DNA of 64,000 bases, taken from positions 62,001 through 126,000 of the IMG/VR virus record IMGVR_UViG_3300041411_000080; one strand, 5' to 3'. The translations under genes were made by a program, and so were the position numbers. Below the pieces are notes generated by a model. It worked only from the letters and a program-made list of their open reading frames with translations. It was not told the DNA's origin and did not search any database. Of this stretch, positions 1 through 64,000 are shown one piece after another; positions within the stretch are counted from its first letter, which is position 1, and each line of letters starts with the position of its first letter.

Positions 1-301
1 TATCGAACTGACGAAGGTTTAAGGTAAGCTTTTCACCCAAGTGCATTTGTCGATACATGTACCCACTTATCTCTCGGTCAAATACGTAACCACTCTCTGT
101 TTTAAACAGCCCTTCTAATCGTGCTGTACAACTATGCTTACCACAAGCCTGTACCGTATATTTGTCGATGAAAGTAACCGGTACGTCTTGATGTTTCATG
201 TAGACGTTATTATTCCAAACATAGACCGACCAAGAACTAAGAGTGATGATTAGAAACAATAAGAAAAGACCACTGATATTAAATGTAGATTTACTTGACA
301 T
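1..301 (-). CDS. Partial (runs off window) membrane-anchored hypothetical protein MSSKSTFNISGLFLLFLIITLSSWSVYVW...
   Basis: Manually translated from ATG at 301; open to the window edge; N-terminal hydrophobic helix; absent from ORF track because truncated. Confidence 0.7.
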   Translation of the reverse strand, partial: MSSKSTFNISGLFLLFLIITLSSWSVYVWNNNVYMKHQDVPVTFIDKYTVQACGKHSCTARLEGLFKTESGYVFDREISGYMYRQMHLGEKLTLNLRQFD

Positions 302-337
302 GATTAAACACTCTTAGTGGATAAGTATTGCCCGTCT

Positions 338-367
338 ATGATATAAATCTGAACTTTTTTCTATTGC
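338..367 (-). promoter_or_regulatory. Repeated promoter-like motif GCAATAG-N10-AGATTTATATCAT (copy 1)
   Basis: Same motif at 18429-18458 and 49315-49344, each intergenic and upstream of a minus-strand gene. Confidence 0.6.
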
Positions 368-582
368 TCATCAACTGGACCACGCTTGAATTCCATGTTA
401 GTCCAGCTGTCATCTTCATCCATTTCAGCTCGACCGTCAACCCAATGACAGTTACGCTGTTCTTCACCTGCACCTAAAGGTCTCCGGGCTTCGGCCTTAC
501 GAATGGTTGTGATATTGTGTTCGGATAACCTTGGGAACACCCCTCTAGCAAATAGGGTTGGTATGCAGTCACGTTTAAACAT
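361..582 (-). CDS. Small hypothetical protein
   Basis: Tightly packed co-oriented ORF in a run of five. Confidence 0.6.
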   Translation of the reverse strand: MFKRDCIPTLFARGVFPRLSEHNITTIRKAEARRPLGAGEEQRNCHWVDGRAEMDEDDSWTNMEFKRGPVDEQ

Positions 583-585
583 TGA

Positions 586-795
586 TCAGACCTTATATAA
601 CCCACGTTTTATATCTGTGTCCCATATGTACCGATCTATATCCTTCCGGTAGTCATCTGCTCCACAGGTCTCATCATCAAATAACCGCCTACCTTCTAGA
701 GGTCGGTATTCCGTCACACATCGTTCAAAGATTACATGACGTCTTTGGTCAGAGCTACGGTCATTTAAACCAACCCCCTGATAGTCTCTACTCAT
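586..795 (-). CDS. Small hypothetical protein (W-x-TD-x2-RGL motif)
   Basis: Tightly packed ORF; C-terminal motif shared with 797..1039. Confidence 0.65.
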   Translation of the reverse strand: MSRDYQGVGLNDRSSDQRRHVIFERCVTEYRPLEGRRLFDDETCGADDYRKDIDRYIWDTDIKRGLYKV

Positions 796-796
796 A

Positions 797-1039
797 TCAC
801 CACCACTTGTTGTCTATCAAACCCCGTTGAACATCTGTAGCCCAATCTAATTTATTTTGATCTGTACGGACACCGCTAAGATCGTCGCCATCTAACTCAG
901 TGGTCATCTTTAACCCTTCCGGTTGGATACGTGGATGATCACTCTTACCGCGCTCACCGAACATGCGATAATCCGTTTTCTTATCCTTGATATCCACAGG
1001 TGATGTCGCGCCTGCGGTTTTATCTGAAGTTCTGCCCAT
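797..1039 (-). CDS. Small hypothetical protein (W-x-TD-x2-RGL motif)
   Basis: Tightly packed ORF; C-terminal motif shared with 586..795. Confidence 0.65.
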   Translation of the reverse strand: MGRTSDKTAGATSPVDIKDKKTDYRMFGERGKSDHPRIQPEGLKMTTELDGDDLSGVRTDQNKLDWATDVQRGLIDNKWW

Positions 1040-1050
1040 GGGTCGATTAC

Positions 1051-1245
1051 TCAGTAAGTTAAATGTGATGGTCGTTCACAATCAAGTTTTGGATTAGATA
1101 TATCGAAGACAACTGGGCGCCAACTGACATGTTCGGGATTGGAGCGATTACCACTGTCTCTTAAGGATGCTCGTCCACCGACGGTTACATGTCGTCCCGG
1201 CATTAGTCTGGTGTCGAGATAGGTATCTTCTTGCTCTCTACTCAT
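1051..1245 (-). CDS. Small hypothetical protein
   Basis: 4-nt ATGA overlap with upstream ORF (translational coupling). Confidence 0.6.
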   Translation of the reverse strand: MSREQEDTYLDTRLMPGRHVTVGGRASLRDSGNRSNPEHVSWRPVVFDISNPKLDCERPSHLTY

Positions 1246-1433
1246 CGGAAGCGTCTCTCATTAACGTTAGGTTCATCATTGGTTCTAGAAACGTTTGTAT
1301 CTAGATGTACAAACTCACGGTAACCTTCACCCTTACGTTTGAGTCGCTCCGAGGACAATCCTTGTAGGCGATGAATAACCACATTACCGCGTCCATATTC
1401 TGAATTATAATCTAGTTTCATTGTAAACCTCAT
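1242..1433 (-). CDS. Small hypothetical protein
   Basis: First ORF of coupled cassette. Confidence 0.6.
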   Translation of the reverse strand: MRFTMKLDYNSEYGRGNVVIHRLQGLSSERLKRKGEGYREFVHLDTNVSRTNDEPNVNERRFR

Positions 1434-1446
1434 TTGTTAGTGGCGG

Positions 1447-1475
1447 CATAAAGCTTCCCCGAAGGGAAGCAGTAT
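1447..1475 (-). terminator. Intrinsic terminator, cUUCGg loop
   Basis: GCTTCCC-CGAA-GGGAAGC at 1453-1470; minus-strand tail TTTATG. Confidence 0.75.
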
Positions 1476-1503
1476 ACCCATTAGATTAGATAAGCCTAAT
1501 GAA

Positions 1504-1628
1504 AGTCGAAGAAGCACGTAGTTAGGTACTGACGTTAGCTCCCGCTAATGTTCTTAACGTACCAGGTCACCTATGGCTGGATCACCCCCTTGAACGCAGT
1601 GCGTATTTGCACGGACTGCTTCTTGACT
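1504..1628 (-). ncRNA. Candidate structured ncRNA (strand inferred)
   Basis: 12-bp closing stem AGTC(G)AAGAAGCA/TGCTTCTTGACT, inner GGTAC/GTACC stem and TTAGC-GGGA-GCTAA hairpin; no plausible ORF; lies between two terminators. Confidence 0.45.
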
Positions 1629-1659
1629 ATACCATTACACTCAGAGTATTCTTTTAACC

Positions 1660-1699
1660 AAAAAAAGAAAAGGTATAACGCCCTACCTTACGGTAGGGC
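1660..1699 (-). terminator. Intrinsic terminator
   Basis: GCCCTACC-TTAC-GGTAGGGC 1680-1699 followed on minus strand by long T tract. Confidence 0.75.
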
Positions 1700-1705
1700 T
1701 ATTAT

Positions 1706-1942
1706 TTATTCTAAGGTGAAGTTTCGGTATAACACAATGTCTTGCTCCAAATCGATAACGGTGTAGTACTTTGCGAACTCGTTATCGATCGGTAAATCGT
1801 AATTGTGATCTACCCATGCTTCCATCTCCTTCTGGGTATTGAAAGAGATCTTAACATAGTGCGTAGGACAGGTACGACCTGGACCCCATGACCGAAGTTT
1901 ATATTCGGCTTCAAACAATGGTTTAACGACTTTATTCTGCAT
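1706..1942 (-). CDS. Hypothetical protein
   Basis: AGGA RBS, followed by terminator. Confidence 0.7.
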   Translation of the reverse strand: MQNKVVKPLFEAEYKLRSWGPGRTCPTHYVKISFNTQKEMEAWVDHNYDLPIDNEFAKYYTVIDLEQDIVLYRNFTLE

Positions 1943-1990
1943 CTTTAAAATCCTTTAAGTTAACGCCTTACCGAATAGTAAGGCTATTGG

Positions 1991-2329
1991 TTACAGATGG
2001 CTGACTTGTTTCAGATACTTCTTGTAAGCATCGTCAATCATCGGTTGGTTATCACGTTGAGTGATCAAGCCACGCAGACGATCCTCACCCTGCCAGAAGA
2101 ACAGATACGCATCGATACCGTACGTATTGATCTCGTAGATACCCGGCTGGAGTACGGTACGCTGTTTAACGTACGCAATGTCACAGCGTGCATCCATGAA
2201 TCCGTGGTAATAGATGTTCCATGTACCTTCCACCCGAAGGTAGTCTTCACCATTGGTGTTATCGGGATCAGTGTTATGATCGTGACCGAAGTTGAAGAAT
2301 TGAATGTCCAGCTTTCCTGTGATTTCCAT
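1991..2329 (-). CDS. Hypothetical protein
   Basis: AAGGA RBS; hairpin GCCTTAC/GTAAGGC (1965-1984) after the stop. Confidence 0.7.
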   Translation of the reverse strand: MEITGKLDIQFFNFGHDHNTDPDNTNGEDYLRVEGTWNIYYHGFMDARCDIAYVKQRTVLQPGIYEINTYGIDAYLFFWQGEDRLRGLITQRDNQPMIDDAYKKYLKQVSHL

Positions 2330-2354
2330 TTATAGTCCTTAACTCAAAGTGAAT

Positions 2355-2374
2355 GCCCTCCCGTGTGGGAGGGC
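2355..2374 (-). terminator. Terminator-like hairpin
   Basis: GCCCTCCC-GTGT-GGGAGGGC immediately after the stop of 2381..2788. Confidence 0.6.
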
Positions 2375-2380
2375 TATTAT

Positions 2381-2788
2381 TTACATCCCAGCTTTCAAAG
2401 CTTGGATTACCGCATTATCCTGCCCACGCTTATTAGGCATGCGCTCAGGATGTTTGTACAACCACTCGTACTGCTTGAGCAGCACTTCTTTGGTTACCAC
2501 CCAGATACCATCAATCATTACCCGATCACAAGGATCAGCAATATGGAAATCCAGATGATCACCCAACGATACAAACTGACCGGTTATCCCTTTACCCGAT
2601 ACAGCACCTTCCATACACCATACCCAATCAAACACGTGATTGTTAGTATCAACATCAATATCACACGTTTGCTCACGGATACCATGCATTACAGCAGCTG
2701 CACCATACCCAACGGTTAAGCTATTAACATCAGCACCATGGGTAAAGCAGAACTCCAATACAACTTCAGCAATTTGATTCTTTTGCAT
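2381..2788 (-). CDS. Putative minimal nucleotidyltransferase (Pol-beta superfamily)
   Basis: GYGAAAVMHGIREQTCDIDVD matches the G-x-A-x3-HG-x-R-x2-T-x-D-h-D pattern; AAGGAG RBS. Confidence 0.6.
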   Translation of the reverse strand: MQKNQIAEVVLEFCFTHGADVNSLTVGYGAAAVMHGIREQTCDIDVDTNNHVFDWVWCMEGAVSGKGITGQFVSLGDHLDFHIADPCDRVMIDGIWVVTKEVLLKQYEWLYKHPERMPNKRGQDNAVIQALKAGM

Positions 2789-2812
2789 AACAATCTCCTT
2801 TGGTGTCCAACT

Positions 2813-2829
2813 GTAATATAGCTCTTAAA
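2813..2829 (-). promoter_or_regulatory. phiKZ-type early promoter TTTAA-GA-GC-TATATTAC
   Basis: TATATTAC at 2813-2820 (minus) with upstream TTTAA, matching the phiKZ early consensus as I recall it; second copy at 43857. Confidence 0.7.
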
Positions 2830-2973
2830 GATCTTTCAATAATGAGTATTACTGCGTAATAGCTTTTAAATAAACTTTTGGAATTAATCTCCCCTCCTAT
2901 AGACTACCGTATCAGAGTACTTGTCTACTCATTTTATGAATCTTTAATCATACCCCACTAAAGGGAACATCTA

Positions 2974-5103
2974 ATGATCGACTCATTTAGATCGCTTTTC
3001 GGTAATGTTACCGTAAAGGAGACTAACGCTGAGATTGTCGTATCTGGTATCAGAGCCAAAGACATTATCCGAGATATGGATAAGCATTGGAAGACGACTA
3101 GAGTCTCACAGAACATCTTCAACACAGTAAGTGGTGGTTCCTTTAGCTTTGACAAGTTCTTTGCTCCAGAGATCATGTACATTCTGGAGAACATCAAATA
3201 CTACCGTAACCGTTGGACCAGTATTAAAGCTATCAATGCCATCATTGAGGCGATGATGGAACACACGTGGTTACGCAATACCAAACCCGTAGATAAAGTT
3301 ACAACTCCAGGACGACTAGACTTCCGTAAACTGAATAACCTTAAGTTTACAGCTAAACCGTACCAGATGGAGTACTTTGAGAACTATAGTTACCGATTGG
3401 ATCAATACGATCTTAGAGGTGACTTGATGGCAGCCGCAGCAGGCTCTGGGAAGACCTACATGGGTGCTGCATTGGCCGAGATGCTCAATGCTGACCTCGT
3501 CATAGTCTTCTGTCCTAAAGTGGTCCTAGAGTCCGTATGGGTCGACTCCATCAAAGAGATGTTTAAGACACCTCAGACGATCTGGCATTCCGGCACCCCG
3601 ATGGAATACACGGGTCAACGTTGGGTGCTGTGTCACTACGACGCCATGCAGAAGCTGAACGACATCTTCGAAAACCCTAAGCTGTATGAAGGGAAGAAGA
3701 TCGTTACGATTCTAGATGAATCGCACAACATGAACGATCCTAACTCAGCACGTAGTTTGCAATACCAAGCGATGGTTAAGAAGTTCGGGTCACGTGATAA
3801 CATCCAAGGTTCTGGTACACCAGTTAAAGCACTGGGTGCTGAGATCATTACCCTGTTGCGTGTAGTAGATCCATTGTTTACCCCACGAGTAGAAGCAGCC
3901 TTTAAGAAGATGTATGGTAAGGAAGCTTCGAAAGGGTTGGACATCATTCGTCACCGCTTAGGACTGGTTTCGTATAAGGTCGAGAAAGGTGAGATTGACT
4001 CGGAACTACTCCCACCAATTATGCGGGCTTATCCAATCCGTATTCCCGATGGGGAGAAGTTTACATTGCCTGCTATCCGTAAGGTAATGGAAGCCTTCAT
4101 CCGTGAACGAGCTGAGTACTACAAGAATCGTAGACCTGAGGATCTTAAGTTCTGGGACCAATGTGTTAAGAATGCACGTTCTCAATTAAAGAGCAAGCAA
4201 GCTGTAGTAGAGTTCGATGAGTATCTGTATAAGGTACACTTGATCTCTCGTACACCTGACCCTAGATTCTTAGGTGAGGAGATGAAAGCTGCTAACGCTT
4301 TTGAGAAACACGTCTTCGAGAAACTGTTGCCCCGTGATTGGGTACCTCGTTTCCGTGATGTTAAGTCAGTAGTCAAATACGTTAACCTTAAGATCCAAGG
4401 TGAAGTACTGGGTCGAGTGGTAGGCGGCATGCGGATTGAAGCTAACGTAGCTATGATCCCACATATCGACTGGGTAGGGATTGTTGAATCCACTCAGAAG
4501 AAGACCATCATGTTTACCAGCTTTATCGAGGCGGTAGACGCCGCTGAGGCACATACGACTCGTCTGGGTATGAAGCCATTGGTTGTCTACGGAAAGACCT
4601 CTAACGACCTTCCAAACATGGTCAAGCGGTTTGAAGCTGATGATGCACTGAACCCGCTGTTGGCTACTTACGCTTCGCTGTCCACTGGTGTACGACTCAC
4701 CATGGCAGACACGATGATTCTGTTGAACTCTCCTTTCCGAGCTTACATTCTGGAACAGGCGATTTCCCGTATCTATCGTCTTGGTCAAGACTCTCAGACT
4801 TACGTTTACCAGTGTGTTCTCGACACAGGTGAGATCCCTAACATCTCCACACGTTCTGCTGACATCTTGGCTTGGTCTACTGAACAAGTAGAAGCTATCA
4901 TGGGCATCAAGGCACCAATGATCCAAGGCGATACATTTGAAGTAGCTGCTGTGGAATCTATGCAGCACGGCGACTTTGATGACAACCGACTGATGTATAA
5001 ATGTTTGTCTGCTGCATTCGAGCAATACGACATCGAGATCGACTTTAATCAATTCACGTATAAACCAGAAGTTAAACCTATGCTTCCAGCGTGGATGCGT
5101 TAA
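2974..5103 (+). CDS. SF2 (DExH/SNF2-like) helicase, phiKZ gp203-like
   Basis: Walker A AAAGSGKT, ILDESH, motif V SLSTGVRLT, motif VI QAISRIYRLGQ. Confidence 0.85.
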   Translation: MIDSFRSLFGNVTVKETNAEIVVSGIRAKDIIRDMDKHWKTTRVSQNIFNTVSGGSFSFDKFFAPEIMYILENIKYYRNRWTSIKAINAIIEAMMEHTWLRNTKPVDKVTTPGRLDFRKLNNLKFTAKPYQMEYFENYSYRLDQYDLRGDLMAAAAGSGKTYMGAALAEMLNADLVIVFCPKVVLESVWVDSIKEMFKTPQTIWHSGTPMEYTGQRWVLCHYDAMQKLNDIFENPKLYEGKKIVTILDESHNMNDPNSARSLQYQAMVKKFGSRDNIQGSGTPVKALGAEIITLLRVVDPLFTPRVEAAFKKMYGKEASKGLDIIRHRLGLVSYKVEKGEIDSELLPPIMRAYPIRIPDGEKFTLPAIRKVMEAFIRERAEYYKNRRPEDLKFWDQCVKNARSQLKSKQAVVEFDEYLYKVHLISRTPDPRFLGEEMKAANAFEKHVFEKLLPRDWVPRFRDVKSVVKYVNLKIQGEVLGRVVGGMRIEANVAMIPHIDWVGIVESTQKKTIMFTSFIEAVDAAEAHTTRLGMKPLVVYGKTSNDLPNMVKRFEADDALNPLLATYASLSTGVRLTMADTMILLNSPFRAYILEQAISRIYRLGQDSQTYVYQCVLDTGEIPNISTRSADILAWSTEQVEAIMGIKAPMIQGDTFEVAAVESMQHGDFDDNRLMYKCLSAAFEQYDIEIDFNQFTYKPEVKPMLPAWMR

Positions 5104-5107
5104 TCAA

Positions 5108-5125
5108 CGGGGACTTCGGTCCCCC
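5108..5125 (+). terminator. Terminator-like hairpin GGGGA-CTTCGG-TCCCC
   Basis: cUUCGg hairpin directly after helicase stop; weak U tract. Confidence 0.55.
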
Positions 5126-5142
5126 ACTAAAAGGTACAAGAC

Positions 5143-5508
5143 ATGAGCGCTACAGGCAAAGCTTACATGATCGCACAGATGCAAGCATATTTCACTAAGG
5201 TGAAGGCTGCTATTACTAGCGGTGGTGCAGCATCATTTCGATATAAGACCGGTACTGTTCCAGCTAATGGTCAGACGGTTTACGATGCCCCTACTGAACT
5301 GGGTTTCGCTATTGCGGACTATCACCTAGGGTCGATCGGTATCCAACTCAGTATGGTAGATCCAACTGTTCAAACTAACCCACCTATCGTTGATGCATTG
5401 ACGGTACTGCGTTATGAAATCCAAGCTAACGGTCAGATCGTGATCAAGAGCAACTACAATGGGGTAGTCACTTACCACATCCGCGTCACTATGCCAGTTA
5501 AGAAGTAA
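5143..5508 (+). CDS. Hypothetical, probable virion structural protein
   Basis: AAGG RBS, beta-rich composition, coupled to following 649-aa ORF. Confidence 0.6.
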   Translation: MSATGKAYMIAQMQAYFTKVKAAITSGGAASFRYKTGTVPANGQTVYDAPTELGFAIADYHLGSIGIQLSMVDPTVQTNPPIVDALTVLRYEIQANGQIVIKSNYNGVVTYHIRVTMPVKK

Positions 5509-5517
5509 GGTGTACCC

Positions 5518-7467
5518 ATGGCTGAGATCATCTCTTCTCTTGAACCCGGTTGGTATACAACGGGTCAAACGCTTACAGTGAAGTTCCCTGCTGATGCACG
5601 TAGGGTTATTGTTACACGCACAGAACGAAATCCAGTCTTGACTGAGATCTTGGCCTATGACCGTGGTCCTATCACACCAGTACCTGCATTGCCTGAAGGT
5701 GATCCGGGTGCTGGTCCAACCATTGATCGCCCATTCCTAGCTGTCACTCAAGATGGTCGGGGTAACGTTATCTACGACGGGGGCTTTCCTAAGTTCTACA
5801 ATAGTCAGATTGCTGCCTATAACGGGGGTTCTTACCCAGCAACTATCCCAAATACCTTTGCGGGTTTGACTCCAGCAGGTAAGTATCTGTACAATGGATT
5901 GAACTTCATTGCCAACCCACGTAAAGTTGGAGCTGGTAATCGTAAGGTATTGTTCATCGGTGATACGGTTCGTGGTTATAACTTCGTACTAACCGATTCT
6001 CACTATAACCCTAAACCGGGACAGGCTAGTGTCGACGGAGGAACAGGTTTCTTCGATACCATCACAGGTATTTGTCAAGCTGGTAACTGGACGCCTACAT
6101 ACTACGACCTTCCGAATGATACAGCTAAGATCGATTTTGACTTCAACTATCTAGATCAGTTTGCGGCTGTAGTGTTCTTCAGTTTGTACGCAACACCTAC
6201 ACCAGCAGAACGCCGTGTAACTGATCGTTTTGCAAAAGAGCTTGCATCGTATCGAGCAGCGGGTAACGGTATTGCTATCATTACTGACCACTGTGGTGAC
6301 AACTACACTAGTGTTCAAGATGCTGTAACTCGAGGTACTGTATTTGCTACTTCGGCTATTTATCTGACGAAGGAATACGGTTGCTACTATTCGGGCAACG
6401 TAGATCGGAAACCAGTATTGGTATCTGAGATCAAACGTCAGATTGGTGCTCCGGGTCCGCCTGAGACACACCCGCTGTTGGCAGGCTTAGCCGACACAGA
6501 TTCGATCTATGCCGGTCCTTCCGAATCTTTGGTTATGCCAGAGTTGTTTACCGATGAACAAGTTGATCCAACGCAAGACTTGGTAATTCCTTTGACTACA
6601 GCTGGGAAGTATCGGGTTAACGTGTTGGTACAGTTGGATGATGGTAGCATTATCACTAAGCCAATGTTGTTCACGATCATCGATCCTTCAACCACCAACA
6701 TCCGTGATTCCTTTAACCGGTCTGTGTTGGCAACGTCTACGACTTATAAACCAGCCGTGGATTACACGATCAGTCCTGACCCTACGTTTGAAGGTTCATT
6801 GCGTGGTAAGATTTTGATCGATAACAATCTGGTAGGTTTCTTCCAGACGACTGTTAACGCTGGTGTGAGTAACACAACCTACATGCCATTCGGTGGAGCT
6901 AGTGCACCTATGGTACTGAAGACTGGTTCGGTATTGAAGTTCTCGATTACTGATCCATTCGAGTACAACCTGACTACCACTATTAACCTACCTGTCGGTA
7001 CTCCGTATTGGAACGCAAGTGGTGGGCTGTCTACGTTCATTCAGCAGATCCTTCAGCATCCTTACTTCACAGGTCGGTCTGTTGATGAAATGCAGAGTGA
7101 CATGACAGCGTTTGCTGATAAGTACTATCCAGCAGCTACGCATATTGGTGTTACGACTTACAATCAGTGGTGGAAGGTTATTGGTAAAGCCAGACTTCCT
7201 TTCGCTGAGACTGAGTTTAATCCTGTCCGTCTGAGGATCTACGCTAACCTTGCAACATTCAATACGAACAAACCCGCAGTGGGCGCGGTAGGTGATGCAG
7301 TTATTATTGCTGATACCAACCAAGTCTACTACTGGGATGACTTACCGATTGTCTGGACAGCTCACACAGCGAAAGCTAACGTGTTGTTTGGTGTAGATCG
7401 TAAAGCAGTCAACACACTGAATAACTCTAACTGGGTTATTGGTGCTAACTCGACTGTAGCTGTATAA
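5518..7467 (+). CDS. Probable virion structural protein (tail/baseplate-associated)
   Basis: 649 aa, Thr/Gly/Asn-rich; central alpha/beta segment VLFIGD...FAAVVFFS...GNGIAIITDH. Confidence 0.55.
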   Translation: MAEIISSLEPGWYTTGQTLTVKFPADARRVIVTRTERNPVLTEILAYDRGPITPVPALPEGDPGAGPTIDRPFLAVTQDGRGNVIYDGGFPKFYNSQIAAYNGGSYPATIPNTFAGLTPAGKYLYNGLNFIANPRKVGAGNRKVLFIGDTVRGYNFVLTDSHYNPKPGQASVDGGTGFFDTITGICQAGNWTPTYYDLPNDTAKIDFDFNYLDQFAAVVFFSLYATPTPAERRVTDRFAKELASYRAAGNGIAIITDHCGDNYTSVQDAVTRGTVFATSAIYLTKEYGCYYSGNVDRKPVLVSEIKRQIGAPGPPETHPLLAGLADTDSIYAGPSESLVMPELFTDEQVDPTQDLVIPLTTAGKYRVNVLVQLDDGSIITKPMLFTIIDPSTTNIRDSFNRSVLATSTTYKPAVDYTISPDPTFEGSLRGKILIDNNLVGFFQTTVNAGVSNTTYMPFGGASAPMVLKTGSVLKFSITDPFEYNLTTTINLPVGTPYWNASGGLSTFIQQILQHPYFTGRSVDEMQSDMTAFADKYYPAATHIGVTTYNQWWKVIGKARLPFAETEFNPVRLRIYANLATFNTNKPAVGAVGDAVIIADTNQVYYWDDLPIVWTAHTAKANVLFGVDRKAVNTLNNSNWVIGANSTVAV

Positions 7468-7468
7468 C

Positions 7469-7506
7469 GTCATAAAGCCCCTGCTTAATTGCAGGGGTCT
7501 TATGTC
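7469..7506. terminator. Bidirectional terminator, CCCCTGC/GCAGGGG family
   Basis: GTCATAAAG-CCCCTGC-TTAATT-GCAGGGG-TCTTATGTC at a convergent junction. Confidence 0.8.
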
Positions 7507-8176
7507 ATTTCGAACGTGTGCCGTAAATACGTGCTTTCTGATCGAGCAACAGGATTGCATTCTGAGTCAGGATCACATGGAAGTTTTTCTTACGCAGACT
7601 CGAAGACAGTTTATCAATGGCTTCTTTAACCGAAAGATCAGAGTCGACGTTCTCGCGCTTCCCGTTAGGTTTAGAGCGGTCTTGTACCTTATTGCGGTAA
7701 CGCCATGTAGTTCGTTCGATCGTGTCGTTAGGACGCTTAGACTTAACCTGAGAGCGATAGAACAGCTCCAGTAAACGAATGGCTAGACCATCAGCATCTT
7801 CCAATGGTGAATCACCGTTAATCAGGTTGACAGTAGAAGCTGCCATCTGTACATGAGTCTCGGCGCTATCAACAATACCACGCATTGTAGGATCAATGTC
7901 CAAGCACTTAGTGATAACTTTAAGCTCACCGTCTACACGTTTAATTTCAATGCAACGAATGAAGTCGAACAGCGAATAGGAGCGTTCTACTTCACGCATA
8001 GCAGCAGCGTCTAGTTCTAGTTCTGCTTTATCAGTCTGACCACCATGCACCGCGATAGCAAGTGTGAGATCACTCAAGGTAGACTGAGGGTAACTGGTAG
8101 ACATCAGCAACCGTAGGAGCGTCTCAGGACGGCACCGGCGATTTGGTTGTGAAGTCATTTGTTCAAATACTGACAT
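7505..8176 (-). CDS. Hypothetical protein (start revised to MSVFEQ)
   Basis: AAGGA RBS before ATG 8176 removes overlap with upstream gene. Confidence 0.7.
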   Translation of the reverse strand: MSVFEQMTSQPNRRCRPETLLRLLMSTSYPQSTLSDLTLAIAVHGGQTDKAELELDAAAMREVERSYSLFDFIRCIEIKRVDGELKVITKCLDIDPTMRGIVDSAETHVQMAASTVNLINGDSPLEDADGLAIRLLELFYRSQVKSKRPNDTIERTTWRYRNKVQDRSKPNGKRENVDSDLSVKEAIDKLSSSLRKKNFHVILTQNAILLLDQKARIYGTRSK

Positions 8177-8186
8177 TTCTATTTCC

Positions 8187-8618
8187 TTATTCAAAACCAT
8201 TCTGCCGTATCCAGTCTTCTCTGGTAGCACGGGCATCATGGAGAGCGTTGTGAAGTAACTTAGAACCCTTACCACTTAGTTTGTCATCGACATCAAAGGT
8301 TAGTGGTTGGATCATGATCCACTTACCCTTTTCACCAAGCAACGCTTCGCTAAAATAAATAACGTCGTTAGGGTGGTTTACAATTATGTTCATGCCGGGG
8401 AATTGACCAACGAAGCGTTTCAGGCGTTCCTGAAATTCTTCACGCGAGATCGGTTCCTTTTCCAAAATAGGGATGACGTTAGCCTTTACCCATTCATCTT
8501 GGATGTTAGAGTAGTCGAGTACTTCGTAAAACTCGCGGTTACCGTCGGCGCTCACGATGCCCAAGCTGATTAGGGTCTTAGTAGGTACATCAAATTCTGC
8601 GTCAACAAAGAAGTCCAA
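8187..8618 (-). CDS. DEDD-family 3'-5' exoribonuclease-like protein
   Basis: N-terminal FVDAEF, C-terminal HNALHDA; GGAG RBS before TTG. Confidence 0.75.
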   Translation of the reverse strand: MDFFVDAEFDVPTKTLISLGIVSADGNREFYEVLDYSNIQDEWVKANVIPILEKEPISREEFQERLKRFVGQFPGMNIIVNHPNDVIYFSEALLGEKGKWIMIQPLTFDVDDKLSGKGSKLLHNALHDARATREDWIRQNGFE

Positions 8619-8690
8619 TTTATTAATCTCCGAGTTATTAATGTGTCATATCAATAAGCAAAATAAATGGAGGACCGTAGTCCCCCAAAG

Positions 8691-9173
8691 TTAGAGCTGT
8701 GTTAAGTTCTTGAGGATATTGCAAGCCGCAAGAACCTTCCCATGGTTTAACGTGGTGTAAATCCCGTTAGCCAAACACGCGTTCCGAGGAAGTGTGCTTT
8801 CTAAGATCTCGTCTATAACAAAAGGATCTATGGTAAAATTATCGACCACGAACTTAGCAACACGATGATCCCACCGACGAGGAATTCGTTCGGCAGCCTT
8901 CATGTATTTAAATGCTTGGTCTGGATTAAACCCGATTACCTCAAGCCATCTAAGACGACCTTTCTTGTACAACAACCGAGTCCGTTTATTCGACGGGACT
9001 GCTACGATGAAACCAACGCCTGGGCGATAGTCATCTGGTACAGTCTTAAGATACCAATCCCCAATCTGTTTAGGTATTGTGGATAGATCATCCTCTGTCC
9101 CAAAGTAACCAATAGATGTACCATTAGCTACTTGTATATCAATTTTGTCGACAGTGTTGTATGTAAGCACCAT
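8691..9173 (-). CDS. Hypothetical protein
   Basis: GGAGGGGG RBS before ATG 9173. Confidence 0.7.
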   Translation of the reverse strand: MVLTYNTVDKIDIQVANGTSIGYFGTEDDLSTIPKQIGDWYLKTVPDDYRPGVGFIVAVPSNKRTRLLYKKGRLRWLEVIGFNPDQAFKYMKAAERIPRRWDHRVAKFVVDNFTIDPFVIDEILESTLPRNACLANGIYTTLNHGKVLAACNILKNLTQL

Positions 9174-9225
9174 GTCCCCCTCCATTTTCAGAGTGGACTT
9201 ATCTATACACTACATTGAACACAAA

Positions 9226-9262
9226 AAAAGAAAAGGCATAAAGCCAGTCCCGAAGGACTGGC
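9226..9262 (-). terminator. Intrinsic terminator, cUUCGg loop
   Basis: GCCAGTCC-CGAA-GGACTGGC 9243-9262; minus tail TTTATGCC then T tract. Confidence 0.8.
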
Positions 9263-9276
9263 GATATGTTTGTCAT

Positions 9277-9681
9277 TTACCAACCAGCATCGGTCAGGAT
9301 TTTGTCCAGCGTAGGACTGCTCGCGCGCACAAACCCAAGTCTAAAACCACCGACCGGATTAAAGAGAGCACTACCATCAATAATAGATGGAAGTGTCCAT
9401 GGTGTAGTACCGGTAGTACCAGCCTGCTTCCGAGCCATAAGGCGATCCAGTGCATCGTGAATATTACTATCCTCACTCACACCACGAATTACCCAGTAGT
9501 TACGCTCATCATTGTAATGATCGATGACCTCTTGCATGGTAGGTCCTGGACCCATACCAGATCGTTTATTATCAAACGCCTTGCGAATGATAAGGCGAAG
9601 GTCAGAAGGGCACAGCGATTCCATCTGTTCCTTGGTCAGTTCGTAGAACAGATCTGTAACGGTTACTTCAGACATTGTCAA
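9277..9681 (-). CDS. Hypothetical protein, paralog of 9668..10123
   Basis: Shared LF-x2-[LM]T-x-E and G-x-GPT-x3-VI-x-HY motifs. Confidence 0.7.
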   Translation of the reverse strand: MTMSEVTVTDLFYELTKEQMESLCPSDLRLIIRKAFDNKRSGMGPGPTMQEVIDHYNDERNYWVIRGVSEDSNIHDALDRLMARKQAGTTGTTPWTLPSIIDGSALFNPVGGFRLGFVRASSPTLDKILTDAGW

Positions 9682-10123
9682 GTTCCTTAATGAACGGTAG
9701 TGCTGATTTCAATTTAGATACAACGAAGCGTAGATGTGGAGCGATTGTTTCATGGTAGTAAGGTGAGTTCATGAACTTGAACTGACCCATGTTGTAAAGG
9801 TCCATGTGATAACGGAGACTCGCAACTTTGAAACGGGTAGTATCGTTCCATGCCCCTACATCCGTGTACTGCATCGCTTTGTCAAGCATGTGCTGTAGGA
9901 GATCATCCGGTAACAGCCGCAGCTTACCGTAAGCGTATTCGTTCATGTAGTGGTTAATGACATCTTCCAATGTCGGACCATGACCTATACCGATTTCATG
10001 CTTCTGTGGAGACAGTGCCATAAAGACCGCCGTCATTACTTCATTAGGAATCGACCACCCACTGGTAGCTAGATCGATTTCCTCACGAGTCATACCAAAG
10101 AAGAGCTGTTGCATAAGGTTCAT
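9668..10123 (-). CDS. Hypothetical protein, paralog of 9277..9681
   Basis: As above; GGAG RBS. Confidence 0.7.
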   Translation of the reverse strand: MNLMQQLFFGMTREEIDLATSGWSIPNEVMTAVFMALSPQKHEIGIGHGPTLEDVINHYMNEYAYGKLRLLPDDLLQHMLDKAMQYTDVGAWNDTTRFKVASLRYHMDLYNMGQFKFMNSPYYHETIAPHLRFVVSKLKSALPFIKELDNV

Positions 10124-10126
10124 AAC

Positions 10127-10510
10127 TTACTCCAAAACGAAAGGGACTTCAGCCATTAACAAGAGAATCCACAATACCTTACAACCGAGGTGGATGAACT
10201 GATCGGTGTTAAATCCAATCTTACCATCACACTTCAAATAGTCGGTGATCGTGTGAACGATGAATTCTGCCATACCCAAGACAAACGAACCTGTGAAGAA
10301 ATAGACGAACCCACCATGCATCAAACCATGTGACGGTAGAACCCATTTCCAATAGGTCTTACCTAGTTCAGTCGTGTGATTCTTGGCCATAGCCACGAAG
10401 TCGTTTTGCAATGCGTAGTCAGCGAGGACGTGACCAAACATAAGAACGAATAGGTATTCGATGAATCCCCATGTTGAGAAGTGACCTAGTAGCCCGTCTA
10501 AAATTTCCAT
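10127..10510 (-). CDS. DUF3307-like membrane protein
   Basis: H-x-x-AD-x-x-LQ, HG-x-x-H, H-x-x-TD-x-x-K, DQ-x-x-H pattern with hydrophobic helices. Confidence 0.7.
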   Translation of the reverse strand: MEILDGLLGHFSTWGFIEYLFVLMFGHVLADYALQNDFVAMAKNHTTELGKTYWKWVLPSHGLMHGGFVYFFTGSFVLGMAEFIVHTITDYLKCDGKIGFNTDQFIHLGCKVLWILLLMAEVPFVLE

Positions 10511-11206
10511 TTAATTCATGTCTCTTGGGTTGAGGCCCGCGATCGTTTGATCTGCATTATAACAGAAGTGTTTATCGCAGTCAGTGGTGAGTACTTTGGG
10601 AATGTATTGTTTCAGTTGAGAGACCAGCATGATACGACCCAGATAGCTGCATTCGTCTGCACGGTTACAATACACATCGTAACGATTCAGAGTATCTTTT
10701 GGTTTCTGTACTTTACCCACAGGTGGGTCTTGATAACCCGGAACGTTCTTAATGTTCTTCATTAGGAAGTAATCTGCACGTGGACCAGTCCCATGCTTGT
10801 ACACACGGGTCTTACCAGTCGATGCATCCATGTAGAAGCCCACAGGAACGTACCAGTACGTAACGCCGGACTCAGCTGATGAACCGTAAGACTCATTGTA
10901 ATTCGTTGCGCAGATCGTGTCTAAGCAGACCACCTCTGTAAACAGACGAACTGCAACACCCACACCTTTATTAGGATCGTCCTTCTGAGTGTAACCTACT
11001 GTCGCTTCTTCGTAGTACTTAGCGTCACCACAGAAACCAAAGGAAGCCCCTTCAGTATAAACGCAATCGAACTCGTTCGGAGTGAACTTAGAGTAGTAGA
11101 TTGGCGTACCGAAGTATTGCATCGGTTCGGCTTTAGCCTTCTGCGAGTGAAGGGTCATAATAACCATGGCCAACACAATAGCTACCGCCCAATAGAACTT
11201 TTTCAT
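10511..11206 (-). CDS. Secreted cysteine-rich protein
   Basis: Signal peptide MKKFYWAVAIVLAMVIMTLHSQKAKA-E; 8 Cys in mature part. Confidence 0.65.
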   Translation of the reverse strand: MKKFYWAVAIVLAMVIMTLHSQKAKAEPMQYFGTPIYYSKFTPNEFDCVYTEGASFGFCGDAKYYEEATVGYTQKDDPNKGVGVAVRLFTEVVCLDTICATNYNESYGSSAESGVTYWYVPVGFYMDASTGKTRVYKHGTGPRADYFLMKNIKNVPGYQDPPVGKVQKPKDTLNRYDVYCNRADECSYLGRIMLVSQLKQYIPKVLTTDCDKHFCYNADQTIAGLNPRDMN

Positions 11207-11415
11207 TTAACCTTCCTGAAAGTATGATGGTAACGTGTAGTCTGGTTGCTACCTACGCAGTTAGGAGAGAACATAAGTTCCCAACCCAGATCAAGCATCT
11301 CCTGTAATTGGTGTGCCGCCATCGGGTGATCACATTCCATATCGGCGAAGTCTTCGGTGATGCCCATGCAAATGGCACTACCTACTTTCAAAAATACCTT
11401 TAGTTCTTTGTGCAT
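11203..11415 (-). CDS. Small protein, GWE...T[FY][KR][KR] (DUF4177-like) family
   Basis: LDLGWELM...HTFRKVK. Confidence 0.6.
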   Translation of the reverse strand: MHKELKVFLKVGSAICMGITEDFADMECDHPMAAHQLQEMLDLGWELMFSPNCVGSNQTTRYHHTFRKVK

Positions 11416-11798
11416 GTTTCATTCCAGTGATAACGGTCATCTGCGGTTACAAGAATCTCGACTGCCCACTCTTCCACCAGATGGGTATAGATCACGCGTT
11501 CGAGTTGCTTGTACAATTTCTTATAATCGTCCTTATAGTGCGTCCAGTCTGCAAAGATCATCTGGTGACCATGTTTCAACTCCAGATGGACATCTCGACA
11601 CTTAGGATCTGAGATAATGAACGTAGTCCATTGGTTACGAGCATTACGACGCCATGATAGTGATAGCTTAACTCCACGACGACAAATCCCGAGCTTAGCT
11701 ACATTAGAACCGTCTACTGCCATTTTGTAGGCTAGGAAGTTACCGACTGATTCTAACAGTAGTTCAGTGCGACGTTTCCAATCATACTTCTGAGCCAT
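11400..11798 (-). CDS. Hypothetical protein
   Basis: Coupled ORF in minus-strand operon. Confidence 0.65.
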   Translation of the reverse strand: MAQKYDWKRRTELLLESVGNFLAYKMAVDGSNVAKLGICRRGVKLSLSWRRNARNQWTTFIISDPKCRDVHLELKHGHQMIFADWTHYKDDYKKLYKQLERVIYTHLVEEWAVEILVTADDRYHWNETCTKN

Positions 11799-12018
11799 TG
11801 CTAACTACCTTCTTAAAAGTGGTACGGAATTTGTAACGGGTATCGGACTCATGTTTGTAAGTAGTCGGGTTATAGATCTCCCAACCATCACGATAAAAGT
11901 CGGCCAACATGATCGCATCTGGAATCCACTCACTATCAGTAGTAAGGAATCCACCGTAGACACTCACGACAAGGGTATCTTGACCCAGCATGTTACCTTG
12001 CTCATAAACCCAACTCAT
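11782..12018 (-). CDS. Small protein, GWE...T[FY][KR][KR] (DUF4177-like) family
   Basis: YRDGWEIY...TTFKKVV. Confidence 0.6.
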   Translation of the reverse strand: MSWVYEQGNMLGQDTLVVSVYGGFLTTDSEWIPDAIMLADFYRDGWEIYNPTTYKHESDTRYKFRTTFKKVVSNGSEV

Positions 12019-12263
12019 TTCAAGGTTCTCCGCTTATACGTGGTAATGTAGCAGTCACCGCCACCTCGGTAATCCTTGGAGTAATGCGGTAATGGTTGCA
12101 CGTAAATCTCCCAACCCATGTTCCACATATCAGAACAGCGTAACGCCCCAGGCGGATATTTAGTCATAAACGTTACAAAGTCATCATTGGCAAAGAATAC
12201 TCTTCCGTAATCCTCATTTTCCCAACCGGCTTTAAAGAAGTGTACATCAATTTCTTCAGTCAT
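12015..12263 (-). CDS. Small protein, GWE...T[FY][KR][KR] (DUF4177-like) family
   Basis: WNMGWEIY...TTYKRRT. Confidence 0.6.
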   Translation of the reverse strand: MTEEIDVHFFKAGWENEDYGRVFFANDDFVTFMTKYPPGALRCSDMWNMGWEIYVQPLPHYSKDYRGGGDCYITTYKRRTLK

Positions 12264-12277
12264 CTAACACCTCACGA

Positions 12278-12310
12278 AATAAAACCCTCTCCGAAGAGAG
12301 GGCATTTATG
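12278..12310 (-). terminator. Intrinsic terminator, cUUCGg loop
   Basis: CCCTCTC-CGAA-GAGAGGG 12285-12302. Confidence 0.75.
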
Positions 12311-12311
12311 T

Positions 12312-12629
12312 TTACTCGAAAGTAATTGCACCCTTAAGGATGTTAACCACGGTATCTTTCAAGACACGACGTTCTTCGGGTTCACCGAGGATACGTATCT
12401 GGTCATGTCTGACATCGTCTTCCCATACAGAGACAACTAACTCATCACCCTCAAGACCCACGTCCAATTTGTAAGGACATGCGCTAGAGGTCATCAGAAT
12501 TCTGTCACCCAACGGGTGATCATCAGCCTTTACCACAACTTCGATCTCTCGGTCGTGATGCATGAAGTGACAATGTACAGCAGCGATCAGTGTGGAAAGT
12601 GCGATGATGTTACCAGCGGTGGAAATCAT
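12312..12629 (-). CDS. Hypothetical protein
   Basis: Co-oriented packed ORF. Confidence 0.65.
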   Translation of the reverse strand: MISTAGNIIALSTLIAAVHCHFMHHDREIEVVVKADDHPLGDRILMTSSACPYKLDVGLEGDELVVSVWEDDVRHDQIRILGEPEERRVLKDTVVNILKGAITFE

Positions 12630-12631
12630 GA

Positions 12632-12871
12632 TTAGCCCTTCTGCGGCAGTTCGTAGAATTTGAGGAACTTATTCAGTGGCAAGCTAAACTTGTCCTGACG
12701 TTCAGTCGTATACTCAAGGTACACGGTGTTGTTCTTTACTTCGTTCAACTTCACTGCTTTTACTGCACCGTTCTTACGAATGATGAAAGTCCGGGTCAGA
12801 TAGTCCTCGAGGTTACCCAGTTCGCTTGCACGAATGTATTTCGGGGTAGGGAGGGAGAGGATGTCAGCCAT
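12632..12871 (-). CDS. Small basic hypothetical protein
   Basis: AAGGA RBS; ends LPLNKFLKFYE, similar to neighbour. Confidence 0.65.
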   Translation of the reverse strand: MADILSLPTPKYIRASELGNLEDYLTRTFIIRKNGAVKAVKLNEVKNNTVYLEYTTERQDKFSLPLNKFLKFYELPQKG

Positions 12872-12885
12872 GCTACAAAGATTCC

Positions 12886-13086
12886 TTATTTGATTAGGGT
12901 AAAGCTATCGAGAAACGATTTGAGTTTGATCTTGTAAGTATTGCATCGGTGGTAGTAGTTGCACACGGTAACGTTCTTAGAGTCTGAAGACTTAAAGATT
13001 ACACGCATCTTCTGACCACCGACATCGGCGTGGAACTCACAGCCCTCGTACTTCCAAAGATCTGAATTTGGAATGTCTACGGGCAT
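12886..13086 (-). CDS. Small basic hypothetical protein
   Basis: Ends IKLKSFLDSFT, similar architecture to neighbour. Confidence 0.6.
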   Translation of the reverse strand: MPVDIPNSDLWKYEGCEFHADVGGQKMRVIFKSSDSKNVTVCNYYHRCNTYKIKLKSFLDSFTLIK

Positions 13087-13089
13087 CGG

Positions 13090-14148
13090 TTATTCAGCGG
13101 GTTTGATCCCTTCGCGATCGAAGAGTTCGTTCCACTGCTCCTTCATGAAGCTGGAGTTCAGGACAGTGTGAACCTTCTGGTTAATCTGTCCGATACGGGA
13201 TGGATGGAAAATAGTACGGTCTTCACCGGACTTCAAGTATACGGCCTTAGCTGCGCGGAAGGCGAAGACTTCGGCTTCTTGGGTATAACGAGCCAAGGTC
13301 TCAGCATCAACGCCTGGGAACAAGCGATCAGCTACGACGGTGATGTGATCACGTACGTACTCGGTACATTTGGTATCGAGGTCCCATTCAGGATCAGCGG
13401 CCATCTCATCACGCAGTTCTTGCATGCGTTCTTCAGCGGTCAACTTCTTCTCTTCGACAACCGAAGTACGGGCCTGTTCCGATTCCAGTTGTTCTTGGAG
13501 TTGCTCGTTGAAAGCTTTGACGGTTTCGAGCATTTGTTCAACGAGTTCTTCGGTAGTTTTGGTACCATCAAGGAACACGCAGCTTGGTGCTGCACGAAGC
13601 TGATCATAAGCTGCTTCAATGCGGTCGTGCACGTCTTTAGCTTGGGATTCATAACGGTCCTTCTTACGTTCATCAGAAGCTGCACGGGCATCACGGATCT
13701 CACGTGGAGTATCCAGAATGAAAGTCAGCGGCTCAGGAATACCTTTGATGACGTAAGGCATCAACCCGTAGAAAATCTCAACCAGATGCGGATGAGTTGG
13801 CAGGTTGGCTTGAACGTTCAGGCACCATGTCGAGAAGATGAAGCGATCGGAGATGACCCACTTACCTGCATCCAACGCTGGCTTGATTACGTTCTTGACG
13901 TTCTGGATACGGTAACCCATATGCAGCATTACGTCAGTTTCAGGATGTACAACTTCATCACGCTTAGCGATCAGAGTAGCACGAATTTCCTCAGCAAGGG
14001 AAGGTTGACCATCAACACTACCCGGTTCACGAATAGCGACGTGTTCGATTTGATCACGTTCCAGGCGCGCGAGGAATGCTTTCATGAGTGTAGATTTGCC
14101 GGAAAAGTCTGGACCATCAACTACAACGAAAGTACGGTTGTTCGACAT
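13090..14148 (-). CDS. tmk: Thymidylate kinase with C-terminal extension (phiKZ gp188-like)
   Basis: P-loop DGPDFSGKST, REPG, SDRF motifs. Confidence 0.9.
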   Translation of the reverse strand: MSNNRTFVVVDGPDFSGKSTLMKAFLARLERDQIEHVAIREPGSVDGQPSLAEEIRATLIAKRDEVVHPETDVMLHMGYRIQNVKNVIKPALDAGKWVISDRFIFSTWCLNVQANLPTHPHLVEIFYGLMPYVIKGIPEPLTFILDTPREIRDARAASDERKKDRYESQAKDVHDRIEAAYDQLRAAPSCVFLDGTKTTEELVEQMLETVKAFNEQLQEQLESEQARTSVVEEKKLTAEERMQELRDEMAADPEWDLDTKCTEYVRDHITVVADRLFPGVDAETLARYTQEAEVFAFRAAKAVYLKSGEDRTIFHPSRIGQINQKVHTVLNSSFMKEQWNELFDREGIKPAE

Positions 14149-14185
14149 TGCAAATTCCTATCGATAACAAAAAATTAAAGTAATC

Positions 14186-14214
14186 TGTAGGAGCCCGTTA
14201 GGAACTCCTACAGT
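14186..14214. terminator. Hairpin CTGTAGGAG/CTCCTACAG
   Basis: 9-bp intergenic inverted repeat after the stop of 14231..14575. Confidence 0.55.
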
Positions 14215-14230
14215 ATACCTAGAGCAAGTA

Positions 14231-14575
14231 TTAATTAACTCGGCACGCCGTGGTCAGACAGTTATGCGCAAAGTAATGTTTAACAGGTGGAACAGGAGCA
14301 CCATACAAAGCGGACTCCTTATATTCATACTCCTTACCCAGACGCATGCTACCCACTTCAGCATGCATCGCAAACTTCAAGGCTTGAGAACCCAAGAGAG
14401 CTTCAGTACGATCTTTCTCGGACTGACTGGTATCTTTAGCGAAGTCAATAAACCAACGCCGCAGAAAGATATAGCGGTGGTAGTTCTCTTTGAAGTTAGG
14501 TTCTTTAAGAAACTCTTCAACATCCTTAAACCGTTGCTGGAGATCTTCAACGGTTAACTGTGCTGCTGGAATCAT
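14231..14575 (-). CDS. Hypothetical protein
   Basis: Coupled to upstream ORF. Confidence 0.6.
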   Translation of the reverse strand: MIPAAQLTVEDLQQRFKDVEEFLKEPNFKENYHRYIFLRRWFIDFAKDTSQSEKDRTEALLGSQALKFAMHAEVGSMRLGKEYEYKESALYGAPVPPVKHYFAHNCLTTACRVN

Positions 14576-14886
14576 GAACTTACCTTTTCCCAGATCTCCC
14601 TGAGAAGATCATTGGTTGTGTCACCCGGTTGGTTAATCCGACGGTAGTCATAATACGTAACTGGTTCCTTATCAGGAATAGCTACATACTCGACAGGATA
14701 GATGCGGTACTCGGCAGCACTACCTGCCCGTGAGTCAGTCAACCGTAAGAAGACTTCTGTTGCCATATGCATACCGAGTATAAAGGCTGGAAGCTTTTCA
14801 GGTGAGAGGTCCATAGACCCCTTCACCATCTCAACCTTTTCCTTTAATGCTTCGGATGCATCTTGAATGAATGCACCGCGACTCAT
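14572..14886 (-). CDS. Hypothetical protein
   Basis: Packed operon ORF. Confidence 0.65.
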   Translation of the reverse strand: MSRGAFIQDASEALKEKVEMVKGSMDLSPEKLPAFILGMHMATEVFLRLTDSRAGSAAEYRIYPVEYVAIPDKEPVTYYDYRRINQPGDTTNDLLREIWEKVSS

Positions 14887-14890
14887 TAAC

Positions 14891-15316
14891 TCAGCTCTCT
14901 ACTTCAGCGAACAGCGAATCGATGTGGGACAGCACACGCTTCATTTCAGCGGTATGGATCTTCGAGTTCACTTGAACCACGGTGTCTTTACCACGGGTGA
15001 ACACAGCGGACAGAGTCTGCGAACCACCCATAGGGATGCTCATGGAGATCTCGGTCAGATCAGGGTTCTGCTTGAAGCGTTCAGCAGAAGCTTCGCCACC
15101 AAGCAGTACGGATGCCGATACGAACTCACCATCCAACTTGTCTTTCTTCTTCAGCTGGTCCAGAGTGATACCGCACTTCTCCAGTACGACAGTGTTATAC
15201 AGATCAGCAGCAATACCGTCGAAACTGTTTGCTTCGCTCAGGACGTAGTGTTCGCCCAGGTTGTTAGCTTCAGCGAAAGCGCGGGATTTCAGATCGGTGT
15301 TGTTAGTCTTAGCCAT
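14891..15316 (-). CDS. Hypothetical protein
   Basis: AGGA RBS; highly biased codon usage. Confidence 0.75.
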   Translation of the reverse strand: MAKTNNTDLKSRAFAEANNLGEHYVLSEANSFDGIAADLYNTVVLEKCGITLDQLKKKDKLDGEFVSASVLLGGEASAERFKQNPDLTEISMSIPMGGSQTLSAVFTRGKDTVVQVNSKIHTAEMKRVLSHIDSLFAEVES

Positions 15317-15351
15317 GGTACGTATTTCCTATTTAGTAAAGTGAGGGGTGT

Positions 15352-16014
15352 TTAAGCTACGGAGGATTTGAAAGTGAAGGCAACTACTTTAGTAGATTCC
15401 GTCAACAGTTTTGCAAACTTGGTTTGGTGGTTTCTAGGACCACCCATACTGCAACTGGTAACATCAGCGCCGAAAGTACACGTACCTCGAGCCGGGGATA
15501 CTGAACCGTTAACGCGATATTCGATTATGACGCCTGATTCAGCTTCAGCCTTCAGCAGAGGTAGCCAAAAAGGTTTCTCACCGAAATAGTTGAGAGAATC
15601 CTCATCAATCACTTGATTCGAATGAAGTGCAACCAGTAACAGTTGAGGTACCGCTTCTACAGAGGTAACTGCTCTGGCTTCATTCAGGTCAGATACGTCG
15701 ATTGCGAAGAGTTCACCCATTACTTCGATGAACACCTGTGCCAGACTGAAGTCTTCAGACAACGTATCTGTAATCTTGATCTGGCCACTTTGGACCAGAA
15801 GATTCATGTTTGAGTTGCCCATCAGATCGAAGGTCGTCCCCACTTTCAACGGGGCTGTTTCGAAAACATGATCACGAGTATTGTACGTCTGGATCAACGA
15901 TAGTTTATCGTGTTTCAGTAGGAACAGCGAGTCATTACTTCCCGCCGGATCGATCACCGGAAACACCGGAATGGATCGTGGGTAAAGGGCATGCTGGCTA
16001 TTTACGATGGACAT
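15352..16014 (-). CDS. Protein resembling an internal segment of the phiKZ-type major capsid protein (start revised to MSIVNS)
   Basis: ETAPLKVGTTFDLMG...ITDTL...FAIDVSDL resembles chimallivirus MCP as I recall it; GGGGGA RBS. Confidence 0.5.
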   Translation of the reverse strand: MSIVNSQHALYPRSIPVFPVIDPAGSNDSLFLLKHDKLSLIQTYNTRDHVFETAPLKVGTTFDLMGNSNMNLLVQSGQIKITDTLSEDFSLAQVFIEVMGELFAIDVSDLNEARAVTSVEAVPQLLLVALHSNQVIDEDSLNYFGEKPFWLPLLKAEAESGVIIEYRVNGSVSPARGTCTFGADVTSCSMGGPRNHQTKFAKLLTESTKVVAFTFKSSVA

Positions 16015-16015
16015 G

Positions 16016-16636
16016 TCATTCCCCCGCCAGTTTGATAGAGGTTTCTTTGAACCACTCGTTGAATCGTGTCGCAGTGGTACCGAGCCCGATTCGCTTGTTT
16101 TGAGTGATGTTGTGCACCCACACCTGCTCACTGTCAAGGGAGCTAAGGTAGTACCGGATAACGTCAGTAATCTCGTAGCTATTAAGGGCACCGGCTGTAC
16201 GAAACGTTTCACGTGTAGCAAGGTTAGCTGCCTCACGCACACGGGGATCATTCAACTCGATAGTCCAGGTATCGTCATTGCACTTACGCAATGGGAAGTT
16301 GTACTTATCGAATACTGGAAGATCTACATCCACCATGACACGACCTAGTGGCGGGATGACGGCTGGTTCAATCGAACCAACTGTGTCTTGACCTACCAGC
16401 TTATTACCGTCCACACCGAACTGCTTACGGAGTTCATCACATTGAGCTTCGGCGTTAGCACGGAAGGTTAGGCCTTGACCACGGTCATTATCTTCGCGTG
16501 ACACGGCCGCTTTGAGTTCAGCAAACTCACCTGCTGGTAAAAGCTTGAGGAAGAATGGGTTAGTAACCAACTTAACCAGCCCTTCCATCAAGGTGTTACC
16601 GGCAAAACGTTTAAAGGTATCTTGGATATCGTTCAT
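16016..16636 (-). CDS. Hypothetical protein
   Basis: 4-nt coupling with upstream ORF. Confidence 0.7.
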   Translation of the reverse strand: MNDIQDTFKRFAGNTLMEGLVKLVTNPFFLKLLPAGEFAELKAAVSREDNDRGQGLTFRANAEAQCDELRKQFGVDGNKLVGQDTVGSIEPAVIPPLGRVMVDVDLPVFDKYNFPLRKCNDDTWTIELNDPRVREAANLATRETFRTAGALNSYEITDVIRYYLSSLDSEQVWVHNITQNKRIGLGTTATRFNEWFKETSIKLAGE

Positions 16637-17142
16637 ACGGTCAATACATCCTGCGGGAGAAAAGTTTTACCATCTTCAAGACCGACATATGCAGTCAGGT
16701 CTTCGAACACGTTAGATTGAGTAACGCACTGCATTGCGATCTGACCTTTATAGTTCACGATCTCATAGCTGACGTAGCCAGCTGCATCTTCTACCCAACC
16801 ATCAATACCACGGAAGCTATCACCATCCTTGAAGATCGAATAGATACCACCCAAGGAGTTGATCGATTCAGGATCTGGATTAGGGACGAATACATTCAAT
16901 GTAAGGTCGACCTGATATACAGCATGGTCACAACGCAGTACTTTGATCACAACGCGCTTGGTAGCACATTCAACCATTGGCTTACCATGTTCTTTACTGG
17001 CAGCATCTTCCGCCAGTTTAGTCAGACGCTTCTGCAAAATACCGATCACAGCTTTTGCATCGCTTGCGCCAGTATGACTGTAAGCATCTGGGCAAGTGCA
17101 AGGATGACCGCAATAACCAGTAGGGCAAGGACCCATTCCCAT
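16633..17142 (-). CDS. Hypothetical protein with N-terminal Cys cluster
   Basis: CPTGYCGHPCTC; GGAG RBS. Confidence 0.65.
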   Translation of the reverse strand: MGMGPCPTGYCGHPCTCPDAYSHTGASDAKAVIGILQKRLTKLAEDAASKEHGKPMVECATKRVVIKVLRCDHAVYQVDLTLNVFVPNPDPESINSLGGIYSIFKDGDSFRGIDGWVEDAAGYVSYEIVNYKGQIAMQCVTQSNVFEDLTAYVGLEDGKTFLPQDVLTV

Positions 17143-17456
17143 TATGATGTTCTCCGAATATGGTGGTAATCAAGTGGCGTATTGTGAGCGTATTCGTAGT
17201 GGTAACGTTTAGCCTGGAGTTTCAACTGTCGCAGGCTAGTCATTGGAATCCAGTGACCCTTAGCTTTATACCGACCACGATAACTCAGGTGGTGGAGATC
17301 GGTTACCGGAGTGATATGGAAATGAAGTCCACAGCACAACCAGAAGATATCGCCATTAGGTAAAACTCGGATGACCCGACCATAAAAAATGTGGTCACCC
17401 TCTTTATAGGTAACCACTGAATTACGGCGGATAGGACGCTTACACAGTTCTGGCAA
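17142..17456 (-). CDS. Basic hypothetical protein
   Basis: Packed ORF, TTG start. Confidence 0.55.
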   Translation of the reverse strand: MPELCKRPIRRNSVVTYKEGDHIFYGRVIRVLPNGDIFWLCCGLHFHITPVTDLHHLSYRGRYKAKGHWIPMTSLRQLKLQAKRYHYEYAHNTPLDYHHIRRTS

Positions 17457-17625
17457 TTGGATTCACCGTAATGCGAACGATGGTATTACCTTTACGGATT
17501 CGATCTTGCAACCGGTCACGTGGGATAATACGTTTGAGAGTTTCCTCGTTGTTCAGACCACCAACTTCACAGCTGGCATCTTGAGCATCGACGAACAGAA
17601 TGAATTGATGATGGTAATAACTCAT
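17440..17625 (-). CDS. Small hypothetical protein
   Basis: ATGA coupling to upstream ORF. Confidence 0.55.
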   Translation of the reverse strand: MSYYHHQFILFVDAQDASCEVGGLNNEETLKRIIPRDRLQDRIRKGNTIVRITVNPIARTV

Positions 17626-18059
17626 GCAGGCATACCAGTATGCCAGCTGTAAGTTTTTGGACCGTCTTCACCGTCTTCGAAATTCTTAACCCACTCACGA
17701 TAACCTGGACCAGTCAAGGCACGGACCATCTGATCGATAGCGTAGTCCTTGTGATGTGCGCCATCATGACCAGCGTGACTGAAGGCCCGGTTGAGAGCTT
17801 CTTCAACACGTTGTTCTGGAGTTACGGCGCATACCGGTTTATGGGTGATGGTTGGATCAAGCCCTTTAGCCCAATAGTCAATCTTCTCTGCTACCTGTGC
17901 AGTGGTCAGACCGTCTTGGGTGTACAGGTTGTAGATCGCTGTACCGAGACTATCGGATACATCGCCACCTTGCTGCTCAACTACCAGATCAAAGAGTTGT
18001 TCCTGTTCGTCCAGGTAAACTCTACGACGGGCGTTGTATTCAGGGGATTGGTAATCCAT
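17622..18059 (-). CDS. Hypothetical phage protein
   Basis: AGGAG RBS; C-terminal DGAHHK-x3-IDQMVRAL...EDGEDGP...W-x-x-G motif that I recognise from other phage proteins. Confidence 0.7.
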   Translation of the reverse strand: MDYQSPEYNARRRVYLDEQEQLFDLVVEQQGGDVSDSLGTAIYNLYTQDGLTTAQVAEKIDYWAKGLDPTITHKPVCAVTPEQRVEEALNRAFSHAGHDGAHHKDYAIDQMVRALTGPGYREWVKNFEDGEDGPKTYSWHTGMPA

Positions 18060-18061
18060 GA

Positions 18062-18397
18062 TTACTCCTTAATTATCTTTACGATCTCTTTGAGTTTATA
18101 TGCCCAACGCCAGTACACACGTTTGTACCACGGTGGTGGCATAGTGCGAGTACCGAATGGTTCCAACTCAGCGGCATAACGCTGTATTATTTCCACCGCT
18201 TCATTATTGACTCGCTCAGATGTTTCTTGGGCAACCAGTTCTAGACGACGTTTCTCAGTTGCGGCATCTTGTTCGTTATGGCGAATTTGATGAGACTCCA
18301 GAGTTGGAGCTTTATCAATACAACTCACGTAACTAGGATCAATGATTAGTGTTGACAGCGCACCATCTGGTCCTCCAATCAATTCTCTCGACATCAT
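18062..18397 (-). CDS. Hypothetical protein with C-terminal amphipathic aromatic/basic segment
   Basis: PPPWYKRVYWRWAYKLKEIV; follows promoter-like motif. Confidence 0.65.
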   Translation of the reverse strand: MMSRELIGGPDGALSTLIIDPSYVSCIDKAPTLESHQIRHNEQDAATEKRRLELVAQETSERVNNEAVEIIQRYAAELEPFGTRTMPPPWYKRVYWRWAYKLKEIVKIIKE

Positions 18398-18428
18398 TTA
18401 ACCTGCTATTGGTTTTAGATACACCTGA

Positions 18429-18458
18429 ATGATATAAATCTCAACTTTTTTCTATTGC
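18429..18458 (-). promoter_or_regulatory. Repeated promoter-like motif GCAATAG-N10-AGATTTATATCAT (copy 2)
   Basis: 29/30 identical to 338-367. Confidence 0.6.
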
Positions 18459-18460
18459 GT

Positions 18461-18492
18461 CATAAAGCCTCCCCGAAGGGAGGCAGTATGTC
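18461..18492 (-). terminator. Intrinsic terminator, cUUCGg loop
   Basis: CATAAA-GCCTCCC-CGAA-GGGAGGC-AGTATGTC; near identical to 43887 and 49348. Confidence 0.8.
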
Positions 18493-19099
18493 AGTTACCC
18501 TGCATGGTACCTTCTGTACCTTCGGACGCACGACGTTGGAAACGCTTAGCGATTGCAGCTTGAGCTGCACGAATGTGTTGCAGAACTTCTTCGTTCTCTT
18601 CACAAGCGAACTGGCCTTCTTGGAAGCAGACGTAAGTTTCTTCTACTACTTTAAGCAGGTCTTCGGCAGTAACGCCGTTTACACCCACTTCACTCAGAGG
18701 ACCGCTTTGCAGCAAGATCACACATGCATTCAGGTTATCACCAGCTTCAGCAGCATCGTTAGTCTGTGCATCGAAACCACTGATTACGAAACGCTTAGGA
18801 GCATTCGAACGTGGATCGATAGCGAAGGCTTCAATTACCTTACCACCTTCATCGCCCGATACGATACCAGCTTCGTGATCTTCGATAGAACCCACGATGT
18901 CATGATTGGTATCAGCATTAACTTCATCTCCACCATCGGTGAGAGTTTTGGTTTCGGTATCGCTGTCTTTAACGTCCTTAGGATCAACATCATCGATATC
19001 GATAGAGGACTTTACATTCGTGACGTCTACTACCTGAGCAGTACCGTCTTGTTCGGACTCGAGGCTATTTGCCCAAGCCATAGTTGCAGAAAGACTCAT
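18491..19099 (-). CDS. tad1: Tad1-like cyclic-nucleotide sponge with N-terminal acidic propeptide
   Basis: C-terminal LQSGP..GVNGVTAEDLL..FQEGQFACEEN...H...KRFQRR..GTEGT matches the Tad1 family pattern; AAGGA RBS before ATG 19099. Confidence 0.75.
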   Translation of the reverse strand: MSLSATMAWANSLESEQDGTAQVVDVTNVKSSIDIDDVDPKDVKDSDTETKTLTDGGDEVNADTNHDIVGSIEDHEAGIVSGDEGGKVIEAFAIDPRSNAPKRFVISGFDAQTNDAAEAGDNLNACVILLQSGPLSEVGVNGVTAEDLLKVVEETYVCFQEGQFACEENEEVLQHIRAAQAAIAKRFQRRASEGTEGTMQGN

Positions 19100-19140
19100 T
19101 GGGAATTCCTTGGTTAATGGATTACATAACATAACTGGGA

Positions 19141-19163
19141 ATAAAGTCCTCCCGAAGGAGGAC
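19141..19163 (-). terminator. Intrinsic terminator, cUUCGg loop
   Basis: GTCCTCC-CGAA-GGAGGAC 19146-19163. Confidence 0.75.
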
Positions 19164-19170
19164 AGAATTC

Positions 19171-19713
19171 TTAACCTACGTGCAGTGCCAGCTCAGTCAG
19201 CTGAGCAGCACGATCACTGTTCAGACCCGGCAGTTGAGCGATGATTGCTTTACGCACAATCGAACGACGCTTGATGAAGTTACCTTCAGTTCGAGCTTCA
19301 GTCAGTGCCAGAGCAATCGAAGTCAGCAGTTGACCAGCTTCACCACCAGATACCAGTTGCGCTGCATCTTGGTTAGCAGCGGTGGTCGGTTCGGCATTGT
19401 GATCAGCGATGATCTTACCCATAGCAGCGATAGCGTAGTACTCTGGAGCAGAGTTACGACGGACTTGGCTACGGCACAGTTGCAGGAAGCTACCAGCACG
19501 GTAGTGAGTCAGCAGCAGATCAGTAGCCGCGGCAAGGGCACCCGTATACTCTTTGCTACCCGGAGACAGCAGAGGAGCTTCTTTCTTGAAGAAGCTAATC
19601 GCCATGTCCGCGTTCTCACCGACAGTTTGTTGTGCCAGCAGCCCCGGTAGCAGATCTTCTTTGGTCAGGAAACGGTTAGCGAGGTATTTTACAACGGTTT
19701 TGATAACGGACAT
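19171..19713 (-). CDS. Hypothetical protein, paralog of 19713..20210
   Basis: N-terminus VVKYLANRFLTK vs IIAWLATRFLTK. Confidence 0.75.
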   Translation of the reverse strand: MSVIKTVVKYLANRFLTKEDLLPGLLAQQTVGENADMAISFFKKEAPLLSPGSKEYTGALAAATDLLLTHYRAGSFLQLCRSQVRRNSAPEYYAIAAMGKIIADHNAEPTTAANQDAAQLVSGGEAGQLLTSIALALTEARTEGNFIKRRSIVRKAIIAQLPGLNSDRAAQLTELALHVG

Positions 19714-20210
19714 TAGATAGTCTCCAGGAATTTAGCATCGGCTTCGTAGTTAGTGTGGTTGATGGTCATTGCAATGTTAGCAAGAACACCGATTTCGGTT
19801 TCAGTGAGGCTATGTAGATTCTCACGCAGGATCGTCTTGTAAGTGGCCAGACGTTTCATCGGATTAGCGGCGTCATTGGCGACGAGTTTCTTAAACAGCT
19901 CTTTGTGGTCCTCGCATTCGGCAGACGGACAAAGCATGATGTTTTCTTTGATCGTTTTGTAATACACGAACTTAGCCAGTTCGCCCGTACGGAACGATTG
20001 AAAGAGATGGTTCATTGCTACCGCGTTCAGGTTCTTGCCTGGAGCACTCGAAGGGACATCGTCCAGTGAGTTGTAACGGGCAAACAAACCGCGAAGCACC
20101 TGTACTTCATTGTTACCCTTGACGACCTGATCAATGAAAAGGTCTTGAACATGATACTTAGTCAGGAACCGAGTTGCCAACCAAGCGATAATGCGTTGAA
20201 TCAGATTCAT
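19713..20210 (-). CDS. Hypothetical protein, paralog of 19171..19713 (start revised to MNLIQ)
   Basis: GGAG RBS; avoids overlap with gp182-like gene. Confidence 0.7.
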   Translation of the reverse strand: MNLIQRIIAWLATRFLTKYHVQDLFIDQVVKGNNEVQVLRGLFARYNSLDDVPSSAPGKNLNAVAMNHLFQSFRTGELAKFVYYKTIKENIMLCPSAECEDHKELFKKLVANDAANPMKRLATYKTILRENLHSLTETEIGVLANIAMTINHTNYEADAKFLETI

Positions 20211-20283
20211 TAGGAATCTCCACGAGAGGGAATAAGAGTTAGGGATGCTAGATCCTCTACAGAATCTAACACCCCAGTATTTC

Positions 20284-22305
20284 TTAGAACCGATCAGTGG
20301 TAATTGTAAATGCCGACAGAGTACGTGCAACATCTCCGTCCAAGATCCAAGAAGCAAAGTTGGCAGGAGAGCGCCAAGATTTGAAAGCTTGTACCGAACG
20401 AGTAATGTTAAGGTTCAAACGTTTACCAGCGTAGTAAAGGTCAGAGTAACTCTGAGAGCACAGGGTCGCTACGTAATCGTTGAACAGAGATTGTTCATCC
20501 CATACAGCACCATCTGTTACCGCCAGAGCTGCACCTAGCCCAGCTTCACCACCAACAGCTTCTGCTGCTGTAGCAGTAGCCCACTTAGCACCCGTACCAA
20601 TCCAGCTAGGAGAAGCGAAGCCACCTTTAATAGGAATGTGCATGATCTTCGATAGATCTTTAATTCCGATCGTTACTTCACAACCTAACATGTCGTGGTT
20701 AGCGTTGAAACCTACGTTGCCTGTACCACGACGGATCTGGATAGAGTCAACTATACCCAGCTGACGTTGTACGCGTCCTTTGTGGAAGAGTTGTACGATA
20801 AATGGTGCAGTGTATGCCGATCGACCTGCCGAGCGCGGTAGACCCATTGGAAGGATCATAGCGAGTGGTAGATAGATGTTAAGGAATCGAGAGATTACGT
20901 TACCGTAAGGGGTAATCAAAGGAATCGTGTATTGTGCAGTAGGGAGACTAGCCATAGCTGTATCCCAATACTCAGGTACGTCAACAAACGCAGAACCCGT
21001 AAGTACTGCCAGACCACCTAGGTTCACACTATCCAAAGCACCAGTCGCAAAGTCAAGTAGTCCGCCAGTAACAGCACCTAAACCTTCAGTGATGTTACCA
21101 CCCATGAATTCGAAAGCTTTGTTACGACCTTCACTAACCTTCGTGTTCAACGTTTGGATTACCCCAACGTCTTTAGTCGAGTTAGTAAAGCTTTCGGATA
21201 CCTCACCGTTGTAGTCAGCCCGCAAGGTAACGAATTGTGCACCGTCGTGTTGTGCACCAACGATGTATTTGTACATGTGTGTCAGATCGGACCAACTGGA
21301 GAAGAAGTCGTTATCGATAACCCCGGTCTCATCTTTACTGCCACTGCCTTTCTTATCTTTCTTCAGATAGTCTAAGTAATAAGCTCGTGCATCTTGACCC
21401 GGATTAGGATCGACTACTGCTTGACTCATTGCCTTCTCAGTTGAGTTACGAAGTTCCTCAATAGATCTAGCCTTCTCAGCCATTGCCTTAAATTCACGGT
21501 TTGACGCATCCGCCATTCGTTGAGCACGACCTGCCAGTGCCATTACGTCAACACCGCCATCTGGACGGAACAATTGTGGGAAGATCCGGTGAAGCTCTTT
21601 CATATCTTGCAGAGTACCTTGCGCACCCGGCATGGTACTATCAGCGGTAACCCTTAGTTGTCCTGGGTCAGTACCGGGCGCTGATTCGTTAGCCCAGAAC
21701 CAAGGAGTAATACCGAGACCGATTGCAAATTCGTTTGCAAGGGTGTTAACCGAAGACCAGTAAGTGTGCATGGTCGGTTTAAAGTAGAACCACTTAGAAG
21801 GCTGAGACTTAGTCAAGAAACTAATAACGTTCATTGTACCAGTCAAGCCGAGGATAAACGGCTGTGCCGGCAAAGATACCAACAGACCAGCAGCGTTACC
21901 CAGGTTATACCACAGTCCAGTACCTGCACCAGTGTTGGCCATCGATGCTGCACTACGGTCGTAAAAGTTGGTGAAGAAACTCGACCAGCTACTGAATCGA
22001 GGTACACCGAAAGACATGTGGATTTCTTGCTTAGTATCGTCATGGGCTTCAGAGTAATACCGTCCCATGCCTAGAAATCGGTCTTCATAGCTACGTCCAC
22101 GACCCGGCTGACGAATGTCGCAGTAACGGGTATATTGCGGCAGCATGTTAATTGGGAAGCTACCACCGGGGGACGTATTCGTAAATTTGAATGCGGCAGA
22201 GTTTGCTCTTCGGCGTTTGGTATTGGAACCATAACTGCCTTTTTCATAACTGACTGGAAGCATGAAAGCCTTCCGTAGCCAGATGGGTTGTAAGTCTTCG
22301 GCCAT
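20284..22305 (-). CDS. Tail/baseplate structural protein, phiKZ gp182-like
   Basis: Directly downstream of tape measure gene; 673 aa; synteny. Confidence 0.7.
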
Positions 22306-22324
22306 GATTGAAACCTCAAGGGGA

Positions 22325-22355
22325 AATAAAGCCGGTCCAAATGGACCGGCCTATG
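22325..22355 (-). terminator. Terminator hairpin
   Basis: GCCGGTCC-AAAT-GGACCGGC 22331-22350 after tape measure stop. Confidence 0.7.
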
Positions 22356-22357
22356 AA

Positions 22358-25300
22358 TTACTTCAACGTCAGTGCACTCGGTCTCTGAGCGGCTGAACGG
22401 TTCTGTATGCCAGACGGGGTCATATTATTACCCGATTGCCCTTGAGAACCTCCACCACCTGAACCACCATTACCCGATTTGTTACCAATCTGCTCGAACG
22501 CAACTTTCAAGAAGTCGCGAATCTCATACAACACGTTCAGTTGTTTAGTCTGAACATCGTTTGCTTCGCTAGCAGTTTTCTGTTCGCGACGAACCTCTGC
22601 CTCACGGCGAGCATTCTGAGATTGAGCGGTATCCATCTGAGCTTGACGATTAGCATCAATAGCACCACCGCCAGAATCGGCGCCTTCTGCATTAACACTA
22701 GAACTAGGCGTACTTGAACCGCCACCGGAAGCTGGAGCACCCGGCATTGGAGCAGTATCACTAGCGACAGACGCTACGGTAGGTTGTGCATTGGGAACGT
22801 CCGATGGATCTTGGCCGCTACCACTTTTACCGACACCGTCTTGGTCTTTTGCATCTTCCTTCAGACTTGCCGTGAGTTGTTCCGCATCAGCTTTCGCTGG
22901 CGAGGTTTCAGCTCCCGGAGTTTGTGCTTCAGGTACACCAGATGCAGCAGCACCTTCACTAGACCGATATCCCTTACCGGTAGTTGCCCAGAACTTCTCA
23001 ATCTTCTTCTGGAACATTTGGTACATCTCGGAGATAGTCCGAGGTTGAGATGGTCGTCCACCCACAAAGAACAGAGGCATGTTCGCAGAGTATTCTTTCT
23101 TGAAGATCTTGTAGCCGTAGGCATTAGGATCAGCACGAAGGAATTTCAATGCACCGCCGAGACCCAAGAAGTGAGCCATGTACACATCGGTATCAGTGAT
23201 GTTATCGCGACCCAATCCTTTCTTCAGTCCTTCCCAGTTATCCCGAGTGAACTGTGCACCGAGCAATGCGTTGATCCGAGGATCGTTACGAGCTGCCCGA
23301 GACTTGCTAGGATCAGGTGGGAGACCGAACAGCTTAATCCCCTTAGCGTACATCATGTCCCATGTACTATCGATGAATTGGAACCAGCCAGTAGCCGAAC
23401 TCGTAGCAGCTTTAACGGTGTACCGGAAACCGGACTCCAAGCCAACGATAGCCAACAGCCAATCCAATGGAACACCCGTCATTCCAGATACAGCTTTAAG
23501 TGTAGGCAAAGCATCGCGGATAGAACCACTCGATGCAGGCATCGGAATAGCTTCCCACTTACCGCCATTACCCGCAGTTACAGTACCCTTGTTACCAGCG
23601 GACTGAATTGCACCACCTTTAGCCTTACCATCCCCACCGTAGTCGGCACCCATACCCAAAGCCATCTTGGCACTAGCGGCAGTATCACCAATAGCGTCAG
23701 CAGCATTGTTCAAAGTAGTAGAGACCGTTTCCTTCGTGGATTCCCAAGTATCTTTAATACCGGAGATTACGTTGTCTACGAAACTACCACCTTTATCAGC
23801 AGCATTCTTACCTGCTACTTGGTCAGATGCTTTCTGAGTAGGTGTACCAACAGCTTCCTTCTCAGCTTCTTTCTGCAACGATACGAGATCAGCGTCAGCC
23901 AGTTTCTTCAGGTCTTTAGGATTACCCTTAATTTCGAACAACGAAGGTTGATCCCAAACAGAGCGAGCGAAACCATCCACTGCACCCAGCATGGCGTTAG
24001 CCACAGAAACCTTTTCACTAGCCTTAAGCTTAGACTCCAAGCCGGACAGGTTCGCCGATGGTTGAGCACGCAATGCAGTGCCGTAGTAAGCACGGAACAC
24101 TGGAGCAAAACGGTTGGTCAACCAGCCATGCAGTTCGTAACGGTCGTCAGCACCAATAGTAGTGTCTTTACCAAACAACTGACCAGCTTCCTTCAACAGG
24201 GCACCGGCATCACCACTATAGTCAACACTGTATTCACTAACCTGCAAGTCTTTCGCATAGAAAGCTTCCAGAGCCAGTGCGGCCTTAACGTTGGTTACTG
24301 TCAAGAACTCCATACCGTACGCACGCATACGGATTGCTTGAAGGGCAGTTAGAGTACGACCGATCTTAGCGCTGAGGTCAGCGATGGTACCACTCAATGT
24401 ACCAGCAGCAGCCGTAGCTGCAACACCAGCACCTGCGCCCGGAGTATTAAAGGTATCAGCTTTTGCTTTATCTGCTTTATTAGCTTCATCGGCTAATTTC
24501 TGAGCAGCAGACATTGCACCTGCCCCCGTAGCAACAGCGCCAGTAGTGGCAGCAGCTGTAGTACCAGCAGCAGCACCTTCCTTCTTGACCGTCATCTCTT
24601 CGCCAGGCTTACCAGTAGCAGCCTTAGCTTCCGCTTCCTTCTTCTTAAGACCGTACTTCTCTTTTAATGTGTCGAACATCTTAGAGATTACGTCCATGTT
24701 GTTAGGGAGTGGATAGCTAGGAGCGAATGGGTTATCCGTTACCCCGTATGGCGAATCGTTGTTGTAAGGGAATCGAATGGTTTCCAAGAAATCGCCTTTC
24801 AGCTCTTCTGGAACTTTGTCATCGACTTCGTTGATGTTAACCGAACCTTGACCGATCTTCTGCAAACCTGCAATCCACTGGAGGTAGACTGGTTTAAAGC
24901 GCTTCTGCATCCAACGAGCGAATACCATTACGGATTCTTCATCTTCTAGGTCAATGCCCATGATGTTAAGCGTTTCAGTTGCAGCTTCAGGAGGTAGAGT
25001 AAACCCAGGCTTTTCACTATCTTTGGTTGTGTATTTCTCAAGTAAGCCCTCAAGCTTAAGAACCTTGACCTTATCACCACCCAGACTGAACATGCTCAGG
25101 GACGTGATCGAATCGATCAGACCTTTCTCAACAGGTTTATCAACACCATACTGAGCCAGACGCAGTTCACGGAATTCACCGGAGATATCCTTGTAACGAT
25201 TGTAGCCCAAGTAAGCAGCACCTGCGGTCACAGCAATAGCTGCACCAGCAATCAGTACCGGCGCACTCAACAGACCAGCAATAGCTGTACCTGCCATCAT

Positions 25301-28300
25301 AGCACCACGAGCGAGCAATGAACCACCCATTCGACCGATCAGTTGACCACCCTTAGAGCTGGCCATACGACTTGCCATTTTACCAAGGCGTCCACCACCC
25401 ATCCGTCCAAGCTTCCCAGCTTTACGGTTACGGCGACGTTCATTGTGGTCACCAACAGCATCACCGATGTCAGCAATGTCTGCCACATCGCTCAGGATAC
25501 CACCGTCATCATCGTCTTCCTCTTCGGACTCGTCCTTCTTCTTACCGAGACCGAGCATACCTGCAATACCAGCCAGGCCACGCTTGAAGAAACCACCCTT
25601 CTTGTCTTCTGCTTTGGCTTGAGCCTCTTCCGATTCTTCCTCAGTCGCTTTCTTCGCATCCTTGTCTTGCCAGCTACCCTTACGGATTTCTTTAGGACGT
25701 TGTTCACGAAGTTCGTTAAGGATTTCTTGGAGACCTTCGACTACAGGCTGGTTAGCCATCGATGCACCGGCAGCCGTAGCTTCCATAGCACCACGTTGCT
25801 CTTCAGGGATCTTCTCGAACATCTTGCTGAGGATATTACCACCAGCCTTAGAGAATCCACCGAGTGTCTTCTTACCAGCCCAAGCACCTACAGCCATAGT
25901 CTTCTTACCAAGCCACTTGTAGTAGTTCTTGGTTGCCCGACCATAGGCATTACGAAGTGCCCGCATAGGACGCATTACGAGCTTACCCCAGATACGCTTG
26001 TTCTTCGCCAACACGTGACGAGTACCATCGTAGTTCTTAAGTAGCTTATATTGCTCAGCAGGAATAACTGGTTCACCTTTAGCGTCATGGATAATGGAGT
26101 ACACATCCACAAAGTCTTCGATTACTTGACCCTTGTCGTCATAGTACTCACCGTTCTGCAAAGCACGACGAGTCAAGACTGGGATACGGTCACCTTCCAG
26201 ATAGGCGTTCTGGTTATCAGCGATAATGTTGAACAAACGAGAGCCAATACCGAGTGCAGCTTTACCCATGAACTTGGCGGCGCCCCACGCAATATTGCCT
26301 GTGGATTGACCAGAGAACTTGGCAGCTTTACCTACACCGCGCAACAACTTAGCAAAGCCTTTAGTTGGGCGATAACGAGTACCTGTACGACGAGACCACA
26401 ATCCGTTAGCGAATTCTTTAGCACTGATAACCAAGTTACCAGATCTATCGAATACGTCACTAGCGATTTCCTTGATCGAGGTTACCACTTTACCAGCAGC
26501 ATCGTAGTATTCACCGCTAGCCAGACCACGAGCTGTGATGACAGGGTCTTCACCCGGCCCCAGAGCCCAATCCTGACTGTTTAGCTTCTCATCCGAGTTA
26601 GGATCAGCAGCCTCACTTGATTCAACGCCACCGAGCTTAGGCTCGCTCTTAGCAATAGCCTCAGCAACCTTACTGTTAGCTTGAGAATCAACCTTAAGGA
26701 CAATGTCGCCGTTAGCATTCATCAAACCGGCAGCCAGTTCGTTAGCTGACAACATTACGTCGCCATTGGCGTTGATCAACTTACCGGTAATGTCACTGAG
26801 TTTGGTCACAACCTTTTTGGTGTTGTAATCGATCAGCGAACCATTGGTGAAATCCCTAACCCGAATAGCTGGGTAGTTCTTATCGAACTTGGTGTACAGG
26901 TCGGTGATTACTTCATCCGAACGGTTAGCCATTTTACTGGCGCCGTCATTTACAACGTCAGAAGCTTTAGCGGTAAACTGGTTAAACCCAGCCAGACCGG
27001 CATCGAGCATACCCGACATCTGACCTTTATACTGGCCCGACAGCATCGCACCATAACCACCTGCCGCAGCAGCTTGTTGCTGCATGTTAGCAAAGTGACC
27101 CGGAATACCGTTAGCGAAACCTTGTACGTGAGCAGCAGCGGCACCGAAGCGACCACGCATACCCTTCAGTTCTTTAGCCATCCGATCACGGGCAGCTTGT
27201 TCTTCAGGGCTATACTTGGTGCGTAGACGACGAGCAGCATTCAAACCACGAGTGGCAGCATCAGGAACAGTAGGACCCATGAAGTCACGGTGACCCGACT
27301 CACCCGAGCGATCATCCCGATAAGGATCATCACCATTACCACCTGGACCATACGGGTTGTGATCAGTTACACCACCACGCAGGATTTCCCAGATACGCGG
27401 ATAGTTGATCTTATCGAAACCGTCTTCAGTAATAATGATCCCGATTGCACGCAAAGGTTCAGTATGACCGGAATCGATCATCTTCTGAATTTCTTTGATT
27501 GGGTCACGAGAGATACTACGGATATCCAAGAAGACTTGGGAGAACTCTTGACGCAGTTTATGGTTGTCTGCGTTATCAGCCATCTTACCATCGGAGTCCA
27601 TCTTGAACTTGCTATTAAAGAACCCTTCGAGTTCCTTAGCTACTTCAGGAGGCATGTCCTTGGCATAACCCTTCGACTTGATATAAGCCTCTGGATCAAA
27701 GCGACGGTTAGTGGAAGCATCTCGAAGCATACGTTCAGCCAAAGCCTTACGTGCTTGTGGGCTAAGCTTACCATCTTCATCCATCGTGTTGAGTGCATCG
27801 TTAATAGTAGTCGATGCAGAACGGATAGCGTTCTTAGGAACGATCTTGTTCTGAAGGTTGTCATGAGCTGTAGTTTCCAGCGTAAACTTACCTGTAGTTG
27901 CATCAAATACTTCACGACCTACGTCTTCACTACCAGTCTTGATCTGACGAAGCGTTTGGAGAATCCGAGCCAAATAGCCGGGGATTGCATCAACGATCGT
28001 ACGCTGCGTCATTTGGTTAAACTGCGCAGCTTGGTCAATTGTTTGATAGTTCGAACCATTGGTACGATCTTGGAGACCGAACTGGGGAACATAAGGGGCG
28101 ATCATATTACGGATCTTGCCTTTCATCCCATGCGAGTTCTGGTTGTTGTTAACAAACTCCTGCAAGAACGCAGGCATGTTATCCAAGTAGTAACCGATCT
28201 GGTTATGCTTACCACCCATGTGCTTGTTAGACAAGTTAGTCAAGCCAGGACGAGCTTCACGACCCAACATCGGGATCAGTTGATCCATGATGAAGTCGCC

Positions 28301-29449
28301 CGCAGCACCACCAGCGAACTGGCCGGCCATCTTGTACTTGTCCTTCCACATGTTGCCACCAGAACCTTCACCCATCTTCATCGCCATTACGGCTAAGCTG
28401 AGTTTCTGGCTCATGTCACTGGTGATCTTACCCTGTGCGTTTCCACCGTAGTCACCGAGGAAGTGAGAAAGAGTTTTGCTAGCTGCTTTCTGAGCAATGC
28501 CGCCAACAAAGCCCTGTCTTGCTCCAGCCTTACCCATCGTCCCAAGGTCATTACGACCATTCTTCTGGAAGTCGGTCATACCGGTGTTACGAATCATCGC
28601 ATTGAAAGCCTGAGCATTCAGCTCAAGGTTAGCTTCCTGTAATTTGATGAGTTCCTTAATACCGATATAGCTACGGAATTGGAGTTCCAGACCTTTACGT
28701 TGGAACCCGTAGTTAACCTGTGTGTTATACCCATTAAGTTGTTGAAGATTGTCAACCGCCATACCCATGGCTTTAGCGGTAAAATCAAATCGTTTGGTTT
28801 TGAGAAGATCACGAACACTGTTCTCAGCACGCATTTGGTTATGACGTGCTTGGGCACCTTGCTCGGCCCGGTTATGGTTCACTTTACCCGAGAGGGCAAT
28901 GTTGTCCAACGCCGTTTCGATATCACTGGTGTCTTTACGATCTTGAGCAGCACGACGGATTGCAGTCTGATCACGCTGAGACTGAATCGTGTAGTCATAC
29001 TCGTCAATCTTATTCTCTAGACCCTGACTAATGTCATTGTAAAGACCCTTAGGTGCGTATTCTTCAAGCTTAGGCAAAAGAGCCTGTGCTCGTTTAGCGA
29101 TGTATTTTAAGTCAGACGCGTTAGTACGCTCGAGAGAGTCTTTGATATCCCGAGATGCGCTTACAGCCTCATCGGCAAAGCCCATCAGGTTAGAGATACC
29201 ATCAGGAGCAGCCGAGCGTAAAAAGTTTCTGACAACATCTTTAGTACGAATGCGATCGCTGAATGATTCTTTAATCCCTTCCCAGACTTCGCTGAGTGGT
29301 CCACTCTTACCTGAAGAATCACTCTCCAGTGGACCAAACATATCGTCGAAATCTCCAAGGTCGAGAACCATTGGACCGCCCGATACTTTGATGTTTCCCT
29401 GACCGTCGGTCCCTTTAGGAGCGGCGATGGGAATAGTCTTTTTAGCCAT
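22358..29449 (-). CDS. Tape measure protein with C-terminal lytic transglycosylase domain, phiKZ gp181-like
   Basis: 2363 aa, Ala/Gly/Lys-rich; SLT motifs LAIVGLESG, ATGWFQFIDSTW, YMAHFLG; divergent from RNAP genes. Confidence 0.9.
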   Translation of the reverse strand: MAKKTIPIAAPKGTDGQGNIKVSGGPMVLDLGDFDDMFGPLESDSSGKSGPLSEVWEGIKESFSDRIRTKDVVRNFLRSAAPDGISNLMGFADEAVSASRDIKDSLERTNASDLKYIAKRAQALLPKLEEYAPKGLYNDISQGLENKIDEYDYTIQSQRDQTAIRRAAQDRKDTSDIETALDNIALSGKVNHNRAEQGAQARHNQMRAENSVRDLLKTKRFDFTAKAMGMAVDNLQQLNGYNTQVNYGFQRKGLELQFRSYIGIKELIKLQEANLELNAQAFNAMIRNTGMTDFQKNGRNDLGTMGKAGARQGFVGGIAQKAASKTLSHFLGDYGGNAQGKITSDMSQKLSLAVMAMKMGEGSGGNMWKDKYKMAGQFAGGAAGDFIMDQLIPMLGREARPGLTNLSNKHMGGKHNQIGYYLDNMPAFLQEFVNNNQNSHGMKGKIRNMIAPYVPQFGLQDRTNGSNYQTIDQAAQFNQMTQRTIVDAIPGYLARILQTLRQIKTGSEDVGREVFDATTGKFTLETTAHDNLQNKIVPKNAIRSASTTINDALNTMDEDGKLSPQARKALAERMLRDASTNRRFDPEAYIKSKGYAKDMPPEVAKELEGFFNSKFKMDSDGKMADNADNHKLRQEFSQVFLDIRSISRDPIKEIQKMIDSGHTEPLRAIGIIITEDGFDKINYPRIWEILRGGVTDHNPYGPGGNGDDPYRDDRSGESGHRDFMGPTVPDAATRGLNAARRLRTKYSPEEQAARDRMAKELKGMRGRFGAAAAHVQGFANGIPGHFANMQQQAAAAGGYGAMLSGQYKGQMSGMLDAGLAGFNQFTAKASDVVNDGASKMANRSDEVITDLYTKFDKNYPAIRVRDFTNGSLIDYNTKKVVTKLSDITGKLINANGDVMLSANELAAGLMNANGDIVLKVDSQANSKVAEAIAKSEPKLGGVESSEAADPNSDEKLNSQDWALGPGEDPVITARGLASGEYYDAAGKVVTSIKEIASDVFDRSGNLVISAKEFANGLWSRRTGTRYRPTKGFAKLLRGVGKAAKFSGQSTGNIAWGAAKFMGKAALGIGSRLFNIIADNQNAYLEGDRIPVLTRRALQNGEYYDDKGQVIEDFVDVYSIIHDAKGEPVIPAEQYKLLKNYDGTRHVLAKNKRIWGKLVMRPMRALRNAYGRATKNYYKWLGKKTMAVGAWAGKKTLGGFSKAGGNILSKMFEKIPEEQRGAMEATAAGASMANQPVVEGLQEILNELREQRPKEIRKGSWQDKDAKKATEEESEEAQAKAEDKKGGFFKRGLAGIAGMLGLGKKKDESEEEDDDDGGILSDVADIADIGDAVGDHNERRRNRKAGKLGRMGGGRLGKMASRMASSKGGQLIGRMGGSLLARGAMMAGTAIAGLLSAPVLIAGAAIAVTAGAAYLGYNRYKDISGEFRELRLAQYGVDKPVEKGLIDSITSLSMFSLGGDKVKVLKLEGLLEKYTTKDSEKPGFTLPPEAATETLNIMGIDLEDEESVMVFARWMQKRFKPVYLQWIAGLQKIGQGSVNINEVDDKVPEELKGDFLETIRFPYNNDSPYGVTDNPFAPSYPLPNNMDVISKMFDTLKEKYGLKKKEAEAKAATGKPGEEMTVKKEGAAAGTTAAATTGAVATGAGAMSAAQKLADEANKADKAKADTFNTPGAGAGVAATAAAGTLSGTIADLSAKIGRTLTALQAIRMRAYGMEFLTVTNVKAALALEAFYAKDLQVSEYSVDYSGDAGALLKEAGQLFGKDTTIGADDRYELHGWLTNRFAPVFRAYYGTALRAQPSANLSGLESKLKASEKVSVANAMLGAVDGFARSVWDQPSLFEIKGNPKDLKKLADADLVSLQKEAEKEAVGTPTQKASDQVAGKNAADKGGSFVDNVISGIKDTWESTKETVSTTLNNAADAIGDTAASAKMALGMGADYGGDGKAKGGAIQSAGNKGTVTAGNGGKWEAIPMPASSGSIRDALPTLKAVSGMTGVPLDWLLAIVGLESGFRYTVKAATSSATGWFQFIDSTWDMMYAKGIKLFGLPPDPSKSRAARNDPRINALLGAQFTRDNWEGLKKGLGRDNITDTDVYMAHFLGLGGALKFLRADPNAYGYKIFKKEYSANMPLFFVGGRPSQPRTISEMYQMFQKKIEKFWATTGKGYRSSEGAAASGVPEAQTPGAETSPAKADAEQLTASLKEDAKDQDGVGKSGSGQDPSDVPNAQPTVASVASDTAPMPGAPASGGGSSTPSSSVNAEGADSGGGAIDANRQAQMDTAQSQNARREAEVRREQKTASEANDVQTKQLNVLYEIRDFLKVAFEQIGNKSGNGGSGGGGSQGQSGNNMTPSGIQNRSAAQRPSALTLK

Positions 29450-29516
29450 GTTGATAACTCCATCGATATCAATTAATCATATCGTTGCCATGTAAATCCC
29501 CCACTGAGGAAATAAA

Positions 29517-31169
29517 ATGAAAAAGGCATTGTTGCCCTTCAACATCTCACTACTGATTCCGACCAAGGCACAACTTGGTTTTCTGGGTCAAGTAACGAGT
29601 CATGAGATCTTTGAAGGCTTAGGTGGTAACTTCCACGAGAAGGGTTTGTTCTCTACCGAGATCTTCGGTCGGATCAGTTCTAACGAACGTGAATCTCGCT
29701 TCGGTTACATAGAACTAGGTTTACCCGTAATCCATCCGGTAGTCTATCGGAACATTCTTAAGCTCAAGGGTTTCTATGAAGACATCATCCTCGGTAAAGC
29801 TTTTGCAACCTTCGATAAAGAACTGAAAGACTTCATTCCCGCAAACGAATTGAATGGTACTACCGGTTACACATTCTTCTTTGACAACTGGAAAGACGTT
29901 GAGTTTAAATCGACGGGTTCTGGTATCCGATTGAACCGTTTGCAGCTGATCGACAAATATAAAGATAACTGTATCCTGAAACAGTTCCTTGTAGCCCCTG
30001 CTGCGTTCCGTGAGGTCGAGATCGATGCTTATGGTCGCACCACTATGGATGAAGTAAATGAACTCTACAGGCGGCTTCTCCAGCAGTCTCGTGACATCCC
30101 TGAATACTTCGGTCCTAATGACGATCTGAGTATCTACGATCGTAAACGGGTTGCTTTGCAGAACACCGTAGTTGAGATCTATAACCACTACGAACGTCTG
30201 CTGTCCGGTAAAGGTGGTTTCATTCAATCCAACTGGGCTTCTCGTAAAGTCTTTAACGGTACTCGAAATGTAATCTCCTCGTTGGATACTAACGCTGCTG
30301 ACTTGGATCTACCGAACCGACCTAAGTTTAAGGACGTCGCTATCGGTCTGTATCAAGGCGCCGTGTCGGTTAAACCTAAGACGATCTATGGCCTGCGTAG
30401 TTCGGTTATTGGTGATGTGTTTGATTCTCTGACTCAACGGGTAGAACTTATCAACAAGAAGACCCTTAAGTTGGAATGGGTTGATGTAGGTACAGACGTG
30501 CTTGACCGTTGGGCTACTCCAGATGGCTTGGAGAAAGTTATCAACGAGTTGAAGGTGGTGGATCAACGTTCTCGAGCAATTGAGATCGAAGGTCATTATC
30601 TGGCGCTGATCTACAAAGACAAGGATTCTAACTTCAAGATCTTCCGGGATATCACCAGTTTCCCTAAGCACCTGAACAAAGAGTTTATCTACCCACTGAC
30701 CTATGCCGAGCTAGTATACCTGAGCGGCTTATCTATGTGGAACACCACAGTTGGGTTTGTTACTCGTTACCCGATTGAGAACTACAACAGTTCTATTCCC
30801 TGCCGTATGTATCTCAAGACCACCGTTAAAGGTGAGCTTCGTCACCAACTGGGTTGGGACTGGAAGCGTGATCCTGATTTGCCACTGGCATTGGAATTCC
30901 CAGTGTTCGAGCTGAACAAGCCTGCACAATGGCACGACTCCATTTCAGTACCTCCAGCAACACTCGCTCCACTAACAGCTGACTTCGACGGTGACACCAC
31001 CTCGTGGATTGCATGTTATTCGAATGAGTCGATTGCTGAATGCAATAAATTCTTTAAGTCCCGTTTGGCATATATCCGAGCTGGTGGTGGTATTGCGTTC
31101 TCACTGAACATCCATACCCTTAACCTCACACTCCGGTACATGACAGGCGATCCTCAGCCAAGGAAATAA
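29517..31169 (+). CDS. Virion RNA polymerase beta' N-terminal subunit (catalytic), phiKZ gp180-like
   Basis: GLFSTEIFG, LLSGKGG, RYP and catalytic ADFDGD motif. Confidence 0.9.
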   Translation: MKKALLPFNISLLIPTKAQLGFLGQVTSHEIFEGLGGNFHEKGLFSTEIFGRISSNERESRFGYIELGLPVIHPVVYRNILKLKGFYEDIILGKAFATFDKELKDFIPANELNGTTGYTFFFDNWKDVEFKSTGSGIRLNRLQLIDKYKDNCILKQFLVAPAAFREVEIDAYGRTTMDEVNELYRRLLQQSRDIPEYFGPNDDLSIYDRKRVALQNTVVEIYNHYERLLSGKGGFIQSNWASRKVFNGTRNVISSLDTNAADLDLPNRPKFKDVAIGLYQGAVSVKPKTIYGLRSSVIGDVFDSLTQRVELINKKTLKLEWVDVGTDVLDRWATPDGLEKVINELKVVDQRSRAIEIEGHYLALIYKDKDSNFKIFRDITSFPKHLNKEFIYPLTYAELVYLSGLSMWNTTVGFVTRYPIENYNSSIPCRMYLKTTVKGELRHQLGWDWKRDPDLPLALEFPVFELNKPAQWHDSISVPPATLAPLTADFDGDTTSWIACYSNESIAECNKFFKSRLAYIRAGGGIAFSLNIHTLNLTLRYMTGDPQPRK

Positions 31170-31172
31170 TTC

Positions 31173-34100
31173 ATGCGCTTAAAAATCATACAGTTTCTTA
31201 GAGACTACGGTCTCCGTCAGATTGGGGAGCTTCAGTCTCCTCGTCTGCACGCGATTAAGAAATTCGACTTCCCGATGGAAACCATCTATCACTTCTGGGA
31301 TGACAACACTGCTGTAATCGGACCGAGTCAAGTTGATCCCATTATTGCTAAGCTGAAAGGTAAGGTGTTCATTGAACACTTTACTCAACTGGAAACTCTG
31401 GATGGTAGTCCTAAGCGCACGGGGGTGTTGCCAATCACCCTCCTGAACGACTTCCGTAAGCAACACCGTTTCTTTAAACCGCTTCGTCGGGATGAGTCTG
31501 TACGTCTGAACCAACAGAACGTTGCGTTGTTTAACTACAACATGCTCAACCCACTGTATCGCTACATCGCCAGCTATAAAGCTACCTACTACCGTTGGTG
31601 TAACAATGCTGCAACGATGTGGACTGGTGTGGCGAATGCGGTTGAACGTTTCCCTCAGTGGAACCACTTCATCGAGCTGCATGTACCTGAACGGATTCCT
31701 ACTATCGCTCAGTTCAAACAACTCGAGACTTCACAGAACCAACACCTACTGGAATTGTTCAATACCGGTAGTTTGCTGAATCTGTTTGATCTGTATCGTT
31801 ACTTAGGTTTGGAACGTAAGACTAGTTACATCTCTAAGATCCCTAAGGCAGCGCTGGCACAGATTAACTTCTTTGTCCGTGTCCAAGGTAGCTTCTTTGT
31901 TATCAACCTTGGTAAGCTCGATGAGTGGCGTACACAGACCGAGGAAGAAGCGGAAGCTGATGCTATCGAAGCAGCTGCTCAGAAGGTAGCTCTTGAGAAC
32001 AACGATAAAGAAGCTCTGTTTGCAATGGGCTTTGAATCGTACATCGATGACTTCGGTATGGAAGCTTATTTCAAACCTGAAGTGTTGCAGCGTCGTTTCA
32101 TTAGTTTGATGACGACTCTGGTTGAATACGCACATGGCGGTGGCACACTCATTGAGAATGACGCTAACGTACAAGGTAACAACCTGCTGCAAGCGTTCAA
32201 AGAGATCACTGAAGAACAACCGGTTGCTCCAGTTGATCCTGATGATGAGGAAGAGTTGGATGAAGAGAAGCCTAAGGTTGTAGAGGAAGAAGTCGTTGAG
32301 GTAGATGCTACTGAAGTGGGTGAACCTCTCAGTAAGGTCTATAAACAGTTTGACCTCGATATCCTGCAAGTTACCTTTGAACCTCCTCCCGAGTTGGATC
32401 TTGAACGGACTACACTGCATATCGAAAACGATGAGATGTCTGAGGCTGCGGTTAAGACACTTAAAGTAGAAGAACGTAAACCGGGTACACCTGCACGTCA
32501 GGAAGAGTTCACTACTGGCGATGAGATGTTGGATGGTGTTGCTAAGCGAGCTTATCGTCTGGCTAAGACCAACATGATTTCTGAACGTAGTTTCGAACAA
32601 GCCGTTGACCAAGCTATGTCTTACGAGACAATGCCTGATCCGTTCGGTTCTGGGTTGACCGTTAAAGAAGCCATGCAGTATTCGGCTGAAGACTTCACTG
32701 TTCCAGTAGACGCGTTCCCGGACAAAGCTACGATCATGGACAAGGCAATGCTGAAGTCGGTTCACAAACCGATGATGCGTAAGTACGTCAAGACACTGCT
32801 ACCGAAAGACATCCTCAACGCAATCATGTTTGTACAGCGTCAAGGTGTATCGGTAACCGATATCAAGATTCGTGAAAACGAAGACGTGATGAACCATACT
32901 CAAACGTTCACCGTTACTGTTAAACCAGTACGGGCTCCAGCGAGTAACTTGGAATTCACTATCCCGGTTATCGACAAAGACGGTCGCTTCTTGTCTAACG
33001 GTGTTACTTACCGTCAGCGTATTCAACGTGCTGATATTCCAATCCGTAAAGTTAACCCAATGAAAGTTGCGTTGACCAGCTATACGAACAAGACATTCGT
33101 ATTGCGTTCGGAACGGGCTGATAACAACTACGATAAGTGGTTGACCCGTCAGTTGGATGTTAAGGCTCGTGATGAGTCTAACAACATTATCTCTAACCCT
33201 AAGTTTGCTGAGATTGATCTGAGTGAGTTCCAAGGGCTGCCGCGTGTGTACACTGCTCTGGCTACTAAGTTCAGTGCGTTCGACAACGGCGATATTCACT
33301 TCTACTTCAACTACCCTAAACGGGAAGAACACTTCCAGACTAAATACGGTATCACAGCTTCTAATGTGGAACGTGACGGGATGGTGTTGGTGGGTGCTTA
33401 TAACAACACCCCAGTAGTTGTGGATCAGCAAGGCGTGTTCTATCTCCAGGAGTCTATGACTGATCTGGAACCAATGGGGACTATCGTTGACCTCGCTGGA
33501 TTGAACCTGACCAAAGCTCCACTGGAATCGGTAGACGTTAAGATCGGTGGTAAAGACATTCCTCTGGGTCTGGTACTGGGTTATCAGTTTGGTTTCAATA
33601 ACCTGCTTGACAAACTCGGTGTTGAGTACACTGCTTATCCTCGTGGTACTAAAGGTGTAGTGATTCAACCAGATGAATGGGTATTGGCATTTAACGATGA
33701 AGTGTTGGTATTCCCACGCTCTGATTATAAGGCCATGTTGGTATTGGGTGGGATGCGTCGTTATCACAAGTCGCTACGTAACTACTCCCGCTATGACTTC
33801 AACCGTAAGGACGTTTACTTCCGTATCCTTGCTGAGCAAGACATGGGCGCTCGATTCTTGAAAGAGATCGAATTCCTGTTCGAAGCTTGGTTAGACCCTA
33901 TCACTAAGGGTCTGTTGGAGGAGATGGGTGAGCCAACTGACTTTGAAGGGTTGCTGTACCGCTCTGTAGAGCTGCTGATGAACGATTGGTCTCCTAATGA
34001 GGTAGACGGTGCTTACATGCGTTATCGTGGCTACGAACGTATTGCAGGCCAAGTCTTCAGTAGTCTGTCCAAGGCTGTGAAACGCTTTAACAACCGTGAA

Positions 34101-35618
34101 GGTTCCGCTGATCAGAAAGTGATTCTTGATCGTCATGAAGTATGGCGCGAGTTGAACGATCCGACAGTTGCCACCATCGAAGACTCGAACCCAATTGCTA
34201 ACCTGCGTGAGCAAGAAGCAATGACCTATCGTGGGTCGGGTGGTCGAGCTGCTGTATCGATGGTTGCTCGTACCCGTGTGTATGGTGATAACGATCGGGG
34301 GATTATCTCTGAATCGACAGTTGACTCTGGTGACGTAGGTATTATTGCTTACATGACTCCTGATGCTAACTTCACTTCCATGCGTGGTTTGACTCGCACG
34401 TTTGATGAGTCTGTTGATGCTAAGTCTAAGTTGTTCTCTACCTCTGCACTCTTGGGTGTAGGTATGGCACACGATGACATGAAGCGTATCGGCTTTGCGT
34501 CGATTCAACAGCAACAAGGTTTGTATGCAGATGGTTACGACCTCTCTCCAGTTCGTACTGGTTATGAGCAAGTGATCGCACAACGTACATCGAGTATCTT
34601 TGCGACCTCAGCTGATCAAGACGGTGAAGTTATCTCCGTTGACAAACATGCTGTACTTGTGAAGTATGCCGATGGTGAAATTGAATCTGCTCCACTGGGC
34701 ACGATTCATGGTTCTGCTGCTGGTGTGGTTTATCCACATGACTTGGTGACCGATCTTAAGAAAGGTGACAAAGTAAAACGCGGTGACACAATCTCATACA
34801 ACCGTAAGTATTTCAAGAAGGATCGCTACAACCCTAATCAAGCATCTTGGATGCCTGGGGTTATTGGCGTGGTTGTATTTAGTGACAACCTCGATACCCT
34901 CGAGGACGGATCTGTTGTTTCGGAATCCATGGCTGTTAAGTTGAACACACAGACCGCTGACGTGAAGAACGTTATCGTTCGGTTCGACCAACATGTCCGG
35001 GATCTGGTTAAAGTGGGTGACCACCTCGACCTGAATTCAATTCTATGTATTATTGAAGATCCTGAAACTGCGGGTAACACGCTGTTTGATGAAGCTTCTA
35101 TTGAGACACTCAAACGTCTCTCGGCTGCCACACCTACTGCTAAGGTAGTTGGTACGGTATCTCGAATCGAATGTTTCTATCACGGTGACCTAGATGACAT
35201 GTCTGACAACCTGCGTTCAATCGCAGAACGTTCAGATGAAGAACGTGCTGAAGCTGCACGTCAACGAGGGCGCAATGCTCACTCCGGTGAAGTAGATTCC
35301 TCCTTCCGTATTAAAGGTCAAGTGCTGGAACCAGATAGCATGGTTATTCGTATTTACATCGACCATGATATTCCATTCGGTACGGGTGACAAAGCTGTAC
35401 TGTGTAACCAGATGAAGACTGTTATCTCTCGTGTGATGACTGGTACTAACACTCTGGAAGATGGCACGCCAATCGATATCATCTTCGGCAATACGTCTGT
35501 AGAAGAACGGATGGTAATGTCTCCGAAACTAATCGCAACCACTAGCATGCTCTTGAAGCAACTCTCCAAACACATTGCTGGTGTATACCGAGGAACTAAA
35601 CATGCAAAAGCAAAGTAA
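31173..35618 (+). CDS. Virion RNA polymerase beta N-terminal subunit, phiKZ gp178-like
   Basis: 1481 aa; DSGDVG, QQQ, RTGYE, EDG, GDK and KTVISR beta-like motifs. Confidence 0.9.
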   Translation: MRLKIIQFLRDYGLRQIGELQSPRLHAIKKFDFPMETIYHFWDDNTAVIGPSQVDPIIAKLKGKVFIEHFTQLETLDGSPKRTGVLPITLLNDFRKQHRFFKPLRRDESVRLNQQNVALFNYNMLNPLYRYIASYKATYYRWCNNAATMWTGVANAVERFPQWNHFIELHVPERIPTIAQFKQLETSQNQHLLELFNTGSLLNLFDLYRYLGLERKTSYISKIPKAALAQINFFVRVQGSFFVINLGKLDEWRTQTEEEAEADAIEAAAQKVALENNDKEALFAMGFESYIDDFGMEAYFKPEVLQRRFISLMTTLVEYAHGGGTLIENDANVQGNNLLQAFKEITEEQPVAPVDPDDEEELDEEKPKVVEEEVVEVDATEVGEPLSKVYKQFDLDILQVTFEPPPELDLERTTLHIENDEMSEAAVKTLKVEERKPGTPARQEEFTTGDEMLDGVAKRAYRLAKTNMISERSFEQAVDQAMSYETMPDPFGSGLTVKEAMQYSAEDFTVPVDAFPDKATIMDKAMLKSVHKPMMRKYVKTLLPKDILNAIMFVQRQGVSVTDIKIRENEDVMNHTQTFTVTVKPVRAPASNLEFTIPVIDKDGRFLSNGVTYRQRIQRADIPIRKVNPMKVALTSYTNKTFVLRSERADNNYDKWLTRQLDVKARDESNNIISNPKFAEIDLSEFQGLPRVYTALATKFSAFDNGDIHFYFNYPKREEHFQTKYGITASNVERDGMVLVGAYNNTPVVVDQQGVFYLQESMTDLEPMGTIVDLAGLNLTKAPLESVDVKIGGKDIPLGLVLGYQFGFNNLLDKLGVEYTAYPRGTKGVVIQPDEWVLAFNDEVLVFPRSDYKAMLVLGGMRRYHKSLRNYSRYDFNRKDVYFRILAEQDMGARFLKEIEFLFEAWLDPITKGLLEEMGEPTDFEGLLYRSVELLMNDWSPNEVDGAYMRYRGYERIAGQVFSSLSKAVKRFNNREGSADQKVILDRHEVWRELNDPTVATIEDSNPIANLREQEAMTYRGSGGRAAVSMVARTRVYGDNDRGIISESTVDSGDVGIIAYMTPDANFTSMRGLTRTFDESVDAKSKLFSTSALLGVGMAHDDMKRIGFASIQQQQGLYADGYDLSPVRTGYEQVIAQRTSSIFATSADQDGEVISVDKHAVLVKYADGEIESAPLGTIHGSAAGVVYPHDLVTDLKKGDKVKRGDTISYNRKYFKKDRYNPNQASWMPGVIGVVVFSDNLDTLEDGSVVSESMAVKLNTQTADVKNVIVRFDQHVRDLVKVGDHLDLNSILCIIEDPETAGNTLFDEASIETLKRLSAATPTAKVVGTVSRIECFYHGDLDDMSDNLRSIAERSDEERAEAARQRGRNAHSGEVDSSFRIKGQVLEPDSMVIRIYIDHDIPFGTGDKAVLCNQMKTVISRVMTGTNTLEDGTPIDIIFGNTSVEERMVMSPKLIATTSMLLKQLSKHIAGVYRGTKHAKAK

Positions 35619-35799
35619 CAACGTAGTCTTCGGACAGAACCTTGCCGTTCTGACCGCTGCTGCTGAACTGGGCACAGAAGCAATTCTGCGCTCCCTGGGC
35701 TCCGAATCGGCTGCCAACACCATCGAAGGCGAATCGCTCTCCGCTGCGGATATTAAAGCCGCATTGGTTGGTCGTATGCTTAAACAACTGAACTGCTAA
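35602..35799 (+). CDS. Small protein in vRNAP operon (start revised to MQKQSN)
   Basis: GAGGA RBS; overlaps beta stop; biased codon usage. Confidence 0.65.
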   Translation: MQKQSNNVVFGQNLAVLTAAAELGTEAILRSLGSESAANTIEGESLSAADIKAALVGRMLKQLNC

Positions 35800-35811
35800 T
35801 TAGGAGCTATC

Positions 35812-37803
35812 ATGTACCAATCCGAAACTATGGACGCTGTCCGTGACGCAGCCCAGACGTTGACTCGGGAAGGTAAAGTACTGACCATGGGGAACCCTGA
35901 GTTCCCTTTGGCTGTATTCGCCGACACCTACAAAGTTGACGCAGAGCCGACCAACACTGCGCTCCCTGATGAAGAGATCGTAGCTGTTGAAGAACACTTC
36001 GATGAGATCAACCAAGACACCACTCCGGCTGAAGATGATTCCCGTGAAGGTATTGTTGCTAACTTGGGCCAAGCTGTAGCCAAGGTTCAGTTCAACACTA
36101 CCAACGTGATTATCCCTGCTATTAAAGCAATGCATCAAGCTTACGCTAGTATGCAAGCTGCTTCTTGCCAACCTGAGTACTCGGTTAAGGCTTGGCGTTA
36201 TCTGGCTCCTCACAACAGCGCTACGCTGGTTAACCACATCAACACTCGGTACACTACCGTTCGTCCGAAAGACTCTTATAAGTCGTTCGCTCTGGAAGGC
36301 CAGTCTGCTGAAGCCATTATCGAAATGATGGCGGTCAACAACCCACACCTCGAACAAGAGGAAGTAACTGAGTGGGCTCTGGAAGTTGGTAGTGCTCGTG
36401 TTGAAGCTGTGTGGAACTCGCTGTTTACCACTGGCCATGTAATGCCGGGTGGTCTGCCTTACCTTTCAGCTCAATCTGCACCGTTTAACGTTGACGACAT
36501 TCTGGTTGCTTATCTGATTTGCGGCCACTACATCGACAACCCAGTTGTGGTTCCTAACATCTCCGTTGATCTGGAAGAGTGGGAACACACCATGAAACTG
36601 TTGCACGAAATGTTCGGCTTCTATCTGATGCGCGCTTACGTGCGTCGTGCTGACATGCGTGAACAGGGTGTGATGATCCTGAAGAACGAGGCTACCAACC
36701 CAATCGCTACCCGTAAAGCAGTTGTTACTGTTAACGGTGACGTGTTCGATCCATGGGTTGTAGGTGGTGGTGACATTCAAGCTATTCTGGGCGCTGCTGT
36801 TGAGAACACTGGCGTCACTGACGTTAAGTATCTGGACGCCGCTGCACACAAGTTCATTGAACGCTGGCATGAAGTTTACCCACTGATTCAACAAGCGGCT
36901 ATCGACTATTCTGATCGTCAGCGGATGAACAACGTTATTACTACCTTCCGTGAAATCGGTCGTAGTGAACTGTTGAAAGACCGTTACACTCCAGAAACTG
37001 AAACTGCTCTGATTGATGCACTCCGTTACGTACGTCGTGACGATTACGAGAATCCATACAAGGTCTTCTCGAATCTGATCTGCCGTGTTTACTTCCCTGA
37101 ATCGACTTACCTCGAATATCTGGATGCTATCGATCAACATGGTCAAACCTTTACCAAGGCTTCTGTTCGTGAACTGGCTACCCAAGCGATGATCTCGCTG
37201 GTTGCTATCTTCCAAGCGAAGCAGATCAAGGTTGAAGGGTTTATCCCTGAGATTGATCCAGAAGGTTCGGCTGGTGGTCCTATTGATGACTCCGGTCTCT
37301 TGGCGATTACTGATGATGAAGCTCCTGAAGAAACCGCTGATGGCATTGAAGGTGAAATCGGTGACACTGGCGAAGTGGGTGATACCGGCGTGGTTGATGA
37401 TCTCACTGGCGATGATGCTGGCATGGACGATCTTGCTGGCGGCACTGACGGTGGTCTGGACGATGCAGCTGATAGCTTGGGTGGTGATGACACTGCTCTC
37501 GATACCGATCTCGGTGGGACTGATACTGAAGCGGCTGTAGGTGAAGCTACTGATGTAGAAGAAGACTTCTCTGCTGAACCAGAGGAAGAAGATCCATACG
37601 CTGAACTGGAAACCGGTGAAGCTGATGACGTGGAAGAAGAGTCGGAAGAAGTTGAATCTGAGGAAACTACAGAAGAGACCGAAGAAGAATCTGAGTCCGC
37701 TGAGGTAGAAGAAGAATCCGAAGAGACTACTGAGGAAACTGACGTCGAAGAGACTGAAGAATCCGAGGAAGAAACTGAAGAAGACGACACCCCTTTAGCG
37801 TAA
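35812..37803 (+). CDS. Virion head protein, phiKZ gp177-like, with long acidic C-terminal tail
   Basis: GGAG RBS; synteny between vRNAP beta and protease; E/D-rich last ~170 aa. Confidence 0.75.
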   Translation: MYQSETMDAVRDAAQTLTREGKVLTMGNPEFPLAVFADTYKVDAEPTNTALPDEEIVAVEEHFDEINQDTTPAEDDSREGIVANLGQAVAKVQFNTTNVIIPAIKAMHQAYASMQAASCQPEYSVKAWRYLAPHNSATLVNHINTRYTTVRPKDSYKSFALEGQSAEAIIEMMAVNNPHLEQEEVTEWALEVGSARVEAVWNSLFTTGHVMPGGLPYLSAQSAPFNVDDILVAYLICGHYIDNPVVVPNISVDLEEWEHTMKLLHEMFGFYLMRAYVRRADMREQGVMILKNEATNPIATRKAVVTVNGDVFDPWVVGGGDIQAILGAAVENTGVTDVKYLDAAAHKFIERWHEVYPLIQQAAIDYSDRQRMNNVITTFREIGRSELLKDRYTPETETALIDALRYVRRDDYENPYKVFSNLICRVYFPESTYLEYLDAIDQHGQTFTKASVRELATQAMISLVAIFQAKQIKVEGFIPEIDPEGSAGGPIDDSGLLAITDDEAPEETADGIEGEIGDTGEVGDTGVVDDLTGDDAGMDDLAGGTDGGLDDAADSLGGDDTALDTDLGGTDTEAAVGEATDVEEDFSAEPEEEDPYAELETGEADDVEEESEEVESEETTEETEEESESAEVEEESEETTEETDVEETEESEEETEEDDTPLA

Positions 37804-37826
37804 GCCAGCCTTCAAAAGAAGCTTGG
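37791..37826 (+). promoter_or_regulatory. Candidate -1 programmed ribosomal frameshift signal
   Basis: In-frame slippery heptamer C-CCT-TTA (37791-37797), 7-nt spacer, hairpin CCAG(C)CTTC-AAAA-GAAGCT(T)GG. Confidence 0.65.
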
Positions 37827-38903
37827 AGTCCTGAGGAAATTAAGCGCCGTCTCGCTAGGCTAGATGCCCGGCGAAGCGGTCGCCCTTATCCCGCTTGGAC
37901 CGAAAGCCAGGGCGCTGGCAAAGAATACACTGAAGGTCCTGAGAGTAAGTTCACGCACCAAGGTTCCGTCTACAGTGTAGATGAACTGCTGAAGCTTACG
38001 AAGGGTTTACCAACGATTGATCTTCCAATCAAGAAGTTGCTGTGGATGCTTGACGGGGTTACCCAATTTGACGATGAACGCATCAGTAAGGTAGACCTGA
38101 GCTATCCAGTGATCGTTCAACAGCTTTCTCGTGGCTTAGGTCGATACGTAACCTTAGATGGTTTCCATCGTGTGGTACGTGCTGCTAGCGAAGGTCACAC
38201 GACTATTAAAGCGATCGTAGTAGACGATGCATTAATCGCCAAGCTTACACACCAGACACTCAGTACTGAAGGGTTCATTACTATCGATGAAGCGCGTGAG
38301 CGTGCACAAAGAGAATGTGATGCTGAAGGTATTGATCCTACTCTAAGTAATGCTGAACGTTGCACTCGTTTGATTGACATTCAACAGGGTTCTCCTTTGA
38401 TGCAAGAAGAACGTGAACGTAAGGCAGCTTACGCCGAGAGTCCTAACTGGAATCGTTTTAAAGCACATTCCATGCGAGTGATTAAAGAACTACCGCCTTC
38501 GATCGCAGAACGTCAAGCAGCTGATAAGTTCCATCGGGATCTTAAAGCTAAACTAGGTCAAACCAATGGAGTTCCAGCTATGGAAAAGTTTAACTCTAAG
38601 AATCTCTTCTCTATGTCGATAAGTAACGAGGCTGTAGCTCGTGATCCATTATGGCAACAACTCTTAGATGCTGATTGCTATTCTACATCGATTGCAGTAG
38701 CTGTACGGGAACATCCTGTTGAAGGTAAGGTTCTTGCTGATCTGTATACGAAGTTGAACGACCTTAGTAAAGGTGATGGCAAACGTGAATCAGCTTACGA
38801 TGCTTACTGTAATACTTGGTACGGCAAAGATGAAGACGATAAACTGAAGCTCATCAAAGACACGACCAAAGCTTTGAAAGCTCTTGAGAAAACATTTAAA
38901 TAA
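37797..38903 (+). CDS. ParB/Srx-like domain protein, probably translated as the -1 frameshift extension of the gp177-like protein
   Basis: Frame open from 37779 with no ATG/GTG/TTG until 38037; VDLSYPVIV...LDGFHRVVRA ParB-N-like motif. Confidence 0.6.
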   Translation, partial: SVSQPSKEAWSPEEIKRRLARLDARRSGRPYPAWTESQGAGKEYTEGPESKFTHQGSVYSVDELLKLTKGLPTIDLPIKKLLWMLDGVTQFDDERISKVDLSYPVIVQQLSRGLGRYVTLDGFHRVVRAASEGHTTIKAIVVDDALIAKLTHQTLSTEGFITIDEARERAQRECDAEGIDPTLSNAERCTRLIDIQQGSPLMQEERERKAAYAESPNWNRFKAHSMRVIKELPPSIAERQAADKFHRDLKAKLGQTNGVPAMEKFNSKNLFSMSISNEAVARDPLWQQLLDADCYSTSIAVAVREHPVEGKVLADLYTKLNDLSKGDGKRESAYDAYCNTWYGKDEDDKLKLIKDTTKALKALEKTFK

Positions 38904-38912
38904 AGGTGACCC

Positions 38913-39632
38913 ATGAACACACCAAATCTGATTCGTGATGCTGACTTTGTACTTAGTCGGCTTTCAGAAGAGTCTGATGGAAGTGTCGTTACTACTGTTC
39001 CATGCACGGTACAGATCCCAGAAAGTTTTGCAGCTAAGAACCTTGCTGTTATCGGCAGTGAGGTTTTTATCTTTGGTTTCTTCCCGATCATCATGGGTGA
39101 CCGATATGCTGTAAACAAAGCTATCGCAATGATGCGGATCTGTCCTAGCTCTACGCAGAAGATCGTAGTTAACGAGACACCATACATCGAGTTCCAGTTT
39201 GAAGCTGGTGACACACTAATCTACACAACTGCTCTGGTTGTGACGGATACACTTAGTTACTACATGTACGACGAGTTCATTGCTAAAGGGAATATCCCTT
39301 GGTACATGGATTACTTTGACATGGCAAATATGTTCGACACAGCAAAAGAGCATGCCGGGGTTGACCTCGGTGGTCGTTCGATTATCGAGTTGATTATTTC
39401 AACTATCGCTCGAGATCCGAATGATATGACTCGGCTGTATCGGCACATCCTTGCACGCCCGGAAGACCTCAGGCTTAAACCCCCTGTTACGGTTCCCTTC
39501 CGTTCTGTTATTTGGAACACTTCCGATACAACGTCTAAACTAAACGGCGCTTACTACGATCACGGTATCAACTCAGCTTTGGTTAACCAATCTGAGTCTG
39601 TTGAAATGCTCGAGGAACTGCTCCGAACTTAA
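38913..39632 (+). CDS. Virion RNA polymerase beta' C-terminal subunit, phiKZ gp176-like
   Basis: Directly upstream of protease; C-terminal NTS...SKL-x-GAY segment; synteny. Confidence 0.7.
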   Translation: MNTPNLIRDADFVLSRLSEESDGSVVTTVPCTVQIPESFAAKNLAVIGSEVFIFGFFPIIMGDRYAVNKAIAMMRICPSSTQKIVVNETPYIEFQFEAGDTLIYTTALVVTDTLSYYMYDEFIAKGNIPWYMDYFDMANMFDTAKEHAGVDLGGRSIIELIISTIARDPNDMTRLYRHILARPEDLRLKPPVTVPFRSVIWNTSDTTSKLNGAYYDHGINSALVNQSESVEMLEELLRT

Positions 39633-39645
39633 TTGGAAGTGGCAT

Positions 39646-40515
39646 ATGAACCTAGGTATTATCCGAGGGAGAACGATCCCTAACCCATCTGGCCAAGTAC
39701 CTCTGTCTCAGACAGCGGTTACTGTTGGCTGTGCAATGCTGGCTGGTACTAATAAGCGAGGCATCCTACCTGCGGATGCCAGCGGTTACTACACTCTCGT
39801 AGTGGGTAGCTATGGTACACATAACTCAGCTGGTATGTTTTATGATGAAGCATCTGGCTGTGCAATGTTTGAGCCTTCGAGTTCTTTGATGAGACGTCTT
39901 AAGAAAGGCGTGTTGTTCATGGAGTTCAAACACCCTGAACCATTCCAAGATCTGATGATCGATGGTCGGGTTGTCCGCAGACCAATGTCGGATGCTGAGT
40001 ACCTGATGCGCATTCGTCAAATCGACGATAACCGTGTATGTGCACACATTCGTAATCTGACTATCGTTGATGGTATTAACGAACAGGGTAAACCAGTTAA
40101 GATGGTCGTGGCTGAAGTTAAGCCTTACGGTCCATACGCTAAAGTCTTCCAAGACTCTCTGGATAACCCAAGCATCAACACTTACTGCTCGGTTCGTTCG
40201 ATCACTCAAGACGATCAATACCGTGGCATTAAGTACACTCGTGAAATCGCTACTTGGGACTTCGTGGGTGAAGGTGGTATCTTTACCGCTAACAAATATA
40301 CTTCTCCTGGACTGGAGAACTATACTGCTGAAGAAGCAATGATTATCCCTGAACGTCAGATCACACCAGACGTACTTTGGAAGATCCAAGATGACAACCA
40401 AAAGCGAACCTTGCTTGGGTTGGAATCTGCTGAACACCGTGATGTATCGGAGCTGATCAAGATTCTTGATTGGGATCGGTCTAAAGGTGTTCGTCGTCCT
40501 AACTACCTCCGTTAA
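39646..40515 (+). CDS. Prohead (head maturation) serine protease, phiKZ gp175-like
   Basis: EFKHP (His), CSVRS (Ser), TWDFV motifs; start revised to MNLGII. Confidence 0.85.
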   Translation: MNLGIIRGRTIPNPSGQVPLSQTAVTVGCAMLAGTNKRGILPADASGYYTLVVGSYGTHNSAGMFYDEASGCAMFEPSSSLMRRLKKGVLFMEFKHPEPFQDLMIDGRVVRRPMSDAEYLMRIRQIDDNRVCAHIRNLTIVDGINEQGKPVKMVVAEVKPYGPYAKVFQDSLDNPSINTYCSVRSITQDDQYRGIKYTREIATWDFVGEGGIFTANKYTSPGLENYTAEEAMIIPERQITPDVLWKIQDDNQKRTLLGLESAEHRDVSELIKILDWDRSKGVRRPNYLR

Positions 40516-40519
40516 GACG

Positions 40520-40570
40520 AAAAAAAAAAATAAAGCATATGCCCTCTCCGATTGGAGAGGGCTTTATGTC
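40520..40570. terminator. Bidirectional terminator
   Basis: A11 tract, GCCCTCTCC-GATT-GGAGAGGGC 40541-40562, TTTATGTC; convergent junction. Confidence 0.8.
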
Positions 40571-40573
40571 GTC

Positions 40574-41062
40574 TTAGAGGAGCGAAGACTTTGGATCAGG
40601 GAGGCTATCAGGCGAGGCCGTGTTGTGCACGACTTCAGCTGGTGGCATGGCCAGGGTTTTGCCGAGGTCTTGAACCATCTGCAAACCGCGTTGGTGAACT
40701 GCTGCCTGCCGATCAATAACTTCGACATGCCATTCCAGAGTTTTGATCTGGATAGCTTTACTCAGCATGGCGATGATGATCGATGCTGCCGATTCAGGAA
40801 GGTTATCAATCGCCTCAACTTCCAGATCGCCTTCACGGCTTTCGTAGGCAGTCATCAGGCGTACACCATCGAACTCAGCTACGAAGTAACGGGAATCTTC
40901 ACGGTGGAAGAACAGAACCGATTCGCCCTGCTTGCTACCGATCAGATCGATCAGCTGCTTCAGCGCTAAGCGACGATCCTTTACACGTCCCATGCACGAG
41001 GCCAGCACGGTGTAATGGGTCAGTTGGTTGTATACAACGTGGTCAGTCAGTTTGCCGAACAT
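40574..41062 (-). CDS. Hypothetical protein
   Basis: AAGGAG RBS; last gene of accessory cassette. Confidence 0.65.
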   Translation of the reverse strand: MFGKLTDHVVYNQLTHYTVLASCMGRVKDRRLALKQLIDLIGSKQGESVLFFHREDSRYFVAEFDGVRLMTAYESREGDLEVEAIDNLPESAASIIIAMLSKAIQIKTLEWHVEVIDRQAAVHQRGLQMVQDLGKTLAMPPAEVVHNTASPDSLPDPKSSLL

Positions 41063-41089
41063 GGTATTGCTCCTTGGGGTTGGGGTTGA

Positions 41090-41455
41090 TTAATGCATTA
41101 CGTTTTCGGAAGGGAAGCCTTGAGCTTCCGCGTACTTCACCAGCTGATAATGCATCTCAGCAGTTACGTCTGACAGGATGTCCGCCAGTTCACCATAGGT
41201 AGCCTTACGACCACCCAGCTCGATGTACGAATTAGTCCACGATCCACCTTGGCAACGAGAGAAGAACTTAACTTCCTGACCGTTTACGTTCACCACGAAA
41301 GTGAAGACCGTACGACGAGGAGCTTCTTCTGCTTCAAAGCGGATGTTCGGGTCACGTGCTACCAACTTTACATGCTCGTCGGCTTCGAACCACTGAACGT
41401 AGATATCGAAGACGGCATCGAATTGGAGTGCGATCAGTTTGTTAGCTAAGTCCAC
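41090..41455 (-). CDS. Hypothetical protein
   Basis: AGGA RBS, GTG start. Confidence 0.65.
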   Translation of the reverse strand: MDLANKLIALQFDAVFDIYVQWFEADEHVKLVARDPNIRFEAEEAPRRTVFTFVVNVNGQEVKFFSRCQGGSWTNSYIELGGRKATYGELADILSDVTAEMHYQLVKYAEAQGFPSENVMH

Positions 41456-41480
41456 GGATAAAGTCCTTTAATGGGTTGGG

Positions 41481-41783
41481 TTAAAACATGTCGTGAGGAC
41501 GAACCAGATATTCCTTGATTTGCTTAGCCCACTTATCGAGGTCAGCATCATCTTCGATCAACATCTCAGTATCGTACTTCTCGTGTTGATCCATGAACAC
41601 TACCAGCAAATGATGGTTAGGCTCGATGTAGATCTTGACGTGTTGCTTTTTAGCAACGGGTCCAATGATGAACCCGAATCGATCAGACAACAACCGCGCG
41701 AACAACTTGAAATCGCTAGACTCCAGCTGTTCGAGACGGTTGATCAACGACATTACATTTTTCAGTTCAGGAGCGATCAGCAT
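41481..41783 (-). CDS. Hypothetical protein, I-x2-YL-x2-P paralog family
   Basis: C-terminus WAKQIKEYLVRP. Confidence 0.65.
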   Translation of the reverse strand: MLIAPELKNVMSLINRLEQLESSDFKLFARLLSDRFGFIIGPVAKKQHVKIYIEPNHHLLVVFMDQHEKYDTEMLIEDDADLDKWAKQIKEYLVRPHDMF

Positions 41784-42108
41784 TTTTGTACCTGTCGAAA
41801 ATGGATGGGCTTTTGAGGTAGCCGACGATAACTTCGGCAGTCTTCCAGTGATCCACCGGCCCGTGAAGCGTGAGCTTATCGGTCACTTTACCTTCTTCAT
41901 TGTGCAGCTCTACCGAGAGACCTTCCCCCGGAGCAATGATCACCTTGGCTTGTTGCGGCAGCCCTACTGGAGTTACCACGTAGATCCAGACTAGTCCTTG
42001 GAACCGTGGCTCTTCGATGAAGGCTTTGAGTTCGAAGTTCTTGTTATCCAGAGTGTGGATACACTCGATCAGCTTAAGGCCGTTTTGCAGTTCTTCAGCG
42101 ATATGCAT
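41767..42108 (-). CDS. Hypothetical protein, I-x2-YL-x2-P paralog family
   Basis: C-terminus TAEVIVGYLKSP; AAGGAG RBS. Confidence 0.7.
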   Translation of the reverse strand: MHIAEELQNGLKLIECIHTLDNKNFELKAFIEEPRFQGLVWIYVVTPVGLPQQAKVIIAPGEGLSVELHNEEGKVTDKLTLHGPVDHWKTAEVIVGYLKSPSIFDRYKNADRS

Positions 42109-42110
42109 TA

Positions 42111-42419
42111 TTACTCCTTGAACGCTTGGGTTGGGTTATGCAGATAATCGATAATCTGCTGGGCTGATTCTTTGATATTACTTTCGGTGACTTCCAAACC
42201 CGTGTCGTATTCACCCTTGGCATTCCAGAGTGTTACGGTACAGGCTTCACCTTCGATTACTTTGATGAGTGCGCGAGCGCCTTCATCGATCAAGTGCAAC
42301 GTTACCGAATGTGCTGCACCGGTGTTGGCCAACAAGACAATCTCGTGGTTTTTCCGGTCCAGCCTATTCAGTTCCTTAATCAGGGCAAAGTAATTCGCTA
42401 CCATGACAGAAACTTTCAT
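42111..42419 (-). CDS. Hypothetical protein, I-x2-YL-x2-P paralog family
   Basis: C-terminus SAQQIIDYLHNP; GGAG RBS. Confidence 0.7.
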   Translation of the reverse strand: MKVSVMVANYFALIKELNRLDRKNHEIVLLANTGAAHSVTLHLIDEGARALIKVIEGEACTVTLWNAKGEYDTGLEVTESNIKESAQQIIDYLHNPTQAFKE

Positions 42420-42442
42420 GACGTATACTCCAACGGAAGGTT

Positions 42443-42469
42443 ATAAAAGCCCCCTCCGAAGAGGGGGCT
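42443..42469 (-). terminator. Intrinsic terminator, cUUCGg loop
   Basis: AGCCCCCTC-CGAA-GAGGGGGCT 42448-42469. Confidence 0.75.
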
Positions 42470-42477
42470 AAATGTTA

Positions 42478-43269
42478 TTACCAGGTACGATGACCGGTGG
42501 CAACAACCTCGATATCATCACCGAGTTCAACCTTAACGATCTGAGGTAACTCCACGGCATCTTCGATCGTTTCTTCAATGTGACGCAACAGCTCTTCGTT
42601 TTTCCGAGTGGCCTCCTCGACCACATGTACTGACTCATTGGAGGTATGCATCATTACTGCTACAGCCGCGATCGTGGTAGTTACCGCCAGAATGGTGGGA
42701 GCATTCTCGACTATTACATCGCCGAACGGAACAAGGTAGTTATCCTTGAAACGCTTATACCACGAATCGTTTTCAGCAGGAGCAGGTTCTGGTTTCTTTT
42801 TGGGCGTATCGGTGAATGGAGTCTTACGATAATCACCTCGCCCGTTCTCGTAAATACGATAGCACGGTGCGACGTGATCGCTCGACTTGCTCATCGAGGG
42901 ACCAAAGGACTGTAGTTCTTTTTCAAGTTCTACGATCGAGTAACCAGCTACATCAACGACAGGCTGAAAAGCTTGAACCCACGGCCAGTTCTCCCATGGG
43001 AAACCAGTCAGGTCTTCCTTAAGTGCATCAAGGTTGACATCGACCAGTTCCTTACGCAGGTAACGATCACCGCGTTGATCACCCAGCATCCTGAAGGAGT
43101 AGGTAATCAGCTGTTCAGGGTTTTCGACATGGTTAGACAACAGAGCACCTTTAATGCGCTCAGTCAGCATCTCATATCGGTCAATCACTTCAGCCATATT
43201 GACGGTTCGGTAGTTAGCCGTCTCGCCATACGTGTCGATCACGTAGTGTACAGTGTAGATTTTTTCCAT
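42478..43269 (-). CDS. Membrane protein with C-terminal module paralogous to 48454..48726 (start revised to MEKIY)
   Basis: AGGTGG RBS; TM helix ILAVTTTIAAVAVMM. Confidence 0.7.
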   Translation of the reverse strand: MEKIYTVHYVIDTYGETANYRTVNMAEVIDRYEMLTERIKGALLSNHVENPEQLITYSFRMLGDQRGDRYLRKELVDVNLDALKEDLTGFPWENWPWVQAFQPVVDVAGYSIVELEKELQSFGPSMSKSSDHVAPCYRIYENGRGDYRKTPFTDTPKKKPEPAPAENDSWYKRFKDNYLVPFGDVIVENAPTILAVTTTIAAVAVMMHTSNESVHVVEEATRKNEELLRHIEETIEDAVELPQIVKVELGDDIEVVATGHRTW

Positions 43270-43370
43270 GGTCCACCTATTGAATTTACTTGATTGAATT
43301 GTTGAAAATGGGGGGTTCCCCAACCCCCCTCACCGCAAGTCAATAACCCAATAGATGCCGCGGCTATCTA

Positions 43371-43508
43371 TCAGCTCTTGTTATCGGTGAATTTACGATA
43401 GGCTTTTATGCCCAAGTAAGTACAAGCTGCCGCTGTAATACATGCCTCCAGCATGCGGCGGGTTTTCTTAACGTTATCCTTTTTATGTTCCTTGTTGTCT
43501 TGTTGCAT
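43371..43508 (-). CDS. Unannotated 45-aa microprotein MQQDNKEHKKDNVKKTRRMLEACITAAACTYLGIKAYRKFTDNKS
   Basis: AGAGGTAATA RBS identical to neighbour; mildly hydrophobic helix flanked by basic residues. Confidence 0.65.
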   Translation of the reverse strand: MQQDNKEHKKDNVKKTRRMLEACITAAACTYLGIKAYRKFTDNKS

Positions 43509-43655
43509 GTGGATCTATTACCTCTTAGTGAATGTAACAACATGTAGAAACGGCTGCTCTTAGGGGCAGTTTTCCCCCACCGTTCCTAACGTCCCCCTGA
43601 GAAACTACCCAGAGGACCGGCACTACAGAGTTAAATCCAACTTAACCCCTATTGG

Positions 43656-43772
43656 TTACGTGTCCATCCTTACCGCGATGGTATCACGGGCTACATAGAG
43701 AACCGACAGTGTCGTTGCGACAGCGCCGGCGGTGATGATTACAGCAATTTGCCACTTTTGCTTAGTGCTCAT
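43656..43772 (-). CDS. Unannotated 38-aa membrane microprotein MSTKQKWQIAVIITAGAVATTLSVLYVARDTIAVRMDT
   Basis: AGAGGTAATA RBS; single TM helix; first gene after early promoter. Confidence 0.7.
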   Translation of the reverse strand: MSTKQKWQIAVIITAGAVATTLSVLYVARDTIAVRMDT

Positions 43773-43856
43773 CTTTTATTACCTCTAGGTTATTGGTACC
43801 AATAGCACATGGATTGACTCAGCAAACAACACTTTATCTTTCCATTATGCACAAAA

Positions 43857-43873
43857 GTAATATAGCGTTTAAA
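43857..43873 (-). promoter_or_regulatory. phiKZ-type early promoter TTTAA-AC-GC-TATATTAC
   Basis: Matches copy at 2813-2829 at 15/17 positions. Confidence 0.7.
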
Positions 43874-43886
43874 AGGGTTCTAATAA

Positions 43887-43917
43887 CATAAAAGCCTCCC
43901 CGAAGGGAGGCTATGTC
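43887..43917 (-). terminator. Intrinsic terminator, cUUCGg loop
   Basis: GCCTCCC-CGAA-GGGAGGC with CATAAAA and TATGTC flanks. Confidence 0.8.
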
Positions 43918-45085
43918 AATTGGAGGACTCAACGAAGTACGGATATAGGTTTTTAAGGAGCCCTATGCCCGATTCTACGCGATAGAACGGTGCAGCCAGT
44001 AAAGCGTCACGGTATTTAGCATCGGTCGACAGAACGGCTTTAGCGGCGTCTGAGGCGGTGTTGATATATTGGAAGGTCCATACCTTATCTACCCGCCACG
44101 GTGCATCAGGGTTACCGGTTGCTACAGTACGATCCACTTCAAACCAACCTGACATCAAGCGATTCATGATACTCACGAGCTTACGTGCTTCATCTACGTA
44201 GTTAGGTACAGTCTGGGCGCCACTAGGATCTGGGATTGCTGGGCCAGTTGGGTTATTAGGGTCGGGGATCATCACCGGATATGGGCCGCCGGGATGGATA
44301 CCTTCAGGGAATACGTAACCTGCCAACAACGTTTGTGGGAATAGTGGGTTGTCGGCAACGAGAGCGGCGTCACCACCATGTTCCATCAATCGGTCAATTA
44401 CGGCAAGGCTGGTAGACGGTGAGATAGAATCAGATGCACGTTTAGTGACACTGAATCGGAATTCATCGTCATAGTTGTAGTCGTATGTGTTCTTCTCAGC
44501 GTTCCACTTCGCTCCAAAGGTTTCGTCAACCAGTTGAGGGATACCCCAATCAGACACTTCACCGAGGATACCTTTAACCAGCGCAGCTTGTGCCCCTAGG
44601 TCAAACACCCCGATCAAACGGTTACCCGATAGATCACCGATGAAGTCTACGATACCCGATACGTTCTTGAAGTTACCATCTTTGAAAGTACGAGTAGCCC
44701 CATCATACACCATCTTAACGGAATCGATCATGGTATTAGCGCCACGAACGTAACCAGTACCTTCATCAATACCCGTCAGGTCTCCGAAGATGCTACGCTC
44801 GACGCCTTCGGCCAAGTCTGAGATGGCAGCACGGGAACCACCCAACGCGTCTTTAATACGCTGCTGAGCGGCTGGTAGATCTATACCGCTAGCCTTGAGT
44901 TGGTTACCAATCCCCTTGACCATTTTGGTAGCACTACCAATGATACCACCTAGGTCAGTATCGAATGCTGAAATCTTTGAAGCTAATTTATTCTTGAGTT
45001 CTGGGTTGGCATCTGTATAGACATCAACCTCAGCAATCTTGTCTGTAGGTAGACCGGTAAAAGTTGGAAGAGTTAATGGTAACAT
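43916..45085 (-). CDS. Probable virion structural protein (gp174-region; start revised to MLPLTL)
   Basis: GGTG RBS just after the 45117 terminator; ~389 aa; synteny. Confidence 0.6.
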   Translation of the reverse strand: MLPLTLPTFTGLPTDKIAEVDVYTDANPELKNKLASKISAFDTDLGGIIGSATKMVKGIGNQLKASGIDLPAAQQRIKDALGGSRAAISDLAEGVERSIFGDLTGIDEGTGYVRGANTMIDSVKMVYDGATRTFKDGNFKNVSGIVDFIGDLSGNRLIGVFDLGAQAALVKGILGEVSDWGIPQLVDETFGAKWNAEKNTYDYNYDDEFRFSVTKRASDSISPSTSLAVIDRLMEHGGDAALVADNPLFPQTLLAGYVFPEGIHPGGPYPVMIPDPNNPTGPAIPDPSGAQTVPNYVDEARKLVSIMNRLMSGWFEVDRTVATGNPDAPWRVDKVWTFQYINTASDAAKAVLSTDAKYRDALLAAPFYRVESGIGLLKNLYPYFVESSN

Positions 45086-45096
45086 TGGATTCACCC

Positions 45097-45136
45097 AAAA
45101 AAGAAAGGACATAAAATGGGGCACCGAAGTGCCCCA
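45097..45136 (-). terminator. Intrinsic terminator, cUUCGg loop
   Basis: TGGGGCAC-CGAA-GTGCCCCA 45117-45136; tail TTTTATGTCC then T tract. Confidence 0.8.
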
Positions 45137-45146
45137 GATTACTTGG

Positions 45147-46031
45147 TTATTTAAACGCAACTGCTGGCCAAGGAGTAATCCATGCAATCGTGGTACCAAT
45201 GTCAGTGTTCTCAGCAAACACAATTCGAGTACGGATATCAGACGCTTTTTGTCCAAAGGTCATGTAACGGTTTACGTTTACTACCCCATAACCTGCACAA
45301 CGCATATCGTCAATGATCTTTTCAGCCTTACCTTTGAAGAGCGCTAGTTCTTCATCACTGTACGTGTGGTCAGGTAAGTTAGCACTTAGCTTCAACTTCC
45401 GTGACACTGAAAGATCCATTGCATCCAAAACTCGAGCCGGGTATGTACCGAAATGCAGATGTACCTTAGCGACCTCATCTATCTTTACACTGTGCGACAG
45501 ACCAGCACGACCCGTCATGCGATCCCAAGCCCAGTGTGGGCAATTGAGCTGCTGGAGATGATCTAAATGGCAGGTTGGTACCACATCTGTCAATCCCTCA
45601 TTTACCAGTGAGGCGAACAGAGTATCATGTGCAGTGCGGTATGCGGTAGATAGGATATCCAGAAAGGAATCGGCATATACCTCATTCAGTATTTTACGAT
45701 GTACGTCACGTTCGATCAAAGTACATGTATCTTTTCGAGCAGTGATCAATACCGCAGCTACCTGACGGGGATTGAGGTATTTACGGAGCCAATCAGGAAG
45801 TTTGCCGTCGACCACGAAGATCTGTAGCTTAATACCTAACTTGGCGGTGTCGTCAACGCCATGGATCAGAAAAGCCATTACCTCTTGAGCTTTTGCCACA
45901 CCTGTGCGCAGAGCAGAGGCCAACTGTTGAATAGTGACACGCTTTTCTTCCACCAGTTGTTTATGGGTCCAGATCATAGCCTTCTTTTGCAGGGCCACTT
46001 CAGCTTGAACGAGATCACGTACATTAGTCAT
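45147..46031 (-). CDS. Hypothetical protein
   Basis: AAGG RBS, 294 aa, followed by terminator. Confidence 0.7.
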   Translation of the reverse strand: MTNVRDLVQAEVALQKKAMIWTHKQLVEEKRVTIQQLASALRTGVAKAQEVMAFLIHGVDDTAKLGIKLQIFVVDGKLPDWLRKYLNPRQVAAVLITARKDTCTLIERDVHRKILNEVYADSFLDILSTAYRTAHDTLFASLVNEGLTDVVPTCHLDHLQQLNCPHWAWDRMTGRAGLSHSVKIDEVAKVHLHFGTYPARVLDAMDLSVSRKLKLSANLPDHTYSDEELALFKGKAEKIIDDMRCAGYGVVNVNRYMTFGQKASDIRTRIVFAENTDIGTTIAWITPWPAVAFK

Positions 46032-46077
46032 GTTTACTACCTTTTAGTTTAAGAGGTTATACGAAATGGATAACCTG

Positions 46078-46464
46078 TTATTGTTCCGAGAGGACTTTCC
46101 GAACGATAGCAACCCACTCTTGTTCAGCAGGGGTGATACCGTACTTAGTCCAAACGATTTCAGTGTGTTTGGTTAGCTTGAGTTTCAACATTGGAAACTT
46201 AGCAAGGTGTAGCTTCAATGCATCGGCCAACTGTGCATGTAGGTCTTCCACATACACATACGTTGGCTTAACATTCTGATCCATGTAGGCAGACGAGCCG
46301 GTAAGGTACCGACCGTCTTTCTTATCTGTGATCAGGTACATCCTAAGCCCAGCAAAGCTCAGGAATGGTAACCCCGTGCCAGTACGTTTCGGTGAGTCAT
46401 GATAGAATCGAATCTGCTCAGGGCAGGTAGTCTCGCAACTCATGTCGATTGTATTCATGCACAT
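46078..46464 (-). CDS. Hypothetical protein
   Basis: Coupled to upstream ORF. Confidence 0.6.
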   Translation of the reverse strand: MCMNTIDMSCETTCPEQIRFYHDSPKRTGTGLPFLSFAGLRMYLITDKKDGRYLTGSSAYMDQNVKPTYVYVEDLHAQLADALKLHLAKFPMLKLKLTKHTEIVWTKYGITPAEQEWVAIVRKVLSEQ

Positions 46465-47216
46465 TCCTCAAAGTACGGATCTTCTACATAGACGGGGTGA
46501 ACTGTATCCGGGAGAGTTTTCTTCAGTTGTTCGTTGTCGGTCCACTCTAGCGTAAGGGTGTATTCTTCCGCTTTAGGACGCAGGAGGTGTAATCCTCGAC
46601 GAAAACCGTTCCAACTCAAACGGGGGTCAATCAAGGTGCGACGGAGTTGTTGGACATTTTTGTTGATCTCATTCTGATTCAAGCCAACAACGTTAGCTGG
46701 GTTCTTCGTGTAATCATCAAAAAGCTTTTCATACCAGACAGCGATGTCTGGGTGCTTTGAGCCCTCGGTATTAACAATGTGACGGAACACATGACCCATC
46801 AGCAAAGATGGAGCTTTAGTTCCTTTGAAGAGTTCACAGTCTTTCCAGTTGAATTCATTAGCTGTTGGTTTGGCTTCATCATCGGTCGGGTCAACATTGA
46901 TCCGATAGACGCTTTCGCTTCCATCACGCCAGTGCAACTTGATATCCAAGTATGCTTTGTGCGGGTTGAGGAAATCGATTGCTTTGTTGAAGGCAGACCA
47001 ATTCATGTCATCTGCTTTAAGCGCCTTATTCAGATTACCCTTATCTGGGTTCTCTGCGTTGTGCGGTTTCTCGAAGTACATTGTCAGCAACCGGTTCCAA
47101 GTGAACCAGTTTACTTTGCGCCACAACAATACTTCACGGAACAGATAACACAAAATACCCTGAGCGTGTTTCTTACCCTTCAGGGGATCAGCAAGCAAGT
47201 CTTTTACAGAATCCAT
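46455..47216 (-). CDS. Conserved-type hypothetical protein with internal two-domain repeat
   Basis: Repeat motif [LV]FR-x-[VI]...[MR]-x-[NS]W-x2-F-x2-[AG][IL]-x2-L-x-P...L-x-W occurs twice. Confidence 0.75.
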   Translation of the reverse strand: MDSVKDLLADPLKGKKHAQGILCYLFREVLLWRKVNWFTWNRLLTMYFEKPHNAENPDKGNLNKALKADDMNWSAFNKAIDFLNPHKAYLDIKLHWRDGSESVYRINVDPTDDEAKPTANEFNWKDCELFKGTKAPSLLMGHVFRHIVNTEGSKHPDIAVWYEKLFDDYTKNPANVVGLNQNEINKNVQQLRRTLIDPRLSWNGFRRGLHLLRPKAEEYTLTLEWTDNEQLKKTLPDTVHPVYVEDPYFEECA

Positions 47217-47279
47217 TAGCTCTACACCTACGGTGGTTGTATCGGGGTTTGCTGTTAATTAAACCAAAGATCTGATTGG

Positions 47280-47816
47280 TTATTCCTCCGGCATGTTTTC
47301 GATGATCACTTTGGTTATGTACAGGATATCATTGTACATCCGATTCATAACTCGTGAGTGAAAGGTTGGGTTCAAGTTTTCGATGCCCAATCCGTGCAGG
47401 ATAATGGCATTTTTCAGGTCGAGTACACCCTCTCGGAAAGAGAGTGATCCACCATCTGCACCAGCGAAATAATCGTCCAGAGTCATTTTGCGTACAGCGG
47501 CAAACTGTTCTTTGGAGATATCCATCACTGTTGCATCATCTTCTTGTACCAATGCACCGGTAACAAGATTCATCAAACGACAAAGTTCTCCAAGAGAAGC
47601 ATGTCGTGTTTCAACATCAATGTACATCATGTCACGTGGGGTTGGACCATTCGTGAAATGATCTGGTTTCACACGTTGCCAGAATTCAACTAGCATTCCA
47701 GGAAGATTTACGATACCTACTTGAGGAGCATCGAACTGCTCAAACAGCTTCAGGTAAGTTTTCTTGGGAGTAGTACCAGTCCAGCGAGCCACTAAACGCT
47801 CAATAAATTCAATCAT
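47280..47816 (-). CDS. Hypothetical protein
   Basis: AAGGG RBS; divergent from 47877. Confidence 0.75.
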   Translation of the reverse strand: MIEFIERLVARWTGTTPKKTYLKLFEQFDAPQVGIVNLPGMLVEFWQRVKPDHFTNGPTPRDMMYIDVETRHASLGELCRLMNLVTGALVQEDDATVMDISKEQFAAVRKMTLDDYFAGADGGSLSFREGVLDLKNAIILHGLGIENLNPTFHSRVMNRMYNDILYITKVIIENMPEE

Positions 47817-47876
47817 TGTATAGACCCTTAATCAATTTTTGTCCTAAGACATAGGCTTATTCAGTCAGGTATTTTT

Positions 47877-48416
47877 ATGGAAGACATCAACAACGTATTC
47901 ATTGACCCAGAAGTTCCAGAAGTAGATTACGCTGAACTGGAATTCGATCAGCAGCTTAAACATACGCAACGCATCAAAGGACGATTGCTGCATAAACTGG
48001 TTTACTCTAATCCAGATGGTTCTATCCCGACGGATAAGGACACTGTCGAACTCATGCTCAAGGTGACTGATTCGATGGATAAGGTTGCAATCAACAAGAA
48101 ACGTATTTCTGTTGATGAGAAATCGGGTAACTCGGCACTCAGCATTCTTCAGGGTATTGCCCAGTTGGTTGCAACGAGTGGTAACGAGAACATGTTTACT
48201 GCCGGTGCTAAGGGTAAACCTAACACCAATCAAGACATTGGTGAGCTACCAGACTTTAGTGGTGAGCATGCCAATGGTGAAGCAGAGATCGGCGTGATCT
48301 CTGAGATTTCGGATTCGTTTAACGCTCGTATGATCGAAGTCAATAAACTCGATCAACAACGTCGTGAAGCGGAGATGGGTCTTAGTGGTATTGAACTACC
48401 AACTGAAACTCCGTAA
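47877..48416 (+). CDS. Hypothetical protein
   Basis: AGGT RBS; followed by terminator. Confidence 0.75.
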   Translation: MEDINNVFIDPEVPEVDYAELEFDQQLKHTQRIKGRLLHKLVYSNPDGSIPTDKDTVELMLKVTDSMDKVAINKKRISVDEKSGNSALSILQGIAQLVATSGNENMFTAGAKGKPNTNQDIGELPDFSGEHANGEAEIGVISEISDSFNARMIEVNKLDQQRREAEMGLSGIELPTETP

Positions 48417-48419
48417 CAG

Positions 48420-48455
48420 CATATTAGCCCTCCCATTTAAGGAGGGCTTTATGTC
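48420..48455. terminator. Bidirectional terminator
   Basis: AGCCCTCC-CATTTAA-GGAGGGCT 48426-48448 with CATATT and TTATGTC flanks; convergent. Confidence 0.75.
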
Positions 48456-48726
48456 AGTCTGTCCGGTTACCATGTCCTATGACTTCAAAGTTATCGCCTA
48501 TCTCGACTCTAACTATTGAGGGGACTTCCATTGCTATTTGAATCTTTTCTTCGATGTTATCTAAAACTGTTTGATTACGTCTTGCTGACTCGTCTGCATC
48601 ATTAGAAGCTTTCAACATCATACCTACGGCAATGACAGATGTTGCTGTAGCTATTACTACTGGAATGTTCTCTGATAGCGTATTCTTAATTCTGTTGTAC
48701 CATGAAGGTACTCTTTGTGCTGTCAT
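48454..48726 (-). CDS. Small membrane protein, paralog of C-terminal module of 42478..43269
   Basis: SWYNRIKN..ENIPVVIATAT...VEIGDNFEVIGHG vs SWYKRFKD..ENAPTILAVTT...VELGDDIEVVATG. Confidence 0.75.
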   Translation of the reverse strand: MTAQRVPSWYNRIKNTLSENIPVVIATATSVIAVGMMLKASNDADESARRNQTVLDNIEEKIQIAMEVPSIVRVEIGDNFEVIGHGNRTD

Positions 48727-48820
48727 GTTAGTGGACCTTATGCTAGTCTATTACTAAAGGGATAAGGAATAAAGAGTTTGATCCGAATTCCCCCTACCTA
48801 TAGCAATGACTACCCGAGTA

Positions 48821-49285
48821 TTATTTCTTCCCTTTAGTAGGGTTACTACTATCACTCATGAAACGTTTGTAAAGTACAGATGCAGTAACAGCTATAGCTA
48901 AACCGATTACGATGAGTTGTGAAGCGTCTTCAACCCCAGCATTAGGGTTAGGTGGTTTTATGTTGTTATCAGGCTCTTGTGGTGTCACAGGTACCTCATA
49001 GTTGATCTTGTATGGAATACCGAGTAGTCGATTGTGATCTACTTCCCGGATAGTGAATTCAGTTACAGTATCTACAGTTAATTGACGATAGACGAACCCT
49101 GTTGCGATTGACGCATAAATGAATCGATAGCTTGCGCCACCATCTACAGACACAGCCTTCACACGCATACCGCGGTAATACGTATCTACGCTGTACACCT
49201 TAGCTCTAAGCAATGGATCATGAAACATATCCATCGGATGCTTACAACCAAGTTTTCTCATAGTCCCAAACAACGATTGATCCAT
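48821..49285 (-). CDS. Hypothetical protein with C-terminal TM anchor
   Basis: LIVIGLAIAVTASVLY followed by KR. Confidence 0.7.
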   Translation of the reverse strand: MDQSLFGTMRKLGCKHPMDMFHDPLLRAKVYSVDTYYRGMRVKAVSVDGGASYRFIYASIATGFVYRQLTVDTVTEFTIREVDHNRLLGIPYKINYEVPVTPQEPDNNIKPPNPNAGVEDASQLIVIGLAIAVTASVLYKRFMSDSSNPTKGKK

Positions 49286-49314
49286 AAGGACTTCTCTATT
49301 ACTATTGCCCGAGT

Positions 49315-49344
49315 ATGATATAAATCTGAAATAAAATCTATTGC
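49315..49344 (-). promoter_or_regulatory. Repeated promoter-like motif GCAATAG-N10-AGATTTATATCAT (copy 3)
   Basis: Both blocks and 10-nt spacing conserved. Confidence 0.6.
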
Positions 49345-49347
49345 CGT

Positions 49348-49379
49348 CATAAAGCCTCCCCGAAGGGAGGCAGTATGTC
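49348..49379 (-). terminator. Intrinsic terminator, cUUCGg loop
   Basis: Identical over 32 nt to 18461-18492. Confidence 0.8.
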
Positions 49380-49424
49380 TGTGAGGCTCTGTAACGCGAT
49401 TACAGCGATTAGATCATGTGCAGC

Positions 49425-49991
49425 TCAGTCGTCGGTAGGGAGAACACGAATCGACTCTATACGGTCATTACGTTCATCCACCTTCTTCTGTAGGATTCGA
49501 GCAACTTCGAGCCGATCTTTATAGTCATGGAGGTCGTTAGTTTTCGTGTGGTCACCACGAGTGGAGTTTTCTTTTTCAGGCAACCATGAATGGACAAACG
49601 TATGAAGCGCATGGAGACAGAAGCTCTTCTCTTCAAGAATCAGTTTGTAGAGCTTACGTTCGTTCTTGACACGACTAAAGAAAGCTTTCCGATCGAGGCA
49701 CCGTTGAGCACGTTTAAGGTCCCGGATGGTCAGATAAGATTTCTTAAAGTCTGGGCGTTCATCCATGTCACTACCATTAGCCATGAGTCTTGGACGTGGT
49801 GAACCGGAATATGCTCCACCTGGATCAATGAATCGACAGAAGATGTATGCATTCCCTAGTGGGGTCAGTATCTTAAAGCGTGAATACAATTCCCCGAACC
49901 GTTTAAGCAAAAGGGATTTGTTTTGATCAGAACCTTTAAAACTATGGACCCCCAAAGGGTCCACTAATTTACTGATGGGAGCGATAATCAT
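49425..49991 (-). CDS. Basic hypothetical protein
   Basis: AGGTG RBS overlapping sbcC stop. Confidence 0.65.
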   Translation of the reverse strand: MIIAPISKLVDPLGVHSFKGSDQNKSLLLKRFGELYSRFKILTPLGNAYIFCRFIDPGGAYSGSPRPRLMANGSDMDERPDFKKSYLTIRDLKRAQRCLDRKAFFSRVKNERKLYKLILEEKSFCLHALHTFVHSWLPEKENSTRGDHTKTNDLHDYKDRLEVARILQKKVDERNDRIESIRVLPTDD

Positions 49992-49998
49992 GTTTCAC

Positions 49999-52488
49999 CT
50001 ATTTCAGTTGGACGTTCTTGTTATACTGCTCTGGGACGGTAATGTTGGTTGGATCTAATACCATGTACTCGGCCTGATTGAATGCACCATGTGTACTAAC
50101 GAAGTGGGAGATGTAAAAGATCTGTGCAAACTGACCATTCTCAATCAAACGACTAATGAACGGGATCAGGTTATCACGATGCTGCTCATCGAAGGTACGA
50201 CCGAATTCATCGATGAACAACGGGTATTGTTCTAGATGCAGGAACTTACGCATAGCTTGGCAGAAGCTGAAGTTGACCATCTCCAACTGAGAGTCAGAAC
50301 CCTTAGAGATGTCTGGAGCGACTACGGCACCATTCGAGATGTTGAGCGGGAAATTATAATCGAGTTCATCCTTCTCAACCTTAGACGGCAATACTTCCAT
50401 CTTGTAGGTCCAGACTTCATCGATGTACGCGTTCACCAGTGTCACTACGCCCTGCATGAACCCCATCAGGTATTTACCCAGCAGACCACCATTCGGAGAC
50501 AGAGCTTTAATCAGCAAGGTTAGATCTGCTTGGACTTCTCGGGAGTTCTCAACTTCGTTTTCAAGTACCCGCAAGCTATGTTCACGCTGCTCCAAAGTAT
50601 TAAGCCGACGGGTACCTTCCGCCAATCGAATTTGGATTTCTTTGATTTCATTTTCAAATGCCTTATCCAGCAACCATTCACAATGCTGCATAGCACGTGC
50701 GCGCCATTGCTGGTAATCGTTCAGGATGGTTTCAATTTCACGGTTCTGTTTACGGATACTAACTTCACCTGCTTGGATCTGTTGCAGGTACTGAGCCATG
50801 GTAGTATGCGATTCGTACTTGGTAGCGATATCGTGTTCCAACATCGAAATACGATTACGGTTGTATGCTACTGCATCACGGTCGATCTCATCCAGTGTAG
50901 CCTTACGACGAGCCAGACGTTCTGCCTGAGCTTGGTCCTTATGTAGGGAAATGATCAAGGACATCTGGGTTTGCCATTTCGTCAGATCCATCTTAATAGC
51001 AGACGGAGTACGGAACATCAGCTGATGCTCGGCAATGTAATCCCACAGAGGAGCGAAGTCGTTATACTCACGAGTCAGCTGAACGAAGTTGTGTACGTGA
51101 CCACGATAGTCTTTAGCTGCTTCCAGATACTCCTCTTCTTTCAAGATATCTAGATCAACGGCTTCCAACTTAATACGGATCTGTGACAGGTATTCTTCAA
51201 GCTTCTCACCTTCAGTAGCATCTACACCCGGTTTGAAGTCATGTTCGCACTTAGGACATACTACCGTGTCACAAGCTTTAAAGCGGGACAGCCTTTGAGA
51301 AGCAGTTTGATCCGCTTGATCAAGTTGACGACGCAGTGCCAGCAGATTCTGTAGCGATTGACGTGTTTGTTCGATAACGTGATTGGAGAAGTAACCTGTG
51401 GTGTTATCTGGGAAACCGTTTACGATTTCATACAGACGACTGAACATGCTGGTCAAACGACCTTCAGGGTTATTGGAGATATCCAAGTTAACCAAAGGGA
51501 ACACTACTGGATTATCATTCAGTTCCTGTAACTTAGATGCAATAGATGCATTCAGCGTTACAACTTCGTTCTCTAGGTCTTTCAGCTGCTCTGGTGATAC
51601 TTCCATATCAGCCGTGTTAATGCCCCGCAACGATTCAAGTTCTTCTGCCATCTGATTGATAGCGCCTTGGATAGCTGCACACTGAGCTGAGATCAGTTGT
51701 TTCTCTTCGAGGAATCCTTCTTCGTTCCGGGCTTTGACTCTTTCAGGTATTGTCGGGTAAGAGTGCAGAATAGCTTTAGCTCTGCCCAAAAGGTTATCGA
51801 GGTATTGAATAGCTTCGGCTTCATTATTGAATCCTTGACGTGCATTAGGTTGACGTGCCATGAACAAACCGTTAAGGCGTTCAGACAACTCACCGTTCTC
51901 TTCCTTTAACAGACTGAGTTCAGCATCAGTTGGTAGATCGTGATTCTCATTACTGAGGCGCTTAGTGATCGTATCGACTGTACCTTTCTGTGAACGATGT
52001 TCTTGCTTGAGCAGGTTGAAGATATGGAATGCATGACTCAGGTCCACTACGGACATCTTAGTCAGGATCTCACGACGCTTAGCCGTAGACATCTCAGTGA
52101 ACTTGATACGACCTGTAAGGATATCATGGAACTCACGAGTCAAACCGAACTCTTGGAAACACAGATCTTCTTGGATCTTAAAAGTACCGCCTGAGTTAAG
52201 TTCTTCGTCCCCACGCATGAACGAGTGTTTACCCGTACCATGACCATACTCAGACTTTAGGACATAAAGGCTACCATTGTGGTAGCAGTGAAATTCTTTC
52301 TCACCAGCGGGACCGAAGTTCTTATGTGGTGAAGGGAGTGGTGACAACTCATCCATAATGGACGACTTACCTGAACCATTAGAACCGATCATGATCATCA
52401 GCTGCTTGGTCGGAGTCCACTCGAACTCTTGAATGTTAGATCGCATCAAACGTTTATAACGCTTAAGACGGATGAGCTTAATGTGCAT
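49999..52488 (-). CDS. sbcC: SbcC/Rad50-like SMC ATPase, phiKZ gp165-like
   Basis: Walker A GSNGSGKS, coiled coil with CPKC hook, signature-like SKGSDSQ, Walker B LFIDEFG. Confidence 0.9.
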   Translation of the reverse strand: MHIKLIRLKRYKRLMRSNIQEFEWTPTKQLMIMIGSNGSGKSSIMDELSPLPSPHKNFGPAGEKEFHCYHNGSLYVLKSEYGHGTGKHSFMRGDEELNSGGTFKIQEDLCFQEFGLTREFHDILTGRIKFTEMSTAKRREILTKMSVVDLSHAFHIFNLLKQEHRSQKGTVDTITKRLSNENHDLPTDAELSLLKEENGELSERLNGLFMARQPNARQGFNNEAEAIQYLDNLLGRAKAILHSYPTIPERVKARNEEGFLEEKQLISAQCAAIQGAINQMAEELESLRGINTADMEVSPEQLKDLENEVVTLNASIASKLQELNDNPVVFPLVNLDISNNPEGRLTSMFSRLYEIVNGFPDNTTGYFSNHVIEQTRQSLQNLLALRRQLDQADQTASQRLSRFKACDTVVCPKCEHDFKPGVDATEGEKLEEYLSQIRIKLEAVDLDILKEEEYLEAAKDYRGHVHNFVQLTREYNDFAPLWDYIAEHQLMFRTPSAIKMDLTKWQTQMSLIISLHKDQAQAERLARRKATLDEIDRDAVAYNRNRISMLEHDIATKYESHTTMAQYLQQIQAGEVSIRKQNREIETILNDYQQWRARAMQHCEWLLDKAFENEIKEIQIRLAEGTRRLNTLEQREHSLRVLENEVENSREVQADLTLLIKALSPNGGLLGKYLMGFMQGVVTLVNAYIDEVWTYKMEVLPSKVEKDELDYNFPLNISNGAVVAPDISKGSDSQLEMVNFSFCQAMRKFLHLEQYPLFIDEFGRTFDEQHRDNLIPFISRLIENGQFAQIFYISHFVSTHGAFNQAEYMVLDPTNITVPEQYNKNVQLK

Positions 52489-52547
52489 TGCGCCATTCCT
52501 TAATTAATCCTATAGATACAGACATTCAAGTAAATTAATGGTGGACT

Positions 52548-53372
52548 ATGAAAAGTAAAGAAATGGTATCCTCTCTGACGTTTTTCAGTGTGGGTTACGT
52601 GACCATAAACAAGCCACGTAATAGCCGAATGATTCAAGCACTCCCAGTAGAATCTGCATCAGGTACCGATGGGGAAGTAACGCATAACCCGGTAGAGCAG
52701 ATCCTTAAAGGTGTCGATAAAGAGGGTAATGCTTACGAGGTTAAAGGCACTGCAACTCGTGACCTAGAATGCGATTGGTTACCTCACGAAGATAACCGCG
52801 TTACTCCACCCGATGTACGTAGGGGTGAGCTGGTGGCTATCTATCGCTTAGCTAACACGAGTCAGTACTTCTGGCGTTGCATGGGCTTTCGAAACGGTCT
52901 ACGTACGCTAGAGCACGTTGTACTGGCATTTGGTGGTAGTCCTAAGCCCGGTGGCTCAGGTGTTGACTTTACCAACTGCTACACCATGACGTTCTCACCA
53001 ATGGACGGCCACATTACAATCCAAACAACCAAGGCTAACAAAGAACCCTACGCGTATACGTTCCAGATCAATACCAAAGACGGTTTGATCGGTATGCAGG
53101 ACGATGTAGGTAACTTCTTTGAACTGAACTCTAAAGAGACTAGGCTGAAGCTACAAAACGCTGATTCCAGTTTCCTACAAATCGAGAAGCAGAAGATCGA
53201 TTTGAATGCAGCTCAGTCGATTAAGTTCACAGTGGGTGGTACAGTCATGGAATTAACTCCTAGCACTATTACCACTAAGACTCAACAGACTTCGATGGAA
53301 TCTAATTCGTTCGCTATCAAGACTGCAACAGGTACAGTGAATGCAGGTCGATGGGATTTCATTATTGGGTGA
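52548..53372 (+). CDS. Baseplate central spike (gpV/VgrG-like), phiKZ gp164-like
   Basis: N-terminal OB-fold-like region (W-x-P...PDVRRGE-x-V), C-terminal beta-helix-like repeats; adjacent PAAR. Confidence 0.75.
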   Translation: MKSKEMVSSLTFFSVGYVTINKPRNSRMIQALPVESASGTDGEVTHNPVEQILKGVDKEGNAYEVKGTATRDLECDWLPHEDNRVTPPDVRRGELVAIYRLANTSQYFWRCMGFRNGLRTLEHVVLAFGGSPKPGGSGVDFTNCYTMTFSPMDGHITIQTTKANKEPYAYTFQINTKDGLIGMQDDVGNFFELNSKETRLKLQNADSSFLQIEKQKIDLNAAQSIKFTVGGTVMELTPSTITTKTQQTSMESNSFAIKTATGTVNAGRWDFIIG

Positions 53373-53375
53373 TCT

Positions 53376-53642
53376 ATGCCAGGCATCGCAGTATGTAATA
53401 TGGACTCAGCCGGTGGGATGATCAGAACAGGTCCTAACGTCGGTGTGACTTATAATGGGCAACCTCTAGCAGTAGTGGGTTGTCCTGTTGAGGATCACGG
53501 TAGTGGTCAACATAGATCCGCTACTATGATTCAAGGTTCAGTTGGATTGGCCATCAATGGTCTACCAGTTTGTTATGCTGGTTCACGAGCCAGTTGTAAT
53601 GACGTAGCTACAGGTCGCCCCAATCTGACGGTTAGTGCATGA
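53376..53642 (+). CDS. PAAR-like spike tip protein
   Basis: [10 protein letters not shown]...DHG..H...GS....INGLPVC..G..ASC pattern. Confidence 0.85.
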
Positions 53643-53645
53643 CAA

Positions 53646-53680
53646 CATAAAGCCCCTGCTAATCGCAGGGGTCTTATGAT
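53646..53680. terminator. Bidirectional terminator, CCCCTGC/GCAGGGG family
   Basis: CATAAAG-CCCCTGC-TAATC-GCAGGGG-TCTTATG at convergent junction. Confidence 0.8.
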
Positions 53681-53681
53681 G

Positions 53682-54878
53682 TTACACACCAGTTGTTTCG
53701 TAGTGATCGATACAGTGGTTGATGAAGGTAAGCCAAACACTCAGAGTAATAGCCAGCCAGTGAGTGAAGTTATCCAATGGCTCAGCGAGCTTCTTGGAGA
53801 TCTCCCCTGTGATCTGGAGTACAAGGTTAGAGGCTGGAACGGTTTCACCCGAATCAGTCTTTTCCATGATCTGACGAATGGAATCATCTACTACTGTTTT
53901 AACCGTATCGAAATCCCGACGACCAGCTTCAGCTTTCTCAGCCAGAGTCAGTACACGAGAGATCTCTTCTGTCAACAGAGTCAAGTCCCGAACAGAGGGA
54001 ACATCGATTTCGCGTTCAGAGCGGTCAGCTACGTTCAACTGAAGTTCAGTGAAGTGCATGATAAAGCTAGAACTTACGATATCTGCCGGATCAGTCTTAC
54101 CACGACGCAAAGCTTCAGTCATGCCTTCTGGAGACATATAAACGAAGGCTCTGTTACCAGCCAGTACATCACTACGACGATGGTTCTTCTTATCGAGTCC
54201 ACTCATCTCTCCCGATTTAACTTCAGTAGCACCCGGTGGAGCACGGAAGTTAGTTTGGAATACATCAATGAATGTTTCGATTACATCGTGTGCAGTTTGC
54301 TGACGTTCTTGACCTTCAGCGTTTTCGAGAATGTTAAGGAACTTACGACTGCAATTACGAGCGATCTGCGTTACGCTCTTTGGATAGATGTTCAGGCAAT
54401 AGTTGGTGAGTTGCTTGATGTCCTCAATGGCACTTTGCTCCACACCTACGAACTTACCGTCTACCGACAAGCGTTGTACACCTGCTACCGCCATCGTAGA
54501 TTGAAGTGAGGTCTTAGACCCCAGCTTACCCAAACGACGAATAGTGGACTCTTGGCTACGACGTACCCGACGGATACTACCCGTAAACTTAATGTACATC
54601 GCGTTAAGGAATTGCCAGATCTGTTTAATGATCTTCCATGCTGCACTTGCCCCAGCAGAGATGGCTTCCTTAATTGCACGCAATGTAATGGCACCACCCT
54701 CTTTGATATCGAACTCAGGGTCGATGTTCTCAAGAGCAGTACTCATTACAAATGCGATGTCGTCACTCGCTCTTTCCTGTCCAGCTAGGAGTTGTTCATA
54801 GCGTTCCAAGGATTGAGTGAGTCGTACCACCTTGTCCCAATTCTCAAGCAAAGGCTTCAATTCAGATGTTGGGTTCAT
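53682..54878 (-). CDS. Inner-body/head protein, phiKZ gp163-like paralog family
   Basis: STALE cleavage-like site; V-x-G-x-x-RL-x-x-x-x-x-FVG and L-x-GN-x-A motifs shared with neighbour. Confidence 0.7.
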   Translation of the reverse strand: MNPTSELKPLLENWDKVVRLTQSLERYEQLLAGQERASDDIAFVMSTALENIDPEFDIKEGGAITLRAIKEAISAGASAAWKIIKQIWQFLNAMYIKFTGSIRRVRRSQESTIRRLGKLGSKTSLQSTMAVAGVQRLSVDGKFVGVEQSAIEDIKQLTNYCLNIYPKSVTQIARNCSRKFLNILENAEGQERQQTAHDVIETFIDVFQTNFRAPPGATEVKSGEMSGLDKKNHRRSDVLAGNRAFVYMSPEGMTEALRRGKTDPADIVSSSFIMHFTELQLNVADRSEREIDVPSVRDLTLLTEEISRVLTLAEKAEAGRRDFDTVKTVVDDSIRQIMEKTDSGETVPASNLVLQITGEISKKLAEPLDNFTHWLAITLSVWLTFINHCIDHYETTGV

Positions 54879-54892
54879 GTGGTACTTCCTTA

Positions 54893-56719
54893 TTAAGCGT
54901 CGATGGTATTGCCAGCAGCTTCCGCCTTGAGCGAAGCTTCAAGGAAACCAATGTAAGCTTTGATCATGTTGATCAGGTAACCCAAGAAACGATGTTGCGA
55001 TTCAGTAGAGGTCTTAGCCAGATTCATCACCATGATACCAGCAACTTGACCTTCAGCACCACCAGAACCGGTGAACAGATCCATGAACGCGTCTTGGTTA
55101 GCACCCTGAGTGAACTTCTTCAGTTCACGCATGCCATCTTTAGAATCCTGGATGAATTGGCAGAGTTTCTCCAGCTCACGGATTACCGATACAGCTTCAC
55201 CAGCCGATGGAGTAGTTACAGGAGTGTCGCTCGAACGCGAGTCACCACCTGGGATCAGGCTGAAGTTCAGAGTTACAGCGTTCTGAGCATCTTCCATCGA
55301 ACCTTCGACGCCAGCTTTACCCGAGTTAGCGATGCCAGCGTAAAGAGCCATGTTACCAGGCATTGGACCGGTCCAATGCAGACGATCTACACCCAAGAAG
55401 CCAGACGGTACTTTGTCTTTGTCACCGGAGTTCAGTTGATCGAAGCTACGGAAGGCACGGTCAAGTGCGGTATCCAAGCCACCGATAACAGCACCCATTG
55501 CAGCGCCACCATTACCACCGAAGATACCACGACCTTTCTCCCAGTCTTGGATAATCTTAGCGAGGCTATTAGGCCAGTTCATCAGAAGTTCTTGGGAGAC
55601 CTTATGCACTTGGGCAATAGCCTTCGAAGAGTCACCTACGAACTCATCGCCAATCATCAGACGACCAGGGTTCTTCATGGTGAATTCTTTATCACCTTCA
55701 AGAACGTTAACACGTTTACGCAGGTCAACCAAGTGCTGCTTGATCTTACCAGTGTCGGTAGCCAAGGAAGCGATCAGGTCGGAAACCATGTTAACCATAC
55801 GCCAGAAAATCTTAACGCCGGCTTTAAACATTTCTTTGAGCTTGCCACCAAGACCTTTGGATACTTCACCTGGATCTGCGCCGTCATCAATAGTACCGGA
55901 CTTACCAGCACCAACTGCACCTACAGCGTTAGCTTCCAGAGATACACGTGCTTCTGGGTTAAACGATTCCAGAGCAACACGTTCACGAAGGAACATCTGC
56001 GAGTCGATATCTTCCAGTGCCCACGAGATCGATTGACGGAGTTCATCCGACATATAACGACCTTCGTTATGCATACGTACCATCAGACCGTGATATTTCT
56101 CAACAGTAGCGGTAGCTTTGCTCAGGGATTCAGCTTTAGCAGCAACCGAGTCTACTTCAGCCAGCTTCGATTCAGCTGCATCGGTCATACCGGTAACTTG
56201 CAGTTCTTCACCGTCAAGGTCCATAACCAGATCGTCAGCTTTCTCGATCTCTTCAGCGCCCGAGGCGTCGATGGATTTCAGTTCGGTGGATTCAGCGTTG
56301 TCACCACCTTCTTCCTCTTCACCCGAGTGTTCTTCTACCGAAGTAGAGATGTCACTCTTAGACAGACCGTCTTTGGCTTTGACATCGTTAGGCAGGGTGT
56401 CGATATCACGACCACCGTTCTGATCACGATTCAGGTTTTCGTTGACGTCACTAACGTCCATCGAAGTAGTAGCAGTCTTAACGTCTACAGTTTGAGCGGT
56501 ACCATCACCACCACCATTCTCAGGACCGGGTTCGGTAGTCTTGGTGTTGGTAGCATCAGCTTTCGGCAGGTCGTCTGCTTCCAGTGGCTTAGGATCGTTG
56601 GTGGCGTTGGATGGGATGTCTTTAGAAGCGTCCAGTGCAACGTTATCTACGTTGGCGGTGGAAATGCTTTCTTTGGAAACAATGGAGTTAACCATTTCGA
56701 AAATACTTAGGCGAGCCAT
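54893..56719 (-). CDS. Inner-body/head protein, phiKZ gp162-like, with long acidic propeptide
   Basis: Acidic N-terminal region with S/A-x-E sites (SKE, SVE, ALE, SLE); paralogous to 53682..54878. Confidence 0.75.
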   Translation of the reverse strand: MARLSIFEMVNSIVSKESISTANVDNVALDASKDIPSNATNDPKPLEADDLPKADATNTKTTEPGPENGGGDGTAQTVDVKTATTSMDVSDVNENLNRDQNGGRDIDTLPNDVKAKDGLSKSDISTSVEEHSGEEEEGGDNAESTELKSIDASGAEEIEKADDLVMDLDGEELQVTGMTDAAESKLAEVDSVAAKAESLSKATATVEKYHGLMVRMHNEGRYMSDELRQSISWALEDIDSQMFLRERVALESFNPEARVSLEANAVGAVGAGKSGTIDDGADPGEVSKGLGGKLKEMFKAGVKIFWRMVNMVSDLIASLATDTGKIKQHLVDLRKRVNVLEGDKEFTMKNPGRLMIGDEFVGDSSKAIAQVHKVSQELLMNWPNSLAKIIQDWEKGRGIFGGNGGAAMGAVIGGLDTALDRAFRSFDQLNSGDKDKVPSGFLGVDRLHWTGPMPGNMALYAGIANSGKAGVEGSMEDAQNAVTLNFSLIPGGDSRSSDTPVTTPSAGEAVSVIRELEKLCQFIQDSKDGMRELKKFTQGANQDAFMDLFTGSGGAEGQVAGIMVMNLAKTSTESQHRFLGYLINMIKAYIGFLEASLKAEAAGNTIDA

Positions 56720-56766
56720 ATCTTACTCCAGTAAGAGAGAGGGGTGGTTAGTTCTACATAAGGTTG

Positions 56767-57387
56767 TCAAGGGAGTAGACCGTTGTCGATAATGATCTTC
56801 TCAAGGATTGCGTTCCGCTGCTGAAGCAAAGCGATGGTCGCTTGGGCTTCATAAAGACGAGCATAGTCGGTGTCTCTGTTAGCGATCAAACCTTGACGAG
56901 CAGCTTCCCGGTTGTCATGTTCTTCGGGAGTAATTACGTCGGTAAGTGGCATGAAAGCAACATGCACTTCTGGTCTGAAACCTAGGAAGTCACTACATGT
57001 GTTCTGCAAAGCATTAATAGTCGGGTCGAACAGGGTATCCTCTGGTAATGGACCACAGCTAAGAACCATGATGTATTGGTTGTAAGGCTTGTATGCTAGA
57101 TCAGGGAACTGGACGTAAGACGATGGTACATACAACGGAGCAGAGGTCGGTGACATCAAAGTGATGAGCAACGAACCAGCTGTTCGATCGGCAGCTACGT
57201 CTTGTTCAGTTAAGTTGAACGGCTTATAAAACAGTTCAAAGATGTTTTGACCCAAGGTCTCAATCTCATCGAACCGTCGTACGGCCGTCATGGTGTACAA
57301 AGTGTTCGGGGTCATAGCTGCACGGAACGGATCTTTTAACGTGAACCGTCCACGTGTACCTACGGCGGGGATATTGTTGTTTGCCAT
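56767..57387 (-). CDS. Probable virion structural protein (gp161-region)
   Basis: Synteny; C-terminal coiled coil. Confidence 0.6.
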   Translation of the reverse strand: MANNNIPAVGTRGRFTLKDPFRAAMTPNTLYTMTAVRRFDEIETLGQNIFELFYKPFNLTEQDVAADRTAGSLLITLMSPTSAPLYVPSSYVQFPDLAYKPYNQYIMVLSCGPLPEDTLFDPTINALQNTCSDFLGFRPEVHVAFMPLTDVITPEEHDNREAARQGLIANRDTDYARLYEAQATIALLQQRNAILEKIIIDNGLLP

Positions 57388-57425
57388 CTTAAGGCCCTTT
57401 GGTGTCAGTTATAAGATTAGGGACC

Positions 57426-57902
57426 TCAGTGCAAATGCACGATCATCTCACCCCACAATCCTAAGGCGCTGAACTGTGATTTCATTAACCAATTAGGTTG
57501 CGTAGTACCGCCAGTATAATCGGTCGAGTTGGGACTCACCCAGAAATCATCCGGGGTAAAAGCTACGTTCCATTTCTTAGCAATGTAATCCAGCATATCC
57601 TCAGAGTTATCCATTGCCTTTAGTGCATTCTTATCTTCAACGGTTAGCGCAGGCTTACCGGCTGCGATATCATTGACTTCATGACGACCATAGATAAATT
57701 CATAACTGTCATCACCTTTCTGGATATGCAGGTAGCCCAACGATTCTCTAGCCGGATCACCATAAGGGATGCTCTTCAACAACTTGCAATTTTCTTTGGT
57801 GAGTTGAAGAGTTGGATTGATACGGTTGGCGCTGTCTAAGATCAGCTGCCATTTATCTACGCCATACGTCATAGCTGTATAATCGATCTCTGTGTATAGC
57901 AT
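57426..57902 (-). CDS. Probable virion structural protein
   Basis: GAGG RBS; late operon position. Confidence 0.55.
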   Translation of the reverse strand: MLYTEIDYTAMTYGVDKWQLILDSANRINPTLQLTKENCKLLKSIPYGDPARESLGYLHIQKGDDSYEFIYGRHEVNDIAAGKPALTVEDKNALKAMDNSEDMLDYIAKKWNVAFTPDDFWVSPNSTDYTGGTTQPNWLMKSQFSALGLWGEMIVHLH

Positions 57903-57947
57903 GTGAACCTCGTTATAAAAAGGAGAGGTTTCCCTCTCCTTAGTTTT

Positions 57948-59255
57948 TTAAACAATTGCTTCAACCGAAGACTTAGCCGCAACCAAATAGTTAACGTTCT
58001 TGAAGAATGCCGAAGCATACACAATACCGTCACGTTTCATTCGGGAGATACCTTGTGGAACCGAGGTGTATTGAGTCATTGTCTCAGCAGCTTTAATAAG
58101 CTTCGAGAACAACATCATCCATTCCAGGGTTTCAGGATCAACACGGTTAGCATCACCACTACCCACTTCTGTTACCAGATACTCAGGATACTGCTGGGTA
58201 AACTTACGGATACCGTTACGGTTCTGAGGGTTACCGATTACACCAAAGCCGAGGGACTTATAGATGTTAACGCCGGTCTGATAGTTCGAACGTACATAGG
58301 TCTCAGTATAAGCTGGGCCACGAGCCGTACGCAGGATCAGTTTCAGGTCTACGTTTGGATCGTAGACTGGAGAATAGATACCGGTACGAAAGTCAGCGTT
58401 AGGAACTGAGTACTTGGTCCACAGTGGAGTGAAGATGAATTCTGTAGTCAGAAACAAATCGGGCAGAATAACTTCCCAGTCTTCCCGTGGACGATCCGAT
58501 TGATCGAGGATATCTTTTACGATAGCGTCTTTGATCAGGTCAGGGTTGTTACCGGCTTCACCGTAGATCAGTACAATCCACTTAGCTGGCCAACGTTGAG
58601 CATTGTTAGCTGGGTTAACGTAGTCGAACTCAAATGCACGCAGGTGAGTGTATGGGTATTGAGCCCGCTCAGCTTGTGCCTCTTCCAGCTTTTCAACGAT
58701 GCTATAAGAATCCAACAGACCTTTAACGATCAGTGGATCTTTGAAGAAATCATCTACTGGTAGAATCGGTTGGATTACCTTGATGATGTAACCATCGTAC
58801 TGAGCAGCAAACGAATCGTCTGCCAGCCAGATAATGATCCGGTTGTCTTCTGCACCAACCAGTTTGAATTCGATCCACTCAGGCATCCACACCTGACCGT
58901 TGTTCTTCATGACGCCCGAACTAAAGGAGTCCAGAATACCATTGAATTCTGCCATGACCATTTGACGAAGAGCGGTTGGGTTATTTGTAATAACGCCATC
59001 GATCGCCTGATCATAAAGATACTGACCCAGCTTCAGAGTCTGTTCGAGGTAATTACCCTCGACCTGAACGACTGTTTCATCCCTTACGCTATGAAATGAG
59101 ATGAGACCCACATTTGGGGTGGACGACCCGGTCAGGATGGATTTGTCTTTTGCATAGGTAAGGCTGTTGTCGGAAATCTCACCGAGCAAAGCCGTCTGAT
59201 CAGTTGCGTTGTTAATAAACGCAGCGATCTCATAGAAACCTTTTAATTCGTACAT
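57948..59255 (-). CDS. Virion structural protein, phiKZ gp157-like
   Basis: GAGGA RBS; 435 aa; synteny. Confidence 0.65.
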   Translation of the reverse strand: MYELKGFYEIAAFINNATDQTALLGEISDNSLTYAKDKSILTGSSTPNVGLISFHSVRDETVVQVEGNYLEQTLKLGQYLYDQAIDGVITNNPTALRQMVMAEFNGILDSFSSGVMKNNGQVWMPEWIEFKLVGAEDNRIIIWLADDSFAAQYDGYIIKVIQPILPVDDFFKDPLIVKGLLDSYSIVEKLEEAQAERAQYPYTHLRAFEFDYVNPANNAQRWPAKWIVLIYGEAGNNPDLIKDAIVKDILDQSDRPREDWEVILPDLFLTTEFIFTPLWTKYSVPNADFRTGIYSPVYDPNVDLKLILRTARGPAYTETYVRSNYQTGVNIYKSLGFGVIGNPQNRNGIRKFTQQYPEYLVTEVGSGDANRVDPETLEWMMLFSKLIKAAETMTQYTSVPQGISRMKRDGIVYASAFFKNVNYLVAAKSSVEAIV

Positions 59256-59443
59256 TTGCTATCCTCACGAGTAGAGCTTTTTGATGGTCTACCATCTATA
59301 GAATCTGTCATTCTACTTGTGCTAACATAAATCGTCGGGTATGGTGGTATGCAATGTACTACTAATACTGTCATCAAGTCTATACTTCTGCCTTTACGGT
59401 TATATGGGTAGGCTTAGTTTATTACTGACCTGAGGATAATCCG

Positions 59444-59728
59444 GTGAGTTTAGCTATCAAAGCCTTGCTCCTGTTTTGGCCCTTCTTCAAACGTGCTCTT
59501 TTCGGGGATCGCACTATAAAAGAAGTTGTGCTGGCTAATAGACACATTACCGTGGTAAATGCTTGCTTGGTACTTATGTTCCTTGCATTCATGAACGCGA
59601 CTATTGAGTTGAGCGTAGTTAAGTCAGAGAACATCCGGTTGCGCGAGCAGTCGGCGCTGGTATGCGAAGTTCCTAAGGCCAAAAGCCTGATCGATCGTCG
59701 TAAACTACTGGGCGACATTCTGAAATAA
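59444..59728 (+). CDS. Putative inner-membrane spanin (i-spanin)-like protein
   Basis: TM helix ITVVNACLVLMFLAFM followed by coiled coil; GAGGA RBS; upstream of lipoprotein. Confidence 0.5.
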   Translation: MSLAIKALLLFWPFFKRALFGDRTIKEVVLANRHITVVNACLVLMFLAFMNATIELSVVKSENIRLREQSALVCEVPKAKSLIDRRKLLGDILK

Positions 59729-59742
59729 AACCGATATGGGAA

Positions 59743-60180
59743 ATGAACCACATGTTTAAACCTTTCTTTCTTGCATCCGTATGCTTAACTCTTTCTGCGT
59801 GCGTGATTTATGCACCTACATACGTTTCGCAACCGAGTACAACGGTGGTTCATTATGAATCATCCTCCACAGTGGATTCTCATCAGTCTACTGTGACAAA
59901 ACAAACGAATGAGGTATCGGAACGGGTAGAGCCGAAAGCGCCGTTACCAAGCACTCAGCGCTCGTTAGCTGCTTGCGGAGCTTTTACCCTTCCCCGTGAA
60001 GCTGTTCCAGAATTCCTTACCGATGAGATGATGGCCGTGGCCAAAGACTCTGACGAACTGGACGCTGTTTTGGGTAACCAGATCAGCGGGCTTCAAACAT
60101 ACATCGGTAGCATACATTCCAAAGTTGAGCAAGCCCACCAAAAGTGGTTGGAATCCTGTAATCAGAAACTACTGGACTAG
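59743..60180 (+). CDS. Lipoprotein, putative o-spanin
   Basis: Lipobox LSAC after short basic/hydrophobic signal; helical C-terminus. Confidence 0.6.
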   Translation: MNHMFKPFFLASVCLTLSACVIYAPTYVSQPSTTVVHYESSSTVDSHQSTVTKQTNEVSERVEPKAPLPSTQRSLAACGAFTLPREAVPEFLTDEMMAVAKDSDELDAVLGNQISGLQTYIGSIHSKVEQAHQKWLESCNQKLLD

Positions 60181-60216
60181 TTAATGATCTAGTAAGTTCT
60201 GAATGAGGTATTATCG

Positions 60217-61662
60217 ATGTGTGATGGGATTGTGTTATACACGGACGGGTCATTCCGTCACAACGTAGCTGGATGGGGGGTTCACGGTTATACGTTTAAG
60301 GACGAACCAATGAAAACCAAAGCTGCTTCCAAACAGCAGCCCACCAGTGAAGGCTATAAAGATGTACCGCTCGAAGAGACCTGTACGGTCATTGAATATT
60401 TCGATGCGTTTGGACGAGTTGAAGGACGGGCAACCAACAACACAGCTGAGTTAACAGCTGCCATTGAAGGTTTCCGTATCGCGTTAAAGTCTGGTGCTAC
60501 TAACCTGATCTTCCGCATGGACTCCGAGTATGTTCGTAAGGGCATGACTCAGTGGGTTGAAAAGTGGATCAGGGAGAAGTGGCTTAAAACAGATGGTACT
60601 CCACGCGAGAACAAAGAGTTGTGGCTCGAACTGCTTGCAGCTAAGAAGCAGTGGGAAGATCGTGGCTATACGTTTAATGCGATCTGGGTCAAGGGACATA
60701 GTAACGATTTAGGTAACGATAAAGCCGACCTGAACGCTGCACGTGGTGGTGGTTGTGCACCTGATGCGACTATCGAAGTCAAGCAGGAAGGTGCAAAAGT
60801 CAACAAGCTCAAGAAGAAGCCGGTTTCTCCGCTCATTCTTGAAACCCGGATGATCTTTGGTATCAACTCGGGTAAGGAGCCTGACGGCTACTACTACACC
60901 TATAACCTTGGCCGGATGCATAACGCTGGCCACAAGCCCCGAGACACAGCGAAAGATAAGTTGGCTAAATCGGATCTACTCTTCGGACGAAGGATTGCCG
61001 AAGCAACTTATTGCGTGTACAAGGCGAATGAACTCGATGAATACCTCGAGCACATTCAACAGCTCCATGCCGGTGTTTACGGTACGGAGAATCCAGAACT
61101 AGCTATCGTCAACCTTGCTAACGCCTGTAATGCTAAGCAACGAAATAACATTGAGTTGTTAGGCGCAGACGGTTTACTGAAGTTCGATGATATCTACTGC
61201 CTGGCAACTCCAGAGATGGGGTTGATTAGTCGGACACTCAACCCACCACGTATGGCTAATGATGGAATCCGTGAGTTTAACGCCATGGAGATCCGTCTGA
61301 ATGAATACATGGCTGGGAAGCTTGGTTCGTCGGTAGATGTAATTGACATTACCTCGCACTTTTACGAAGTGGTCGAAGGTAAGAAGACGGTAACTCAACT
61401 CAAGAAGTCTATTACTCAGAACGTCCCGCACATGGACGTACCTGTTAAGTATAAGGGTCGGCAGATTAACATCAAGCTTGTGCTTGGTATTGATATCCCA
61501 TCTCGTAATCAACTTAACCGGATCACGTGTGAAGGTGTTAAAGTCGAGTTGTTGATTTCTCCGTTGGGTCCGTGTGCCTATTCGTACTCAACTGTGTTTG
61601 TGACCGAAGATGGTTCTGCTATCTTTAGTGCACCATACGCACAGTTCTTGTTTAAAAAATAG
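60217..61662 (+). CDS. rnhA: RNase HI with long C-terminal extension, phiKZ gp155-like
   Basis: YTDGS, TNNTAELTA, DSEYV, WVKGHS...GNDKAD. Confidence 0.9.
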   Translation: MCDGIVLYTDGSFRHNVAGWGVHGYTFKDEPMKTKAASKQQPTSEGYKDVPLEETCTVIEYFDAFGRVEGRATNNTAELTAAIEGFRIALKSGATNLIFRMDSEYVRKGMTQWVEKWIREKWLKTDGTPRENKELWLELLAAKKQWEDRGYTFNAIWVKGHSNDLGNDKADLNAARGGGCAPDATIEVKQEGAKVNKLKKKPVSPLILETRMIFGINSGKEPDGYYYTYNLGRMHNAGHKPRDTAKDKLAKSDLLFGRRIAEATYCVYKANELDEYLEHIQQLHAGVYGTENPELAIVNLANACNAKQRNNIELLGADGLLKFDDIYCLATPEMGLISRTLNPPRMANDGIREFNAMEIRLNEYMAGKLGSSVDVIDITSHFYEVVEGKKTVTQLKKSITQNVPHMDVPVKYKGRQINIKLVLGIDIPSRNQLNRITCEGVKVELLISPLGPCAYSYSTVFVTEDGSAIFSAPYAQFLFKK

Positions 61663-61672
61663 TGGGTAACTC

Positions 61673-62080
61673 ATGAATCTATTTACTAGATTCCGAGAAT
61701 ACGTACGTGGTCGAGTAGTCGCGATCTGGAATTGGTTGTGGCTACAAAGCGACGTAAGTTTTCGAAGAATGTGTGTAATGGCTTCATTGCATGCTCAGTT
61801 GGCTAAATGCGAGACTGGTGACTGCGGTGCAATAGCACGTCTTAATCAGCATATGAGTTTGGTGAATGACTCCAACGCTATGAAACTTCCAACGTTGTTT
61901 GCAGGGGTGATCTGGAAAAACCTCCCGACCATCGACAAGTTGGATACAGACAGCGACAAGTTAATTCATCGTATTAAACGACTTACACCATGCTGGTTAA
62001 ACTATGCGTCTGATGACCGGTTCGAGTCGGACATTAAGGACCTGCTGGGCTTCTGTGAAGAAGCTCACAAAGCGAAGTGA
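61673..62080 (+). CDS. Hypothetical protein
   Basis: Co-transcribed after RNase H. Confidence 0.65.
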   Translation: MNLFTRFREYVRGRVVAIWNWLWLQSDVSFRRMCVMASLHAQLAKCETGDCGAIARLNQHMSLVNDSNAMKLPTLFAGVIWKNLPTIDKLDTDSDKLIHRIKRLTPCWLNYASDDRFESDIKDLLGFCEEAHKAK

Positions 62081-62081
62081 T

Positions 62082-62119
62082 GACATATTGCCCCTGCTTA
62101 ATCGCAGGGGCTCTATGAC
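62082..62119. terminator. Bidirectional terminator, CCCCTGC/GCAGGGG family
   Basis: GACATATT-GCCCCTGC-TTAATC-GCAGGGGC-TCTATGAC at convergent junction. Confidence 0.8.
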
Positions 62120-62122
62120 GTA

Positions 62123-63037
62123 TTACAACTTCAGAATAGCTTTCTCGATTTCAAACAGTACGTTGTTAGTCTCGATGATCCGAGTCATCTGAGCTGCGTA
62201 CCATTCTACCCAACGACCTACTTCAGTCAGTTGGTCTGCAACCATCTTAGCGAATTCGTTAGAGTTGGTTACTTTGTCTTCGGACATGCGTCGTACCAGT
62301 GCACTAGCAGTCTGCACGAGAGCTTGTACAGCTTTCTTCACATCTTCGGTGCCACCACCATTCAGCATGGTGTTAACAGTCTGCATGTTACGCTCAGCTT
62401 CTACAAAGTCACTGAACGAGTTGAACACTTTACCCAGTGTAGTTTGAGCTGCACGGTTACCGGTAAAGAACTTAGCTTCTTCAGCAATGAGACGATCGCG
62501 GTCATCACTGATGTGTACGCCGAATTCAAAGTCACGACGTTCAGCACGATCAAACGGAACAGTCAGGTAGTGACCGAAACGAGATGTAGCTGGGCGAATA
62601 ACTTCAGTCAGTACTTTCTGCATAACCTTGGCATGATCTACCAGCATGGCGGTCAGTGGAAGGATCTCACCTTTCAGACCGTTAGGTTGTGCCACTGGAA
62701 GACTATCATGTTCCAAGAAATCAAGACTGTTGGTGAAGGTGTTCAGATTAGATGGATGTAGGGTTTCCATCGGATCGTAGTTGTACGTGGTCAGATACTT
62801 GAAGCCTTCCTGAATAGATACACTCAGGTTATCAACCTTACGACCGAAGTACTTGGAGATGTTACCCATCACCATAGCTTCTGTAGAGATCGTACCGAGG
62901 TCTTTGAAGAGTTGGTTAGACGGTGAGTCGTCTATTACTAAAGGTTCAGCTGTGGACTCCGCTGGGGCGCCCCACTCGTCCGCAATATTCTCTTTGGACG
63001 GGCGTTCTACGTATTGATCAAAAATTCCGAATTTCAT
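62123..63037 (-). CDS. Virion head protein, phiKZ gp153-like
   Basis: Acidic N-terminus ending in ISTE cleavage-like site; located between RNase H and UvsX. Confidence 0.7.
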   Translation of the reverse strand: MKFGIFDQYVERPSKENIADEWGAPAESTAEPLVIDDSPSNQLFKDLGTISTEAMVMGNISKYFGRKVDNLSVSIQEGFKYLTTYNYDPMETLHPSNLNTFTNSLDFLEHDSLPVAQPNGLKGEILPLTAMLVDHAKVMQKVLTEVIRPATSRFGHYLTVPFDRAERRDFEFGVHISDDRDRLIAEEAKFFTGNRAAQTTLGKVFNSFSDFVEAERNMQTVNTMLNGGGTEDVKKAVQALVQTASALVRRMSEDKVTNSNEFAKMVADQLTEVGRWVEWYAAQMTRIIETNNVLFEIEKAILKL

Positions 63038-63142
63038 TTCAAGGTACCTTATAAATGTTTAAGAAACAGTCGCGACACTGTAAACATAAAATTACACATG
63101 AACCCAATGAAGTGTAGCTCCCATCCAACCAAGGAATCAAAA

Positions 63143-64000
63143 ATGTTTGCAAACCATTTTGAACGACCTGCCTTTCGTCCTGCCCTGAATATCGGGTGCA
63201 TGATGGATATTCCAACAGGCAAATATGAACAGGGTAAACACGGTGAGATGATCATGAACGGTGGCCTCGGGTCACTGACTGGTATCGCATCGCGCCCTAA
63301 CAACTTTAAGACTGCTCTTGGCGTGTACATGCTCGCTATGATCCGTCGTGCCTTTCCAGGCAGCTCTGCTCTGATCTACGATACTGAGGGTACGCTTAAC
63401 CCAGTAGCTCGTTTCAGTTCTCTGGCTAAGTCCATTGAAGAGATCCGTTCCGTAGATTGGGAAAACGATGATCAGTTCGTATTCACTGACTTGTCGCGTT
63501 ACACCGGTGATGAATTCTTCAGTATCTTCCGTAAGGCTCTTGGCGAGAAAGAGAAAGATCAGAAGTCTCACATGCGCACTACTCCATTCTTGGATATGAA
63601 CGGTGCACCACGTAAGTGCCTGTATCCAACAACTGGTTTCATCGACAGCTTCTCGAAGTTTATCGTTACTGCTGTATCGGACATGTACGAGAAGAACGCC
63701 ATTGGTGCATCGGGTAACAACACCGACGCTATGACCAACGGTAAAGCTAAGAACCAACTGTTTAACCAACTACCTCAGGTATGTGCCAAGACTGGTACTT
63801 ACATGATCCTGACTGCACACGTTGGTGATATCATCCAGATGGAGATGTATCCTACCGATAAGCGTAACCTTTCTGAGATGAAGAAAGATACCGTGCTTAA
63901 GGGTGTGTCGTCTGGTTTCTATTCTCTGCCAAACAACGTCTGGGACATTATGTCTAACAAGGTGTTGCTGAACAAAGATAAGATGCCGATCTACCCACTG
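63143..64000 (+). CDS. uvsX: UvsX/RecA-like recombinase (partial, runs off window), phiKZ gp152-like
   Basis: Manually translated MFANHFERPAFRPALNIGC...GIASRPNNFKT (UvsX-type P-loop)...YDTEG...FIDSFS; AAGGA RBS. Confidence 0.85.
   Translation, partial: MFANHFERPAFRPALNIGCMMDIPTGKYEQGKHGEMIMNGGLGSLTGIASRPNNFKTALGVYMLAMIRRAFPGSSALIYDTEGTLNPVARFSSLAKSIEEIRSVDWENDDQFVFTDLSRYTGDEFFSIFRKALGEKEKDQKSHMRTTPFLDMNGAPRKCLYPTTGFIDSFSKFIVTAVSDMYEKNAIGASGNNTDAMTNGKAKNQLFNQLPQVCAKTGTYMILTAHVGDIIQMEMYPTDKRNLSEMKKDTVLKGVSSGFYSLPNNVWDIMSNKVLLNKDKMPIYPL

Follow-up and report, generated by a model that had tools for sequence, protein, structure and literature searches.

What does the gap at positions 1434-1705 of this jumbo-phage sequence encode, and on what might it act? 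The sequence analyzed (the window) was 64,000 nucleotides long (IMG/VR record IMGVR_UViG_3300041411_000080, positions 62,001 to 126,000), and was taken from a 320,858-bp genome with terminal repeats. The gap lies between minus-strand ORFs 1242..1433 and 1706..1942. A preliminary description, made from the sequence alone, proposed a stand-alone structured phage small RNA on the minus strand, driven by a phiKZ middle-type promoter, and did not recognize it as a tRNA, SRP RNA, or known ribozyme. Here, we report that the gap holds a conserved, structured small RNA gene of phiKZ-like giant Pseudomonas phages, and that its one invariant stretch is complementary to the 3′ end of the host 16S rRNA, suggesting that the RNA most likely works by binding the small ribosomal subunit.

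All of the elements of the preliminary description were confirmed. On the plus strand, AGTCGAAGAAGCA (1504-1516) pairs with TGCTTCTTGACT (1617-1628), GGTAC (1525-1529) pairs with GTACC (1559-1563), TTAGC-TCCC-GCTAA lies at 1535-1548 (giving a GGGA loop on the minus strand), GTGC (1599-1602) pairs with GCAC (1609-1612), and GC hairpins lie at 1453-1470 and 1680-1699. The minus strand of 1440-1710 folded at −90.8 kcal/mol, against −69.8 ± 4.7 for shuffled sequences (z = −4.5; 0 of 200 shuffles folded as well). Compared with 50,697 phage records, the gap was the best-conserved DNA in the first 6 kb of the window, matching Viktualia, 201phi2-1, PhiPA3, PS119XW, and relatives at 72-80% identity, while the flanking genes barely registered. 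ARAGORN found no tRNA or tmRNA, and no Rfam 15 family matched in the 64-kb window (only chance-level matches, E above 3, in 1400-1750) or in 10 related loci. The plus-strand ORF 1548-1766 (72 aa) and the minus-strand GUG frames were not conserved, and the alignment has frame-breaking gaps.

The strand and ends of the transcript were assigned from motifs and from public data on relatives. Hairpin loops read GNRA (GGGA, GAGA, GUGA, GCGA) or UUCG on the minus strand only, and the 3′ hairpin followed by UUUAUGCCGC (1470-1443) fits the published phiKZ terminator motif (hairpin plus YTTATKYYGT). ONT-cappable-seq of 201phi2-1 placed a termination site at 229,201, among the strongest terminators tested in vivo, which maps onto ...GGCUUUAUGC|C of the homologue in this orientation. 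The phiKZ copy was found in 14 RNA-seq runs; a 2018 Illumina run assembled it as a separate 210-nt contig with uncovered DNA on both sides, and a nanopore cDNA run showed word depths of 1,500-7,800 over the RNA against 20 and 138 beside it. These are assembled contigs, so depth is only indicative; nonetheless, the reverse complement of the strand-switch primer abuts the A after TAT in 3 contigs, and poly-T marks a 3′ end, which fixes the strand and the 5′ end in phiKZ. A plus-strand RNA mimicking the 16S tail was rejected, because its loops would read UCCC/CGAA, because the terminator motif, the termination site, and the read adapters all point to the minus strand, and because about 33 of 410 helix cells are G·U and would be A·C on the other strand. 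For the window, both transcript ends were placed by homology, giving an RNA of about 183 nt. The features of the locus are as follows:

1680..1699 (−), terminator of the upstream gene (1706..1942), which insulates the RNA gene on its 5′ side.
1646..1655 (−), promoter element AAAAGAATAC of the phiKZ middle class, centered about −23 from the predicted start.
1628..1631 (−), TAT|A initiator, with the predicted transcription start at 1628.
1446..1628 (−), the small RNA, about 183 nt.
1617..1628 (−), closing helix P1, 5′ strand (AGUCAAGAAGCA).
1596..1619 (−), hairpin P2 (GCAGU...ACUGC enclosing GUGC/GCAC).
1575..1591 (−), junction strand AAGGGGGUGAUCCAGCC, complementary to the last 17 nt of Pseudomonas 16S rRNA.
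1525..1563 (−), P3 domain, a GGUAC/GUACC stem enclosing hairpin P3b (UUAGC-GGGA-GCUAA at 1535-1548).
1517..1524 (−), junction strand J3/1, UAACUACG.
1504..1516 (−), closing helix P1, 3′ strand (UGCUUCUUCGACU).
1479..1501 (−), P4 linker hairpin between the core and the terminator.
1445..1470 (−), phiKZ-type terminator, GCUUCCC-UUCG-GGGAAGC followed by UUUAUGCC; the 201phi2-1 termination site falls at ...CUUUAUGC|C of the homologue.
2974..5103 (+), SNF2/DEAD helicase gene (phiKZ gp203 homologue), the conserved neighbor of the RNA gene.

The promoter motif of the preliminary description matches the published AAanTTACc (centered at about −24, with transcription starting at the last base of a TATG-like motif; PMC4666361). 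The window has AAAAGAATAC (1655-1646), 14 nt, and then TAT|A, with A in place of the consensus G; the spacing is the same in phiKZ, and an A-rich run ending in TAC is conserved in all five aligned phages. Two points of the description required correction. First, TGGTATAGT (1635-1627), which had been read as an extended −10-like element, holds instead the TAT|A start site of the phage polymerase and the first bases of the closing helix, and its bases are conserved as part of P1 and TAT|A. Second, the transcript runs past 1504, through the P4 hairpin, to the terminator at about 1446. A hairpin of different sequence sits at the place of P4 in Viktualia, 201phi2-1, PhiPA3, PS119XW, and phiKZ, and one phiKZ contig has a 3′ end just after it.

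Homologues were identified with an exact-word scan of IMG/VR followed by covariance models (R1 and R2), and lie beside the SNF2 helicase gene in phiKZ, PhiPA3, 201phi2-1, PS119XW, Viktualia, Phabio, D6, Psa21, Noxifer, and about 20 environmental jumbo-phage contigs. Group A holds the window, its close relative L080, Viktualia, 201phi2-1, PhiPA3, PS119XW, phiKZ, and the members labeled L042, L115, and L148; groups B and C are more distant and come from 170-325-kb environmental contigs. The window core scored 144.9 bits with R1 and 99.2 bits with R2, though it is one of the seed sequences. The RNA lies within about 0.1-1.5 kb of the helicase gene in every genome checked, in varying orientation: in PS119XW both flanking genes are on the opposite strand, so that the RNA is antisense to both neighbors and is a stand-alone gene; in phiKZ it is divergent from the helicase gene PHIKZ203 and upstream of PHIKZ204; and in PhiPA3 it is upstream of the helicase gene.

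All members share one architecture, a three-way junction comprising closing helix P1, hairpin P2, a single-stranded junction, a P3 stem enclosing the short hairpin P3b, a second junction strand (AACUACG, invariant in group A; ACGG in most of groups B and C), and the 3′ strand of P1, to which group A members and phiKZ add P4 and the terminator. On 22 sequences, 95.1% of helix cells were standard pairs, against 66% after shuffling and 23-46% when partners were slid by 1-3 columns; 17 of 21 pairs showed changes on both sides, including all four outer P1 pairs modeled and all P3b pairs, and the covariation score was 0.766 against 0.24 (reached by 0 of 500 shuffles). P2 (96% of cells paired) is replaced by GUACU-UUCG-AGUAC, CAAUGU-CAA-CAUUG, and other forms in other groups, P3 covaries (GGUAC/GUACC, GAUAC/GUAUC, GGGGU/ACCCC), and the P3b loop is GNGA in nearly all members. 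As that alignment was fitted to the model, a second model was searched over 17 whole reference genomes as a hold-out test; it found one hit each in Phabio, D6, Psa21, and Noxifer (E = 1e-12 to 3e-5), each beside the helicase gene, keeping 17, 16, 14, and 19 of 20 pairs, respectively, with new pair identities. We are highly confident that this is a real, structured, and, in relatives, expressed noncoding RNA gene.

The RNA occurs in Pseudomonas-infecting genera (Phikzvirus, Miltoncavirus, Serwervirus, Pawinskivirus, Phabiovirus, Tepukevirus, and Noxifervirus, plus D6 and Viktualia) and in environmental relatives. No covariance-model hit was found in the sampled phages of Klebsiella, Erwinia (2), Serratia, Ralstonia, Burkholderia, Vibrio (3), Kosakonia, and Aeromonas, or in Pseudomonas phage EL, although strict filters were used and weak relatives could have been missed; OBP gave only a weak hit (E = 0.15), probably false. 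The four exact GGRGGTGATCC matches in these 13 records (OBP included) all lie inside long ORFs. The absence of the RNA from sampled chimalliviruses of other host genera indicates that it is not essential to the nucleus-forming lifestyle. IMG/VR scans for members with the canonical A gave mostly coding hits and true ribosome-binding sites, with no new jumbo-phage member by flank criteria.

The preliminary description, whose loose guess of a decoy or regulator can now be made specific, overlooked the junction strand between P2 and P3. The only invariant block of the family alignment is AGGGGGUGAUCCAG, and in the window the junction reads AAGGGGGUGAUCCAGCC (1591-1575), which is the widely used 16S reverse primer AAGGAGGTGATCCAGCC with one A changed to G. 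The Pseudomonas 16S rRNA ends in ...GGCUGGAUCACCUCCUUA; the string ...GGCTGGATCACCTCCTTA occurs exactly in many Pseudomonas genomes, and in a P. putida locus it forms the last bases of the Rfam SSU rRNA match. The predicted duplex has 17-18 contiguous pairs, including one G·U, at −33.5 to −36.2 kcal/mol, whereas AGGAGG gives −9.2 and the 9-nt Shine-Dalgarno sequence UAAGGAGGU gives −12.8. Most members were first found through this very word, so their identity there proves little; the four hold-out genomes are free of that bias and read GAGGAGGUGAUCCAGCC (D6), GAGGAGGUGAUCCAGUC (Psa21), GAGGAGGUGAUCCAUAAC (Phabio), and CAGGAGGUGAUCCAGUUC (Noxifer), with ...CCAGUC and ...CCAUAAC among their endings. 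Thus, GGNGGUGAUCCA is kept, the middle position varies only between G and A (opposite a U of the rRNA), one 3′ position varies only between C and U (opposite a G), and real divergence begins where the target leaves the single-stranded tail and enters helix 45, the pattern expected if pairing with the 16S tail is what selection maintains. No other site with at least 13 of 15 matches exists in the 320,858-bp phage genome. Further complementarity (J3/1 CUACGG to the 5′ strand of helix 45, and AGGU after the motif to ACCU) occurs only in some lineages and was not kept in the model. The strand is not an ordinary ribosome-binding site, as no AUG, GUG, or UUG lies within 12 nt after the GGNGG core in any of 24 members, 8 have none within 30 nt, and no frame is conserved.

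Our best explanation is a trans-acting, noncoding RNA, made by the phage's own RNA polymerase from a middle-class promoter and ended by a phiKZ-type terminator, which displays an over-long Shine-Dalgarno sequence with no gene behind it. We propose that this strand pairs with the single-stranded 3′ tail of 16S rRNA (GAUCACCUCCUUA, plus a few bases into helix 45), so that the RNA would sit on free 30S subunits far more tightly than any mRNA. Binding is inferred from complementarity and its conservation, with expression observed only in phiKZ and a termination site only in 201phi2-1, and we put the probability of this reading at about 0.55. Thermodynamic folds place the central GGGUGAU partly in a weak local hairpin, leaving both ends of the motif open (mean unpaired probability of the motif, 0.42-0.55; opening cost, 4.6-7.1 kcal/mol), which may act as a toehold arrangement, and the last 4-5 bases of the motif would have to invade the base of helix 45. 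Precedent comes from the rreB/rreR small mRNAs of alphaproteobacteria (Hahn et al. 2016, PMC5711450), of about 165 nt with 16-17 nt of uninterrupted complementarity to the 16S 3′ end, of which Bradyrhizobium rreB (17-nt Shine-Dalgarno sequence) was shown to cosediment with 30S subunits, indicating that such a duplex can form on real ribosomes. The rre RNAs are chromosomal, are translated into 14-18-aa peptides from a start codon behind the motif, and are not known to act in trans, whereas the phage RNA is viral, has no conserved ORF, and has a conserved three-way-junction scaffold.

Any particular consequence of binding is held with low confidence. A complete blockade is unlikely to be the aim, because the phage's own genes are enriched in Shine-Dalgarno elements (43 of 81 naive starts against 7 of 81 controls) and blocking every anti-Shine-Dalgarno tail would hurt the phage too. 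Compatible options are partial or timed reweighting of initiation toward AU-rich phage leaders, protection of the 16S 3′ end (the entry point for RNase R and the target of tail-removing toxins; PMC10901742, PMC12274833), or tethering of ribosomes through the scaffold to a phage protein.

Of the alternatives, a cis-acting leader survives best, though we consider it unlikely. The long Shine-Dalgarno-like strand would park or load 30S subunits, as a standby site or a 5′ stabilizer of the STAB-SD kind, for a downstream operon reached by terminator read-through, and the short RNA would be only the attenuated by-product. In the window, phiKZ, 201phi2-1, Viktualia, and PhiPA3, the next gene downstream has the same orientation, and many phiKZ small RNAs are reported as 5′UTR products of premature termination. 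However, in PS119XW the RNA is convergent with or antisense to both neighbors, downstream genes differ between phages, the homologous 201phi2-1 terminator was chosen for more than 99% termination and beat the lambda T0 control in vivo, an early-type promoter (TCTATATTAC) lies between the terminator and PHIKZ204 in phiKZ, and the scaffold is conserved well beyond what a standby site needs.

A decoy for a factor recognizing Shine-Dalgarno regions of mRNA (a host or rival-phage endoribonuclease, a translational repressor of the RsmA/CsrA kind, or a defense sensor) is similarly doubtful. The motif looks like an idealized ribosome-binding site displayed on a stable scaffold, and the RNA appears abundant; but conservation extends 8-10 bases 3′ of the GGAGG core (UGAUCCAG) and tracks the 16S sequence base by base, which no known Shine-Dalgarno-binding protein needs, about half the family reads GGGGG and lacks the GGA triplet that RsmA-type proteins need, and there is only one site per RNA, unlike the multisite RsmY/RsmZ sponges.

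Equally improbable is a structured RNA whose partner is a phage protein, such as the neighboring SNF2 helicase or a nucleus or export factor, with the resemblance to the 16S complement a relic of origin or a coincidence of the protein's binding site. Linkage to the helicase gene is strict across all clades, the GNGA loop and junction strands are conserved and unexplained, and phiKZ gp203 sediments in heavy fractions; nonetheless, a 14-nt invariant, 17-nt nearly perfect complement of one cellular RNA end is very unlikely by chance, and the allowed variants are exactly the wobble-compatible ones. This alternative is compatible with the main model if the scaffold binds a protein while the strand binds 16S. 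Finally, a tiny mRNA of the rreB/rreR kind is very unlikely, because, although in the window a GUG 14 nt after the core opens an 11-codon frame (15 codons in Viktualia and 201phi2-1) and the Viktualia record annotates a 29-aa CDS over the RNA, that GUG is absent from L042, PhiPA3, phiKZ, L115, Phabio, the member labeled L076, and others, no frame, length, or peptide is conserved, and every candidate start lies at least 13 nt from the core and inside conserved helices.

We found no description of this RNA's complementarity to rRNA in the phiKZ dRNA-seq paper, the phiKZ Grad-seq papers (PMC8545117, PMC10914614), the main texts of the ONT-cappable-seq papers on phiKZ and 201phi2-1 (PMC10914365, PMC11512511), the ChmC paper, a 2026 review of jumbo phages, or keyword searches. 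The ONT-cappable-seq papers report short, terminator-bounded transcripts of the same kind in the same phages, and their main texts describe other loci (upstream of gp182/gp277, PHIKZ221, PHIKZ302, p40, and PHIKZ298); the RNA may be among the 17 phiKZ 5′UTR-derived candidates or the 3 intergenic 201phi2-1 small RNAs listed in their supplementary tables. In practice, our results define a new RNA family for annotation, over which several phage records currently place spurious small hypothetical protein genes, and identify the transcript that ends at a terminator already in use as a genetic part.

How nucleus-forming jumbo phages get host ribosomes to favor phage messages is an open question, and so far only proteins, such as phiKZ gp014 (PMC10914614), have been implicated. 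Here, the agent would be an RNA that base-pairs with rRNA, conserved and apparently abundant in the model phages phiKZ, PhiPA3, and 201phi2-1, and carrying the strongest possible anti-Shine-Dalgarno-binding sequence. It is possible, though tentative, that by forming a duplex of 14-17 bp with the 16S tail it would cap or reprogram host 30S subunits during infection, for example by removing the Shine-Dalgarno advantage of GC-rich host mRNAs or by making the 16S 3′ end blunt and so resistant to RNase R-type decay or tail-cleaving toxins; we know of no natural trans-acting RNA, viral or cellular, shown to work this way. If the hypothesis is right, it would provide a natural, compact ribosome-binding RNA module for synthetic biology and add rRNA to the list of targets of regulatory RNAs.

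Group D, comprising five contigs of 47-315 kb (L019, L047, L052, L056, and L064), carries GAUGGGGGUGAUCCAGCC between a long hairpin and a second hairpin, inside a closing helix (GGAUAC.../...GUAUCC), in an intergenic gap without a phiKZ-type terminator. Model R2, the second covariance model of the RNA family, aligned only P1 and P2 (E = 2e-4 to 2e-3), and Group D may be a distant variant. Two AT-rich phage contigs of 142 kb and 62 kb (L147, 5459-5534, minus strand, and L164, near 10990, plus strand) carry AUAGGGGGUGAUCCAGUC in a short non-coding element, closed by its own helix (UUCGUGUU.../...ACACGAA) and followed by a terminator. The scaffold differs from that of the family described here, and model R2 matched only the motif plus one helix.

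A different conserved non-coding element, ...GGCAGGGAAGGGGGUGAUCCAGUCUCUGGGG..., followed by GC-rich hairpins, is shared by small contigs of 6-16 kb, several from isolate genomes (L117, near 1098; L120; L128; L143; L155, two copies; L167; and L183). No Rfam match was found, and this may be another RNA with a 16S-tail complement in unrelated mobile elements. Further small phage contigs (L125, near 309; L152; L159; and L119, near 5696) have GAAAGGGGGUGAUCCAGUC in intergenic DNA just after a gene and before a hairpin, with no start codon at normal spacing. A scan of IMG/VR with the canonical motif identified two more recurrent, apparently non-coding contexts carrying ACAAGGAGGUGAUCCAGCC or GGAGGUGAUCCAGCC, one in contigs L202, L204, L206, L221, L223, L226, and L232 and the other in L208, L211, and L212. 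In phage contig L096 (near 1897), GAAAGGGGGUGAUCCAACC, the E. coli-type tail complement, is followed directly by a UUG-initiated 15-codon frame for a very basic peptide (MAKKMKKGGGKKKKC), which looks like an rreB-style extended-Shine-Dalgarno mini-gene.

Automatic annotation places short "hypothetical protein" genes over the RNA in Viktualia (L001, 1591-1680, CDS0006) and in the HPP-Temi and HHBS36_1 records; these are very probably spurious, since no frame is conserved. In a phiKZ-like genome (L144, minus-strand RNA), nanopore contigs showed the following ends besides the main 5' end at 2175, each in single contigs and supported at contig level only, which could be processing products or an alternative termination point:
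2169, minus strand, adapter junction
2135, minus strand, adapter junction
2026, minus strand, poly-T-marked 3' end, just after the P4 hairpin and before the main terminator

Around the RNA gene, the window contains the following features:
1966-1985, minus strand, GC hairpin followed by a UAUU-type tail
2354-2373, minus strand, GC hairpin followed by a UAUU-type tail
2974-5103, plus strand, SNF2/DEAD helicase gene

The two hairpins close the neighboring small minus-strand genes, and this run of small genes is punctuated by individual terminators, as reported for phiKZ and 201phi2-1. The SNF2/DEAD helicase (phiKZ gp203, variously annotated as DarB-like antirestriction or virion helicase) is the invariant neighbor of the RNA gene in all clades, although orientation changes. 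phiKZ gp203 sediments in heavy gradient fractions (PMC10914614), and a functional link between the helicase and the RNA is possible.

What the first reader, a model, noticed from the sequence alone, without database searches (positions are those of the whole stretch)
18491..19099. Tad1-like immune-signal sponge fused to a virion-type propeptide: candidate packaged, injected anti-Thoeris/anti-CBASS protein
Seen: the C-terminal ~110 aa read VILLQSGPLSEVGVNGVTAEDLLKVVEETYVCFQEGQFACEENEEVLQHIRAAQAAIAKRFQRRASEGTEGT, with F170, N180, R197 and R201 (ORF-track numbering) spaced 10, 17 and 4 residues apart. Recalled knowledge: Tad1 sponges bind gcADPR and several CBASS cyclic nucleotides, and the cbTad1 ligand residues F82/N92/R109/R113 have the same spacing. 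Standard Tad1 is ~125 aa, but this one has an ~85-aa acidic N-terminal extension containing S-x-E sites (SLE, SIE) like those cut by the gp175-type protease. Inference: the sponge is loaded into the head, matured by the protease and delivered with the DNA. That would counter signalling defences, which the phage nucleus cannot block physically. Related phages may already have a reported Tad1; I cannot check this.
Basis: partly seen in the sequence, partly recalled or inferred. Interest (0 to 1): 0.9.

Follow-up and report, generated by a model that had tools for sequence, protein, structure and literature searches.

The report
Packaged Tad1 immune-signal sponge orthologue

Summary
Window 18491-19099 (minus strand) encodes a 202-aa protein. 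Residues about 75-202 are a Tad1 domain: E 3.5e-8 to CmTad1, canonical Tad1 PHROG 2e-21, and the top 20 Foldseek PDB hits are all Tad1.

The acidic N-terminal extension carries two conserved S/A/G-x-E motifs, at residues 12-14 (47/47) and 71-73 (45/47). A gp175-type head maturation protease is encoded 20 kb away.

The protein is the syntenic orthologue of 201phi2-1 gp280 (67% identity, found in virions by mass spectrometry) and phiKZ gp184. The literature already describes gp184 as Tad1, a gp175-cleaved minor capsid protein and an injected protein.

This is a new member of a known kind, and interest is low. One small open point concerns the chimallivirus clade. It lacks the arginine that contacts the gcADPR ribose linkage, and the window protein also lacks both cyclic-trinucleotide contacts, so its ligand range may be narrower. 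Packaging, cleavage sites and binding were not tested for this phage.

The parts
18491..19099 (-). Complete CDS (202 aa plus stop): chimallivirus-type Tad1, orthologue of phiKZ gp184 and 201phi2-1 gp280
   Evidence: ORF and translation. phrog_23843 matches full length at 7e-87. tblastn gives 67% identity to 201phi2-1 and 53% to the phiKZ gp184 C-terminal part. Synteny is kept.
19106..19111 (-). AAGGAA ribosome-binding site 6 nt upstream of the ATG
   Evidence: Read from the upstream sequence. The start at 19099 agrees with M1 being invariant in 47 orthologues.
19058..19099 (-). Residues 1-14: conserved N-terminal segment (W9, A10, then S/G-x-E ending at E14). It is the candidate first head-protease site and possible head-targeting segment.
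   Evidence: E14 is invariant and the [S/G]-x-E motif is present in 47/47 orthologues. AF2 predicts a helix at 3-15 with low confidence. This is the only stretch of the extension still alignable to phiKZ gp184 (BLASTP E 0.051).
18881..19057 (-). Residues 15-73: acidic, predicted-disordered linker ending in S-I-E (71-73), the candidate second head-protease site just before the Tad1 fold
   Evidence: Residues 1-73 have a net charge of -14. pLDDT is below 50 for 16-25, 27-34 and 44-78. The [S/A]-x-E motif at this position is present in 45/47 orthologues, while the other two N-terminal motifs are in 24/47 and 13/47.
18494..18880 (-). Residues 74-202 (129 aa): Tad1 domain, a beta-sheet plus a two-helix hairpin, the size of a free-standing Tad1
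   Evidence: AF2 elements are E77-81, E87-94, E101-107, E125-130, H145-161 and H167-193, with pLDDT 77-90 over most of the domain. Foldseek matches CbTad1 and CmTad1 with TM (target-normalised) 0.60-0.75. phmmer aligns residues 97-199 to CmTad1. Precomputed PF24729 Acb2_Tad1_hairpin hits exist on the 95%-identical relatives.
18530..18625 (-). Codons of the ligand-pocket residues F159 (18623-18625), F164, N169 (18593-18595), R186 (18542-18544) and R190 (18530-18532)
   Evidence: They align with cbTad1 F82, F87, N92, R109 and R113 (residue roles). N, R and R are 47/47 in orthologues, and F159 is F in 32 and Y in 15. All are near-universal in 150 family representatives.
19146..19163 (-). Upstream G+C-rich hairpin with a UUCG loop and a TTTAT tail, terminator-like, separating the gene from the upstream ORF
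   Evidence: Terminator-like call; hairpin census.
18467..18484 (-). Downstream hairpin of the same type, 7 nt after the stop codon
   Evidence: Hairpin census; sequence read.
39601..40515 (+). Head maturation protease gene (gp175-type), the presumed processing enzyme. The true start may lie downstream of the listed TTG.
   Evidence: phrog_3014 'head maturation protease' at E 3.6e-84, matching residues 38-290.

Best explanation
The gene encodes the 201phi2-1/phiKZ-type Tad1 of a phiKZ-like nucleus-forming (chimallivirus-type) phage that is not in the phage collection searched.

The C-terminal 129 residues form a Tad1 sponge domain. It keeps the pocket that in cbTad1 sandwiches the adenine (F82/R109), reads its Hoogsteen edge (N92) and binds the diphosphate (R109/R113). 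So it most likely sequesters Thoeris gcADPR and/or CBASS cyclic dinucleotides.

The acidic N-terminal 73 residues are a virion-incorporation and processing module. The protein is loaded into the prohead late in infection. The gp175-type head protease, encoded in the same window, most likely cuts after E73 and perhaps after E14. The freed sponge of about 14 kDa is then ejected with the DNA into the next host. It is therefore present before any phage gene is expressed, and it acts on a diffusible signal that the phage nucleus cannot exclude.

Shown here:
- Tad1 homology and predicted fold.
- Conserved pocket residues.
- Orthology and synteny with gp184 and gp280.
- Conserved S/A/G-x-E motifs.
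- A head protease gene in the window.

Taken from the literature on the orthologues: virion presence, cleavage, capsid location, injection and anti-defence activity.

Inferred: that all of this applies to this phage, and which motifs are actually cut.
For: Tad1 homology:
- phmmer against PDB gives gp184 (8y6v_I) 2.4e-34, CmTad1 3.5e-8 and cbTad1 2e-3.
- PHROGs give 23843, 22140 and 2428.
- The AF2 model and Foldseek return 20 of 20 top hits as Tad1, probability 1.00, with a cliff to E 0.46.
- BFVD hits are Acb2/Tad1 hairpin proteins.

Ligand pocket:
- The equivalents of G55, F82, F87, N92, R109, R113 and G120 are kept (residue roles).

Orthology:
- 67% full-length identity to 201phi2-1 gp280, whose record says 'identified using mass spectrometry; similar to phiKZ gp184'.
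- Same gene order: tail lysin, gp182-like gene, small ORFs, Tad1.
- One supported clade (SH-like 97) holds the window protein, gp280, gp184, PhiPA3, Phabio and the metagenomic N-extended forms.

Processing module:
- S/G-x-E at 12-14 in 47/47 and S/A-x-E at 71-73 in 45/47 orthologues, inside an otherwise variable region.
- Cutting after E73 leaves 129 aa, the size of free-standing Tad1 (124-132 aa chains).
- A head protease gene lies in the window.

Literature on gp184:
- Cleaved by gp175 and located on the inner capsid vertex complex.
- Injected.
- Named Tad1, with the C-terminus liberated by the head protease and injected.
Against: - No experiment or proteome exists for this phage, so packaging is by homology only.
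- The N-terminal extension is barely alignable to that of gp184 (E 0.051, first ~40 residues only).
- The window protein lacks the ~45-residue insert that gp184 carries between the acidic region and the Tad1 domain. If that insert is the capsid-bound beta-strand piece seen in 8Y6V, the mode of attachment could differ. Foldseek gave no match to 8y6v_I.
- I could not read the experimentally mapped gp184 cleavage site: Thomas et al. 2012 is not held, and no supplement to the capsid paper is held. The two proposed cut sites therefore rest on conservation alone.
- S/A/G-x-E is a short motif that is common in acidic sequence.
- Some cbTad1 ligand contacts are not kept: R57->L135, R78->T155, and the cyclic-trinucleotide contacts R90->E167 and T97->Q174.
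- The local Pfam and NCBIfam scans gave no hit.
Confidence: 0.85

Rival explanations
1. It is mainly a structural minor capsid protein that helps cement the capsid vertex. On this view the Tad1-like domain is retained for structural reasons rather than as a working sponge.
For: Yang et al. place gp184 in the vertex-binding complex. It fills a gap between gp86 and a major capsid protein subunit, and they discuss it as a stabiliser.
Against: - The ligand-pocket residues N169, R186 and R190 are invariant in 47 orthologues and near-universal across 150 family representatives. A purely structural role would not require this.
- phiKZ orf184 tolerates transposon insertion and is non-essential, with a competitive index near wild type.
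- gp184 is injected.
- The two roles are not exclusive. The extension may stay in the capsid while the sponge leaves.
Confidence: 0.07
2. It is a working Tad1 sponge that is only made in the cytoplasm in this phage lineage. The acidic extension would then be a disordered tail with some other role, such as solubility, regulation or localisation, and the protein is not packaged.
For: - The extension is predicted to be disordered.
- It lacks the phiKZ-specific insert.
- It shows only marginal similarity to the gp184 extension.
- About a third of the top family representatives carry unrelated N-terminal extensions, so extensions as such are common in this family.
Against: - 201phi2-1 gp280 has the same insert-less architecture at 67% identity and was detected by mass spectrometry in the virion proteome project.
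- The two protease-type motifs are conserved in 47/47 and 45/47 orthologues while their surroundings vary.
- The extension-bearing forms are one clade that includes the experimentally packaged gp184.
Confidence: 0.06
3. The match is to the broader Acb2/Tad1 hairpin superfamily, and the protein works as an Acb2-like CBASS sponge rather than as Tad1.
For: The only Pfam label on close relatives is the shared PF24729 Acb2_Tad1_hairpin, and it is marked weak.
Against: - All significant PDB sequence hits and the 20 best structural hits are Tad1. No Acb2 chain appeared in the PDB sequence search at E up to 10, nor among the 50 Foldseek rows shown of 183 matches at E up to 10.
- The alignment covers the N-terminal beta-sheet of Tad1 as well as the hairpin (residues 97-199 against CmTad1).
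Confidence: 0.02

Closest known systems
Pseudomonas phage phiKZ gp184 (Tad1; PDB 8Y6V chain I)
   Same: - The C-terminal 121 residues are 53% identical.
- Same genomic position downstream of the tail lysin and gp182.
- Same clade.
- Same N-terminal W..S-L-E-S start and an S/A-x-E motif ahead of the Tad1 domain.
- gp184 is known to be cleaved by gp175, capsid-associated, injected and anti-Thoeris/anti-CBASS.
   Different: - gp184 is 230 aa. It carries an insert of about 45 residues between the acidic region and the Tad1 domain that the window protein lacks.
- The rest of the extension is not significantly similar.
- F159 is Y in gp184.
Pseudomonas phage 201phi2-1 gp280
   Same: This is the nearest named relative. 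It shows 67% identity over the full length and the same 199-202 aa insert-less architecture, motifs and synteny. Its record notes detection by mass spectrometry.
   Different: It is annotated only as a hypothetical protein similar to phiKZ gp184. I found no functional study. DNA identity to the window is too low for megablast.
Free-standing Tad1 (cbTad1 7UAV/7UAW/8SMD; CmTad1 8KBB-8KBD)
   Same: - Same fold: beta-sheet plus two helices, TM 0.60-0.75.
- Same core pocket residues: F82, F87, N92, R109, R113, G55 and G120.
- The same size once the extension is removed.
   Different: - No N-terminal extension.
- The cyclic-trinucleotide contacts, cbTad1 R90/T97 (CmTad1 R88/T95), are E167/Q174 here.
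- R78 is T155 and R57 is L135.
- The CmTad1 hexamer-interface residues Q98/E99/M102/W103 align with R177/A178/A181/A182, by my own position count on the alignment printed (residue roles).
- Only about 25% identity.
T4 internal proteins with a capsid-targeting sequence cut by the gp21 prohead protease (from general knowledge, not tested here)
   Same: The logic is the same. A short N-terminal signal directs a cargo into the prohead, a head protease removes it at an x-E site, and the cargo is injected to counter a host defence.
   Different: It is an unrelated sequence and an unrelated protease family member. The extension here is much longer and acidic. No other ORF in this window carries the same N-terminal motif.

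Membership tests
Tad1 (Thoeris anti-defence 1) sponge family | Significant sequence homology to characterised Tad1 proteins | tested here: met
   phmmer gives E 3.5e-8 to CmTad1 (8kbb_A) and 2e-3 to cbTad1. phrog_2428 matches at 2.1e-21. 2068 family representatives are found at E<=1e-3.
Tad1 (Thoeris anti-defence 1) sponge family | Fold: an N-terminal antiparallel beta-sheet followed by two long C-terminal helices | tested here: met
   The AF2 model has four strands and helices at 145-161 and 167-193, with domain pLDDT mostly 77-90. The Foldseek top 20 are all Tad1, probability 1.00, TM (target-normalised) 0.60-0.75. This is a predicted model, not a solved structure.
Tad1 (Thoeris anti-defence 1) sponge family | gcADPR / cyclic-dinucleotide pocket residues (cbTad1 F82, F87, N92, R109, R113, G55, G120; also R57, R78) | tested here: met
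   F159, F164, N169, R186, R190, G133 and G197 are kept. R57->L135, as in most representatives. R78->T155 is a clade-specific loss: it is R in 136/142 other representatives and hydrophobic in all 8 close chimallivirus-type representatives.
Tad1 (Thoeris anti-defence 1) sponge family | Cyclic-trinucleotide pocket (cbTad1 R90 and T97; CmTad1 R88 and T95) | tested here: not met
   The aligned residues are E167 and Q174. These columns are variable across the family, and R is found in only 10/142 other representatives. This is therefore not a family-defining feature, but it predicts weak or no cA3 binding.
Tad1 (Thoeris anti-defence 1) sponge family | Hexamer (trimer of dimers) | not testable with these tools
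   Only single-chain prediction is available. The CmTad1 interface residues are not conserved, by my own position count on the alignment printed (residue roles).
Tad1 (Thoeris anti-defence 1) sponge family | Binds and sequesters gcADPR and/or CBASS nucleotides, and rescues phage from Thoeris/CBASS | not testable with these tools
   This needs binding assays and plating. It is reported for the orthologue phiKZ gp184 (citing Li et al. 2024, which is not held).
phiKZ gp184-type packaged Tad1 of chimalliviruses | Orthology and conserved gene position | tested here: met
   The window protein falls in one clade with gp184 (SH-like 97). The gene order of tail lysin, gp182-like gene and Tad1 is shared.
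phiKZ gp184-type packaged Tad1 of chimalliviruses | N-terminal extension with S/A/G-x-E head-protease motifs, and a gp175-type protease in the genome | tested here: met
   The motifs are conserved in 47/47 and 45/47 orthologues. The protease gene lies at 39601-40515. Actual cleavage was not tested.
phiKZ gp184-type packaged Tad1 of chimalliviruses | Presence in the virion, proteolytic processing, and injection into the host | not testable with these tools
   This is known for gp184. For gp280 there is detection by mass spectrometry only. No data exist for this phage.

The most novel reading that the evidence does not exclude
The chimallivirus Tad1 clade, including this protein, may have a retuned and narrower ligand range than the Clostridium Tad1 proteins.

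All clade members replace the arginine that holds the gcADPR ribose-ribose linkage (cbTad1 R78) with a hydrophobic or threonine residue. The window protein has E167 and Q174 in place of the two cyclic-trinucleotide contacts, and the E at position 167 is shared by the six named phage orthologues.

The packaged sponge might therefore not soak up cA3, and might favour cyclic dinucleotides or a signal not yet assigned to Tad1.

This fits a published result for phiKZ. Among 1,500 arrayed transposon mutants of non-essential genes, only an nlp1 insertion made phiKZ sensitive to cAAA/NucC CBASS. Adding Acb2 rescued that nlp1 mutant, even though the mutant still carried tad1.
Probability: 0.3. Interest if true: 0.35.

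Novelty: new member of a known kind. Interest (0 to 1): 0.2.

Why it matters
The value here is mainly in annotation. Orthologues in 201phi2-1, Viktualia, Phabio, PhiPA3 and dozens of metagenomic contigs are still labelled hypothetical. They can be named packaged Tad1 sponges.

The alignment also gives two concrete candidate protease sites (after E14 and E73) and a predicted mature sponge of 129 aa.

It shows that the packaged-sponge architecture is a single conserved clade across phiKZ-like phages, not a peculiarity of phiKZ.

The concept itself is already published for phiKZ: an anti-signalling sponge delivered with the DNA, which complements the phage nucleus.

Tried and rejected
- **Family scans.** The local Pfam scan of the full protein, the C-terminal domain, a 95% relative, gp184 and gp280 gave only noise. 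The precomputed tables nevertheless list a weak PF24729 Acb2_Tad1_hairpin hit for the relatives. NCBIfam gave nothing.
- **Source phage.** Megablast of 3 kb around the gene found only a 100-nt, 85% match to Phabio, so the source phage is not in the phage collection.
- **Papers I could not read.** Li et al. 2024 (Nature), which reports phiKZ Tad1, is not held, and its 2023 preprint does not mention phiKZ. Thomas et al. 2012, with the mapped gp184 cleavage site, is not held. No supplement of the capsid paper is held.
- **Shared packaging signal.** I looked for a common signal by scanning every ORF start of at least 90 aa in the window for the N-terminal W..[SAG]-x-E motif. Only this gene has it. 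I therefore dropped the idea of a generic targeting sequence shared with the neighbouring head proteins.
- **Capsid-bound fragment.** Foldseek did not retrieve the capsid-bound gp184 fragment (8y6v_I). I could not tell which part of gp184 is anchored, or whether the window protein has that part.
- **Opposite strand.** The 220-aa ORF at 18455-19117 on the plus strand has no support and is a shadow of the real gene.
- **Second structure job.** I ran no further search on gp184. Sequences from annotated-record loci are not accepted by that tool, and a capsid-context beta fragment is unlikely to fold on its own.

Full report
**The sequence.** The finding sits on a minus-strand ORF at 18491-19099. 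It translates to 202 residues. The ATG at 19099 is preceded by AAGGAA. It aligns with the invariant M1 of 47 orthologues. The quoted C-terminal peptide is there.

**Is it Tad1?** Yes.
- A sequence search of all PDB chains gave phiKZ gp184 (8y6v_I, E 2.4e-34, residues 82-202) as the best hit. CmTad1 followed (8kbb_A, E 3.5e-8, residues 97-199), then cbTad1 chains (E 2e-3).
- PHROGs gave a full-length family (phrog_23843, 7e-87), the gp184 family (phrog_22140, 1e-34) and the 131-aa canonical Tad1 family (phrog_2428, 2e-21).
- An AlphaFold2 model built on 41 homologues has a confident C-terminal domain: four strands and two long helices, with pLDDT 77-90 over most of it. The N-terminus is disordered apart from a weak helix at 3-15.
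- Foldseek against the PDB returned 20 Tad1 chains (CbTad1 and CmTad1, apo and ligand-bound) at probability 1.00 and target-normalised TM 0.60-0.75. The next hit is at E 0.46. No Acb2 chain appeared in the PDB sequence search or among the 50 Foldseek rows shown.
- BFVD gave Acb2/Tad1 hairpin proteins.
- Close relatives carry a weak precomputed PF24729 Acb2_Tad1_hairpin hit. The local Pfam and NCBIfam scans were empty.

**Ligand residues.** Leavitt et al. describe cbTad1 F82 and R109 stacking the adenine and N92 reading its Hoogsteen edge. R57, R109 and R113 hold the diphosphate and F87 buttresses the ribose. H29, G55, R78 and N122 hold the ribose-ribose linkage, and G120 makes a backbone contact to the diphosphate. 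Li et al. add that F82, N92, R109 and R113 also bind 2'3'-cGAMP, and that cyclic trinucleotides sit in a separate pocket made by cbTad1 R90/T97, which are CmTad1 R88/T95.

Through the HMMER alignment, these residues map as follows.

| cbTad1 residue | Window residue | Kept? |
|---|---|---|
| F82 | F159 | yes |
| F87 | F164 | yes |
| N92 | N169 | yes |
| R109 | R186 | yes |
| R113 | R190 | yes |
| G55 | G133 | yes |
| G120 | G197 | yes |
| R57 | L135 | no |
| R78 | T155 | no |
| R90 (trinucleotide pocket) | E167 | no |
| T97 (trinucleotide pocket) | Q174 | no |

- In 47 orthologues N169, R186 and R190 are invariant, and F159 is F or Y.
- In the 150 best representatives of a 1.84-billion-protein library, the seven kept positions are near-universal. 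The R78 position is R in 136/142 other representatives but T/V/I/L in the window protein and in all eight chimallivirus-type representatives. The two trinucleotide positions are variable.
- The adenine/diphosphate core is therefore intact. The linkage-specific contact and the trinucleotide contacts are not.

**The extension.** An alignment with 201phi2-1, Viktualia, Phabio, PhiPA3, PA1C and phiKZ, and one with 47 orthologues, show a variable acidic region with two fixed points.
- An [S/G]-x-E ending at E14 is present in 47/47 orthologues. It follows a conserved W9-A10.
- An [S/A]-x-E ending at about E73 is present in 45/47. It lies directly before the first strand of the Tad1 fold.
- The other two S/A/G-x-E motifs in the extension are present in only 24/47 and 13/47.
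- Cutting after E73 would leave 129 residues, the size of a free-standing Tad1.

Against phiKZ gp184 the extension is only marginally similar (E 0.051, first ~40 residues). gp184 also has an extra ~45 residues that the window protein lacks. No other ORF in the window starts with the same motif.

**Context.** The window is a typical phiKZ-like segment. It holds:
- a gp181-type tail lysin (22358-29449) and a gp182-type protein (20284-22305);
- virion RNA polymerase subunits;
- internal head proteins;
- a thymidylate kinase;
- a head maturation protease at 39601-40515 (phrog_3014, 3.6e-84).

The order of tail lysin, gp182-like gene, small ORFs and Tad1 matches 201phi2-1 (gp276, gp277, gp280) and phiKZ (gp181, gp182, gp184). 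The nearest named protein is 201phi2-1 gp280 at 67% identity. Its record says 'identified using mass spectrometry; similar to phiKZ gp184'. At the DNA level nothing in the phage collection is close. Metagenomic contigs encode 95%-identical proteins in the same context. A FastTree of the domain places the window protein, these phages and the metagenomic N-extended forms in one clade (SH-like 97) within a family that is otherwise mostly free-standing.

**What is already known.**
- Yang et al. 2024 resolve part of gp184 on the inner capsid surface, in the vertex-binding complex. They state that gp184 is cleaved by the gp175 head protease.
- Fossati et al. 2023 validated gp184 as an injected protein by western blot.
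- Chan et al. 2025 call orf184 tad1. [quoted passage not shown] It cites Li et al. 2024, which I could not read.

**Mechanism and its limits.** The best-supported reading (0.85) is a late-made, head-packaged sponge that is protease-matured and injected, and that acts on adenine-containing immune signals.
- Shown here: homology, predicted fold, pocket conservation, orthology, conserved motifs and a protease gene.
- Inferred: packaging in this phage, the two cut sites, and the ligands.
- Unresolved: which part of gp184 is capsid-bound, and whether this shorter protein has it. Foldseek gave no 8y6v_I match.

**A side observation worth a test.** The clade's loss of R78, and the E167/Q174 of the window protein (E167 shared by the six named phage orthologues), suggest weak or no cA3 binding. 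That fits the report that, among 1,500 arrayed phiKZ mutants, only nlp1 became sensitive to cAAA/NucC CBASS. It also fits the rescue of that mutant by Acb2 even though the phage still carried tad1. This is indirect evidence.

**Verdict.** The finding is a new member of a known kind, and interest is low (0.2).

Noticed in passing
window 1453-1470, 9243-9262, 12285-12302, 18467-18484, 19146-19163, 42448-42469, 43893-43912, 45117-45136, 49354-49371 (all minus strand): Recurrent intergenic G+C-rich hairpins have 7-9 bp stems and a UUCG tetraloop, and each is followed by TTTAT(G). Two of them bracket the Tad1 gene. They look like terminators. From memory only, the TATG that follows several of them resembles the phiKZ late-promoter motif.
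   Followed up: partly
window 39601-40515 (+): A head maturation protease of the gp175 type (phrog_3014, 3.6e-84) lies next to a virion structural protein at 38913-39632. The listed TTG start is probably too far upstream, because the profile match begins at residue 38.
   Followed up: partly
whole window; L007-L009: The source phage has no close DNA relative in the 50,697-record phage collection; the best match is 85% over 100 nt to Phabio. Logan assemblies SRR15674899, SRR15675014 and SRR15675013 carry 95%-identical Tad1 genes in the same gene order.
   Followed up: partly
BFVD hits A0A7R8MJE9 (Klebsiella phage vB_KvM-Eowyn, 145 aa) and A0A6B7ZEW3 (Klebsiella phage N1M2, 141 aa): Short Tad1-fold proteins occur in Klebsiella phages. 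The Eowyn protein is annotated 'Structural protein', which hints that virion packaging of Tad1 may not be limited to phiKZ-like phages.
   Followed up: no
proteins P0075 (136 aa) and P0102 (143 aa), sister group of the chimallivirus clade: These short relatives start with a similar W-L-E motif (for example an ALEWLEE-like start) placed almost directly on the Tad1 domain, without the long acidic linker. They could be a minimal form of the same N-terminal signal.
   Followed up: no
L007 9110-9772; Phabio gp274 in L004 (2825 onward): A small protein (220 aa in L007) with a PhiKZ_MCP domain hit, annotated 'major head protein' in Phabio, is encoded a few genes downstream of Tad1. It may be a short paralogue or fragment of the major capsid protein.
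   Followed up: no
window 53682-54878 and 54893-56719 (-): Two adjacent paralogous internal head proteins (both phrog_8282) are the likely counterparts of the phiKZ inner-body proteins that are also cut by the head protease.
   Followed up: no

What the first reader, a model, noticed from the sequence alone, without database searches (positions are those of the whole stretch)
18986..19048. 21-aa motif shared between the sponge leader and the gp162-like inner-body propeptide: candidate head-targeting signal
Seen: DGTAQVVDVTNVKSSIDIDDV (18986-19048) aligns with DGTAQTVDVKTATTSMDVSDV (56444-56506, in 54893..56719) at 12/21 identities plus conservative changes, although the mature domains are unrelated. 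A downstream [SA][VI]E[ED]H motif recurs in the sponge (SIEDH), the gp162-like protein (SVEEH) and the gp177-like protein (AVEEH). Inference: a portable propeptide module, captured from an inner-body gene, addresses cargo into the jumbo-phage head.
Basis: partly seen in the sequence, partly recalled or inferred. Interest (0 to 1): 0.8.

Follow-up and report, generated by a model that had tools for sequence, protein, structure and literature searches.

The report
Shared capsid-anchor leader on packaged Tad1 sponge
A jumbo Pseudomonas-type phage carries an anti-immunity "sponge" protein (Tad1) whose cleavable N-terminal leader is genuinely related to the capsid-binding front end of an inner-head protein, which most likely loads the sponge into the phage head for injection; this is already described for the model phage phiKZ, so it is a new example with one new detail.

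Summary
Both motifs lie on the minus strand at the stated coordinates and share 12 of 21 residues; the next-best match in the genome is 8 of 21, and no shuffle exceeded 10. The similarity is part of a longer homologous module of about 60 residues. It runs from DG-T-A-Q to the S-[IV]-E|[ED]-H site (profile-profile E = 1e-7).

The "sponge" is a 202-aa ortholog of phiKZ gp184/Tad1 and 201phi2-1 gp280. Its true start is the ATG at 19099, not 19132. The partner is the gp162 ortholog (PF12699).

In phiKZ, published work shows that gp184 is head-packaged, cut by the gp175 protease and injected. The gp162 segment that carries DGTA stays bound to the inner capsid wall. A Peptidase_S80 protease lies in the window.

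The best reading is a capsid-wall anchor plus protease-release cassette that loads Tad1 into the head. The module is old: it is present in at least five phage genera, and its DNA is only 62% identical between the two genes. A search of 1.84 billion protein representatives found it in these two families only. It is therefore neither a recent capture nor a general address tag. Verdict: new member of a known kind, moderate interest.

The parts
18491..19099 (-). Tad1-like gene (202 aa, stop included); ortholog of phiKZ gp184/Tad1 and 201phi2-1 gp280
   Evidence: PDB sequence search: 8y6v_I gp184 E = 3e-34, Tad1 8kbb E = 4e-8. 67% identity to 201phi2-1 gp280. All metagenomic orthologs are about 202 aa and start MSLS.... 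AAGGA ribosome-binding site before ATG 19099.
19058..19099 (-). Short N-terminal leader, aa 1-14, ending S-L-E|S (predicted first protease cut)
   Evidence: W9, A10 and E14 are invariant or nearly so in 15-16 orthologs. phiKZ gp184 shows the same pattern...ASLE|S at residue 13; gp162 has ASLE17|R18, a published cut site (PMC11297242).
18881..19057 (-). Anchor module, aa 15-73, homologous to aa 70-129 of the gp162-like protein
   Evidence: hhalign of the two family profiles: probability 94.3%, E = 1e-7, 73 columns. Joint alignment A4 needs only one 3-residue indel. Mean identity to orthologs is 76%, close to the 82% of the Tad1 domain.
18986..19048 (-). Core 21-aa motif DGTAQVVDVTNVKSSIDIDDV (aa 18-38), as reported
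18875..18889 (-). S71-I72-E73|D74-H75, predicted second protease cut that frees the Tad1 domain
   Evidence: S71 and E73 are nearly invariant in orthologs. An S-x-E stands at the same alignment position in 201phi2-1, Viktualia, Phabio, PhiPA3 and PA1C. It fits the published S/A/G-x-E specificity (PMC9026906, PMC10449902).
18494..18856 (-). Tad1 (Acb2_Tad1_hairpin) cargo domain, aa about 82-202
   Evidence: AlphaFold2 model pLDDT 85.6. The top 20 Foldseek PDB hits are all Tad1 structures, TM about 0.7, probability 1.0. Orthologs carry precomputed PF24729.
19146..19163 (-). Terminator-like hairpin of the upstream gene, just before the spurious ATG at 19132
   Evidence: 7-bp stem with 5 GC pairs, T-rich tail.
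54893..56719 (-). gp162-like internal head protein gene (608 aa)
   Evidence: PF12699 phiKZ_IP E = 1.8e-42. phrog_8282 internal head protein E = 7e-134. Ortholog of 201phi2-1 gp246, a virion protein by mass spectrometry and similar to phiKZ gp162.
56333..56668 (-). gp162N-like region, aa 18-129, between predicted cuts S-K-E17|S and S-V-E129|E
   Evidence: E17, S127, V128 and E129 are invariant in 31 orthologs; mean column identity of A1 (aa 1-150) is 60%. The region aligns with phiKZ gp162 residues 18-137, the capsid-bound fragment gp162N/gp162II (PMC11297242).
56444..56506 (-). Core motif DGTAQTVDVKTATTSMDVSDV (aa 72-92), as reported
   Evidence: G73 and A75 are invariant, and D72 and T74 nearly invariant, in 31 orthologs. 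Aligns with DGTA 71-74 of phiKZ gp162, the start of its second capsid-binding half (PMC11297242).
56327..56341 (-). S127-V128-E129|E130-H131, predicted protease cut
   Evidence: S-V-E is invariant and H131 nearly invariant.
35812..37803 (+). gp177-like virion protein (663 aa) with A-V-E|E-H at aa 58-62 (35983-35997)
   Evidence: 70% identity to 201phi2-1 gp271, which is similar to phiKZ gp177 and found by mass spectrometry. phiKZ gp177 was shown to be cleaved and injected (PMC10449902). It shares only the cut-site pattern, not the module.
39667..40512 (+). Head maturation protease (Peptidase_S80, gp175/gp268 ortholog)
   Evidence: PF20034 E = 5e-89. 80% identity to 201phi2-1 gp268.

Best explanation
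The 21-aa motif is the best-conserved stretch of a module of about 60 residues. Two head proteins of a phiKZ-like (201phi2-1 clade) jumbo phage share it: the Tad1 sponge (gp184 ortholog) and the gp162-like internal head protein.

Both proteins have the same layout:
1. A short hydrophobic leader of 14 or 17 residues ending in S-x-E.
2. The module, which starts at D-G-T-A-Q.
3. A conserved S-[IV]-E cut site.
4. The cargo domain.

By homology with phiKZ gp162N, the module most likely lies on the inner face of the major-capsid-protein lattice as extended strands while the prohead assembles, and so recruits the attached cargo (inferred). The Peptidase_S80 head protease encoded 20 kb away then cuts after E14 and E73 (inferred from motif conservation and orthologs). 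This frees the Tad1 domain inside the head.

The freed Tad1 domain leaves with the DNA at the next infection, where it can soak up Thoeris/CBASS signalling nucleotides before any phage gene is expressed. Injection is shown for phiKZ gp184 and inferred here.

Shown here: the homology, the conservation, the Tad1 fold, the presence of the protease, and the restriction of the module to two families.
For: Homology of the leaders:
- Pairwise E = 2e-4.
- Profile-profile probability 94.3%, E = 1e-7, covering Tad1 residues 17-94 and gp162-like residues 70-149.
- The core 24 columns alone still give E = 1e-7.

Specificity:
- A motif profile hits only these two ORFs in the genome (E = 2.5e-12 and 7e-11; the next hit is 1.9).
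- An exhaustive search of 1.84e9 representatives returns only gp162-like and Tad1-like proteins.

Constraint:
- The leader is about as conserved as the Tad1 domain (76% versus 82%).
- The cut-site residues are invariant or nearly so.

Cargo:
- Tad1 fold.

Machinery:
- Peptidase_S80 in the window.

Literature:
- phiKZ gp162 is cut at E17|R18 and E137|D138. Residues 19-134 form a fibre on the inner capsid wall with two S-shaped halves (19-66 and 67-134) that pair strand-to-strand with the capsid protein (PMC11297242). DGTA of phiKZ gp162 is residues 71-74.
- phiKZ gp184 is a cleaved inner-capsid protein (PMC11297242) and was validated as injected (PMC10449902).
- gp184 is described as Tad1, whose N-terminus is wedged in the capsid and whose C-terminus is freed by the protease and injected (bioRxiv 10.1101/2025.11.23.690004).

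One result fits that description. The Tad1-domain model does not hit 8y6v chain I, although that chain is the best PDB sequence match to this domain (E = 3e-34). The ordered capsid-bound part of gp184 is therefore not the Tad1 domain.

Same-genome pairs of the two motifs are more alike than cross-genome pairs (10 genomes, permutation p = 0.007/0.017). This fits a shared binding partner.
Against: - No direct evidence exists for this phage: no virion proteome, no structure.
- AlphaFold2 gives no confident structure for the leader (pLDDT about 30). That is expected for a segment that folds on binding, but it is not support.
- phiKZ gp184 itself has only a degenerate form of the motif, plus an extra strand-rich mini-domain that this protein lacks. 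It is still packaged, so the motif is not strictly needed in the whole family, and the phiKZ gp184 structure cannot be transferred directly.
- Only two of the many processed head proteins carry the module.
- The first half of the gp162N-like region shows no detectable similarity to the module.
- The covariation test is not corrected for relatedness.
- Placing the motif in a strand 'arm' rests on proportional mapping to gp93 and gp162II in a paper, not on coordinates I could inspect.
Confidence: 0.6

Rival explanations
1. T4-style capsid targeting. The real address is the short N-terminal peptide (aa 1-14 in Tad1, aa 1-17 in the gp162-like protein), which ends in S-x-E and binds an assembly core. 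The DGTAQ module is only a structural cement or spacer that both proteins inherited.
For: Short leaders ending in S-x-E stand at the front of several head proteins in this genome, for example ...GSKE|D and ...VSVE|E in PF12699 paralogs. They also occur in phiKZ gp93 (E13|S14), gp162 (E17|R18) and gp184 (PMC11297242). In T4, 10 N-terminal residues of IPIII suffice for packaging (PMC9026906). W9, A10 and E14 are conserved.
Against: The two short leaders are not detectably similar to each other (hhalign E = 0.14). The module is under strong constraint and is the part shared by two otherwise unrelated proteins. In phiKZ the region after the first cut is what is seen bound to the capsid (PMC11297242).
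Confidence: 0.2
2. Disposable acidic propeptide. The module is removed and expelled after cleavage. Its role would be to keep Tad1 monomeric or inactive, or to balance charge in the prohead, rather than to anchor it to the capsid wall.
For: The region is very acidic and predicted disordered. In T4 and phiKZ many propeptides are degraded at redundant sites and lost (PMC9026906). Extra S/A/G-x-E sites lie nearby, such as G-D-E just after the module.
Against: The homologous gp162N fragment is retained and ordered in mature phiKZ capsids (PMC11297242). Conservation of specific non-acidic positions (G19, A21, V/I pattern) across genera is more than a charge requirement.
Confidence: 0.12
3. Recent capture or gene conversion in this genome. 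The Tad1 gene picked up a piece of the neighbouring inner-body gene, or the reverse, not long ago.
For: The gp162-like motif of the window is the gp162-family motif most similar to Tad1 leaders in general. Same-genome pairs are somewhat more alike than cross-genome pairs.
Against: DNA identity is 39/63, and only 4 of the 12 identical residues use the same codon. The DGTAQTVDV state is the family consensus in 31 gp162-like orthologs. The module is present in Tad1 orthologs of five named phages in separate genera.
Confidence: 0.04
4. Chance similarity of two low-complexity acidic segments.
For: Both regions are rich in D, E, T and V. The S-[IV]-E-[ED]-H pentapeptide count (3) is only mildly above expectation (0.6-1.3).
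Against: Composition-adjusted BLASTP E = 2e-4. No shuffle reached 11 of 21. Profile-profile E = 1e-7. Conservation in both families.
Confidence: 0.02

Closest known systems
phiKZ gp184 (Tad1), the packaged and injected Thoeris/CBASS sponge (PDB 8Y6V chain I)
   Same: Orthologous Tad1 domain (E = 3e-34). Same gene neighbourhood, next to the gp182-like gene. N-terminal extension with a short leader ending S-L-E. Published as cleaved by gp175, attached to the inner capsid and injected (PMC11297242, PMC10449902, bioRxiv 10.1101/2025.11.23.690004).
   Different: The phiKZ leader is 109 aa. It has only a degenerate trace of the DGTAQ motif and carries an extra strand-rich mini-domain. The window's leader is about 80 aa and clearly matches gp162N.
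phiKZ gp162N / gp162II and gp93 N-terminal arms (fibre-like minor capsid proteins)
   Same: The window's gp162-like protein aligns with phiKZ gp162, with the first cut site and DGTA (71-74) at matching positions and the second cut site in a similar position. The Tad1 leader is homologous to the second half of this region.
   Different: In phiKZ the similarity between gp184 and gp162 is not visible in sequence. I found no paper among those read that reports this cross-family homology. The capsid binding of the Tad1 leader is inferred, not seen.
T4 capsid targeting sequence (CTS) of internal proteins IPI/IPII/IPIII
   Same: An N-terminal, protease-removed segment shared by proteins with unrelated mature parts. 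The cut falls after glutamate in a short motif. The cargo is injected and can be anti-defence (PMC9026906).
   Different: The T4 CTS is 10-19 residues and binds the scaffolding core. Here the shared element is about 60 residues, follows a first cut site, and by homology binds the capsid shell and may stay there.
Stand-alone Tad1 of Bacillus, Clostridium and other phages (7UAV, 8SMD, 8KBB)
   Same: Same fold (TM about 0.7, probability 1.0).
   Different: Those proteins are about 120-140 aa with no leader, as the solved Tad1 chains show, and are made after infection. In the tblastn search, records other than the 15 full-length Pseudomonas jumbo-phage matches (the listed ones being phiKZ-type phages) match only residues about 94-213.

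Membership tests
Tad1 (Acb2_Tad1_hairpin, PF24729) sponge | Sequence match to characterised Tad1 proteins | tested here: met
   phmmer versus PDB: CmTad1 8kbb E = 4e-8, CbTad1 about 2e-3, phiKZ gp184 E = 3e-34. Orthologs carry precomputed PF24729. The local Pfam copy gave no hit.
Tad1 (Acb2_Tad1_hairpin, PF24729) sponge | Tad1 fold: antiparallel sheet followed by two long helices | tested here: met
   AlphaFold2 model pLDDT 85.6 with 4 strands and 2 helices. The top 20 Foldseek hits are all Tad1, TM 0.63-0.74.
Tad1 (Acb2_Tad1_hairpin, PF24729) sponge | Binds gcADPR and cyclic oligonucleotides; blocks Thoeris/CBASS | not testable with these tools
   Needs binding and plaque assays. Ligand-contact residues were not checked.
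phiKZ gp184-type packaged Tad1 | Conserved gene neighbourhood (gp182-like gene, two small genes, then Tad1) | tested here: met
   Window order is 673-aa gp182-like, 214-aa, 180-aa, Tad1-like, all on the minus strand. 201phi2-1 has gp277-gp280 in the same order.
phiKZ gp184-type packaged Tad1 | Present in virions, cleaved by the head protease, injected | not testable with these tools
   Known for phiKZ (PMC10449902, PMC11297242), and virion presence is known for 201phi2-1 gp280. Here only the conserved S-x-E sites and the protease gene are seen.
phiKZ_IP internal head proteins (PF12699), gp162 subgroup | PF12699 domain above the curated cut-off | tested here: met
   146.4 bits against a cut-off of 27. 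It is one of seven such ORFs in the genome, six above the cut-off.
phiKZ_IP internal head proteins (PF12699), gp162 subgroup | Long N-terminal region bounded by two S-x-E cuts, equivalent to gp162N | tested here: met
   E17 and S127-V128-E129 are invariant in 31 orthologs. Aligned with phiKZ gp162 E17 and DGTA 71-74; phiKZ E137 lies in a similar position to the second site. Cleavage itself was not tested.
Substrates of the Peptidase_S80 (gp175-type) prohead protease | S/A/G-x-E motif at conserved positions, and a cognate protease in the genome | tested here: met
   for the sites; for the protease (PF20034, E = 5e-89).
T4-type capsid targeting sequence | First 10-19 residues suffice for packaging; binds the scaffold core | not tested
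   Only an analogy. The element shared here lies after the first cut site and is about 60 residues long.

The most novel reading that the evidence does not exclude
The Tad1 leader is a derived copy of the second capsid-binding unit of gp162N. This defines a self-contained cassette of about 60 residues: a wall anchor plus a protease release site. Chimalliviruses would use it to load non-structural cargo at fixed sites on the inner capsid lattice. Natural variants with extra domains inserted just after the cut site (P0055, P0042) show the junction is used to add cargo. The same-genome covariation reflects co-evolution of both anchors with one site on the capsid protein.
Probability: 0.35. Interest if true: 0.6.

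Novelty: new member of a known kind. Interest (0 to 1): 0.4.

Why it matters
Pre-loading an immune-signal sponge into the virion lets the phage blunt Thoeris/CBASS signalling from the first seconds of infection. This has been described only for phiKZ. The window shows that the arrangement is conserved in the 201phi2-1 clade and in about 40 related protein clusters, nearly all from metagenomic assemblies.

In this clade, unlike in phiKZ, the sequence still shows where the leader came from: it matches the capsid-binding front end of gp162. That gives a concrete, minimal segment (aa 15-73 plus its cut site) to test as the packaging determinant. It also offers a rationale for how unrelated cargo gets into jumbo-phage heads.

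Tried and rejected
1. Megablast of the locus against phage records found nothing; protein-level searches were needed.
2. Pfam gave no hit for the Tad1-like protein in the local copy. Its identity came from the PDB sequence search and the fold.
3. The full-length AlphaFold2 model with 16 close orthologs was unusable (pLDDT 38). A domain-only model with 39 sequences worked.
4. I wanted to model phiKZ gp184 itself to see which residues are ordered in 8Y6V. The third protein search returned only close relatives, and the KTN4 locus is not an allowed input. Instead I used the absence of 8y6v_I among the fold hits.
5. PF03420 (T4 protease family) found nothing. The protease belongs to PF20034.
6. I tested for an internal repeat in the gp162N-like region and for similarity between the two short leaders. 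Neither was significant.
7. The papers with the original cleavage maps (PMC2871425, PMC3323674, PMC3719823) and the Nature paper on Tad1 (PMC12159963) are not held.
8. The inserts of P0055 and P0042 have no significant PHROG match.
9. Recent gene conversion was considered and rejected on codon evidence.

Full report
**What is there.**
The two peptides are real but lie on the minus strand. The first is residues 29-49 of a 213-aa ORF (18491..19132). The second is residues 72-92 of a 608-aa ORF (54893..56719). They share 12 of 21 residues. BLASTP of the whole proteins gives E = 2e-4 for this segment and nothing else.

The genome is a complete 320,858-bp virus record with 46.6% G+C. Across all its six-frame ORFs the next-best match to the 21-mer is 8 of 21, and 200 shuffles of the motif reached at most 10. 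That pentapeptide count is only mildly above the 0.6-1.3 expected.

**What the two proteins are.**
The 608-aa protein is a PF12699 internal head protein. It is the ortholog of 201phi2-1 gp246 and phiKZ gp162.

The other protein is a Tad1 sponge:
- Its C-terminal 120 residues match phiKZ gp184 (PDB 8Y6V chain I, E = 3e-34) and solved Tad1 proteins (E = 4e-8).
- A domain model with pLDDT 85.6 hits only Tad1 structures in its top 20.
- Its nearest named relatives are 201phi2-1 gp280 (67% identity, found in virions by mass spectrometry), Viktualia, Phabio and PhiPA3.

The gene really starts at ATG 19099. That codon has an AAGGA ribosome-binding site. The ATG at 19132 sits directly behind a terminator hairpin (19163..19146). 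All the metagenomic orthologs examined are about 202 aa, and those read in full start at the equivalent position. In this numbering the motif is residues 18-38.

**The similarity is a module, not just a motif.**
Alignments of 15 Tad1-type leaders and 31 gp162-type N-terminal regions are each strongly conserved. Compared as profiles, they align over 73 columns with probability 94.3% and E = 1e-7. The alignment covers Tad1 residues 17-94 and gp162-like residues 70-149. It runs from D-G-T-A through ...HDIVGSIE|DH in one protein and ...SDISTSVE|EH in the other. A joint alignment needs only one 3-residue indel.

Both proteins therefore share one layout:
1. A short leader ending in S-x-E (E14 or E17, invariant).
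2. The module.
3. A second, conserved S-[IV]-E site (E73 or E129).
4. The cargo domain.

The module is nearly as conserved as the Tad1 domain (76% versus 82% mean identity).

**How widespread it is.**
The motif is present in both families in 201phi2-1, Viktualia, Phabio, PhiPA3 and PA1C. DGTA is also present in gp162 of Psa21 and phiKZ, while phiKZ gp184 keeps only a degenerate trace.

A motif profile finds only the two proteins in this genome (E = 2.5e-12 and 7e-11; the next hit is 1.9). A profile of the whole module, searched against 1.84 billion representatives, returns eight proteins, and all are gp162-like or Tad1-like.

Two of those eight are variants with an extra domain inserted just after the cut site. 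One is a 300-aa Tad1-like protein whose roughly 100-residue insert has its own S-V-E site. The other is an 826-aa gp162-like protein with a duplicated cut-site region.

The two DNA copies in the window are only 39/63 identical, and most shared residues use different codons. DGTAQTVDV is the consensus state of the gp162 family. The sharing is therefore old and maintained at the protein level.

In ten genomes where both genes are known, same-genome motif pairs are more alike than cross-genome pairs (p = 0.007 by score, 0.017 by identity). This is suggestive only, because relatedness is not corrected for.

**What it most likely does.**
The published phiKZ capsid structure shows gp162 cut at E17|R18 and E137|D138. 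Residues 19-134 remain as a fibre on the inner capsid wall. That fibre has two S-shaped halves (19-66 and 67-134) that pair strand-to-strand with the N-arm and P-domain of the capsid protein (PMC11297242). In my alignment the DGTA of phiKZ gp162 is residues 71-74, at the start of the second half. The Tad1 leader is thus homologous to a segment that is seen bound to the capsid shell.

For gp184 itself, three sources bear on its fate:
- PMC11297242 places it in the inner vertex-binding complex and reports that it is cleaved.
- PMC10449902 validated gp184 and gp177 as injected proteins.
- A 2025 preprint describes gp184/Tad1 as having its N-terminus wedged in the capsid and its C-terminus freed by the protease and injected (10.1101/2025.11.23.690004).

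My Tad1-domain model does not hit 8y6v chain I, even though that chain is the best PDB sequence match to this domain (E = 3e-34). So the ordered capsid-bound part of gp184 is not the Tad1 domain, which agrees with the preprint's description.

The window also encodes the Peptidase_S80 protease (39667..40512). The third protein with A-V-E|E-H is the gp177 ortholog.

I therefore read the module as a capsid-wall anchor plus release site that loads Tad1 into the head (confidence about 0.6).

**Limits and rivals.**
Nothing was measured for this phage. The leader has no confident predicted structure. phiKZ gp184 is packaged with a diverged leader that carries an extra mini-domain, so its structure cannot be transferred directly.

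The main rival is that the short 14-17-residue leader is a T4-like targeting peptide and the module is only structural. Similar short leaders ending in S-x-E precede other head proteins here. However, the two leaders are not detectably alike. A disposable acidic propeptide, a recent capture and chance similarity are each less likely, for the reasons set out in the report's rival-explanations section.

**Verdict.**
The module is shared by two families only, it is ancient, and its homolog is retained in the capsid rather than discarded. Packaged, cleaved and injected Tad1 is already described for phiKZ. What appears new, in the papers I could read, is the sequence homology between the Tad1 leader and the second half of gp162N. 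It is visible in this clade but not in phiKZ.

Noticed in passing
window 19099-19163 (-): The mechanical ORF starts at ATG 19132, right behind a terminator-like hairpin (19163..19146). The real start is ATG 19099, which has an AAGGA site. The first-stage '213-aa' protein is really 202 aa.
   Followed up: yes
P0055 (locus L017:449-1351) and P0042: Natural variants carry an extra domain inserted just after the module's cut site. One is a 300-aa Tad1-like protein with a helical insert of about 100 aa and its own S-V-E|D site. The other is an 826-aa gp162-like protein with an insert of about 220 aa and a duplicated ...SNE|EH region. The inserts have no significant PHROG match.
   Followed up: partly
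window 18986-19048 and 56444-56506, compared with nine other genomes: Tad1-leader and gp162-like motifs from the same genome resemble each other more than cross-genome pairs do. Examples are a shared DVDKN in one contig and a shared F-T..AK.A in another. Permutation p is about 0.01, uncorrected for relatedness.
   Followed up: partly
window 19171-20357 (-): The two small ORFs between the gp182-like gene and Tad1 share an N-terminal ...[YW]LA[NT]RFLTK... motif and look like paralogs. They correspond to 201phi2-1 gp278/gp279. The 214-aa ORF probably starts at an internal Met (MNLIQRII...).
   Followed up: no
window 53682-54878 (-): The gp163-like PF12699 paralog directly downstream of the gp162-like gene lacks the long N-terminal module. 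It has only a short N-terminal region with ...QSLE|R at residues 22-25.
   Followed up: no
window 54866-56710 (+): A 614-aa open frame runs antisense across the whole gp162-like gene, and its translation even contains VDVTNV opposite the motif. It has no homologs and looks like a by-product of the codon composition, not a gene.
   Followed up: no
genome G000 192103-198043 (-), outside the window: The cluster of gp93/95/97-like PF12699 paralogs carries short N-terminal leaders ending in S-x-E (MSFFHLSKLVGSKE|D and MSLFKEAMADVGVSVE|EF). None carries the DGTAQ module.
   Followed up: partly
locus L006:271-963 (KTN4, a phiKZ strain, gp184): The phiKZ gp184 leader has a strand-rich mini-domain of about 30 aa (around residues 75-105) that is absent from the 201phi2-1-clade proteins. 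It may be the ordered, strand-rich part reported in 8Y6V.
   Followed up: no
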